Source: a virus (lineage: Duplodnaviria; Caudoviricetes). Taken from it: a stretch of DNA of 30,051 nucleotides. The notes below the pieces were generated by a model. That model did not search any database. It saw only the letters and a program-made list of their open reading frames with translations, and was not told where the DNA came from. A program made the position numbers and the translations under genes. The DNA is taken from the IMG/VR virus record IMGVR_UViG_3300011337_000119, positions 1-30,051 of that record, one strand, 5' to 3'. Every line of letters begins with the position of its first letter. Position 1 is the first letter of the stretch. Shown here piece by piece: positions 1 through 30,051 of the stretch.

Positions 1-1192
1 CTAATTCAGTATAAACAGTTGGGTCAAAGTCAACATAAACATCACTACCTCTGTAACCCCAATCAGAATGTAATTTTCTATTCAAGTTATCACGAATACC
101 AACTAACAAAGGAATCGCACAACGAACAGTTAATGCTTTCTCTCCTTCTCTTTGGTTGTTATAAGTCTTATTGTCAGCATCGTTTAATAATTGAGAAGGT
201 ACTCCGTAAATGTTACAAAGTGCTTTCATATCCCACTTCTCACTTTCAATGATGTCTAATTCAACAGGACTCAATCCGATTTGCTTCCAGTCTACTTTGT
301 AGCCACTAACCGCAATTGAATTAAAGTTAGCAGAACCACCTTTCTCGCTTACCGCCTTTTTAAGTGCTTGTGCTTGTTGTGTTCCACTAATAGGGTCAAA
401 GCGTTCATCATTCATAAAAAGAACTCCAGCTGGACCATCATTCTGGAATGATGCAACCGCAGCAGTCTTTGCTTCGTTGGAACGAGTCAAGTTTTTCGCA
501 GCAGCCATCAAAGGAGATTGACCATATAGTTGATTCCCAGTTGTATTCCATTGTAAGTTTATATATTTATCTTGTAGTACCTCTTGTTTAGTAAAGTTCC
601 AAAGTGGACCATAATTCAATTGGTAACCGCTAATAGTTGGAGGAAAGTTTTGAATGTCCGCTAAAACGTACATATATTGAGAAGGTAGAACGTACATCTC
701 GTAAGGTTTGCCGTTATTGTTACCACCTTCAATCATCTTTGCGTAAACGAAAGAGTTACCTGTGATTAACTTAAAAGTACACCAAGCCTCTACAAAATCG
801 CCAAAGGTATCTTCTTCATTAGGATATTTCAATAACTCGTTTAATCTTGCATCACCTGTGTATAATTCAAACGCTTTCTTATGTAGCTTCTCAACATCTT
901 TCCAGTTCTCAATCTTATCTGGTTGGCTCATTAACGCTTTATATTTCTTTGCTGAAGTTTCATCAACTACTTTATAAACGTGGAATGGAGCAAGTTTTGC
1001 TTTATCCGCAATTAATTTAACGATTGAATAAACAATATCGTTCGCTGCATAACCATCATTGACAAAGCTAATGTTATCGCCACCTTGCCAAGTTATTATC
1101 CCTTGTTGTATTGCAACTTGTCCGTTAAAAGGAATTTGTGGTAGTACAGTAGATAGTTTTTGTCTTTTACCAAAAAAGTCAAGTAATCCCAT
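1..1192 (-). CDS. Portal protein, second allele, truncated by the window edge
   Basis: Same reading frame as 28625..30004 (ATG at 1192); stays open to position 1, ending ...GSDVYVDFDPTVYTEL. Confidence 0.9.
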   Translation of the reverse strand, partial: MGLLDFFGKRQKLSTVLPQIPFNGQVAIQQGIITWQGGDNISFVNDGYAANDIVYSIVKLIADKAKLAPFHVYKVVDETSAKKYKALMSQPDKIENWKDVEKLHKKAFELYTGDARLNELLKYPNEEDTFGDFVEAWCTFKLITGNSFVYAKMIEGGNNNGKPYEMYVLPSQYMYVLADIQNFPPTISGYQLNYGPLWNFTKQEVLQDKYINLQWNTTGNQLYGQSPLMAAAKNLTRSNEAKTAAVASFQNDGPAGVLFMNDERFDPISGTQQAQALKKAVSEKGGSANFNSIAVSGYKVDWKQIGLSPVELDIIESEKWDMKALCNIYGVPSQLLNDADNKTYNNQREGEKALTVRCAIPLLVGIRDNLNRKLHSDWGYRGSDVYVDFDPTVYTEL

Positions 1193-1209
1193 TATATATG
1201 AATTTAAAA

Positions 1210-1217
1210 CAAAGTTA
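1210..1217 (-). promoter_or_regulatory. Bacteroidota -7 promoter element TAACTTTG upstream of portal (also 30022..30029)
   Basis: Matches TAnnTTTG in the terL-portal intergenic gap. Confidence 0.6.
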
Positions 1218-1228
1218 GTTATTTTATA

Positions 1229-2395
1229 CTAAAAAACAGATACTTCAAATTTTAGCTTGGTTAAATGCGTAAATACGGCATACCTACAAGCATCCATTAA
1301 GTCATCGTTTGCCTTAACTGGTTCTTCAATTACGTTATCGTTTTTATCCTTTTTCCATTTGTAAGACATAAACTCCCTTCTTAGGTTTTTACTATTGTAG
1401 TGTAAGTTTATTGGGTAAGATTTCATCTTAACAATCCCAGCCCATACATCTTTTTGTGCTGGTTTAATATTAAATCCTTGTCGGTAAAGTTCCTCAATAG
1501 ATTTAGGTTCGGCAGCATCCGCATAGATTGTGGCACGTTCAGGTAGTTTCTCTTTAATCAATCTTGATAGGTCGCTAAGAGTTAATCCGCTTTGATAAAC
1601 TATTTCTTCAAAGTAGTTTTGTCCCTCGTGGTGCGTAACCTTAACGAGTGCAGCTGGGTGGACATAACCAAAATCCAATCCATAAAATACATCGCCATCT
1701 GGTGCTTCATCGTATTGCTTCCATTGAGTGTATATAATTTCCTTTGCAGAGCCTCGTTCACCTAAGCCGTAAACCTTCCACATAAAGTCATCAGGTAAGT
1801 CTTTATATTGCTCAATGTTTCTTATTTGGCTATCGCTTAGATTTGAGATGTTGTTTAGGTAGGTAGAATGTATGCGCTTGTTTTGTGGGTTGTCCGCTAC
1901 CTCATAAACCCAAGAAATAAAGTCGGCTGGATTCCAATCTAAGAATACTTGTCCAGTTGTTCTTATCAATAACTGGTCAAACAAAGCCTTACTAATTAGG
2001 TTTGCCTCGTTTACGAATAGTATATCCCTTGCTGGTCCTTTTGCTTTGTCAGGGTCTTCAAGTCCAAATAACTCAATGTAAGAGCCGTTTTTAAATGTAT
2101 AAATAAAATCCGTGTACCTAAAATCCTTTTCATCCCAAATATTCCATTGCTCCATTATACCTTTAAAATCCCTATAAACTCCACGCTTAATATGTGGTAA
2201 GGAATGAGAAACGCACGAAATCCTTGTATTTGGTTTGCTTAAAGCAATGTGGATTAGTAATTGGACAACTGAATAGCTTTTACTTGACCTTGAACCGCCT
2301 TCGTTGCAAATTATAGGATAACCTTCCTCGTATGCCTTTTTATTGGCATAGAAGACAGGTGTTGCCTTAATCTTTAATTGGTTGACAATCTGCAT
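1229..2395 (-). CDS. terL: Terminase large subunit, PBSX/SPP1-like
   Basis: Walker A-like EGGSRSSKS, Walker B-like ILFVNEAN, nuclease motifs GLDFG and DDLMDACRY; lies between terS and portal. Confidence 0.95.
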   Translation of the reverse strand: MQIVNQLKIKATPVFYANKKAYEEGYPIICNEGGSRSSKSYSVVQLLIHIALSKPNTRISCVSHSLPHIKRGVYRDFKGIMEQWNIWDEKDFRYTDFIYTFKNGSYIELFGLEDPDKAKGPARDILFVNEANLISKALFDQLLIRTTGQVFLDWNPADFISWVYEVADNPQNKRIHSTYLNNISNLSDSQIRNIEQYKDLPDDFMWKVYGLGERGSAKEIIYTQWKQYDEAPDGDVFYGLDFGYVHPAALVKVTHHEGQNYFEEIVYQSGLTLSDLSRLIKEKLPERATIYADAAEPKSIEELYRQGFNIKPAQKDVWAGIVKMKSYPINLHYNSKNLRREFMSYKWKKDKNDNVIEEPVKANDDLMDACRYAVFTHLTKLKFEVSVF

Positions 2396-2714
2396 CTGGT
2401 TCTATTGTGATTTGCACATTACCCTTAATGTCTGCGGTTATGTCGGTTGTTTGTTTAGGTTTACCTTCTAATCTATCCACTACTGCCTCGTAGGCTCTTT
2501 GATCTCCCTTTAGTGCTTTGCTAATCATTTGCATATCCATTAGTTCAAGCACAGTAAAATCTTCGTCTTCGCCTGTAATTGGGTTTCTTCTCTTTTGCAC
2601 TAATTCAAGCAACCTAAGTAAACGAGTCTTGCTATTTTGAACTCCTTTAGGTCGACCATTTGGGTTACCAGATTGTCCTTTTTCAAAGTGTACTAAGTTA
2701 TCTATTCCAGCCAT
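2367..2714 (-). CDS. terS: Terminase small subunit (start likely at MAGIDN, 2714)
   Basis: FEKGQSGNPNGRPKG motif and DRLEGKPKQ; directly upstream of terL; TATCTTTG at 2734..2741 favours the 2714 start. Confidence 0.75.
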   Translation of the reverse strand: MAGIDNLVHFEKGQSGNPNGRPKGVQNSKTRLLRLLELVQKRRNPITGEDEDFTVLELMDMQMISKALKGDQRAYEAVVDRLEGKPKQTTDITADIKGNVQITIEPDADCQPIKD

Positions 2715-2730
2715 TGTATTTCCATTGTTT

Positions 2731-3165
2731 TTACAAAGATAAGCCACAATTAGGGCAAACCTTTCCTTTTTTGGTATTGTCTATTGATTTTGGTTCTTCA
2801 TTTGTTGGAACTAAGAAGTCAACATTGACCGCCCAATCGTTTAAATCTGCTAATTCCCAACCATCATTAGCCAAGATATCCATATCAAATTCTCCATTGT
2901 GAGTGTTGCTGATAATCATTAACTTTTTACTTTCCTTATCAGTTAAATTACTCATTAACTTAACAGGTACATCTTGTATGCCTAATTGTAAACAAGCCTT
3001 ATATCTTTGATGACCACTTATAATGATATTATTTTCATCAATTATAATTGGTAATGCTTCAAGCAATTTAGGTGTATCTTTTATTGATTCAACTAACTTA
3101 TCAAAGTCATCCTTGTTAATCTTTCTTGGATTGCTTTGGTTAGGTTTGATTTCGTTGATGTTCAT
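2731..3165 (-). CDS. ParB/Srx-like N-terminal domain protein with C-terminal CxxC
   Basis: NPRKI...LVESI...PIIIDENNIIISGHQRYKA motif; ends CPNCG. Confidence 0.85.
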   Translation of the reverse strand: MNINEIKPNQSNPRKINKDDFDKLVESIKDTPKLLEALPIIIDENNIIISGHQRYKACLQLGIQDVPVKLMSNLTDKESKKLMIISNTHNGEFDMDILANDGWELADLNDWAVNVDFLVPTNEEPKSIDNTKKGKVCPNCGLSL

Positions 3166-3359
3166 TATCTATTTTTTGTTGGTGTTCGTATTGATGCTGA
3201 TTGTGGCACTTCTTTCTTTTTAAGGTTTTTATATCCTAACGACTTCGCACATTGGAAGCATTTTACTTCGTGATTTGGCAATTGTGATTCCCAAACGTAG
3301 TCTTCAGTTAGCCTTCCGCATTTACATAAATAGCTTCTTTTTCCGTATGTGTCTTTCAT
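3165..3359 (-). CDS. Small zinc-finger-like protein
   Basis: CKCG...CFQC; coupled to both neighbours. Confidence 0.65.
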   Translation of the reverse strand: MKDTYGKRSYLCKCGRLTEDYVWESQLPNHEVKCFQCAKSLGYKNLKKKEVPQSASIRTPTKNR

Positions 3360-3475
3360 CGCCCCTGTCTTTGGTATGGTTTTACTGGCTTATCCTTTGG
3401 ACCAGATGTCTTTTTGTACTTGCCACACTTTCTTTTTCCAAAGCTAACTTTGTTATTGCTGCTTACTTTTGCCAT
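3356..3475 (-). CDS. 39-aa basic protein (not in ORF track)
   Basis: MAKVSSNNKVSFGKRKCGKYKKTSGPKDKPVKPYQRQGR; ATGA overlap with the next gene. Confidence 0.65.
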   Translation of the reverse strand: MAKVSSNNKVSFGKRKCGKYKKTSGPKDKPVKPYQRQGR

Positions 3476-3629
3476 ATAAATTTATTAAATCTGCTAAATA
3501 ATCAAATGCTTCCTCTTGGGTTTCGCCAAATACATAGTGAGTACATCCGTCAATGACAAATGAAAAACAAGGATAACCAGCGATTACCTCTTGTTTGCAC
3601 GTTGCAAATATGTTACTTGTATCTATCAA
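3453..3629 (-). CDS. 58-aa hypothetical protein (TTG start, not in ORF track)
   Basis: MIDTSNIFATCKQEVIAGYPCFSFVIDGCTHYVFGETQEEAFDYLADLINLYGKSKQQ fills the gap after NinG. Confidence 0.5.
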   Translation of the reverse strand: MIDTSNIFATCKQEVIAGYPCFSFVIDGCTHYVFGETQEEAFDYLADLINLYGKSKQQ

Positions 3630-4005
3630 TTAAATCGTTTAATTCTGTTCTTGTCCATTTCTTTATTGTTCTTTGGTTTTCCTCTAACCAATCTACCATA
3701 TCTTGACCTATTTTGTTAATTAGGTTTTTACGATATCCAATTAAATGAAACTCATCAAATCCATTGCAACGCTTACATTCCCCTGAACAATTATACTCGT
3801 TAAATCTTAAAAAGCTACTATTTTTAACAGGTACAAAATGACCGCAATCCATTTGATCTGTTGTTAATGTCCTTCCACAACTAATGCAAGTAAAGTACCC
3901 ATCTTGGCTATCCCTTTCCCTAATTGCTTTGTTAAATACCTTTTGTGCTTTAGCAGTTAACTTTGGTATTGTAATTAATTTATTCATATTTCCATAAATA
4001 TCCAT
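3613..4005 (-). CDS. ninG: NinG/Rap-like junction endonuclease (true start may be MNKLITI)
   Basis: AQKVFNKAIRERD...CISCG...DCGHF...LRFNEYNCSGECKRCN pattern. Confidence 0.85.
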   Translation of the reverse strand: MDIYGNMNKLITIPKLTAKAQKVFNKAIRERDSQDGYFTCISCGRTLTTDQMDCGHFVPVKNSSFLRFNEYNCSGECKRCNGFDEFHLIGYRKNLINKIGQDMVDWLEENQRTIKKWTRTELNDLIDRYK

Positions 4006-4504
4006 AAGAAGTTAACTGTTTGCCTTTTGCACATCTAATTATTGCAGAACGTTCAAAACCTTTTTTATGTGCATCAGTTATACATTCCCATTTTTTTACA
4101 AAATTACCATTTAAATCATATTGAAAAATCAATTTATTTAATTTTTTAGTTGTTTTCTTTAAACCTAATTTAAAAGCGTGTCTTTGATTATCTCCCGCAC
4201 TTAACCACTCTAAATTTTCTACCCTATTATCAGTTTTTATGCCGTTTATATGATTTACTTGTGCCAAGTTGTTAATATTTGGTAAAAATGTATTTGCTAT
4301 AATTCTATGTAAAAGAACTTGTTTACGACAAACACTTACATAACAATATCCATTCATAATTGATGGATTTATTATTTTAGATTGATATGTTCTTTTTGTA
4401 GACTTACCTGTTACCCAAATTCTATTTTTTCTTATTACATTTCCTAAATTAGATACTTTTAAGTATTCTTCATAACCTTTGGCATCTTCCCAAATTTCTT
4501 TCAT
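3980..4504 (-). CDS. NUMOD4-HNH-NUMOD1 homing endonuclease
   Basis: EIWEDAKGYEEYLKVSNLG (NUMOD4), HRIIA...VNHINGIKTDNRVENLEW (HNH), QYDLNGNFVKKW...GYLWKY. Confidence 0.9.
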   Translation of the reverse strand: MKEIWEDAKGYEEYLKVSNLGNVIRKNRIWVTGKSTKRTYQSKIINPSIMNGYCYVSVCRKQVLLHRIIANTFLPNINNLAQVNHINGIKTDNRVENLEWLSAGDNQRHAFKLGLKKTTKKLNKLIFQYDLNGNFVKKWECITDAHKKGFERSAIIRCAKGKQLTSYGYLWKYE

Positions 4505-4604
4505 AAAATAAAAAAGGCTATCAAAATCAGCATAGTGAGATTACGCATCATTATCAAGCCTAATAAGTACAAATATTGGATATCTCACATCCACTACAAA
4601 TTTA
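4505..4604 (-). promoter_or_regulatory. Promoter TAAATTTG plus structured 5' leader (kissing-loop candidate) of the HNH gene
   Basis: TGGAT-GTGAGAT-ATCCA hairpin; GCGTA-ATCTCAC-TATGC hairpin inside an AGGCT/AGCCT stem followed by a T-tract. Confidence 0.7.
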
Positions 4605-4607
4605 CAA

Positions 4608-4805
4608 TTACTTTTTCAATCTGACAACACAAAGTCTTTCTTTATACTTGTATCGTTTTTTGTTTATTGGGTTCATATAAGTCATTATGGTTTTGTAATC
4701 AGTTCCTAAAAACCTTATTGCCTTTGCTATTGATCTAAACTCTACTTCCTCTTTTGTATCTAAATAAATCAGTCTAACCTCTATGTTGTTGTCTATTCCT
4801 GTCAT
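4608..4805 (-). CDS. Small NUMOD1-like DNA-binding protein
   Basis: EFRSIAKAIRFLG motif. Confidence 0.6.
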   Translation of the reverse strand: MTGIDNNIEVRLIYLDTKEEVEFRSIAKAIRFLGTDYKTIMTYMNPINKKRYKYKERLCVVRLKK

Positions 4806-4921
4806 CTCAATAATCGTTTTAATTCAAAGTACAAGTGTGCAGTTAAATAAATGCAACAAGCTAATGGAACGCTAAATAGCATAAACTTTACTAATTCGTA
4901 AATAAATGTTAGTGTTTTCAT
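4802..4921 (-). CDS. 39-aa membrane peptide (not in ORF track)
   Basis: MKTLTFIYELVKFMLFSVPLACCIYLTAHLYFELKRLLR; ATGA overlap with the next gene. Confidence 0.55.
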   Translation of the reverse strand: MKTLTFIYELVKFMLFSVPLACCIYLTAHLYFELKRLLR

Positions 4922-4927
4922 AAGTTT

Positions 4928-4991
4928 AAAAAACCACCCCAAGTTCCCCAAATCACTATCTTGTTATTAAATATATAATTTCTTGAGGTGG
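4928..4991 (-). terminator. Long terminator/attenuator-like hairpin
   Basis: CCACCTCAAG/CTTGGGGTGG stem followed by T6, immediately after the stop at 4992. Confidence 0.6.
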
Positions 4992-5717
4992 CTATAATTT
5001 GTTTTGTAAAAATAGGTACAAAGTATATCTTTTGCACTCATTTTTGATAAATAATTCATTATTTAATTTCTCCAAGTCTTTAGGTGTTTTAGCCTGTACC
5101 TTATAATGTGCTATAATTTTTTTCTTTATCTGGTCTGCTTTCTCTTGACTTATGTTTTCTTTGTTCAGTTCCTTTCGTTTCCATAGTATGTCAAAAGCCA
5201 TCGTATTAAGCAACTCCCATCCTCTTTTAGCCGACTTCTCCCAATTTTCGTACAATGCCTCAATAACTTCATCATCTTGTATTTTAGGTATTTCTACTGG
5301 TTGTGGTTCTATATAGGTCTTTTGTCTTACTTGTAAAGCTATCGGTTTATAAGCTGCCATCACATCGCCAAAGAATTTAGGGGTAAACATAATCGCTTTG
5401 TCAACTGATAATTTGCCCATTGCGTAAAGTTCAAAAGCTACACCAAGTTCCTTTAGTTTATAATTTCCGTAATTCTTAATAACAAATTCGCAAAGAAACT
5501 GGAACAACTCAATAGTAGGAGTTTGACATCCGCTTAAAGCAATACAGGTTTTAAGGTGTTCTTTAACCTCAATAGGTGAGCATCTTCCGATACTCATCGT
5601 TTCTAATGCAACTGCAACCATTAATTCATCGTTATCTAATTTAGTGTAAATTTCTAAGGGCATCCCATTCTCTTTCACTAAAATTTGGTTTGTGATTGTT
5701 GCTAATTCCTGTTGCAT
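4992..5717 (-). CDS. Hypothetical protein, possibly replication accessory
   Basis: 241-aa ORF overlapping the replication initiator; function inferred from position only. Confidence 0.6.
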   Translation of the reverse strand: MQQELATITNQILVKENGMPLEIYTKLDNDELMVAVALETMSIGRCSPIEVKEHLKTCIALSGCQTPTIELFQFLCEFVIKNYGNYKLKELGVAFELYAMGKLSVDKAIMFTPKFFGDVMAAYKPIALQVRQKTYIEPQPVEIPKIQDDEVIEALYENWEKSAKRGWELLNTMAFDILWKRKELNKENISQEKADQIKKKIIAHYKVQAKTPKDLEKLNNELFIKNECKRYTLYLFLQNKL

Positions 5718-6378
5718 TTGGTTTGTAGTTTATGTGAACAAATTTGCCTTCCTTTAAATCTCTTGCCATCCAATTTTTTGCGGTGGCTATCCAATCAAGT
5801 TTCTTTTCGCCTTTAGAATCAGACCAATTTTTAATTACTTCGTGGTAGTATGCAAAATTAGCTTCTTCATATTGAGTTCCAATAAAAGCTGCTTTAAATA
5901 TTTCTATATCTAAAAATTGCGTTTCACTAAATAACGTTTGCCTACTAACCTTTACTTTAGTTTCTTTTACTTTTCTTTCCTTTCCTTTTCTTTCCTTTGC
6001 ATTACCATCCCCAATGGCATCCCCAATAGCCCCCCCATTTTTCCATCTATTAGCAGCACCTAATTTACCTTTTTCGCTTAGATTTTGCCTTAAAGCTAAA
6101 TGATTTTGCAACCTTTCCGAGTAAAACTCGCCAGATTCAATAGAAAATAAATTAAAATTATGTACTACCCCATTAACCTTTACATCGGTAGTTTGCATCT
6201 GCATAGCAAGTACAGGTATTAAATCTAATGGCAATTTACCTCCTGCATTAGCCAATTGCTCAATTAAAAACCAATAAATGCCATAACCTTCCATACCAAG
6301 TTGATGCCGTAAAAATAGAATCTTGGTATCATTAGCCGAGTTGTAATCGTGGCTAAAATAGTAACTATTACTTTTCAT
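5641..6378 (-). CDS. Replication initiator-like protein (DUF4373/Lin1244-like N-terminus)
   Basis: YFSHDYNSANDTKI...GMEGYGIYWFLIE; low-complexity linker; C-terminal DWIATAKNW. Confidence 0.75.
   Translation of the reverse strand: MKSNSYYFSHDYNSANDTKILFLRHQLGMEGYGIYWFLIEQLANAGGKLPLDLIPVLAMQMQTTDVKVNGVVHNFNLFSIESGEFYSERLQNHLALRQNLSEKGKLGAANRWKNGGAIGDAIGDGNAKERKGKERKVKETKVKVSRQTLFSETQFLDIEIFKAAFIGTQYEEANFAYYHEVIKNWSDSKGEKKLDWIATAKNWMARDLKEGKFVHINYKPNATGISNNHKPNFSEREWDALRNLH
6006..6037. repeat. Iteron-like 12-bp-period repeats inside the initiator gene (candidate origin)
   Basis: CATCCCCAAT at 6006 and 6018, degenerate third copy; next to a strand-asymmetric tract at ~5950-6000. Confidence 0.45.
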
Positions 6379-6479
6379 AAAAATAAAATAGCCCGCAGAT
6401 TTGCTGGTAGTACGAGTACCAACGCCTCCTTGGGCAAAAAGTTTTGTATTAGAATCTCGTACATTCTATTGCAAATATA
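6379..6479 (-). promoter_or_regulatory. Promoter TATATTTG plus structured 5' leader (kissing-loop candidate) of the initiator gene
   Basis: TAGAAT-GTACGAG-ATTCTA hairpin; GTTGGTA-CTCGTAC-TACCAGC hairpin inside a GCCC/GGGC stem followed by a T-rich tract. Confidence 0.75.
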
Positions 6480-6480
6480 A

Positions 6481-6675
6481 TCAATTAACCGAATATTGTG
6501 CCACTTGTTTCTTGTTTTTTAGCTTAATAATGGTAGTTTTTATGTTCATACCATCGTTTCTTAGGTCAGCTATTCGTGCTGCTAATCTAAAGCATCCGAA
6601 CTTGTTTAAGGCATCAATAGGGGTTAATTTGCGACCTTTATTTAGGTAGTTTGCAATTTGTTGGTTTTGGCTCAT
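6481..6675 (-). CDS. Small winged-HTH protein
   Basis: LTPIDALNKFGCFRLAARIADLR motif. Confidence 0.8.
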   Translation of the reverse strand: MSQNQQIANYLNKGRKLTPIDALNKFGCFRLAARIADLRNDGMNIKTTIIKLKNKKQVAQYSVN

Positions 6676-6681
6676 AGTTGG

Positions 6682-6819
6682 TTATTTTATGTCAGATAAA
6701 AAATAAGATGTACTTGGTGATGTAGTTCCAATCCCTACATTCCCTAAAGTATTATATGTGGATGCAGTCCCAAAGCCACTACTTGTTAAAGTAAATCCAC
6801 TTTGACTTGGGACATTTAA
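6682..6819 (-). CDS. Putative 45-aa -1 frameshift extension of 6816..7016
   Basis: A AAT TTT heptamer at 6819..6825, stem at 6767..6813, -1 frame open to TAA at 6682. Confidence 0.6.
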   Translation of the reverse strand, partial: LNVPSQSGFTLTSSGFGTASTYNTLGNVGIGTTSPSTSYFLSDIK

Positions 6820-7016
6820 AAATTTCGCACAATAATTTGAACGTTATATGCTGATTCTGCATACTCATCTGGTATTTCTCTTGTAATTTTAAATACTAAA
6901 TCTTTCTCGCTTTTAGCAAGAGCAATCTTGGGTTCAATAATTACTTTTGAATCTGTGTAATCACCATCTTTGTCGTATTGGTGAAAAATAACTGCATACT
7001 GGAATAATTGTTTCAT
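6816..7016 (-). CDS. 66-aa hypothetical protein ending IIVRNF
   Basis: ORF with A-rich initiation region. Confidence 0.75.
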   Translation of the reverse strand: MKQLFQYAVIFHQYDKDGDYTDSKVIIEPKIALAKSEKDLVFKITREIPDEYAESAYNVQIIVRNF

Positions 7017-7079
7017 AATTTTTGTTTTAATTGTTTTTAAATTTGCGCTTAACGTTATCGCCCAACGAGGGGTTGTTTA

Positions 7080-7487
7080 CTAAAATGGTAATGAAGAATC
7101 ATCTGTTGGATGCGATTCGTGTTCTTGTTGATTTACTGCAAATTCTTTTTTAGATTCTGCTTTTTCACCTAATGGATTACCTAATAATTGAATATTTGAT
7201 ACTCTTACAGTTAACGTACTTCCAGCAGTATTGTCTTTTGTTAAATACGCTTTAGTATCTGGAGTTCCTTCAACATAAACTTGTGTTCCTTTTTTTAAAT
7301 ATGTTGCAATTGCAGTTTTGTCAGTCCAATTTGAACAATCAACCCAAGTTGTTTTTTCGTGTTGTTCATTGTTTTTGTCCTTGTATTTTTCAGTATGTGC
7401 AATACTAAAGTTAATTACCTTCTTACCATTTACATCGTTTACAACGGCATCTTTGCCTAAGTGTCCGATAACTTGTGTTTTAATCAT
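7080..7487 (-). CDS. ssb: Single-stranded DNA-binding protein
   Basis: IGHLGKDA...YLKKGTQVYVEG OB fold; acidic C-terminus DDSSLPF. Confidence 0.95.
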   Translation of the reverse strand: MIKTQVIGHLGKDAVVNDVNGKKVINFSIAHTEKYKDKNNEQHEKTTWVDCSNWTDKTAIATYLKKGTQVYVEGTPDTKAYLTKDNTAGSTLTVRVSNIQLLGNPLGEKAESKKEFAVNQQEHESHPTDDSSLPF

Positions 7488-7492
7488 TGTTT

Positions 7493-7663
7493 TTAGTTTT
7501 CGTGTTTATTAATTTGTTCTTGTTCTATTTGTGTTTCCGTTTGTGCATCTTGTTCTAATTCTTCTTCGTCTTCTTCTTCCCAATCGCAATGTTCTAAACA
7601 ATCAGGACAAATGTCAATTTCATCAAAGTTTGTGTGCGCACCGCAGCAAGTTGAATATGGCAT
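7493..7663 (-). CDS. 56-aa Cys-rich, highly acidic protein (not in ORF track)
   Basis: MPYSTCCGAHTNFDEIDICPDCLEHCDWEEEDEEELEQDAQTETQIEQEQINKHEN fills the gap between flanking genes. Confidence 0.75.
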   Translation of the reverse strand: MPYSTCCGAHTNFDEIDICPDCLEHCDWEEEDEEELEQDAQTETQIEQEQINKHEN

Positions 7664-7665
7664 AA

Positions 7666-7908
7666 TTAATCGTTTGAGTAGTTTTCAAATTGTTCGCACC
7701 AAGTATCCATTGGTACAAAAGGAATTTGTTTAAAATTATGTTTAGGTTGCTCTAATAAATGTGGCATATTATCACGCTTAAAAGCCTTTAATAATTCCTT
7801 TGCACTATTGACTTTCTCATAGGCTTCTTTGGTGTTTTTTTGCTCATAAATACCTTGCCAAAACCAAACATTAGTTCTTAAACTTTCTAATTTGTGATAG
7901 ATGTTCAT
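7666..7908 (-). CDS. Hypothetical protein
   Basis: 80-aa ORF with ATGA overlap on bet. Confidence 0.7.
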   Translation of the reverse strand: MNIYHKLESLRTNVWFWQGIYEQKNTKEAYEKVNSAKELLKAFKRDNMPHLLEQPKHNFKQIPFVPMDTWCEQFENYSND

Positions 7909-8621
7909 AGTGTTTCTTTTTTCTTGGTAAATAATTTAGTTACATCTTTAGTTGCAAGTTCCTGATTCAAGGTATAAAGTTCAGCTAATTCGTTTGTGCT
8001 TATGCATAGATCAATAGCTAACTCTAAATCTTCAAGATTATCGTGCGTTTTAATATAGGCTGGTTTGTCATCGCTTTGTGCCATTTCATCGCCTGTGTAA
8101 AGTCCGCTTAAATCTTGTGGGTAAGCCTTTCTTAAAGCTAATGCCTCTGCAACTTTAGAAAGCATTGTATGTGGCATCTTCGCCCATAAACCCATTGGTT
8201 TACCATCGTTTGTTCTTTGGCAGTATTCATCCCAATAAGCTATTCCAACTGCTGCTTCATACCTTGAATCTCCGTGAAATCTAAATACTGATACTTTACA
8301 AGAAATTAATTTTCCATCTTGTTCTACAAAGATTGGTTCGCTTTGTCCACCATAGTTTCCGCTACGTTCTGCGATTACTCGGAAGCCGTCAATACTTGTT
8401 TGGATAGTCATTTTTTTAGTCCATCCGTTTTGTGTTTTAACGTTCCTGTGGATGCAATAAATCTGCCTTGATAACGCATCGAGTCCTGTGCGTTGTGCTT
8501 GGTAAAGAAATAGCTTTAGTTCATCAACTGTTGCTTCTGGAGCAATCTGCGATTTTACTAACTCTACTTGGTCTTTCGTGTACGAAAGTTGTGGCTTTTT
8601 AGCCAGTTGTTGTTCGTTCAT
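7905..8621 (-). CDS. bet: Bet/RecT-family single-strand annealing recombinase
   Basis: ELKLFLYQAQRTGLDALSRQIY, SIDGFRVIAER, WAKMPHTMLSKVAEALALRKAYP. Confidence 0.92.
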   Translation of the reverse strand: MNEQQLAKKPQLSYTKDQVELVKSQIAPEATVDELKLFLYQAQRTGLDALSRQIYCIHRNVKTQNGWTKKMTIQTSIDGFRVIAERSGNYGGQSEPIFVEQDGKLISCKVSVFRFHGDSRYEAAVGIAYWDEYCQRTNDGKPMGLWAKMPHTMLSKVAEALALRKAYPQDLSGLYTGDEMAQSDDKPAYIKTHDNLEDLELAIDLCISTNELAELYTLNQELATKDVTKLFTKKKETL

Positions 8622-8640
8622 ATTGGTTGGTTTTAGAGTT

Positions 8641-8672
8641 TAAAATTAAGTACTTTGGTGTTAATAACCAAA
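8641..8672 (-). promoter_or_regulatory. Promoter for bet (TTTG-N20-TAATTTTA)
   Basis: -33 TTTG at 8669..8672 and a -7 variant at 8641..8648. Confidence 0.5.
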
Positions 8673-9110
8673 TTAAACAAGCACATTTAAGTTGAAAACG
8701 TCCTTTTTTATGGTATCATCGAACTTATTTGACAATTGTCCTTTGATTTTTGAGATTGAGTGTAAAACTGTGGTTCTATCCCTATTAAAGATTTGTGCTA
8801 TTTCCTCGCCATTTAAGTTGGTCTTTTCTTTAGTCAAATACATTGTCATTTGCCTTGCCAAAGTAACTTCTTCGCCTCTATATTTTGACATTAATTGTCC
8901 GTACTTAATCTGGTAGTAATTGCACACTTTTTCGGCTATTTCTATTGCGTACTCCTTTTGTTGTTCTTTGTCCATTCTTATTGTTTTTATGTTTAAATGT
9001 TTATCTAATAGGTCTTTTAACCTGTTTATTTCTTTTTTAAGTTCTTTGTTCTTATCTCGCAAAACCTCTATTTCAAGTTCTGCCATATAGGTTTTATGTA
9101 CTTCTCTCAT
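8673..9110 (-). CDS. Coiled-coil plus DnaA C-terminal-like HTH protein
   Basis: VCNYYQI...LMSKYR...ARQMTMYL...IAQIFNRDRTTVLHSISKI resembles DnaA domain IV. Confidence 0.85.
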   Translation of the reverse strand: MREVHKTYMAELEIEVLRDKNKELKKEINRLKDLLDKHLNIKTIRMDKEQQKEYAIEIAEKVCNYYQIKYGQLMSKYRGEEVTLARQMTMYLTKEKTNLNGEEIAQIFNRDRTTVLHSISKIKGQLSNKFDDTIKKDVFNLNVLV

Positions 9111-9406
9111 TAGAAATGTAAAAGGTTAATTGGGAGCATAAAGTCCTCCGTTAATGTATAAAGGTCAAGGATTAGAAAATGGTAGCTTTTAAGGATTCGC
9201 TTTTGCACATCGTTCATTCGTGCAATCTTAATCAATAAATCTTCCTCGCTAATCATTGTTCTTGTGTCATCCAATCCTCGCCTCCATTCCGCAAGATCAG
9301 CCTCAAATAGATTTTGCCTTCCTTGTGCTTCCTTTAGTAACTGGAGTAGCATTGTTGCTCTTTGGTGCAACTTTAGTTGTTTCGCTTGATAGATTAGTTT
9401 GCTCAT
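9110..9406 (-). CDS. Hypothetical helical protein
   Basis: 98-aa ORF coupled to the next gene. Confidence 0.65.
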   Translation of the reverse strand: MSKLIYQAKQLKLHQRATMLLQLLKEAQGRQNLFEADLAEWRRGLDDTRTMISEEDLLIKIARMNDVQKRILKSYHFLILDLYTLTEDFMLPINLLHF

Positions 9407-9521
9407 ATTGTTTTAGGATTTTGTAAACCAACTTACTAAGGGTTATGCCTTTGGAGTCGGCTTCGGTTTGTAGGTTAGTCTTGATTTGGTTGGTTACTAA
9501 TGTCGTTATCAGGGTTTTCAT
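9303..9521 (-). CDS. Ribbon-helix-helix-like regulator
   Basis: N-terminal strand then LQTEADSKGITLSKLVYKIL; C-terminal tail overlaps the next ORF. Confidence 0.55.
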   Translation of the reverse strand: MKTLITTLVTNQIKTNLQTEADSKGITLSKLVYKILKQYEQTNLSSETTKVAPKSNNATPVTKGSTRKAKSI

Positions 9522-9642
9522 AAATTGATTTAATACCTCTTGCTAAGTTTCTACAGGCTTCAACTGTTTCTCTTACATAGCCATTTGGCATATTAATTAA
9601 TTGGTTTTCTAATGTCTTAATGTAAATGTTAATTGGTGTCAT
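9475..9642 (-). CDS. Hypothetical protein (start revised to MTPINIY)
   Basis: ATG 1 nt after the stop of 9644..9772. Confidence 0.6.
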   Translation of the reverse strand: MTPINIYIKTLENQLINMPNGYVRETVEACRNLARGIKSIYENPDNDISNQPNQD

Positions 9643-9643
9643 A

Positions 9644-9772
9644 CTAAATGTTTTGAAGGATTGCGGTAATAATAAATGCGATGCATACAATGATAAATGC
9701 ATACATAGGTTTGATTGAATCGGCTTGGTAGCGTTCGTTTGCTTTTTGTTGTGGTGTTTTTAACTTGTTCAT
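9644..9772 (-). CDS. 42-aa protein with C-terminal TM helix (not in ORF track)
   Basis: MNKLKTPQQKANERYQADSIKPMYAFIIVCIAFIITAILQNI. Confidence 0.65.
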   Translation of the reverse strand: MNKLKTPQQKANERYQADSIKPMYAFIIVCIAFIITAILQNI

Positions 9773-9924
9773 ATTGGTTTTATTTGATATCCTAAAGAAA
9801 TATATTTTTCTAACTTAAATACTAATAATGATTTGTCAAATTCATTAAATTGATTAACTGGAAGTAAAATAGTAATCCAGTCAGTAGTTGTACCTTCTTT
9901 GTAAATTTTAAATGCTTTTTTCAT
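9769..9924 (-). CDS. 51-aa hypothetical protein, first gene of the early operon (not in ORF track)
   Basis: MKKAFKIYKEGTTTDWITILLPVNQFNEFDKSLLVFKLEKYISLGYQIKPI; ATGA overlap; promoter just upstream. Confidence 0.65.
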   Translation of the reverse strand: MKKAFKIYKEGTTTDWITILLPVNQFNEFDKSLLVFKLEKYISLGYQIKPI

Positions 9925-9944
9925 ATTGCTTTTGGTTTAGAACT

Positions 9945-9952
9945 CAAAGATA
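9945..9952 (-). promoter_or_regulatory. Early promoter -7 element TATCTTTG
   Basis: Consensus TAnnTTTG 20 nt upstream of ATG 9924; TTTG at 9975..9978. Confidence 0.65.
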
Positions 9953-10004
9953 GGGCAAAACCTTATAACTTTATCAAACAAGGCAATTATTTTCTAAAAT
10001 TGTG

Positions 10005-10289
10005 ATGAACGGCAAATAATATGGTATGAATGGTATAATTTGACTTATATGGGACTAATATGTATCAAAAAGTGCGTTTTTTGACACATTATTGTACGAA
10101 TAAGTGACACAATTTTACGTTTATATGCATGAAATATTAGAAAAATTCATGCAGTCTTATATGACTAGTTAGATAAGACTATCTGACTAGTTATTATAAT
10201 TTAGGTACAACAAGAGTTTATAATTTTGGTAAAAGTAGTAGTTTTACTACCTTTTATGAGCGATAAATGAACTTTTTATGAGCGATAAA
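10005..10289. repeat. Array of abutting, mutually unrelated direct- and inverted-repeat sites
   Basis: For example TTTTATGAGCGATAAA x2, TAT[A/C]TGACTAGTTA x2, TTATAATTT[A/T]GGTA x2, TGCATGAA-N12-TTCATGCA. Confidence 0.75.
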
Positions 10290-10350
10290 AAACCCCTAAC
10301 CACATTGACGTTATGATTAGGGGTAGAACCTTGTTCAGTTGTTTTTCAGA
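10287..10350 (-). ncRNA. Candidate small RNA 1
   Basis: TTTG(10382..10385)-N20-TAATTTTA(10354..10361) promoter; 12-bp hairpin plus T6 terminator; no ORF. Confidence 0.5.
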
Positions 10351-10386
10351 ATGTAAAATTAATAACTTTAAATAATACTAACAAAT

Positions 10387-10442
10387 AAAAAACCCCCACT
10401 ATGGAAATAGCGAGGGTTAAACCTAAGTTAAACCAATATGAA
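10387..10442 (-). ncRNA. Candidate small RNA 2, antisense to early-gene start codons
   Basis: TATCTTTG at 10446..10453; 5' seed TTCATATTGGTTT; 10-bp hairpin plus T6. Confidence 0.65.
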
Positions 10443-10456
10443 AGCCAAAGATATAT

Positions 10457-10522
10457 AAAAAAAGCAACTTTTTATGGTTGCTTTGTGTGTAACGTTCTGG
10501 TAGCTATCTCCAAAACTCTACG
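10457..10522 (-). ncRNA. Candidate small RNA 3
   Basis: TATATTTG at 10526..10533; GCAAC/GTTGC hairpin plus T7; no ORF. Confidence 0.55.
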
Positions 10523-10536
10523 ATGCAAATATATAT

Positions 10537-10564
10537 AAAAAACCCCACCTTTTTAGGGGTGAGG
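10537..10564 (-). terminator. Intrinsic terminator ending the late/lysis operon
   Basis: CCTCACC/GGTGGGG stem plus T6, 16 nt after the stop at 10581. Confidence 0.8.
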
Positions 10565-10580
10565 AACTATGAACGAACAA

Positions 10581-10850
10581 CTATTTAGAACCATCTTGTA
10601 ATGGTGTATCATTAGAATTATCAACCCTTCTGTAACCTTCTTTCCAGAGAATCTTACATAAAGTTACGCTTTTATCAATAATTGCATTTTCATCGTCCAT
10701 TGGGTTAAGTATATGTAAACACTCGTGCAATAGAATTTCAAGGTGCTTCTTGCCCTTTAAACGAGAATCTATTATGACAATACCATCACTCTCGGCAATG
10801 CCGTGTGCTTGTTCTCTGCCAAGTTTACGATATTCTATTTTAATCTTCAT
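10581..10850 (-). CDS. Small HExxH metallopeptidase-like protein
   Basis: IIIDSRL...EILLHECLH. Confidence 0.7.
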   Translation of the reverse strand: MKIKIEYRKLGREQAHGIAESDGIVIIDSRLKGKKHLEILLHECLHILNPMDDENAIIDKSVTLCKILWKEGYRRVDNSNDTPLQDGSK

Positions 10851-11031
10851 CTTTTAATAAAGCTAAATCTGGTCTATCAACCTCTTTAAATATAAGTTTC
10901 TCGCCACCTCTGATCTTACCTAATGTGGTTTTAATCTCTTGTTCTAAGTTGTGCAATTCAATTAGTTTAGCAACCAACCATTGTTCTTGTTGTAGTGAGT
11001 TCAATTTTGCAAAGTTTTTAGGGTATCTCAT
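10840..11031 (-). CDS. Hypothetical protein (start revised to MRYPKNF)
   Basis: ATG 1 nt after the stop of 11033..12073. Confidence 0.65.
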   Translation of the reverse strand: MRYPKNFAKLNSLQQEQWLVAKLIELHNLEQEIKTTLGKIRGGEKLIFKEVDRPDLALLKDED

Positions 11032-11032
11032 A

Positions 11033-12073
11033 TTAGAAGATTTTATTTTTATAGATTCTTTTATTTTGAACCGAGTAATAACCTTCTTTATCTTTTTCCA
11101 ATATCGCAAATCCTTGTGAGTAATTATCAACGTGCTTACAATATTCAACGTTTGGATGCATCAAATGTCCAGTGGTCCAGCAAGTAAATACTTCTTCATC
11201 AAACTGATTCTTAGTTGTGTAAGATTGCACCTGATGAACGTGAGAAGCTATTGCGCTTTGCTTAACTCTATCGTATAAAGTCTTAGCTGGGTTTACACCG
11301 CTACCCCTTCTAAAGGTTGTATCTCCGTGAATGATTGGTAGTTTGCCGAACTTAACGTGATCTATGTTTTTAATCGGAATAATGTTAAAAGTATTTAGCA
11401 TTAATATTTCCTCAATCTCAAACTTGCCGTTTAACCCTAATAATTCAGGTGCTTTGGTTCGCATATACCTTTCATATCTAAATTCGTGGTTGGCATCTAA
11501 GTTGTAATAAATTGGTATTTGAGGAAATGATGCTCTTATAAATCCAAGCATTTCAATTATTGCCTCGTATTCTTCATCAAACTTTCTAACTCTTGGGTCT
11601 TTTTGGAAATCGCTTAATTGATAAAAGTCAACTAAATCGCCATTGATAAATAATGAATCTATCTTTTGTTCATTTAAGTATTTAAAACAAACATCAATTG
11701 CCTTTGGGTCGTGAAATGGTACTTGAAGATCACTTATAAATCCCATCTTTTTAATTGCCATCGGTAAACAATAAACAACTTTTTCCTCAACCCAAGTAGG
11801 CGGTTGCACAAAGTTTGATGCAGTACGTTTAAAATCTTCTATAAATTGTTGATTAACACCTTTTGTGCTTTTAGTTTGTCCTGTCTTACCCCTATAATAT
11901 CTAACTAAATATCTAACATTTTCGTGATTGTCAAAATGTGCGCTTTGCTCCTTCATAATCAAAGAAGCTAAAGTGTTAGACGGCATCCATTGAGGATATT
12001 TGGCTAAATAGTCCAAGACTATCTGACCACTCATTGTGGTTTTGCTTCCAGCCTTTTTTTTTGTTGTTGTCAT
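11033..12073 (-). CDS. Calcineurin-like metallophosphoesterase with N-terminal extension
   Basis: SDLQVPFHD, NGDLVDFY, ANHE, IHGD, SHVH motifs. Confidence 0.85.
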   Translation of the reverse strand: MTTTKKKAGSKTTMSGQIVLDYLAKYPQWMPSNTLASLIMKEQSAHFDNHENVRYLVRYYRGKTGQTKSTKGVNQQFIEDFKRTASNFVQPPTWVEEKVVYCLPMAIKKMGFISDLQVPFHDPKAIDVCFKYLNEQKIDSLFINGDLVDFYQLSDFQKDPRVRKFDEEYEAIIEMLGFIRASFPQIPIYYNLDANHEFRYERYMRTKAPELLGLNGKFEIEEILMLNTFNIIPIKNIDHVKFGKLPIIHGDTTFRRGSGVNPAKTLYDRVKQSAIASHVHQVQSYTTKNQFDEEVFTCWTTGHLMHPNVEYCKHVDNYSQGFAILEKDKEGYYSVQNKRIYKNKIF

Positions 12074-12083
12074 TGGTTTTGTT

Positions 12084-12689
12084 TTATGCGATTGAGTTTA
12101 GTATCAAATCTGCTTCTTCTTCTCTGCGTTTGACCAAGCCGTCAAGTCCGACATTTTCCCAGAGCCGTTTGCTTCTTTCTATTTGGTCAGCTATGCCCTC
12201 GTAATCCTGTTTTGCCACAAGGTCAACTATTGCCCTCATTTCTTTTCGCCTATCGCCATCTAATTTGTTACCTCTGTTATAAATCATAGAAACCAAAGCA
12301 CCTCTTGTGTCCTCGTTTAACGTATCAAGTTCTGGATAGATTGATTTAGTCAAAGCATAGTACTTAGGAATATCATATTTTATAAATACATCGTATGCTA
12401 CATTATAAGGCACTTTAACGTTTAATATTTCCCCTCTTAACATCAACTTAGCTTGTTGACCTTTTAATCCAACAACAGGTCTTAACGCATTAATAAAATT
12501 AAGATTAAGATTTGGACTCCATACTGCTAAAAACTCTTTCTCTTTCATATAACCTAAATCTGCACCTATGCCTATTGTAATACCACTATCACCTCCAGCC
12601 CATATTGGCTTTTGGTATCTACGAGTATAAACATCACGTCCGCCAACCTCGTGTTTAATAATCATCTCAATTGCCTTCTTGGAAATCAT
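12084..12689 (-). CDS. Endolysin, lysozyme-like (GH24/pesticin C-terminal-like)
   Basis: IKHEVGG, SGITIGIGADLG, ALVSMIYNRG, GLVKRREEEA. Confidence 0.85.
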   Translation of the reverse strand: MISKKAIEMIIKHEVGGRDVYTRRYQKPIWAGGDSGITIGIGADLGYMKEKEFLAVWSPNLNLNFINALRPVVGLKGQQAKLMLRGEILNVKVPYNVAYDVFIKYDIPKYYALTKSIYPELDTLNEDTRGALVSMIYNRGNKLDGDRRKEMRAIVDLVAKQDYEGIADQIERSKRLWENVGLDGLVKRREEEADLILNSIA

Positions 12690-12772
12690 AATACTTGATT
12701 TAAAAAGTAAATCATACTAATTATCCATAATAGCAACCCAATCTTAAAAGACAATTTTTCGTTCTCTTTCAT
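12686..12772 (-). CDS. 28-aa membrane peptide (not in ORF track)
   Basis: MKENEKLSFKIGLLLWIISMIYFLNQVL; overlaps both neighbours. Confidence 0.55.
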   Translation of the reverse strand: MKENEKLSFKIGLLLWIISMIYFLNQVL

Positions 12773-12966
12773 TACTTGCTAAATTTATCTATTGTTGTTA
12801 AGCCAGCAAATGCCATACTCATATAAAATACTAAATCGCCTAAATGGTCATTCTTAGTAATTACAAATGTTGTGTAAAGACATATTGAACCCATAAAAGC
12901 TAAAATCCTTTTGTGGCTCATAGCACCAACCTCATCACTAAACATTGAAATAATAAACTTTTTCAT
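12772..12966 (-). CDS. Holin-like two-TM protein
   Basis: SHKRILAF followed by two hydrophobic segments; in the lysis cassette. Confidence 0.6.
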   Translation of the reverse strand: MKKFIISMFSDEVGAMSHKRILAFMGSICLYTTFVITKNDHLGDLVFYMSMAFAGLTTIDKFSK

Positions 12967-12967
12967 A

Positions 12968-13507
12968 TTAAAACTTTTTATAGTAACCGAATGAATATCC
13001 GTTCATAGTTGCCGTTGCCGTATATAAGGTGTTTTTAGCCGTTTTAAGCGCAATTGAACCGCCAATACCAATTTGTCCATTTGAGTGCTTTAAATCGCCT
13101 ATAAACCCCAAATAAAGCTGGTTCTTGTCCTTTTTCTCTATTAGCTTGGTAATTGTTATGGTTGGTAGGTTAAAATTGGCACTAAAACCCCTTCCTTGTA
13201 TCTTGTTTTGACTAATTGTGTCTTGAATGTATGCGTATCCAACCGAATCTATGCGCATAGTATCGGAATAGACTTTTACTTGGTTGTAATCTTTAACGAT
13301 TGTAATTGTGTCCGTAACCCTTTCAATAAGGTAAATTGTGTCTAAAACGACAAAAGGGATAGATTTCCCTTTGATAAACTTGTTAAAAGTTTTCTGTTGG
13401 TAAACTGTGTCCGATACTACAATCGGTTCAGTCTTCGTATATGTTGCATCACTAAAGATGAAAAAGATTAGAACCGCCACTAATAGAACGATTACTATAT
13501 CTTTCAT
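12968..13507 (-). CDS. Membrane-anchored lysis accessory protein (spanin-like)
   Basis: N-terminal TM, DT-repeat stalk, C-terminal beta strands ending in F. Confidence 0.55.
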   Translation of the reverse strand: MKDIVIVLLVAVLIFFIFSDATYTKTEPIVVSDTVYQQKTFNKFIKGKSIPFVVLDTIYLIERVTDTITIVKDYNQVKVYSDTMRIDSVGYAYIQDTISQNKIQGRGFSANFNLPTITITKLIEKKDKNQLYLGFIGDLKHSNGQIGIGGSIALKTAKNTLYTATATMNGYSFGYYKKF

Positions 13508-13680
13508 TATTTGAATCTTTTGGTAGCCTTAATGTAATACCTTGCAGCTAAAAGACCTGAAACAATAGCAATCAAACTCGCTATAAGTGAAACTACTGGT
13601 TGCACATTCGCAACACTAATAAATGCGGTTGTTCCGCTAAGAATAGTTAATAAGTCCGATTGATTGCTATTATGTACCAT
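13507..13680 (-). CDS. 57-aa holin-like membrane protein (not in ORF track)
   Basis: MVHNSNQSDLLTILSGTTAFISVANVQPVVSLIASLIAIVSGLLAARYYIKATKRFK; basic C-terminus. Confidence 0.65.
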   Translation of the reverse strand: MVHNSNQSDLLTILSGTTAFISVANVQPVVSLIASLIAIVSGLLAARYYIKATKRFK

Positions 13681-13681
13681 T

Positions 13682-13825
13682 TTAGTCTTCTTTTACTTCT
13701 TGTGGTGGATTTTGCTCTGCATTTAATTTACCCAAGAATTGCAATAATGGTAAACCATAAGCAGTTGGAATAGTGTTGATAAACGCTTCTAATTCCTTGA
13801 TTTGTTCTTGATTAATTGTTATCAT
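13682..13825 (-). CDS. 47-aa hypothetical protein (not in ORF track)
   Basis: MITINQEQIKELEAFINTIPTAYGLPLLQFLGKLNAEQNPPQEVKED; TATATTTG at 13843..13850. Confidence 0.65.
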   Translation of the reverse strand: MITINQEQIKELEAFINTIPTAYGLPLLQFLGKLNAEQNPPQEVKED

Positions 13826-13869
13826 AGTTTTTAATTTATATACAAATATAGTTAAATACTTTAAATTTC

Positions 13870-14196
13870 CTATGGGTTAACAAAAGGAAGTGGAAGTGTG
13901 ATTACAGGTGGGTTAACTTGATTCTCTATTTGAGCATCTAAGTTTAGGTCTAAAGCCTCTACGTCTAAAGAGCCGTCCAACCAACCACATACGATTTCAT
14001 AGGTTAAGTCCTCATAAGGTATAAAGTTAGTAACGTCATCCTTTGAGAAGGATTGGCTACCATATACACTTGCTTGATATTCTACCTCGTTGATTGTTTC
14101 TTTAGCGAACCGAGTCCAATGGCAAACAACCACAAAGTCTTGTAAATCGCCATCTTTAGGCAAACACTCTAATTGATTTATGTACCAGTATTTCAT
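13870..14196 (-). CDS. Acidic tail-fibre-associated protein
   Basis: FIPYEDLTYEIVCGWL motif; directly follows the fibre gene. Confidence 0.7.
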   Translation of the reverse strand: MKYWYINQLECLPKDGDLQDFVVVCHWTRFAKETINEVEYQASVYGSQSFSKDDVTNFIPYEDLTYEIVCGWLDGSLDVEALDLNLDAQIENQVNPPVITLPLPFVNP

Positions 14197-14202
14197 ATTT
14201 AT

Positions 14203-17200
14203 TTATTTATTTATTAATGCTTTTAATTCTTCTATTTGTTCCTGTTGTTCTTGGATAGCTTTTACTAACATTGGTATTAATACACTTGTTTTAATGCTTT
14301 TCATACCACTTTTATTATCAATATCTATCATATTAGGGAATACTTCCTCCAATTCTTGAGCAATAAAACCTATTTGCTTTGTTTTATTTTCGTCTGCAAT
14401 TAGATTAAAGTTTTTAACTTTTAATTTTAATATATCGTCAAGTTTAGATGTTGCATTAGTAATATTTTCTTTTAATGCAATATCTGATAATGTACCATAA
14501 CTATTATTTACATTTACAATATTACCATTGCCATAAACAAACATAGTATTTGTAGTAACAGAAGAACCATTACCACTTTGAGCAACATAAGCATACCAAG
14601 AAGTAGAACCAACAGCCACACTTGATGCTTGAAATATAGGTGCAGTTGTTCCATTTGGTGTACGACCTTGAACTGCTGTTTTATTTGTTGCATCAGATAC
14701 AGAAACAAATTTTCCAGAATCACTTGTAGTACCTACAAAAACATCACCCCCACTTGTTATTCTCATTCTTTCGGTACGAGTTGTTCCTGTACCATTGTAA
14801 AAACCAATATTTTCAGCTGACTGAATTTCAAGCATTCCACTACTAATACCTAATCCATAAATATCGCCAGAGACACCATTATCAAAAGCTGCAAGTTTAA
14901 CATTTGCAGATAAACCAGCAGTTGCACCAAATGCAGCACCTAAACTTAATAATCTACTCGGACTACTCGTTCCGATTCCTACGTTGCCAGATGGGCTAAT
15001 ATATAATCTATATGTGTCTATTCCTCCAGTTTGTGTAGAAGATTGTAAAATTGCAAAATCTCCAAACGCAAGTTCATCATTTGTCATTGCCCAAGTCCTA
15101 CTTGCAGTACTTGCTGAACTATATGGAATATAAAAACCACCAGCCCTAAATGCACCAGAGCCAGATGTAATTTTATTACCAGCCGTTAAACTTGTAGTAA
15201 ACGTTGCATTTCTATTAGATTCTATTGTCAATGCAACACCAGCACCAGTTCTAAATACTAAGTTAGCACTTGAACTTGGAGCAGTAATAGTATTACTTAT
15301 GCTTGACCAGTTACTTCTATCTTGATTCCAAAATCTTAATCCGTTGTCAGCACTATATGATAAGCTAATCTCACCTCTAACATCAAGTTTAGTATCAGGA
15401 ATAGTTGTACCGATTCCTAAATCACCAGCAGATGTTAATTTCATCTTTATTGATGTAGATGAACCAGTAGCAAACAAAATGGAAAAATTCTTTTGGTTAG
15501 CTATTACAAAATCTCCAACTACTGAACCATTTACAAAGTTATTAACCGCAGTTGTTAAACCAGCTACTGCAACATAATTAGGAGTAGTTAATACATCTGC
15601 ATATACTACCGCTGGTGCAGCACCAGTTACTTTAAATTGATTTGCTTCTGTTGCAGAATAAATTGTTAAACTTGAATTAATATTTGTTGAAGTACCAATC
15701 CCTATGTTTCCAGTTGATGTAACTCTTAATCTCTCAGTATTTGCCGTACCTAAGATTAAATCACCACCATTCATTGTACCTATTGCAAAGTTTGATGCAA
15801 AGTTACTAAAGAAGGTAGCTAAGTTTGATCTTGATAAACCAAAGTCAGTACCAGTTGTACTTGTTGAATATTGTCTAAAATATGAAGTCGAAGCCGATGC
15901 TGCGTTTCTTACCGCTATTTCAGAGTAAGAAGTAGAACCATCTGTTTGAAGCAATAAACTTGCAGCGTTCTCTGCATTGTAAACGTGCAATGGTGCTAAA
16001 ACAGTTGAAGGATTACCAATACCTACATATCCGTTTGCACTATTAACTCTTAAATTCTCTGCTCCTATTGTAATAATATAGAAATCTCCTTCAGAGGACA
16101 TAGATAATGAACCCTCATTGTTTCTTAAAACGGCATTAGTATTAGATGATAAAAACAATCTAACACCATCTGTACTTGATACTCCAGATGCTGCCGTATG
16201 TAGCCATAATGAACTTATACTACTATTATAAATGTCTATTCCTGTATTAGGAGTTAAAATTCCAACACCTAAATTACCAGCTTCAGTAAGTGAAATAAAC
16301 CCAGCATAATTATACAAAGTTAGATTTCTCGATGGCGCAGTTCCAATTCTTACAGTTTCTATTGTGTTTCCATAAACCGAACTCGTTGCAAAACCTATTC
16401 CACTATAATTTGTATCAGAGTTTTTAAGCAATAATGAATAATTACTATCTGTTGGAGAATTAGCACCTATTGTTGCGTTTGGACTTACAGTATTAACACC
16501 TAATCTATTTGCACCTGATTCGTATATAAAACCACTATCAGATGTGATGCCTGAAGTACCACTATAATAAGCTACTCTGCCATCTGCGCCTCCACCTGTT
16601 ATTGTACCAACCGAATAACTAATGTTAGCAGATAAATCTTGTGTAGTTCCGTTGATAGTAATTGTTCTTGACGTAGGTACATATCCACTTAAAGCCGAAG
16701 GCACAACGTAATCAGTTCCAGCAACGGCAGCAACCAATGTACCACTTGCATTTGTTTTTAATAAAGAAGATAATACTGATGATTGAGTGATAGCACCATT
16801 AACAGTTAGTAAAGATGTTAATGTTGTTGGGTTTCCGATTCCTACAAATCCATTAGCACTATTTACTCGTATGTTTTCAGCACCTAAAGTAATAACTTGA
16901 AAGTCGCCTTCAGAACTCATACTTAATCCACCATCAAAGTTCCTTAAATTACCATTTCCACTTGTAAATAAAGCCAATCTAACTCCGTGAGTAGCACCAA
17001 GACCAGAAGTGTTGTTATGAAGCCACAATTGCGCATTAGTGCTATTGTAGATGTCGACACCTGTACTTGGCGTTAATAAACCTACTCCCAAGTTGCCAGA
17101 CTCCGTTAAAGAAATAAAACCAGCATAGTTGTATAAGGTTAGATTCCTTGACGGAGCAGCACCTACTCTATCAGCAGTAATCATATTGCCGTATGTCGAA

Positions 17201-18267
17201 TCGGTAGCAAAACCTATTGAGTTATAGTTTGCGTTATCGTTTTTAAGTAATAAAGAATAACCGCTATCAAGCGCAGCGTTTGCACCAATCGTTGCATTTG
17301 GAACTGTTGTATTAACACCAAGTCTATTAGTTGAAGCATCGTAATTAAACGAGTTTTCACTTGTTATACTTGATGCACTATCAAAATAAGCTACATTTCC
17401 ACTTGCTCCCAATCCTGTGATTGGATTAGTTAAAGCGTTTTGCTTGTTATTGAAAGTTGACCAATCGGTAGAACTTAGTTTACCAGTATTTGTAGCCGAT
17501 GCCACTGGTAGGTTAAAAGTATGCGTATCGCCACTTGAAGCAATACTAAAGTTAGTTCCGCTTGTTCCTGTGGTTAAGAATTGTGATTGATCTGTTAAGT
17601 TATTCAAAGAAACCATTCCCTTAGATAAGGTCGTTACCACTTGACATAAATGGCTATTCTCGGTATGTAAAGTAACTGTTCTACCATCTACGTTTACATA
17701 GATTCTAATCGCTAATCTATCCGTTAAAGCTAAAGAACTTGTAGGAACAGGAATAGCGAAATAATAAGGTGCAATGATAGTGCCTTGATTAATATACTCT
17801 GGAACTCCAACGCTTGAACCTAATAAGGTAAATGTTGTACCATCGTACTTGTAAAGTTCTGCATAAGTAAAAGGATTTCCTGTGTTGTTATTTACGCTAA
17901 AATAGAACTCACAATTAAAGTTACCGCCAGGAACTATTGTTACATCAGGGTCATTAGCATCGGTAATATAACTCGCCACATATCCGTTTGATGAAATAGC
18001 AATATCAGTTCCAGTACCTATGATTGGGTCTTTACTTAACTCTCTATAAGCTACCCCACCGATTGTGCCTTGACTCACACTTGAATTTAGATAGTAAGAA
18101 ACCGAACTACCACCACCTGTTGATGTTGGAAAGTCAGCTAATGTACCATCACCCCTTACATATTGAGAAGCAGCACCATCTAAAGCGGTTATTACACCAT
18201 CATTAGCCACTACTGGACCTTGTATATCCCTAATCTTTGCTTCGCCTGTAACTTGTAATTGACTCAT
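14203..18267 (-). CDS. Long tail fibre with C-terminal peptidase S74 intramolecular chaperone
   Basis: Repeated GNxGIGT motifs; SDIALKENI...GFIAQELEEVFP...LIPMLVKAIQE coiled coil. Confidence 0.9.
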   Translation of the reverse strand: MSQLQVTGEAKIRDIQGPVVANDGVITALDGAASQYVRGDGTLADFPTSTGGGSSVSYYLNSSVSQGTIGGVAYRELSKDPIIGTGTDIAISSNGYVASYITDANDPDVTIVPGGNFNCEFYFSVNNNTGNPFTYAELYKYDGTTFTLLGSSVGVPEYINQGTIIAPYYFAIPVPTSSLALTDRLAIRIYVNVDGRTVTLHTENSHLCQVVTTLSKGMVSLNNLTDQSQFLTTGTSGTNFSIASSGDTHTFNLPVASATNTGKLSSTDWSTFNNKQNALTNPITGLGASGNVAYFDSASSITSENSFNYDASTNRLGVNTTVPNATIGANAALDSGYSLLLKNDNANYNSIGFATDSTYGNMITADRVGAAPSRNLTLYNYAGFISLTESGNLGVGLLTPSTGVDIYNSTNAQLWLHNNTSGLGATHGVRLALFTSGNGNLRNFDGGLSMSSEGDFQVITLGAENIRVNSANGFVGIGNPTTLTSLLTVNGAITQSSVLSSLLKTNASGTLVAAVAGTDYVVPSALSGYVPTSRTITINGTTQDLSANISYSVGTITGGGADGRVAYYSGTSGITSDSGFIYESGANRLGVNTVSPNATIGANSPTDSNYSLLLKNSDTNYSGIGFATSSVYGNTIETVRIGTAPSRNLTLYNYAGFISLTEAGNLGVGILTPNTGIDIYNSSISSLWLHTAASGVSSTDGVRLFLSSNTNAVLRNNEGSLSMSSEGDFYIITIGAENLRVNSANGYVGIGNPSTVLAPLHVYNAENAASLLLQTDGSTSYSEIAVRNAASASTSYFRQYSTSTTGTDFGLSRSNLATFFSNFASNFAIGTMNGGDLILGTANTERLRVTSTGNIGIGTSTNINSSLTIYSATEANQFKVTGAAPAVVYADVLTTPNYVAVAGLTTAVNNFVNGSVVGDFVIANQKNFSILFATGSSTSIKMKLTSAGDLGIGTTIPDTKLDVRGEISLSYSADNGLRFWNQDRSNWSSISNTITAPSSSANLVFRTGAGVALTIESNRNATFTTSLTAGNKITSGSGAFRAGGFYIPYSSASTASRTWAMTNDELAFGDFAILQSSTQTGGIDTYRLYISPSGNVGIGTSSPSRLLSLGAAFGATAGLSANVKLAAFDNGVSGDIYGLGISSGMLEIQSAENIGFYNGTGTTRTERMRITSGGDVFVGTTSDSGKFVSVSDATNKTAVQGRTPNGTTAPIFQASSVAVGSTSWYAYVAQSGNGSSVTTNTMFVYGNGNIVNVNNSYGTLSDIALKENITNATSKLDDILKLKVKNFNLIADENKTKQIGFIAQELEEVFPNMIDIDNKSGMKSIKTSVLIPMLVKAIQEQQEQIEELKALINK

Positions 18268-18273
18268 AATTTT

Positions 18274-18966
18274 TTATTGAAATAATCCTCTAATATATTC
18301 CCCAGCTGCTAATGGTCTACCAAAAGTAAGAACCCCAGTCGCACTTATAAACTTAACATCATCGCCTGTTGGAGTTCCACTTATTAAAATGTTTTGTGCA
18401 TCTACACCACCTCTTGAAACGTAAAGACAAGAATACCCAATTGTGTCCGCAAATGTAATTGAAGTTTCGCCACCACTTGCCGTGTAACCTTTTGTCTTTA
18501 CTGGGTTAGCACCTACGATAATAACTCCGCTTGGGTCAACCTCTGTTCCTGTTGTATTGTATGCTCCGCTACCTTGTAGGCTTACATTGTAAGTAGCCAC
18601 GTCTTTATAAGGTGCGTTTATTGATAAACTTGAAATATTACAAATTCCGTTAATAATTGTTAATCCATCAACTCCATTATCCACTACGAACTTAATCTCT
18701 ATTGGCTCTCTTGACAATTGCTTGTCTAACATAAACAAATAAGAAAAACCACTCAAAGTAATCAACCCATCACAGGTTACATTCCAAGTAGCTACATCGT
18801 TCTTATATTCCCTAAACCAAGCACTTGTTTGGCTTGTTACCTCTTTTTGATCTACGTTTACATTAAAAGTACAATTTGTACTGCAAGCAAATGCAACATC
18901 TACCTCTGGGTCTACATCTGTTCTATGCCAATAAAGCATTACGTTTTTTCCAATTACTGCTGCCAT
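18274..18966 (-). CDS. Second tail-tube-like protein with C-terminal extension
   Basis: ACSTNCTFNVNVDQKEVTS...WNVTCDGL...ISSLSINAP...ATYNVSLQGSG tube pattern; TAAATTTG at 18971..18978. Confidence 0.7.
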   Translation of the reverse strand: MAAVIGKNVMLYWHRTDVDPEVDVAFACSTNCTFNVNVDQKEVTSQTSAWFREYKNDVATWNVTCDGLITLSGFSYLFMLDKQLSREPIEIKFVVDNGVDGLTIINGICNISSLSINAPYKDVATYNVSLQGSGAYNTTGTEVDPSGVIIVGANPVKTKGYTASGGETSITFADTIGYSCLYVSRGGVDAQNILISGTPTGDDVKFISATGVLTFGRPLAAGEYIRGLFQ

Positions 18967-18975
18967 ATTACAAAT

Positions 18976-20943
18976 TTACGCATTATTAAAATATCTTTTT
19001 GGAGTTTCTATGGTAACATCCCCAATATAATCAACAGTAGCAGTTGAATCATTATCAACCATTGTAATCTCTAAAAGTTGTATTTGACTTGTTTCATCCA
19101 TATAAGGATTAGATGTCAGCCTATTTATCAAAAACTTTTTGTTATTATAAGACAAAGCGTTTGTGCTTGAATCTTGAATGGTATATGTTTTATCAAGATA
19201 TATAAACCCATTAGTGCCTGTTATTGCACCTAAATCTCCTTCTAAAGTGGCAATATTTTTGCTTAATAAGTTTGAATATTGACGCATAATTAATTCAGCC
19301 AACATTCTATAATCTTCTGGTGGATAACCATATCTATACCAATCAGTTAAAAACACACCTGAAGAATTAAATAATAAACCTACATTATTTCTTATTGGTG
19401 ATGCTCCTTGTTCTGGATATACTGCACTATAAGGAATGTCAATATCAGTTGCTATTTGTGAAGTAGAACCAATATTTCTTGTTAAAACAACTTCTTTGAT
19501 GGAAGCATCTCCTTGTGTTAATTTTACATTTTTAATATAACCACCTGTTGCACCATTAGTAGCTTCAAATTTAACACCTATTAAACCTTCAATAGTTAAA
19601 GCTAATGCTTGTGAATACCCCATTGGTATATCAATAGTACTTGTGATATAAGTATTAAATGTATTATAAGTAATATCTATATGATTTACTGAAGTTGACC
19701 AAACATTATTATCTCTTAAATAATAAGTAACACCACCAATAAAAGCAGTTATATAAACTCTTATTTTATCGCCAGCATTTGCTCCTTGTAATTCAAAAGA
19801 TAATGTAGCATTTGTGCCATACATTTTTGGCAAATATTCATAAGCCGTTGGTAATGCAAAATAATTTTGAATATAAGCATTAGTGCTTCCACCTAAATAA
19901 AAGATTTCATATCTATTTGATTGATCTTCATTTAATACAACTAAAGTTGCTCTTGATGGTGCAACCTCAAATTCACTCCACCCATTTGCTCTTAATGAAG
20001 AACCAGAACCTGTTGTGTATTTAAAAGTTCCATTGTATATGTAATTTGACGCATATTCATACGGCAAAGTTGATTGAATAGTAGGGTAACCCTTTCTAAC
20101 TATTTTAGTTTGGTTATTATTAATAAAATGAACATTGCCATCTTGATAAGGTTGAATGTTTATTGTGTTTGTTAAAATACCATTACCACTTACACTTGGG
20201 ACATCATCAACAACATATCTTGTATAGTATATTGTTTCAGCTTGTTGATTCATTGGTAAAATATACCAATCCCCATTAGCTTGGAATAATCTGCAACCAA
20301 AAGTCTTAATTATATTTTCTAAAATTGTATAATAATCTAACTTATAAAAATCTCTTTTATATTGATATGTTTGGCTAAATGGTTCATCTGCACCAGCATC
20401 ACCTCTATCAAACATTCCATCAGCATAATAAGAGCAACAAGCATAAATAAATATCATATCGTCAAACGGCAAGGCATTTAAACAAGTTCCTATAATATCA
20501 ATTAATTTAATTAATGAATTTACGTTTACATCTCCATCATAATAAATGTATCTAAGAAATGATAAACCATCAATACAATTAATGCTGACCTCTTGATTGC
20601 CTGTTGTGAATGGAACTTGAATATAGTCATTAAGTAAAAAACCTCTCCATTTAATGTTGTTATCAATAACTAACTCAACGTAATACTTTGTTTCATCAAA
20701 GTTTAATAAATCAGGAAAATTATCGTAATCTTCTTGATTTGAAATAATAAAAGATACATTTAATTGAGAAGATATAATAATCGCAATTGGGTCTTCATTT
20801 GCTGCATTTGGAACTAAAGAAACGTTTGTTCCTATATATGGAGTAACAATTGCACCGACATAGCTTTTTTCGTATATCTTAACAATTAATGATGTTTCAT
20901 CTCTAAGTTCTTGCGTTATTGTATATCTTAATCCGTATGCCAT
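18976..20943 (-). CDS. Tail tip/hub protein
   Basis: 655 aa directly after the tape measure gene; function inferred from position. Confidence 0.65.
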   Translation of the reverse strand: MAYGLRYTITQELRDETSLIVKIYEKSYVGAIVTPYIGTNVSLVPNAANEDPIAIIISSQLNVSFIISNQEDYDNFPDLLNFDETKYYVELVIDNNIKWRGFLLNDYIQVPFTTGNQEVSINCIDGLSFLRYIYYDGDVNVNSLIKLIDIIGTCLNALPFDDMIFIYACCSYYADGMFDRGDAGADEPFSQTYQYKRDFYKLDYYTILENIIKTFGCRLFQANGDWYILPMNQQAETIYYTRYVVDDVPSVSGNGILTNTINIQPYQDGNVHFINNNQTKIVRKGYPTIQSTLPYEYASNYIYNGTFKYTTGSGSSLRANGWSEFEVAPSRATLVVLNEDQSNRYEIFYLGGSTNAYIQNYFALPTAYEYLPKMYGTNATLSFELQGANAGDKIRVYITAFIGGVTYYLRDNNVWSTSVNHIDITYNTFNTYITSTIDIPMGYSQALALTIEGLIGVKFEATNGATGGYIKNVKLTQGDASIKEVVLTRNIGSTSQIATDIDIPYSAVYPEQGASPIRNNVGLLFNSSGVFLTDWYRYGYPPEDYRMLAELIMRQYSNLLSKNIATLEGDLGAITGTNGFIYLDKTYTIQDSSTNALSYNNKKFLINRLTSNPYMDETSQIQLLEITMVDNDSTATVDYIGDVTIETPKRYFNNA

Positions 20944-22478
20944 TATGCTAAACTAATGTTTTGTCCTTTAAGATTAGATGCCTTTTGCGCTCTATTTGTA
21001 GCCAATAATAAATCTTGCCCTCGTAATACAAATGCACCACCACCATCACCACTTGCACCACTTGGTACAAAGTTTGTAAATCCACCTCCACTACCACCCA
21101 TAGTTGGCAATCCTAATGCAGTCATCACTGCTTTAAATATTAAAGCCTTAACAATCATTGTAGTCAATTGAATAATTATTTGCTTAAATGATTCTTCTAA
21201 TGCCTTACCTATGTTTTCTCCATTTGCCATAGCTTGAAACATAGCTTCAAATGCTGGAGTAACTGTATCGGTAATTCCATTAGCTAATTGCAATTGTGCA
21301 TTGTATGCTTTTAATGCAGCTTCATTTTTAAATATTTGTTCAGCCGTATATTGTTGAGCAAACATTGGTAAATCCTTGCTTAACTTATTAGGTGTTGAAG
21401 GTGTTTTAATTTCATTTTCGGTTTGTATTATTTGAGTTGTACTAACCTTTAAAACTCTTGCTTGTTTACCTAATTTTTCAATACTTTTAGTTGCTTTGTC
21501 AGTTGCAGTTGTTGTTTCATTTGCACCTTTAACAAAATTAAAAAATGGATTATTAGATGCACTTACATATAAATTATTTACTTCCGTTCTTAATCCTATA
21601 ATTCCACTTCTTAGTGCTAATGCCTCGTTTCTTGCTTCTATATTAGCATCCTTTGCTTTACTAATTGCACTTGCTTGATAAACGGAAGCATCTGCATATC
21701 CATTAATAGCCAATTTAGTTGACTCTAATGTTGCATAATATTCCCTTCCTGTTTGTATTATTTTTTTATTTGCTTCAGCTAAAGCAATAGTCTTATTAGC
21801 TATTTCATCAATATATCTTGTTGTGATAGCTTGTGCAACTAATGCTTGTGTATATAGATCAACCGCACCTCTTGCTTGGTCAACAGTTGTAATTGTTGAA
21901 GCGTATGCTTTATTTACTTTACTTAATTCAGTTATTACCGCCTTAAACGCTTCCGCCCTTCTTTCCTCACTTACATTTGCATTTTGACTTATTGCTAAAT
22001 ATGCTTGTAATCTTATTCCTGTTTCACTTGCTTCGGCTCTTGCATCTCTTAAACTTTGTGCAAATTTTTCTTCTGCTTTTGCAGCTTCAGTTGTACCACT
22101 TATAAAATCAGCTATTTTAGGACCAAATGCAACTATGATAGATGAAACCGCACCCAAAGCTAAACCGATACCAGCTGGACCCATTAAACCACCAGCCATT
22201 GCTTTTAAAGCAGCACCAGAGCCACCAGCCTCTTTACTTAACCTCTGAAACGATTCAAGTAAAGGATTTAAGTTATTCGCAATACCTATAAATCCATAAG
22301 GAGCATCTTGTGCAACCCTTGATAAGTTTGTTAAAGCATTTGTTGCTTGGTTACTTGTACTTGGCAACGTTTTAAATGCAGTACCTAACTTGGTAGTTGC
22401 GGTAACTGTTTCTTGTATATTTTTAACCGCTTGTTGATTGTCTGCGGTTATCGTAATTTTTAACGTTTCTTGTGCCAT
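20943..22478 (-). CDS. Tape measure protein
   Basis: Ala-rich helical protein, QDAPYGFIGIANNL; follows the chaperone frameshift pair. Confidence 0.85.
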   Translation of the reverse strand: MAQETLKITITADNQQAVKNIQETVTATTKLGTAFKTLPSTSNQATNALTNLSRVAQDAPYGFIGIANNLNPLLESFQRLSKEAGGSGAALKAMAGGLMGPAGIGLALGAVSSIIVAFGPKIADFISGTTEAAKAEEKFAQSLRDARAEASETGIRLQAYLAISQNANVSEERRAEAFKAVITELSKVNKAYASTITTVDQARGAVDLYTQALVAQAITTRYIDEIANKTIALAEANKKIIQTGREYYATLESTKLAINGYADASVYQASAISKAKDANIEARNEALALRSGIIGLRTEVNNLYVSASNNPFFNFVKGANETTTATDKATKSIEKLGKQARVLKVSTTQIIQTENEIKTPSTPNKLSKDLPMFAQQYTAEQIFKNEAALKAYNAQLQLANGITDTVTPAFEAMFQAMANGENIGKALEESFKQIIIQLTTMIVKALIFKAVMTALGLPTMGGSGGGFTNFVPSGASGDGGGAFVLRGQDLLLATNRAQKASNLKGQNISLA

Positions 22479-22482
22479 TTTA

Positions 22483-22790
22483 TTATTTTACTCCATACAA
22501 CTTTAATGTTCTTGCCAATTGCTCTTGGGTTAGTTTTGGCTTATCTTCTTCTTGTTCATCACTTGGTAAAGGGAAAAATGATTTTAAACTCTTTGGACTT
22601 TTCTCACTTGTATTTACTTTATAAATCAAATAAGCCACCATCCTTGTCCTTTCCCATTCCCTCACTTCTTTATTTTGATAAGCCGTTTTATATAATAAAA
22701 ATTCTCGCCACGTCAATTGCCAAAACTCGTTAATCGTTAAGCCAACTTCAATAGCGAGAATAATTATTGAGTCCCAACTATAAAACCCTA
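22483..22790 (-). CDS. Tail assembly chaperone GT part, -1 frameshift product
   Basis: -1 frame from the A10 run reads LGFYSWDSIIILAIEVGLTINEFWQLTWREF... into ORF 22483..22716. Confidence 0.8.
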
Positions 22791-23141
22791 ATTTTTTTTT
22801 TCATCCGTGCCTTTCTCTGGCTTCAGTTCTGGAGTCATTGAGTCTTGCATATATTTCATAAACTCAACCAATTGTCCATCTTTTGCCGATAACCCACCAA
22901 CTTCATCTATCCATTCGCACACATCAAATTCATCAAAGTCAATAGGCTTTTTAAGGCTCTTGCATCCACTTTCTGCTGCTGCTTGAACAATATGAACGAT
23001 TGTATCTAAGTCATAAATCCCACCAGATAAAACCTCGATTAGCTCCATTAGATTTTTATTCTCTAATTCGCAAAACCTTTTCATTGCCCAAGTACCCCAC
23101 TTTAAGTGGATTGTGTTGTTGTTCGTCTTTAATTCGTACAT
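22788..23141 (-). CDS. Tail assembly chaperone G
   Basis: Between tube and tape measure genes; ends GAA AAA AAA AAT TAG. Confidence 0.8.
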   Translation of the reverse strand: MYELKTNNNTIHLKWGTWAMKRFCELENKNLMELIEVLSGGIYDLDTIVHIVQAAAESGCKSLKKPIDFDEFDVCEWIDEVGGLSAKDGQLVEFMKYMQDSMTPELKPEKGTDEKKN

Positions 23142-23154
23142 AGTTTTTTATTTA

Positions 23155-23604
23155 TTATACAGTTTCAGTTTGTGCAATAGGTGGTACACTTACTACGAAA
23201 GTTGCAGTAAATTTAACATCATCCTTATCATCAGCAGTTACACCGAAATCGCTAATAAACACTAAAGAACCAGCACCACCATAAGTAATATCGCCAGCAG
23301 TAGGAGTTGCTTTACCCATTTTTATAGCGAATAAAGTTTTAGCAGCGTGAGCAGCATATAATTGTTGGTAAGAATCTTTGCTTGGTGTTCCTGTTTCATC
23401 AATCGCAAAACCTTCGCAATCAAAAGATTGAGAAAAAGAAGGAGCTGGAGTGTACTCGTTGCCACACTTAGACGTTGCATCTATTGTGTCATTAGTTGAT
23501 GTTAAAGAGTTTGTAGTCAAACAAGCGACAGGCTTGAATGTACCATCATTGTTTATGTCAGCTAAGAGAATATAATCTCTACCGCTTACTTTTGTTTCTG
23601 CCAT
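23155..23604 (-). CDS. Major tail tube protein
   Basis: VSGRDYIL...ACLTTNSL...IDATSKC; canonical position. Confidence 0.8.
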   Translation of the reverse strand: MAETKVSGRDYILLADINNDGTFKPVACLTTNSLTSTNDTIDATSKCGNEYTPAPSFSQSFDCEGFAIDETGTPSKDSYQQLYAAHAAKTLFAIKMGKATPTAGDITYGGAGSLVFISDFGVTADDKDDVKFTATFVVSVPPIAQTETV

Positions 23605-23615
23605 TTTATTTAATT

Positions 23616-24023
23616 TTAAATTTGAGTTATTATTATGTTATAAGTTATCAATACTCTAAAAACGTTATCTAAAGGGTTTAAGCCGTCTAAGTTTCTTACA
23701 CTTTCAACACTTAAACTTGATGCCGTAAATCCGTTTGCCAATGTAATATTGGTGTCCGAATTGATTGCAGTCAAGACTAAGTCGCTTATAGTTTCAGCAC
23801 GTTTATAACCAAAGTTAGCATTTTTTGTAATAATATCAACATCGATGCTAATACTATTTGTGTAACCTTCTTTACCTTGATCTTGTGTTGATGTTCTACC
23901 TGTTAAAACAATATACTCATTACCAGCACCCTCTGGAGCAAAACCATCGTAAACAACTAATGAAGTTGCACTTGTTAAGTTGGTATAAAACCACTTTTTT
24001 ATCTCTATATTAGGATTTAACAT
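23616..24023 (-). CDS. Tail terminator-like protein
   Basis: VYDGFAP...YIVL pattern; position. Confidence 0.7.
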   Translation of the reverse strand: MLNPNIEIKKWFYTNLTSATSLVVYDGFAPEGAGNEYIVLTGRTSTQDQGKEGYTNSISIDVDIITKNANFGYKRAETISDLVLTAINSDTNITLANGFTASSLSVESVRNLDGLNPLDNVFRVLITYNIIITQI

Positions 24024-24543
24024 CTAACAATTTTTTTAGTCTTTGTATTAATTTTGGCTTCTCTGATTCATACGAAGGTATTAAAAAAGGTTGAGGACGC
24101 ATACCTTTTAGCAATATACTCCTTGCAATTACAAAAGCTAATCCTTTGTCATTTTTGCCATCTCCAATACCTTTACGCTTTACCCATAGAGTTAAAGCAT
24201 CAACAAAGTCTTTAAATTTACCGCCTTTTTTACCTTTAAATTGTGCTGCATAAGATGTAAAGTCAGATGGAACACTTACTTGTGGACCAGTACCAAATTC
24301 TACATAAGGCGAATAAGATGCCTTTGATTCAACTCCAAATGTTAATTGACCTTCTTGGACTAAAGCTATTTGATTTCTTAATTGACCAAAATTTACAGGA
24401 GCAAGTCTTTTAGCATCGGTTAATATCTTTAAGGCGGATGCATTTATTTCATCCCCTACATCTTGCTTTAATTTTCCGTCAATACTTTTTAAAGCATTTT
24501 GAATGTCTTTAAGTCCGTTTAAATTAACGCTAAACCCAGCCAT
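24010..24543 (-). CDS. HK97 gp10-like neck/tail completion protein
   Basis: AKRLAPV...YVEFGT...PQPFLIP. Confidence 0.85.
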   Translation of the reverse strand: MAGFSVNLNGLKDIQNALKSIDGKLKQDVGDEINASALKILTDAKRLAPVNFGQLRNQIALVQEGQLTFGVESKASYSPYVEFGTGPQVSVPSDFTSYAAQFKGKKGGKFKDFVDALTLWVKRKGIGDGKNDKGLAFVIARSILLKGMRPQPFLIPSYESEKPKLIQRLKKLLDVKS

Positions 24544-24884
24544 TACTTGTAAATTATTAACTCCAAGAACCTATTTTGGTTCTCTACGTTTTTAATAGAA
24601 TGTATCGTATATCTATCGCCTTCAACCTCTACCTCATACGAATCGTTGATAGTAACCCCATAACGCACATAAAGTACGCTTCTTTGGTCAAACTGCAATT
24701 CTGACTCCCCTACTGAACGAACTTGATTATCTGGTCTTAAATCACCCCAAATCGTGCCTTGTAGGGTAAATGTTGTAGTGTAGCCACCTTGACCATCACT
24801 TACCCTTGTGGATGAATAGACTTTAACCTCACGAGTCATCGTGTTGGCATCAATATAGTTTGCTTTTGCTTTACCTAACTTCAT
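24543..24884 (-). CDS. Head-tail adaptor (head closure)
   Basis: SDGQGG...W...YTIHSI pattern; position. Confidence 0.8.
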   Translation of the reverse strand: MKLGKAKANYIDANTMTREVKVYSSTRVSDGQGGYTTTFTLQGTIWGDLRPDNQVRSVGESELQFDQRSVLYVRYGVTINDSYEVEVEGDRYTIHSIKNVENQNRFLELIIYK

Positions 24885-24885
24885 A

Positions 24886-25428
24886 TTATAATATTGGGCT
24901 TATTCTTGTCCATCTTTGACACGCTTTCCAAGACTTCTCGCAAATACCTGAATCACCATCCAATCCTCTATTCTCGTAATCGTAGCTGATTTGGTCTAAG
25001 ATAGCTAATTTAAGGTCTTTAGGTATGGTTGTGTAACCAGCCTCATAAGTAGCCTTTAAATTGGCATATCTTGGAGAAACTAACTTAGGGAACTCATTGC
25101 CTATCAATTGTAGGATTGGAGTTGTTACCTCAATGCCATTTTGCTCCATATCAAACAATTCAAACGTATCAATGTCAATTGGACCGAATGGAATGTCGAA
25201 ATTACCACTCACGTTGTTAAAATAAGTAGTTATGTCCTTTGGTATCAAACTCAATCCTGTTGCAACCTCAATGGCTTCTCTTGCTTGTGTAATCATCAAT
25301 GTAATCAAATTATCTTCAGCGGTTGTTGTAACTCTACAATAAAGTTTTGCTTCCGATAATGTAACTGGCTCTACTATTGGTGCGATAGGAACGGCACTAA
25401 AGTCATTAATATAATTAGAATAAGACAT
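24886..25428 (-). CDS. Head-tail connector (gp6-like)
   Basis: EPVTLSEAKLYCRV...AGY...LKLAIL...YENR. Confidence 0.85.
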   Translation of the reverse strand: MSYSNYINDFSAVPIAPIVEPVTLSEAKLYCRVTTTAEDNLITLMITQAREAIEVATGLSLIPKDITTYFNNVSGNFDIPFGPIDIDTFELFDMEQNGIEVTTPILQLIGNEFPKLVSPRYANLKATYEAGYTTIPKDLKLAILDQISYDYENRGLDGDSGICEKSWKACQRWTRISPIL

Positions 25429-25464
25429 ATCCTTTTTTTACAAAATTACTTAATTTATTCCAAT

Positions 25465-25492
25465 AAAAAACCCCCACCGAATTGGTAGGGGT
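25465..25492 (-). terminator. Intrinsic terminator after the capsid gene
   Basis: CCCCTACC/GGTGGGGG stem plus T6; followed by promoter TAATTTTG at 25441..25448. Confidence 0.8.
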
Positions 25493-25516
25493 CATTTATT
25501 TACTAAACCTTTAGAA

Positions 25517-26608
25517 CTATACGTTACCTAAGTCAGCGTAGATTGCAGAAGTAGTCAACATTAAGTTAATGTCTTCGTAACACTCAATACGAGCAGTTAC
25601 CAAGTTCTTTTGGAAGTTTTCGCCATTCTCATAAGAGAACTCGATAGCTAAACCTTCAACTTCAACTCTCTCTAAGTAGCTATTATCAAAGATTAATACT
25701 TTGTCATCAGTTACCCAAGATGCAGCAACAACTGGTACACCCCAGATTGTGATTCCGCCATTAGGGTTTACGATAACACTACCAGAACCAGCATAGTAAC
25801 CAGCAGCGATAGTTGCTTTCAATAAACGAGCCATTTGTAATTCAGACACTAAAGCGTAAGAAGCTACAAAGTTTGCTTGCTTTTGGTTTGCGATATAATC
25901 TACTAATTGTAACAAATCATTAGTTTCAGCAGTTGTTGTAGAACCTGTTGCAGCACCAGACACAGTTGTGAAGAATGCAGCGTTCTCAGCCTTGAAGAAA
26001 TCTCTTTGTAACATTCTTGGTAAAGTTTGAGTCATAAAAGGTAATGACTTTAACATTTGCTTAGAGAAAGTAGAGAAACCAGCTAAGTAGTCATTTACAA
26101 CTTTAACTTCAGTCAAAGAGTAGTTGTTCTCACCTTTGTTAGAACCTTCTGTTTGAGCAGAGATGTTGTTAGTCAAACCGCTATTCTCACGATAGTAAAC
26201 ATAAAGACCGCTTTCGCTTCTTACAGTTGGAATCAAATCACGGAAGTTTAAACTTTGAGAAGGTTGGATAGCTGGATTTGGAGCATAAGATGCTTGTGCA
26301 TCACCAGTTAAGTTGCCACTTAAAGTCATAGTCTTAACGTCAGATAAATCTAAACGATACTTACCATTGTTCTTCAAAGATTTTTCCATTGCATCGAAAT
26401 TGCCATCTAATTTTTCTAAGATAACTTCATCGATGAATTTTACTTCTTTCTTAGCAGCTTTCTTTTGTGCAGCTAATTGTCCGTCAATTTGTTTTTGTAA
26501 CTCGTCTTTTACAACAGTTACTTGTGCAGCCACCTCTTTAATTTGGGCTTCTGCATTAGCTTGAAAACCTTTAAGGTTCTCTGCCATTTCGTTGATTAAA
26601 TTTTCCAT
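25517..26608 (-). CDS. Major capsid protein, HK97 fold
   Basis: Coiled-coil delta domain, FRDLIP, EGSNK, IWGVPVV, FQKNLVTARIE. Confidence 0.93.
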   Translation of the reverse strand: MENLINEMAENLKGFQANAEAQIKEVAAQVTVVKDELQKQIDGQLAAQKKAAKKEVKFIDEVILEKLDGNFDAMEKSLKNNGKYRLDLSDVKTMTLSGNLTGDAQASYAPNPAIQPSQSLNFRDLIPTVRSESGLYVYYRENSGLTNNISAQTEGSNKGENNYSLTEVKVVNDYLAGFSTFSKQMLKSLPFMTQTLPRMLQRDFFKAENAAFFTTVSGAATGSTTTAETNDLLQLVDYIANQKQANFVASYALVSELQMARLLKATIAAGYYAGSGSVIVNPNGGITIWGVPVVAASWVTDDKVLIFDNSYLERVEVEGLAIEFSYENGENFQKNLVTARIECYEDINLMLTTSAIYADLGNV

Positions 26609-26610
26609 TT

Positions 26611-27357
26611 TTACTTTTTAAATAGATTGTTAAATTGTTTAATTGCCTTTAATACTTCCTCGTTACTTGCTTCTTCAACCGCTTTGGTCGGCTCAACTGC
26701 TTCTGCGGGTTGAGTGATAGTTTCAGCTACTTCTAAAGCTACTAATTCAGCTTGTATTTGTTTTATTTGAATCTCCATTAAAGCAAAGGTGTCATCTGAA
26801 AATGTTCCACCTCTAAATGCCTTAATCAAGTTTTCTAATCGCAAAGATAAAGTTTCTTTTGTATTCTTATATTCTCCTTTAAATCCTAATGTTGGAGTTT
26901 CTGGGTTAGCACCCCAAAGTACCGCTGAACCTTCATAAAGTTTTAATTCAGTGATTGTACGAACTCCAGTTTGACTATCGTATTCTGATTTGATTGTACT
27001 AAAACCAATTGAGTGTTGATTGATTAAACCAGCTTCATACAATTTTATTGCATCTTCGCCACACTCTGTTTCTACTAAGTCTGTAACCGCTACAAGCATA
27101 TCGCCTTCAATGTACAATTCCTTAGGCTTCCCTAAAGTATGTGCCATATCTGCTCTATGGTCAACTAAAGACCAAACCATATTTTTACCTAATGGTCCAC
27201 GTTCAGCAATTGTCTTAGTAAATGCAGAAGCAACAATAATATCATTGTCTAAATCAAGGTTGCCTATTCTTGACCAACAAGCCTTTACTGTTCTTGTTTC
27301 TGGTGCAATATCTATGATTGTACCATCTGCGCTTTTTAGTGTGTAATTTTTACTCAT
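26611..27357 (-). CDS. HK97-type prohead protease
   Basis: DLDNDII...AFTKTI, DH, HSIGF, ELKLYEGSAVLWGANP. Confidence 0.92.
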   Translation of the reverse strand: MSKNYTLKSADGTIIDIAPETRTVKACWSRIGNLDLDNDIIVASAFTKTIAERGPLGKNMVWSLVDHRADMAHTLGKPKELYIEGDMLVAVTDLVETECGEDAIKLYEAGLINQHSIGFSTIKSEYDSQTGVRTITELKLYEGSAVLWGANPETPTLGFKGEYKNTKETLSLRLENLIKAFRGGTFSDDTFALMEIQIKQIQAELVALEVAETITQPAEAVEPTKAVEEASNEEVLKAIKQFNNLFKK

Positions 27358-27379
27358 ATAACAAAGTTATTAATTTTTT

Positions 27380-28261
27380 TTAATCTGCTAACAAATCTCT
27401 TATTAAGTTTGAAATTTGCATCAAAGCCACGTTATTTATTAAATTCCACACTAACCCCATATCGCCTCTTGGCGGATTATCTTGTAACCTTTTTGGCTTA
27501 CCATCTTCGCCTCTAACGGCTTCGTAGCCTAACGTACAACGGCAATTGATAACATCCCCAGCACTTCCACTTGGGTCGCAAGGATGTAACATTTGCTCAA
27601 AACCTCCGTACTTAGTCTTAACATTAAATTTTTCATCGTAAGCAACTTTTATTCCATCCATATGAAAATGGTCAAACGAATCTGGTGGCACTCTCCTTGT
27701 TCTTGCATCTTTTGTAGCTATCCACTCTTTAATAGTTACAAGTCCAGTTGCAGCCGTTCCTATCATTGAACCATAGTTTGCAGCTTTACCTGTTTCTGTT
27801 CTTGCTATCATTTCTGCTCGGTAATCCGTTATCCCAGCCGTTCTCAATAGTTTAATTGTTTCTTGCATAGTTAAACCTTCCTCAACAGACTTCATTAAGT
27901 ATTGTTGAATTTGGTTTTTTGTTGTTTGCGTTATTTCCTTAGCTACTTTATCTAATCCTTTTTGTTCTAAATAAGCTAACATAAGGTAAGTAAATAAATC
28001 AGTTTGGTTACTTTTAAACTCCTCTGGTCCATAGTAACCCTTAACCGACTTAGACACATTCTTTTCCGCAATTTGTGCCATCTTCACCCCCATAGCTATG
28101 TGAAGGTTTTGGATGGTCTTCTTTATCTTCTTATCGCTTATTGCGTTTAAATCTTGGGTATCGCAATAAGTATCCACTTGCCTTTGTAGTTCTTTCTTGA
28201 ACTTTGGCGAATAGGTTTTTAATGCATTTGCATAAAGTTTTTTATAATCTTGCCAAATCAT
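27380..28261 (-). CDS. MuF/SPP1 gp7-like minor head protein
   Basis: RAEMIARTE, KEWIATKDARTR, HPCDP...INCRC. Confidence 0.9.
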   Translation of the reverse strand: MIWQDYKKLYANALKTYSPKFKKELQRQVDTYCDTQDLNAISDKKIKKTIQNLHIAMGVKMAQIAEKNVSKSVKGYYGPEEFKSNQTDLFTYLMLAYLEQKGLDKVAKEITQTTKNQIQQYLMKSVEEGLTMQETIKLLRTAGITDYRAEMIARTETGKAANYGSMIGTAATGLVTIKEWIATKDARTRRVPPDSFDHFHMDGIKVAYDEKFNVKTKYGGFEQMLHPCDPSGSAGDVINCRCTLGYEAVRGEDGKPKRLQDNPPRGDMGLVWNLINNVALMQISNLIRDLLAD

Positions 28262-28632
28262 TTATTAGGATTGAAAGCCCAATTCTTTAAGGATATATCC
28301 CTTTTAGATGGACAAGTTTTATTGACTGGTTCGCCTTGCTCCATATTTTTCATTCTACTTACAAAACTTATCGTTCTATTAGCAGCCTTTACCTCGTTTG
28401 CACCCCAATCCGCTTTCTTGGTCTTTAAGAGCCTCAAATTTCGGTTTATTGGACTTCTGTCTAATGATGCTAACTTTGAACACTCCGACTTGCTCCAAGC
28501 CTCTAATTCGCTAAAAGACATATTTACAGTATCGTGGTACTTTGCGTAAACCTCGTCTACTATTTCAGTTAGATCAGCTTTCAGTTCAACTTTAAGGTCA
28601 AACAACAAATCAATAAGGTCTTGACTATTCAT
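28258..28632 (-). CDS. DUF3140-like protein
   Basis: VNMSFSELEAW...LKTKKADW...SLKNWAFNP resembles DUF3140 (from memory, not searched). Confidence 0.55.
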   Translation of the reverse strand: MNSQDLIDLLFDLKVELKADLTEIVDEVYAKYHDTVNMSFSELEAWSKSECSKLASLDRSPINRNLRLLKTKKADWGANEVKAANRTISFVSRMKNMEQGEPVNKTCPSKRDISLKNWAFNPNK

Positions 28633-30004
28633 TTGGTAATGTTAAAGGTTGGAAATTATCAGGTGGTTGTAAACTTGAAGGGATGTAAAGTTTTTCCATT
28701 TCGTTTTCGTCTATGTAAGGTGGAATCTCTAATCCCATTATATCCATCTTTTGCTTAGGTGCAATCCACCAAGCCTTATCTAACCATTCTACTTGCTCTG
28801 CTTTGTTAGCTTCTAATTCGCCATAAACACTTGCATCGAAGTCGACATAAATATCCGTTCCTCTATAACCCCAGTCAGAATGTAGCTTTCTATTTAAGTT
28901 ATCTCTAATACCTGTAAGCAAAGGAATAGCACAACGTAATGTCAATGCTTTCTCGCCTTCTCTTTGGTTGTTGTAAGTCTTATTGTCGCTATCGTTTAAA
29001 AGTTGCGCTGGTACTCCGTAAATATTACAAAGTGCTTTCATATCCCACTTCTCACTTTCAATGATGTCTAATTCAACAGGACTTAATCCGATTTGCTTCC
29101 AGTCTACTTTATAACCACTAACCGCAATTGAATTAAAGTTAGCAGAACCACCTTTCTCACTCACCGCCTTTTTAAGTGCTTGTGCTTGTTGTGTTCCACT
29201 AATAGGATCAAAGCGTTCATCATTCATAAAAAGAACTCCAGCTGGACCACCATTCTGGAAAGATGCAACCGCAGCAGTCTTCGCTTCGTTGGAACGAGTC
29301 AAGTTTTTCGCAGCAGCCATCAATGGAGATTGACCATATAGTTGATTCCCAGTTGTATTCCATTGTAAGTTTATGTATTTATCTTGTAGTACCTCTTGTT
29401 TAGTAAAGTTCCAAAGTGGACCATAGTTCAATTGGTAACCGCTAATAGTTGGAGGAAAGTTTTGAATGTCCGCTAAAACGTACATATATTGAGAAGGTAG
29501 AACGTACATCTCATAAGGTTTGCCGTTATTGTTACCACCTTCAATCATCTTTGCGTAAACGAAAGAGTTACCTGTGATTAACTTAAAAGTACACCAAGCC
29601 TCTACGAAATCGCCAAAGGTATCTTCTTCATTAGGATATTTCAACAACTCGTTTAATCTTGCATCACCTGTGTATAATTCAAATGCCTTCTTGTGTAGCT
29701 TCTCAACGTCCTTCCAGTTCTCAATCTTATCTGGTTGGCTCATTAACGCTTTATATTTCTTTGCTGATGTTTCATCAACTACTTTATAAACGTGGAATGG
29801 AGCAAGTTTTGCTTTATCCGCAATTAATTTAACGATTGAATAAACAATATCATTCGCTGCATAACCATCATTAACAAAGCTAATGTTATCGCCACCTTGC
29901 CAAGTTATTATCCCTTGTTGTATCGCAACTTGTCCGTTAAAAGGAATTTGTGGTAGTACAGTAGATAGTTTTTGTCTTTTACCAAAAAAGTCAAGTAATC
30001 CCAT
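28625..30004 (-). CDS. Portal protein, HK97 family
   Basis: LLKYPN, LITGNSF, YGQSPL, NGGPAGVL, IYGVP, TYNN. Confidence 0.95.
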   Translation of the reverse strand: MGLLDFFGKRQKLSTVLPQIPFNGQVAIQQGIITWQGGDNISFVNDGYAANDIVYSIVKLIADKAKLAPFHVYKVVDETSAKKYKALMSQPDKIENWKDVEKLHKKAFELYTGDARLNELLKYPNEEDTFGDFVEAWCTFKLITGNSFVYAKMIEGGNNNGKPYEMYVLPSQYMYVLADIQNFPPTISGYQLNYGPLWNFTKQEVLQDKYINLQWNTTGNQLYGQSPLMAAAKNLTRSNEAKTAAVASFQNGGPAGVLFMNDERFDPISGTQQAQALKKAVSEKGGSANFNSIAVSGYKVDWKQIGLSPVELDIIESEKWDMKALCNIYGVPAQLLNDSDNKTYNNQREGEKALTLRCAIPLLTGIRDNLNRKLHSDWGYRGTDIYVDFDASVYGELEANKAEQVEWLDKAWWIAPKQKMDIMGLEIPPYIDENEMEKLYIPSSLQPPDNFQPLTLPNE

Positions 30005-30051
30005 TATATATGAATTTAAAACAAAGTTAGTTATTTTATACTAAAAAACAG
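28813..30051. repeat. Terminal direct repeat, copy 2
   Basis: Colinear with 1..1239. Confidence 0.95.

Follow-up and report, generated by a model that had tools for sequence, protein, structure and literature searches.

A covarying loop-loop RNA leader, most likely an attenuator, in front of the replication genes of freshwater Bacteroidota phages

The replication initiator gene of the phage studied here is preceded by a leader (6379-6479, minus strand) which comparison with its relatives confirms as a real structured RNA element, with covarying pairing between two hairpin loops. It is most likely a regulatory attenuator, and it probably limits the amount of replication protein. The window, as the whole analysed stretch of 30,051 nucleotides is called here, belongs to a Bacteroidota phage with a genome of ~29 kb and a terminal overlap at the contig ends; its minus strand carries nearly all genes. 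A portal-like gene is present twice (1-1192 and 28625-30004), and since the two copies show small differences, the terminal overlap may join two strains. No integrase or repressor was identified among 20 proteins of the early region and the packaging genes scanned against Pfam, and no tRNA genes were found.

Anatomy and conservation of the leader

The gene behind the leader (5641-6378, minus strand) encodes a 245-aa replication initiator of the Lin1244_N (DUF4373) type, matching PF14297 (E 4e-9) and phrog_2562, replication initiation protein (E 9e-19). It holds A-rich tandem repeats at about 5949-6006; origins of the lambda type lie at such a place within the initiator gene. The gene ahead of the leader (6481-6675, minus strand) encodes a 64-aa winged-helix protein (HTH_39, PF14090, E 4.5e-15).

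Every element that the earlier note had drawn between 6379 and 6479 was found in place on the minus strand. A -7 promoter box of the Bacteroidota type (TAnnTTTG, 6472-6479), overlapping the end of the HTH_39 gene region, is followed by the hairpin P1 (6450-6468), with six base pairs and the 7-nt loop L1, GUACGAG (6462-6456). A single-stranded linker of 14 nt (6436-6449), A/U-rich and conserved in its 3' half, leads to a long irregular hairpin (6391-6435). This hairpin consists of a 4-bp outer stem (6435-6432 with 6394-6391), two purine-rich internal loops and the 7-bp stem P3 (6423-6403), closed by the loop L3, CUCGUAC (6416-6410), the exact reverse complement of L1, as had been claimed. A U-rich tract (6379-6390) separates the outer stem from the initiator AUG at 6378 and is a candidate both for a terminator tail and for the only single-stranded ribosome landing site.

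When the whole window was searched for two stems of at least 5 bp with exactly complementary loops of at least 7 nt, only two sites were detected: this leader, picked on both strands, and a second one in front of an HNH gene. In 60 dinucleotide shuffles the mean was 0.05 matches, with one match in 3 of them. Folding energy on its own is modest (z of -2.25 and -0.77 for the two leaders).

Among 80 viral loci whose initiator is related, 77 have the leader, and the remaining three begin inside the gene. Pattern scans in which neither loop was specified, and which were hence blind to loop sequence, returned 118 matches, two of which were dropped for short flanks; the loops are complementary in 115 of the 116 loci. 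Among distinct leaders the figure is 47/48, against a permutation mean of 26.8 and a maximum of 35 in 10,000, and among metagenome loci 13/13. A looser pattern was unspecific, with 120 matches for one real leader.

For the model alignment, 92 distinct cores were fitted to the stems, not to the loop-loop pairing (the kiss); the rows are related and come from one phage group, and are thus not independent. In this alignment 94.9% of the cells are paired, 23 of 26 pairs have changed on both sides, and the covariation score is 0.667, against 0.193 for shuffled and at most 0.172 for slid controls. When the loops were taken from each sequence's own hairpins, they were exact complements in 91/92 cores, with 14 loop pairs (13 codes of 7 nt and one 6-nt pair). 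The earlier proposal of a cis-placed RNA family with covarying loops, in front of initiators and endonucleases, is borne out by these counts, and the loss of complementarity in homologous leaders that would have spoken against it did not occur. The single break, in locus L276, coincides with a damaged P1 and different upstream DNA.

All six pairs of P1 change on both sides among the 92 leaders, as do all five of the outer stem, which is 98.6% paired. Read on the sense strand, the stems accept G-U and almost no mismatch; G-U occupies 39 of 455 P3 cells. The kiss, on the contrary, is Watson-Crick in 631/631 cells of the 91 intact leaders, with no wobble intermediate. Because P3 takes G-U and the kiss never does, the pattern favours an element acting as sense-strand RNA rather than as DNA. 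Watson-Crick pairing does not extend beyond the loops in 83/92 leaders and reaches at most one base on each side in the other 9; the interaction is therefore a kiss, not a zipper. At the level of comparative sequence analysis, the sense RNA is shown to fold as P1 plus the long hairpin, with L1 paired to L3. A kink-turn in the long hairpin, an idea raised by eye, was rejected, as the adjacent pair (columns 52-90) is Watson-Crick and covarying in 92/92.

The spacing of the element is constrained as well. The loop-to-loop distance is 45-47 nt in 87/92 leaders, which suits a geometry or timing in cis, and the linker measures 14-15 nt in 71/92. Unpaired bases are near-invariant at two linker columns (A in 91/92) and in the internal loops (a G and an A, each 88/92). 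Within the 7-nt codes, U2 and A6 are constant in 13/13, and positions 3-5 vary freely. Between the end of the outer stem and the AUG lie 9-12 nt in 111/111 distinct leaders. Seven of the first eight nucleotides past the stem are U in 75/92 (six or seven in 87/92); the window's copy has an interrupted tract with 6/8 U. Positions -12 to -1 hold a mean of 9.2 U over the 111 distinct leaders; the corresponding mean over 38 other genes in the window is 3.4, with a maximum of 7.

A box of the TAnnTTTG type, a consensus taken from the available text of PMC7366714, lies upstream of every one of 172 distinct leader regions; 161 of the boxes are exact and the other 11 carry C at position 7. A -33 TTG is present in only 40/126. 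The box is mostly 7-10 nt before loop 1, and P1 would therefore be the 5' end of the RNA.

Gene context, mobile cassettes and turnover of the loop code

One leader copy was counted in each of fifty longer records chosen for the leader, with the exception of one record carrying it twice, at its two ends. Of 328 profile matches, 321 could be placed, all in sense orientation directly before an AUG, and 7 lie too near a locus end. The first genes of these 321 placements, in which some contigs count more than once, are Lin1244_N initiators (159), DUF1376-like genes (73), short HNH genes (22) and NUMOD4-HNH genes (15), followed by other initiator families, nucleases and methyltransferases. Judged from these placements, the leader heads the replication module whichever initiator family comes next, and is normally single-copy. 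As the first genes are non-homologous, feedback by the first gene's protein is argued against. In the 22 placements with a short HNH gene, this gene stands between leader and initiator (L051, 2618-2944) and would therefore fall under the leader's control.

The contigs of close initiator relatives, binned with Chitinophagaceae and Sediminibacterium, carry the leader. No leader match was found among 50,697 records of cultured phages, which gave 20 distant initiator matches, and the initiator homologues of gut Bacteroidales have no leader. In host chromosomes it was found in 1/151 genomes of the family and 1/150 of the phylum, both being the starting MAG itself. One further locus, L512, combines the loop code of L051 with a different scaffold, before a NUMOD4-like gene; no promoter box is evident within the 50 nt shown, and a weak match to the small RNA FopS lies outside its leader.

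The second leader of the window (4505-4604, minus strand) has its own promoter box (4604-4597) and the loops GUGAGAU (4588-4582) and AUCUCAC (4541-4535). Its AUG, at 4504, starts a 174-aa NUMOD4-HNH endonuclease (3980-4504, minus strand; Pfam NUMOD4 and HNH_3). The earlier note had described this copy as identical in architecture and unrelated in sequence. The architecture is indeed the same; the sequence is that of a diverged homologue, since it is matched, with E 0.0014, by a profile of 89 leaders from which HNH-type rows were left out. To judge from the alignments, leader and gene together are a mobile cassette inserted directly behind a promoter box: similarity to close relatives breaks at 4597, the box runs straight to ninG in 13/18 loci among those listed, and the cassette recurs at 82% identity in phage L078, whose initiator is 51% identical. 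The ninG start lies 4 nt past the promoter box in L002 (6800-6805) and 12 other loci, which suggests a nearly leaderless ninG message. The cassette's code differs from that of the initiator leader in four cases, namely the window, L078, L236/L456 and L311/L414, and one HNH type is common to three of them.

Mapped on an initiator tree of 58 rows, the loop code has changed 13 times. With a minimum of 7 and a shuffled mean of 24, the code appears clustered, yet repeatedly exchanged between close relatives. Identical arm sequences occur with different intact codes in 5/51 arm types, one of these being the broken leader. The three central loop pairs change 12, 10 and 6 or 9, 6 and 3 times, versus a stem mean of 4.1-4.3 with a range of 0-15 (80/92 rows), an apparent excess that is modest.

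Two further small RNAs may be encoded nearby. At 10453-10385 (minus strand), a promoter box, an unstructured stretch of ~27 nt and a strong terminator are conserved in relatives. The stretch shows exact complementarity to three start regions, those of a 42-aa early gene (13 nt, 9768-9780), recT (12 nt, 8617-8628) and a 51-aa gene (10 nt, 9919-9928), and is a candidate for an sRNA through which the phage would repress early genes of its own. Its architecture recalls the small RNAs FopS and GibS, which bind near start codons according to the accessible part of PMC11697453; no FopS match was obtained for it. An extra promoter box with two hairpins and a U-tract (10533-10455, minus strand), absent from most relatives listed, is a possible second small RNA.

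A proposed switch and its rivals

In the reading that we favour, to which we give nearly an even chance, the leader would be a promoter-proximal attenuator gating the phage replication module: outer stem and U-tract would form the OFF state, and the kiss in cis would delay closure of the stem. Transcription would start a few bases ahead of P1. L1 would be ready when L3 emerges 46 nt later, and the kiss would precede synthesis of the last outer-stem strand. By stretching the 14-nt linker, it would delay outer-stem closure until the polymerase has passed the U-tract (ON). With L1 unavailable, the outer stem would close beside the U-tract and transcription would end (OFF); with 9-12 nt between them, the closed stem might crowd the start codon as well.

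What would make L1 unavailable is a matter of guesswork. The leading guess, itself rather doubtful, is that terminated leaders of ~85 nt accumulate and capture nascent loops in trans, a negative feedback per loop code. Such capture would explain strict complementarity combined with code turnover, whereas fixed spacing would be no less expected if the element acted purely in cis. A swappable-code, self-titrating switch would follow the same lines, and we consider it somewhat improbable: a single short RNA would serve as sensor and regulator alike, the kiss in cis would mean read-through, and terminated copies would shut off replication genes of the same code, in their own or a co-infecting phage. 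The 14 loop pairs would then be specificity groups, and the mobile HNH cassettes would use their own code for independence. Hints of such a switch are the shared arms with different codes, the number of changes in the central loop pairs and the lack of wobble in the kiss.

A toy geometry leaves the linker 62-98% extended with the stem closed and 29-50% with the stem open, with the strain at 1.9-11.2 kcal/mol; stem closure is worth -9.4 kcal/mol and the loop duplex -7.8. According to this model, kiss and closed stem can coexist in most settings, and it is conceivable that the kiss instead locks the switch in its OFF state. Because the strain is mostly below the closure energy, the exclusion would be kinetic at best, with its sign possibly reversed. 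Furthermore, the candidate terminator stem is covarying, interrupted and only 4-5 bp long, and a simple consensus terminator scan gave 8 sites in 3500-11000, neither leader among them.

A translational switch, in which the closed outer stem would keep the 30S subunit from its landing site, the kiss would either open that site or lock it and the U-tract would be an unstructured landing pad, is unlikely. The invariable 9-12 nt between stem and AUG would suit it; structure at -20 to +20 lowers initiation in F. johnsoniae, as stated in the available part of PMC6847099, and translation of IncI repZ uses a loop-based pseudoknot (second-hand, from the accessible text of PMC8383071). The start region, however, is U-rich, unlike the A-rich starts of the other genes of this phage and, from the same part of PMC6847099, of F. 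johnsoniae. In addition, an ATG-started frame is open through the leader in only 14/111, the window's leader being of this type.

The coexistence permitted by the toy energies leaves room for a compact fold, in which kiss and closed stem together would be the OFF state or a protein-binding site, and a phage or host protein on the linker or on the G.A-rich internal loops would flip it. The near-invariant unpaired bases would fit such contacts, but strictly Watson-Crick loops with many codes would not be needed, and we regard this fold as quite improbable. Still less probable is a terminated leader that is mainly a small RNA with a job of its own, such as excluding kin phages, and whose position ahead of the initiator is secondary. 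The leader does have its own promoter box and a terminator-like end, and the 13 code changes against a minimum of 7 would agree with such a role; against it stand the sense orientation directly before the AUG in all placed matches and the loop words themselves, for which the rest of the window offers 2 stray matches and no meaningful site.

An antisense countertranscript of the kind that controls pT181 and IncI plasmids, or an operator or origin at the DNA level, is hardly more credible: each hairpin is a DNA palindrome, and the linker on the other strand resembles a promoter box, matching in 28/206, but 178/206 have no antisense box in the leader, only 6/206 carry such a box within the gene's first 200 nt, and the tolerance for G-U on the sense strand with almost no mismatch points to RNA. 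A metabolite or ion riboswitch of the guanidine-IV type is the least probable, since the identical topology and the constant U2 and A6 are set against freely varying central loop pairs, a context of replication and nucleases instead of transport or metabolism, and the absence of any Rfam match.

Known systems and significance

The earlier note had recognised no named family, and Rfam agrees: no match was obtained over either leader (E up to 5) or over the leaders of 10 related loci (E up to 10). No prior description was found in the literature searched, most subscription papers lying outside its coverage. Over ten thousand viral RNA candidates are catalogued in PMC10690425, going by the portion available; three of its six text supplements hold no match to three motifs of the leader, and a fourth none of six contig names. 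An unnamed listing there is possible. The leader is real and uncatalogued.

A close likeness is the guanidine-IV riboswitch (GGAM-1 or mepA motif), for which steric antitermination by kissing was proposed, as the accessible parts of PMC7736828 and PMC11611296 have it. In both RNAs, loop-loop pairing connects a hairpin at the 5' end with one that resembles a terminator. The riboswitch has conserved pocket nucleotides in its loops; here only U2 and A6 are kept, with 14 interchangeable codes, in a phage replication context and without an Rfam match. By sequence, the leader falls outside that family.

The model for capture in trans is the CI RNA (seqA-seqC) of the phage-plasmid P4, a leader-derived RNA that ends transcription before the replication genes (second-hand, in the available text of PMC4825925). 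CI, as described there, arises by processing of the transcript and has two flanking sites as its pairing partners, whereas the phage leader has two hairpin loops and no third site. The Rfam search gave no match of the C4/IsrK type, and the P4 CI and P1 C4 models were unmatched.

In the IncI-alpha repZ pseudoknot with its Inc antisense RNA, and in the pT181 attenuator, leader structure also sets the dose of an initiator, and a loop interaction in cis competes with one in trans (second-hand, from the accessible portion of PMC8383071). The earlier analogy to plasmid rep control therefore stands as regards the job. The parts differ: the conserved countertranscript promoter and the conserved leader ORF of those plasmids are absent here, given the antisense and open-frame counts above, and a change of code requires matched changes in two loops. 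In IncI/IncB rep leaders, a leader peptide is coupled to rep.

The zipper-type attenuator cATT of pLS20 also places a short stem-loop, complementary to the terminator, upstream of it, with read-through as the default. In the part of PMC13401043 available, its stems are invaded and its leader measures 456 nt, against about 90 nt and a pairing that stops at the loop ends in 83/92 here.

A compact, strongly covarying RNA element thus heads the replication module in a common group of freshwater Bacteroidota phages. To our knowledge, almost nothing is known of gene control in such phages. If it is true that the kiss gates termination without a ligand, the leader would offer a simple natural case in which to test the steric antitermination idea put forward for guanidine-IV. 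Should terminated leaders act in trans, these phages would possess a means of copy-number control or exclusion that needs no protein and comes with natural orthogonal codes, and its elements would be useful parts for Bacteroidota engineering.

Follow-up and report, generated by a model that had tools for sequence, protein, structure and literature searches.

A predicted small RNA antisense to tagged early start codons in a Bacteroidota phage and its relatives

Genome layout and the predicted small RNA

The window, that is, the whole stretch of DNA analysed here (30,051 nt), comprises the entire record, and its ends repeat over 1239 nt with 64 differences, so that the true genome measures about 28.8 kb; this terminal repeat (1-1239 / 28813-30051) is probably an assembly overlap of mixed strains. 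The genome has a GC content of 32% and carries every convincing gene on the minus strand. An early and replication module starts at 9924 and includes RecT/Bet, SSB, a replication initiator and NinG, and the remainder consists of the terminase, head, tail and lysis genes of a Bacteroidota-type siphophage, the last of which ends at 10581. The nearest relatives of the capsid are found in Cellulophaga phi10:1 and Flavobacterium 11b, and those of the terminase in Bacteroides and Flavobacterium phages. Together with homologous contigs in Bacteroidota MAGs of the GTDB collection (three, all short, with no integrated copy seen there), these affinities point to a Bacteroidota bacterium as the host. Among the 49 ORFs of the window, many of which have no family, we found no integrase or CI-like repressor. 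A 72-aa ORF (9303-9521, minus strand) is a possible transcriptional regulator, its counterpart in a group of relatives (group B, see below) weakly matching an Arc-like repressor.

Between the late genes and the early module lies a predicted small RNA, unit B, whose surroundings comprise the following features:

10543-10583, minus: unit A, a second anti-AUG segment with terminator, at the 3' end of the late operon
10446-10453, minus: sigma-A -7 box TATCTTTG of the small-RNA promoter, of host (Bacteroidota) type
~10441-10387, minus: unit B, predicted RNA of ~55 nt, its 5' end placed by promoter spacing
10433-10441, minus: conserved 9-nt seed UCAUAUUGG, antisense to CCAAU-AUG-A
10418-10423, minus: second pairing segment GGUUUA, antisense to the (U)AAACC motif
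10387-10418, minus: intrinsic terminator (hairpin and U tract), stem varying with compensation
9945-9952, minus: sigma-A -7 box of the early operon promoter, kept in relatives
9769-9924, minus: first early ORF, 51 aa, start codon at 9924
9644-9772, minus: conserved 42-aa early ORF, start overlapping the stop codon of the preceding ORF
9110-9406, minus: 98-aa ORF of the early region
7905-8621, minus: bet/RecT gene, start codon at 8621

Unit B is laid out as a promoter, 24 unpaired bases and then an intrinsic terminator, and its computed fold is the terminator hairpin alone (MFE -16.2 kcal/mol, z -3.4) with an unpaired 5' part, the unpaired probability of the seed being 0.80-0.98. Since the Bacteroidota sigma-A box TAnnTTTG is described at -12 to -5 (PMC6847099, PMC9723704), the predicted +1 falls at about 10441, and the 13-nt seed quoted in an earlier sequence-only reading probably begins with one or two U's that are not transcribed. 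That seed is retained here in part: its first 9 nt from the predicted +1 (UCAUAUUGG) are conserved, its tail is unconserved and 10443-10442 precede the predicted +1. The conserved portion is delimited in this way because position +10 is A in 64/74 loci of group A, which consists of the window and its close relatives; the window's final UUU is a minority allele that lengthens its match. Position -1 is T in 73 of these 74 loci, so transcription may start one base earlier, and a +1 two bases further in, at 10439, would leave a 7-nt seed with the AUG partly uncovered.

On sequence evidence, unit B has the attributes of a trans-encoded base-pairing sRNA, namely its own promoter, an intrinsic terminator, no coding role and a conserved unpaired seed complementary to the translation-initiation regions of distant genes. 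The RNA and its targets all lie on the minus strand without overlap, the RNA being encoded 0.5-1.8 kb from the targets. Its promoter looks constitutive, and the sequence alone therefore leaves timing unexplained. Among contigs from RNA runs (at least 21 runs, shares of 0.21 or less), those of the four runs examined cover early as well as late genes and could derive from DNA.

Several other elements are found nearby. An extra promoter-hairpin-terminator unit with a duplicated promoter lies between units A and B (10533-10456, minus; fold z -5.1) and has no clear start-codon target, and a further terminator hairpin with only an imperfect promoter lies at 10350-10285 (minus; hairpin 10324-10292). 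Neither has a 16-mer in common with any of the 73 group-A relatives, and the contig of one relative skips 10450-10531; both are, judged by this comparison, private insertions. Positions 10040-10290 hold several AT-rich inverted repeats in succession, together with a short direct repeat; in relatives, the same hypervariable spacer contains palindromic blocks of this kind in reshuffled subsets. A motif around CCGTTCATCAC (10005-10018, minus), some 60 nt upstream of the early promoter, is a possible DNA site; the CCGTTCATCAC motif is kept in 72/74 group-A loci and in 9/26 loci without unit B, and is not kept in groups B-G.

Start-codon matches and predicted targets

The sequence-only reading had placed matches to the 5' end of the RNA across three early start codons, and all three were found exactly there, each covering the ATG of a minus-strand gene (8621, 9772 and 9924). 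Positions 10442-10430 equal 9768-9780 (13/13), 10442-10431 equal 8617-8628 (12/12), and 9919-9932, TTTCATATTGcTTT, agrees at 13/14. The initiation context AACCAAUAUGAA, which had been described as shared by the three genes, holds for two of them; the first early gene has AAGCAAUAUGAA.

These matches are better than chance against a dinucleotide-shuffled background, in which 0/100 shuffles reach the observed counts: the seed 9-mer occurs three times in the window against 0.33 expected, and the 12-mer with one mismatch four times against 0.48. We also applied a start-aware null, in which the columns of 43 start regions were shuffled 20,000 times with start-region composition kept, and obtained two exact sites against 0.11 (p=0.004) and five sites within one mismatch against 1.8 (p=0.013). 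The first of these values bears on the reading that the tags, as we call the matched start-codon sequences, are mere strong A-rich initiation signals or recombination homologies and that their antisense copy arose by chance or as a functionless inverted duplicate, a reading to which the AT-rich genome, the generality of A-rich start regions in Bacteroidota (PMC6847099) and the swapping of first early genes as cassettes with a common leader would lend some plausibility. We return to it below with the evidence from relatives.

Targets were ranked by pairing only the single-stranded part of the RNA with the 49 start regions of the window, because the full-length RNA in RNAduplex, which ignores the hairpin, ranks spurious sites. 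The highest-ranking targets were as follows:

8618-8642, minus: target 1, start region of bet/RecT; 1st of 49, -17.4 kcal/mol (cofold -18.8)
9769-9780, minus: target 2, start region of the 42-aa early ORF; 2nd of 49, -15.0 kcal/mol
9921-9939, minus: target 3, leader and start codon of the first early ORF; 3rd of 49, -13.7 kcal/mol, bipartite duplex
9403-9411, minus: possible weaker fourth target, start of the 98-aa ORF; one mismatch, 7th of 49, -10.4 kcal/mol

The GGUUUA segment, which the sequence-only reading omitted, as it did unit A at 10583-10543, takes part in the duplexes predicted for bet and for the first early gene, and the (U)AAACC motif that it faces is located 10-20 nt upstream of early start codons. 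In a genome-wide window scan, sites in coding regions reached duplex energies of -15 to -16.4, equal to those of targets 2 and 3.

The RNA might instead activate or stabilise these leaders, or find its real targets among host mRNAs, and phage sRNAs are capable of both (PreS, 10.1101/2024.10.31.621285). The target leaders are computed to be unstructured from the outset, so there is no fold to open, and the AUG itself lies within the duplex. As for the host, three Bacteroidota MAGs contain 7, 6 and 7 copies of the 11-mer and 2, 2 and 8 of the reversed control; the 11-mer is rare in those genomes of 1.6-5.7 Mb, which may not be those of hosts, and the seed tracks the phage's own genes. We consider activation or host targeting scarcely likely.

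Conservation and seed/tag covariation among relatives

Three scans of viral contigs yielded 239 loci, 143 of them, the window included, distinct over the 200 nt past the last late gene. Unit B was present in 117 of the 143 and absent from 26, so that some relatives evidently do without it. Grouped by their RNA sequence, the loci fall into types A (74), B (21), D (11), C (6), E (2), F (2) and G (1). Group A (74 loci) has exchanged first genes and, upstream of the 42-aa gene, a spacer that measures anything from ~230 to 950 nt, in which unit B is the one constant element. Its six promoter consensus bases are invariant (74/74) and positions -4 to -2 are variable; the seed core from +2 to +9 is kept in 72/74 loci, the remaining two having a seed two bases further in. 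GGUUUA is invariant in the 16/16 aligned group-A units, and GGUU is retained in most other groups. In the terminator stem, 11 cells are changed on both sides against 4.8 in shuffles (0/500; 16 chosen rows, hand-set stem). These pairs were counted on a hand-set stem because RNAalifold, applied to the 16-row alignment, gave only a weak consensus, owing to hairpins of different length. The unit is conserved across phages whose marker protein is down to 63% identical.

The first early genes (9924-9644 in the window, and their counterparts in relatives) are non-homologous swapped cassettes with a common AAACC...ATG leader, which may have recombination homology as an added role. In group A, just 8/23 distinct first-gene starts carry the perfect tag.

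A functional element on the opposite strand, in which the inverted copy is the start signal of a 6-codon mini-ORF, is in our view extremely improbable. Six codons are indeed found in 65/69 group-A and 19/21 group-B loci where readable; the stop codon is, however, part of the promoter, the length varies in groups C, E, F and G, 9/11 group-D loci have no ATG, and a promoter for that strand lies within 250 nt in only 3/95 loci.

Seed/target covariation in related phages, which the sequence-only reading had proposed as a check, was examined here, and seeds and tags were found to change together across groups. The pairs, with the share of distinct early and late starts bearing the tag, are listed below:

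Group A: seed UCAUAUUGG, tag CCAAT-ATGA; 80/281 early vs 2/391 late starts, 1/47 in relatives without the unit
Group B: seed UCAUAG..ACUAAUGG, tag AACCATTAGTT-ATGA or AGTCT-ATGA; 11/109 early vs 0/125 late starts, 0/47 in relatives without the unit
Group C: seed UUCAUAGC, tag GCT-ATGAA; 10/45 early vs 0/62 late starts, 0/47 in relatives without the unit
Group D: seed AUACUAAUGG, tag CCA(A/T)TAGT-ATG or CCATAGT-ATG; 14/59 early vs 1/68 late starts, 0/47 in relatives without the unit
Group G: seed UUGCAUAG plus AAAGGUUU, tag AAACCTTTACT-ATGCAA

The gene after the DnaA-type HTH gene, which we call the annealing slot and which encodes RecT, ERF or a third family (phrog_19042) in the six examples scanned, is among the top three of ~20 start regions in 94/95 loci and ranks first in 61. 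In a permutation test on row- and column-centred matrices of the seven groups, computed for the annealing gene and for the best three targets, own-group pairing came first among 5040 permutations with both matrices, and among 720 when group E was left out. The groups and tags are post hoc definitions, E and G are represented by one locus each in the matrices, and an 89-column tree gives 10 group-label changes against a minimum of 7, meaning that the groups are not all single clades; the number of independent events is therefore about five or six. Exceptions off the diagonal are the group-D RNA on B targets (-13.1 vs -12.6) and the group-F RNA on B and E targets, and in 9/11 group-D loci the RNA has no anti-AUG triplet and covers the leader and AU only. 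A test of G-U versus A-C asymmetry lacked power. Matched changes also occur within one pair of loci that have two orthologous target genes in common (L219 and L305): an A/T change in the RNA has its counterpart in the 65-aa gene's leader, and the leader of the annealing-slot gene matches a three-base change.

In five loci (L155, L173, L181, L219 and L305), the RecT/ERF slot is occupied by a ~205-aa protein without Pfam match, assigned to phrog_19042 in the two scanned, which is a candidate further ssDNA-annealing family.

The covariation largely refutes a chance or functionless antisense copy already, and conservation down to 63% marker identity as well as the general lack of tags in relatives without the unit argue in the same direction. 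A search of viral contigs for the pattern of promoter, anti-AUG segment and GGTTT adds that, among the 119 matches listed, 37 are followed by a terminator, as compared with 0/123 for a control pattern with the anti-AUG letters rearranged. Taken with the start-aware null, these results make that reading highly improbable.

The motif could also be a DNA operator, a site for a phage protein such as a small Arc-like early protein, with the inverted copy as another site. An Arc-like candidate exists, albeit a weak one (phrog_582, E 0.003, for the group-B homologue), and the inverted copy overlaps the transcription start. The copy, however, lies antisense in every case, starting from the predicted +1, and a terminator with a compensated stem invariably comes after it. 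RNA and target separate the matching blocks by spacers of unequal length, as do group-B alleles that have one target in common, an arrangement compatible with looped RNA duplexes but not with a protein of fixed footprint. Groups B and D have near-identical Arc-like proteins, though their tags are also related. We judge an operator very unlikely.

Unit A provides a second anti-AUG segment. Positions 10581-10568 are antisense to bet at 8609-8622 over 14/14 (-20.8 kcal/mol, best of 49). A dedicated TATCTTTG promoter is present for this unit in groups C, F and G but is missing in groups A, B and D. Unit A ranks the annealing gene in its top two in 56/64 A, 0/14 B, 2/5 C and 0/8 D loci, so its targets differ by group. 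A C/G polymorphism of unit A was considered as a match to bet alleles and rejected, pairing being no better with matching alleles.

Beyond group A, the pattern search gave 20 of the 37 terminator-bearing matches listed (17 distinct), with targets evident, within the DNA covered, for some of them. The cultured Flavobacterium phage 11b (L243, NC_006356, 30326-30400) has a promoter, an anti-AUG segment and a terminator just before the erf operon promoter, and the best predicted targets of this unit are mixed, early and late. No convincing unit was seen in the cultured phages SJC01 and snusmum6-1. The spacer had no blastn match among cultured phages, the last late protein had no cultured homologue, and a homologue search with that protein gave no useful distant query. 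In Cellulophaga phage phi10:1 (first 50 of 53.7 kb; L364, 20044, minus), an opposite-strand promoter-terminator unit is a candidate, its unpaired part mirroring the AACTAAC-type leader of several genes (best -22.4 kcal/mol).

Proposed function and comparison with known systems

The proposal that one trans-acting RNA acts on several early start codons is supported by conservation from the predicted +1, by the unpaired seed and by covariation. The sequence-only reading had named matches no better than the shuffled background and a transcription start downstream of the seed as computable observations that would speak against it, and neither was found. The observed match is real and the RNA probably functional. 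With moderate confidence, we propose that unit B is a phage trans-acting antisense sRNA that dampens early translation during the lytic cycle. Within this proposal, RNA-RNA pairing at these sites is predicted as very probable, repression of the targets by the RNA appears likely, and for its main purpose we lean towards lytic dampening.

In the mechanism that we envisage, host sigma-A polymerase would make the ~55-nt RNA from the promoter to the terminator. As computation and covariation suggest, its unpaired 5' end would pair across the AUG, and its second segment with the A-rich leader, of the tagged mRNAs, which would be those of the first one to three early genes and of whichever ssDNA-annealing gene is present. 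Bacteroidetes are described as being without SD signals and as relying on adenines at -3, -6, -12 and -13 (PMC6847099). Because initiation proceeds without Shine-Dalgarno pairing, covering -20..+4 would, by analogy to the Bacteroides RNA GibS, block 30S loading. The RNA would build up after infection with genome copy number, and unit A would add a second anti-AUG RNA on the ends of late transcripts. As the RNA and late transcripts accumulate, the tagged genes would undergo a pulse of translation and then be turned down in the lytic cycle, which is the weakest step of the scheme.

The same antisense mechanism could have immunity as its main job. The RNA, accumulating in an infected or carrier cell, would silence the first early genes and the recombinase of a later-arriving relative with the same tag, and groups with other tags would escape, a heteroimmunity like that of P1/P7 c4. 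Seed and tag have diverged jointly into at least six types, a divergence that self-regulation alone does not need, and the promoter is independent of phage factors. Co-infection is likely, given how numerous and mosaic the close relatives are, and c4 offers a precedent (PMC12197685). Set against this are the absence of an integrase or CI-like repressor among the 49 ORFs and, in the GTDB collection, the occurrence of only three short contigs with no integrated copy seen. The near-invariant seed of group A (72/74) is, furthermore, unlike fast arms-race turnover, and unit A is tied to the late operon end in groups A, B and D. We regard immunity as an unlikely main job; to exclude relatives with the same tag would nevertheless be the chief alternative role, one compatible with lytic dampening.

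The phage sRNAs described so far have as their target, to our knowledge, either a single phage transcript that overlaps or neighbours them, or host mRNAs reached via Hfq. Unit B seems to group genes of its own phage into a regulon through a co-evolving start-codon tag, in a phylum without SD signals or obvious Hfq. Such a regulon would explain how small phages without an evident repressor time or cap the recombinase and the early genes. It could be the basis on which co-infecting relatives exclude one another, and its sRNA/tag pairs offer a natural, orthogonal means of controlling genes in Bacteroidota. We also advance, as a tentative conjecture that we rate slightly less likely than not, that many phages tag chosen early start codons and encode one or two matching RNAs, forming a protein-free, re-keyable translational regulon that acquired genes join by adopting the tag, and in which joint change of seed and tag creates immunity groups among non-integrating phages. 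If true, RecT, ERF or a third family in the same slot, along with unrelated first genes, would be adopters of the tag, and there would be a testable answer to what reads start-associated sequences, for instance those of Cluster K mycobacteriophages.

An Rfam scan of 8000-11500 gave hits of E 0.49 or worse (18-25 bits, far below gathering scores), none of them C4 (RF01695). Our search of the accessible main-text literature found no description of this RNA. Among the small antisense RNAs of phages, P22 sar is made from its own promoter and silences a phage regulatory mRNA. Lambda OOP is likewise a small phage RNA with its own promoter that silences a phage regulatory mRNA (10.1101/2024.10.31.621285). 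Both differ from unit B in being cis-encoded and fully complementary, with one target each, whereas unit B lies on the same strand as its targets without overlapping them and does not belong to this class. Lambda PreS and VP882 VpdS are, like unit B as proposed here, trans-acting phage sRNAs of the lytic cycle; they are described as Hfq-dependent, without a common start-codon tag, and PreS targets host mRNAs (10.1101/2024.10.31.621285).

A comparable layout is hinted at in print by the start-associated sequences (SAS) of Cluster K mycobacteriophages (PMC3203893). There, a phage-specific tag stands in one orientation just before the start codons of non-structural genes, and in four genomes a single reversed copy is unlinked to a gene start; the account leaves open whether an RNA or a protein reads it (PMC3203893). 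The SAS tag differs in being a 13-bp extended SD-like sequence on 11-19 genes of Actinobacteria phages, with no antisense RNA in the published description (PMC3203893), and the tag reported here, a different 9-nt motif that includes the ATG and occurs on three or four genes, is not one of its members.

The c4 RNA of P1/P7 pairs in trans near the ribosome-binding site, blocks translation and is the basis of heteroimmunity; unit B resembles it as a phage-encoded RNA that would pair in trans, sequence-specifically, with the phage's own mRNA (PMC12197685). Unlike unit B, c4 has one target transcript (ant), a structured fold with loop pairing, and temperate Proteobacteria phages as its setting. Unit B has a seed at a free, single-stranded 5' end, the terminator as its sole structure and several unrelated targets with a common tag; it lacks pairing sequences located in loops, and no antirepressor is annotated in the window. 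The likeness to GibS of Bacteroides thetaiotaomicron lies in the unstructured conserved 5' part, the two adjacent seed regions and the pairing at start codons, since the two-part unstructured 5' seed of GibS is reported to pair across start codons and to repress SD-less mRNAs in a genus for which no Hfq homologue is known, according to the same report (PMC7366714). GibS differs in being host-encoded and 145 nt long, with metabolic targets, a non-canonical promoter and no sequence relation shown. Judged by its sequence, and with unusually good support from the comparison of relatives, unit B is a probable case of trans-acting antisense control, which resembles c4 and GibS and belongs to neither.

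Follow-up and report, generated by a model that had tools for sequence, protein, structure and literature searches.

Tandem elements antisense to early-gene start codons in phages of probable Bacteroidota hosts: candidate small RNAs for early-gene control

A 30,051-base virus record, analysed over its whole length (the window), carries a short element (unit A) that is perfectly complementary to the start of the early recombinase gene bet. Unit A is rather probably the seed of a small antisense RNA that would block translation of early genes. Its complementarity and conservation, its covariation with the start of an HTH_39 winged-helix gene, its linkage to the bet start, and the either-or occurrence of two promoter-like motifs were established directly.

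Unit A in its genome setting

Every recognised gene of the window lies on the minus strand. The record termini overlap by 1,239 nt (94.8% identity), with the portal gene present at 1-1239 and again at 28813-30051, so the underlying genome is likely to be circular and about 28.8 kb long, with sequence of two strains joined in the assembly. Many gene starts are preceded by TAHHTTTG motifs; this is the -7 promoter element of Bacteroidota (available part of PMC6847099), which points to Bacteroidota as the host phylum. The unit A site is the junction between the end of the late operon and the beginning of the early operon, whose -7 element (TATCTTTG) lies at 9945..9952 (-). Seven TAHHTTTG sites (30029, 27369, 25448, 18978, 13850, 6479, and 2741, all (-)) lie just ahead of the portal, protease, tail, lysis-region, replication, and small terminase genes. 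No obvious -33 box accompanies them; an activator may be required, and the HTH_39 protein is a candidate for that role. Directly upstream of bet, a stand-alone DnaA C-terminal DNA-binding domain is encoded (8673-9110 (-), Pfam Bac_DnaA_C 2.9e-21), preceded in the protein by an N-terminal coiled region. The stretch 10090-10285 is variable and AT-rich, with several palindromes and a 12-nt direct repeat, and one piece of it is inverted in L081, L075, and others; it is possibly an origin or a mobile patchwork.

The last ORF of the late operon (10581..10850 (-), 89 aa) contains an HExxH motif; no Pfam or PHROG family was found for its product, which also gave no match among INPHARED phages. The unit A seed, GUUGUUCGUUCAUAGUU (10565..10581 (-)), has the G of the TAG stop of this ORF as its first base and is followed by the intrinsic terminator T1 (10537..10564 (-), stem 10564-10543 plus U tract), which is common to unit A and the late operon. 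As the first-pass annotation had stated, the spacer from the stop to the terminator stem (10580-10565) is 16 nt long, and the minus strand at 10581-10568, GTTGTTCGTTCATA, is identical to the plus strand at 8609-8622. These 14 nt are perfectly antisense to U-AUG-AAC-GAA-CAA-C at the start (-1 to +13) of the RecT/Bet gene (7905-8621 (-), Pfam RecT 4.7e-30), both elements being on the minus strand.

The length of the match alone is not unusual, given that the window has 19 exact inverted matches of at least 13 nt, six of them of at least 14 nt. Perfect antisense of at least 14 nt across one of the 46 AUGs was found for 4 of the 30,034 minus-strand 17-mers, all of them in unit A, and was reached by 15 of 200,000 shuffles (45 of 100,000 with CAT held fixed); chance is therefore excluded for the position of the match on an AUG. 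No site in the window forms a more stable predicted duplex than the bet start (-21.0 kcal/mol), and the seed is unpaired in the short RNA form, with a predicted opening cost of 0.2 kcal/mol. The putative antisense role on start codons proposed from the outset is thus borne out at the level of sequence, in that the 14-nt match across the AUG lies beyond chance and unit A is conserved and covaries with the HTH_39 start.

Two further candidates were rejected. The letters GTTCATAGT do recur at 7903-7911, as had been noted for the gene start at 7908, but as a target this 80-aa gene is window-specific (relatives mostly start otherwise; covariation p=0.88). For a tiny plus-strand peptide (MNEQLFRTIL), the distance from stop to CAT is 9, 15, 16, 17, 18, or 19 nt among relatives, so that the linker shifts by one or two bases and there is no reading frame; U tracts on the minus strand only also exclude it.

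The cassette and its targets among relatives

Relatives were collected by four scans, with the 89-aa protein or one of three related proteins as query, which gave 162 loci (163 including the window). GTTGT..TCATA after the stop, followed by a terminator, was found in 135 of the 163; in the other 28 it is absent or the sequence ends too early. The letters of the T1 stem differ among relatives, and the pairing, judged by eye, is kept. After T1 the cassette continues in the order -7 promoter element, second anti-AUG stretch (unit B), and second terminator. A pattern scan (27 loci, mostly on contigs present in the set before) and a Bet scan (42 loci) entered only the pooled counts (296 loci; promoter pattern). 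In L120, L123, L125, and L150-L162, which have no unit A, the stop of the 89-aa ORF is followed by a different conserved element, which has a long-stem hairpin, and then by genes of another type. In L346, whose contig is too short for the HTH gene, the seed variant GTTGTTGGCTCATA makes the usual G-U pair with ATGAGCCAA into G-C.

By sequence comparison, the family-wide covarying target of unit A is the start (AACU-AUG-AGC, 6670..6679 (-)) of the HTH_39 winged-helix gene (6481..6675 (-), 64 aa, Pfam HTH_39 4.5e-15), directly upstream of the replication initiation gene. The matches of its predicted model (pLDDT 91.5) in a fold search have the winged-helix fold, none of them at E<=0.001; a PDB sequence search gave 0 matches, and an Atlas search returned only HTH_39 clusters. 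In the window, the last 10 nt of the unit A seed pair with this start, with one G-U; the duplex is weak (-14.1 kcal/mol) and ranks 8th in the genome scan.

For comparison of targets, genes were called and grouped into families, and seeds were compared with start regions. Nine clades, mutually related, were defined by unit A sequence, and one mis-called bet start was dropped. Cognate pairing exceeded non-cognate pairing for HTH_39 (-19.0 vs. -16.9, p=0.0003); the effect was weaker for the recombinase (-17.1 vs. -15.1, p=0.0097), a 56-aa gene (p=0.011), and a metallophosphoesterase (p=0.013). Across the 26 families tested against unit A, HTH_39 alone survived correction, which the recombinase failed. 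HTH_39 was not clearly first in L101g (median rank 4, 2 loci) and L113g (median rank 5, 13 loci).

An out-of-sample set was drawn from 80 loci fetched by a distant HTH_39 protein alone, 34 of which looked divergent and were inspected; 20 were used. Those set aside were two contigs already in the set, ten loci whose short upstream sequence showed no cassette, and L214 and L217, where the start is of the AGGAG type and a cassette was likewise not seen. The upstream gene end is missing from one of the 20; 14 have a TCATAG seed, and five are of the L188 type. Ten of the 14 TCATAG loci show a perfect 13-17-nt match to the HTH_39 start; HTH_39 ranks first in 10/14 (the others 2, 3, 4, and 5), compared with 6.5% for shuffles. 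Cognate pairing beat non-cognate pairing in 17 non-redundant pairs (p=2e-5) and within the 14 (p=0.0015 and 0.0008). Paired changes in seed and HTH start, single-base ones in the first two cases, were seen as AGTGG with CCACT (L216, L227), AGTTGT with ACAACT (L206, L215), and AGTG with CACT (L138), and the new metagenome locus L364 has a 15-nt match to HTH_39 (read by eye). Seed and HTH start region are both altered in the five L188-type loci, where HTH_39 ranks 2-3. Recombinase starts of the MNE/MND type were in the top two in 4/6 loci, which favours the first-pass annotation; MPLL.. proteins had been mislabelled bet via a C-terminal match, and their recombinase ranks were not counted. The unit A of L188, L189, L190, L194, and L196 has no anti-AUG CAT; it makes a 10-nt pairing with the start region of an MTKQTT.. 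gene and also pairs with the HTH_39 leader or codons 3-6.

Alternatively, the seeds could be complements of a start region generic to Bacteroidota, with host mRNAs as their main targets and the phage matches as by-products. They are U/G-rich complements of A/C-rich starts, other phage starts (e.g., those of MKTAMQ genes) also pair, and one bacterial MAG gene start (L186) matches the unit B pattern. However, covariation is with specific phage genes and includes single-base indels, CAT-fixed shuffles seldom rank HTH_39 first, and one match in 596 Gb is by estimate about the chance level; action mainly on host mRNAs is accordingly considered very unlikely. The single pattern match in GTDB genomes was an unrelated bacterial gene start.

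The preference of unit A between its two phage targets follows a C/G site in the seed, as judged by ranking about 29 gene starts per locus in loci with both bet and HTH_39. With the G allele, HTH_39 is first in 25 of 26 loci and bet is in the top two in 26/26; with the C allele, bet is first in 35 of 37 and HTH_39 is in the top two in 28/37. Five of these 37 + 26 loci have HTH_39 alleles that barely pair with unit A. Of 70 loci with bet, 64 are non-redundant; in these, C is combined with AAC-GAR in 37/40 (other starts in 3) and G with AAC-GAA in 1/24 (other starts in 23). The bet start (codon 2) is the segment most strongly linked to the site among 4,194-5,123 compared (r2 0.70-0.76); the runners-up give a background r2 of 0.59-0.66, so population structure contributes to this linkage. 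The C/G site itself has the strongest long-range linkage of the 83 polymorphic sites near the cassette (next 0.58), and 15 new metagenome loci replicate the linkage (5/6 vs. 0/9). The C allele pairs with AAC-GAA at -20.8 and more weakly with HTH_39 (-13.9 vs. -20.2), and the G allele reaches about -17 whichever bet allele it meets. The combination of C with AGC-GAA has a predicted -20.8 but was observed in 0/42.

Outgroups have G-like seeds, so the C allele looks derived, and a single G-to-C change appears to have made bet, instead of the winged-helix gene, the best-pairing start in the lineage of the window. The preferred reading of the linkage is that selection has favoured bet pairing in the C lineage alone, although population structure may still confound it. 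The earlier designation of bet as the silenced target therefore fits this lineage, in which bet is the best-pairing start and the top-linked one, but not the family, in which the G allele ranks HTH_39 first and distant clades covary with HTH_39. Strict covariation with bet codons 1-5 was not found: G lineages mismatch every bet allele, there is no compensatory pair, and L191-type relatives combine the ATGAACGAA recombinase start with a different element.

The substantial background linkage would also suit a reading without RNA function, in which the elements are inverted DNA copies of gene starts that arose via recombination or template switching and are linked by descent; the phage does encode a single-strand annealing protein. 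Such copies would, however, have to lie between promoter motif and terminator in every clade, as they do, and to keep G-U-tolerant, bulged pairing, while the promoter motif tracks the presence of unit A exactly. DNA copying alone is thus judged highly improbable.

The small RNA reading extends to unit B (10385..10453 (-)), which consists of a promoter element (TATCTTTG, 10453-10446), a 5' seed (UUCAUAUUGGUUU), and the terminator T2 (10418-10391). It is antisense to the bet start (12 nt, 8617-8628) and to the start of a 42-aa gene at 9772 (13 nt); the overlap, pointed out earlier, of the unit A match (8609-8622) with the bet site of a putative second small RNA was thus confirmed. Pairing of unit B with recombinase starts is much stronger for cognate than for non-cognate combinations (-16.3 vs. 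-10.7 kcal/mol, p<1e-4), and unit B also covaries with the start of a 98-aa gene (p=0.0001). Covariation with the recombinase start is far stronger for unit B than for unit A, and for unit B it holds even with an Erf-type protein replacing Bet (L138). The Bet slot is taken by unrelated proteins in L073:7042-7659 (phrog_19042), L113:12285-12908, and L138:5309-5857 (Erf-type), and the local unit B still matches the start regions of these replacements.

Between units A and B, the window has an extra promoter-hairpin-terminator unit (10454..10533 (-)) that carries TATATTTG, has a hairpin fold z of -4.6, and is absent from the 296 related loci. No start-codon target was found for it, its best perfect match being 10 nt inside the capsid gene (25779-25788); from its sequence it looks like an inserted third small RNA. 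A fourth terminator-ended stretch (10286-10390 (-), stem 10324-10292), also absent from the 296 loci, is without a clear promoter and has a 15-nt inverted match to 27363-27377, a promoter-like motif before the prohead protease gene.

Transcription of unit A

The first-pass annotation had described unit A as the 3' UTR of the late operon, which, as late mRNA or as a processed fragment, would silence bet late; a motif inside the last late gene would then be a cleavage site. In its favour, unit A and the late operon have T1 in common, unit A begins at the stop codon in 150 of 181 distinct ends, bet pairs best in the window, the motif of the window is without the consensus G, and its ACUUU resembles the RNase E consensus, RNWUU. 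This motif, TAACTTTA (10659..10666 (-), inside the 89-aa ORF), has one mismatch to TAHHTTTG and is the likely -7 promoter element of unit A. The RNA predicted from it would start near 10654 and be about 118 nt long, leaving the last 10 bases of the seed accessible (0.4 kcal/mol; 14-mer, 2.4).

Among 205 distinct gene ends, TAACTTTR was found in 150/150 with unit A and no downstream promoter (97 with A, 53 with G as last base), in 0/31 with a downstream promoter, and in 0/24 without unit A, the latter having neither promoter-like motif; these counts reflect few independent events. The 31 ends carry a consensus TAHHTTTG Bacteroidota -7 promoter right before unit A. The full TAACTTTG occurs in 53 ends, and the upstream A of TA is invariant. 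The codons for V/I-T-L in the upstream gene are fixed as RTA ACT TTR; of the 32 degenerate codons only three have an invariant third position, and two of these lie here. In the L113g and L191g clades the consensus -7 element stands after the stop; with the rule of a G at -5 in Bacteroidota promoters (PMC6847099, available part), transcription would start there on the first G of GUUGUU. The internal motif of the window has A in place of this G, which is nearly invariant at -5, and a -33 TTTG was not seen either; with a mismatch at such a position, it may be weak or a processing site.

The either-or pattern of the two motifs makes an own promoter likely, and unit A is, on this evidence, probably transcribed separately and more than a late 3' UTR. 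The 31 ends with a consensus promoter before the seed (the only ones with unit A and without the internal motif), the 53 ends with full TAACTTTG and the invariant upstream A, and the family-wide HTH_39 target all speak against late silencing by the 3' UTR or its fragment, which is regarded as unlikely. The 3' UTR description holds in so far as unit A begins at the stop and shares T1; feedback from the late transcript to early genes was not upheld, since unit A appears to have a promoter of its own. The RNA runs X1, X5, X9, and X12 consist of contigs of strains mostly less than 95% alike and are mute on strand, ends, and level.

Host-type promoters would also suit immunity or superinfection-exclusion RNAs, with A and B steadily made in a carrier state and silencing both resident phage and incoming kin. 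The clade-specific seed/target pairs resemble immunity groups, and the CI RNA of P4 provides a precedent (available part of PMC4825925). Against this, the 20 proteins scanned included no recognisable integrase or repressor, and GTDB genomes yielded no prophage, so an immunity function is held to be rather improbable; the GTDB search likewise gave no Bet relative with close peptide patterns.

Known systems and proposed mechanism

Among the small antisense RNAs with which phages block the translation of a phage regulator are c4 of P1/P7, which acts in trans, and sar of P22, which is cis-encoded. Their targets are antirepressor genes in temperate phages, whereas the putative targets of A and B are RecT/Bet or Erf recombinases and the HTH_39 protein. 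Comparison of window positions 9700-10900 with Rfam 15 (including C4 and sar) gave 12 weak rows, all far below the gathering threshold (for sar, 18.4 bits against a threshold of 43, over a terminator hairpin alone), and L113 and L198 gave 0 rows. Small RNAs derived from 3' UTRs, with an internal promoter or by processing, are a known class, of which CisR is reportedly an example. Unit A is like them in having its seed between the stop codon and the intrinsic terminator of an operon, and unlike them in being phage-encoded and in that sister clades carry this seed as a gene standing on its own; the promoter would thus have moved while the seed stayed.

GibS of Bacteroides thetaiotaomicron is, in the available text of PMC7366714, a trans-encoded sRNA with an unstructured 5' seed across target start codons, for which 30S exclusion was proposed; Bacteroides is described there as having no Hfq or ProQ homologue. 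A and B resemble GibS in phylum and seed type and share with it a promoter and intrinsic terminator around a non-coding unit (by sequence pattern), a predicted single-stranded seed complementary to distant start-codon regions, and seed/target covariation (A with HTH_39 and B with the recombinase; A and bet are linked, not compensatory). GibS is a chromosomal metabolic regulator of about 145 nt, whereas A and B are phage-encoded, about 45-120 nt long, and mirror the phage's own genes. P4 CI is likewise a phage RNA with short antisense pairing on its own replication-related transcript, but it is processed from an untranslated transcript, acts by premature termination, and pairs with flanking seqA and seqC (PMC4825925, as far as available); the predicted targets of A and B are AUG regions 0.8-3.9 kb away. 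A and B would therefore act like GibS, P1 c4, and P4 CI, without the defining features of c4 and P4 CI where these were tested. No description of the A/B element was found in the literature searched (titles and abstract openings, few subscription papers, no supplements).

In the mechanism proposed, unit A would be transcribed by the host polymerase from its own promoter, end at T1, and pair across the AUG of early phage mRNAs, bet being the best target here and the winged-helix gene the family-wide one. Seeds and target sites are predicted to be open, and the predicted duplexes span -4 or -1 to +6 or +13. Initiation in Bacteroidota makes use of a start region that is open and rich in A, has A at -3, and involves no Shine-Dalgarno pairing (available part of PMC6847099); because the duplexes cover this region, they would exclude the 30S subunit and so block ribosome loading. 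Unit B would act likewise on the recombinase and the first early genes. Together, A and B would probably act as a brake made of RNA alone, accumulating in the course of infection, and the likely outcome would be shut-off of the recombinase, the first early genes, and the winged-helix protein adjoining the replication initiator.

Few phage sRNAs have known targets (PMC4933390, 2016, available part); here covariation alone names those of two candidates, within a large natural population. With no Shine-Dalgarno pairing in Bacteroidota, units A and B would show a block achieved by covering the AUG region itself. The natural C and G alleles constitute a ready allele-swap test, the 45-60-nt scaffolds with a 5' seed are possible knock-down tools in Bacteroidota, and the uncharacterised HTH_39 protein is pointed to as a dosage-sensitive regulator. 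More tentatively, abundant aquatic Bacteroidota phages could achieve early-gene shut-off or immunity without a protein repressor, by tandem minimal anti-AUG RNAs retargetable by one base, each with its own start class (AACU-AUG for A, CCAAU-AUG for B) and a dedicated promoter that has shifted into the coding sequence upstream. The winged-helix protein may in turn control these promoters and so close a loop.
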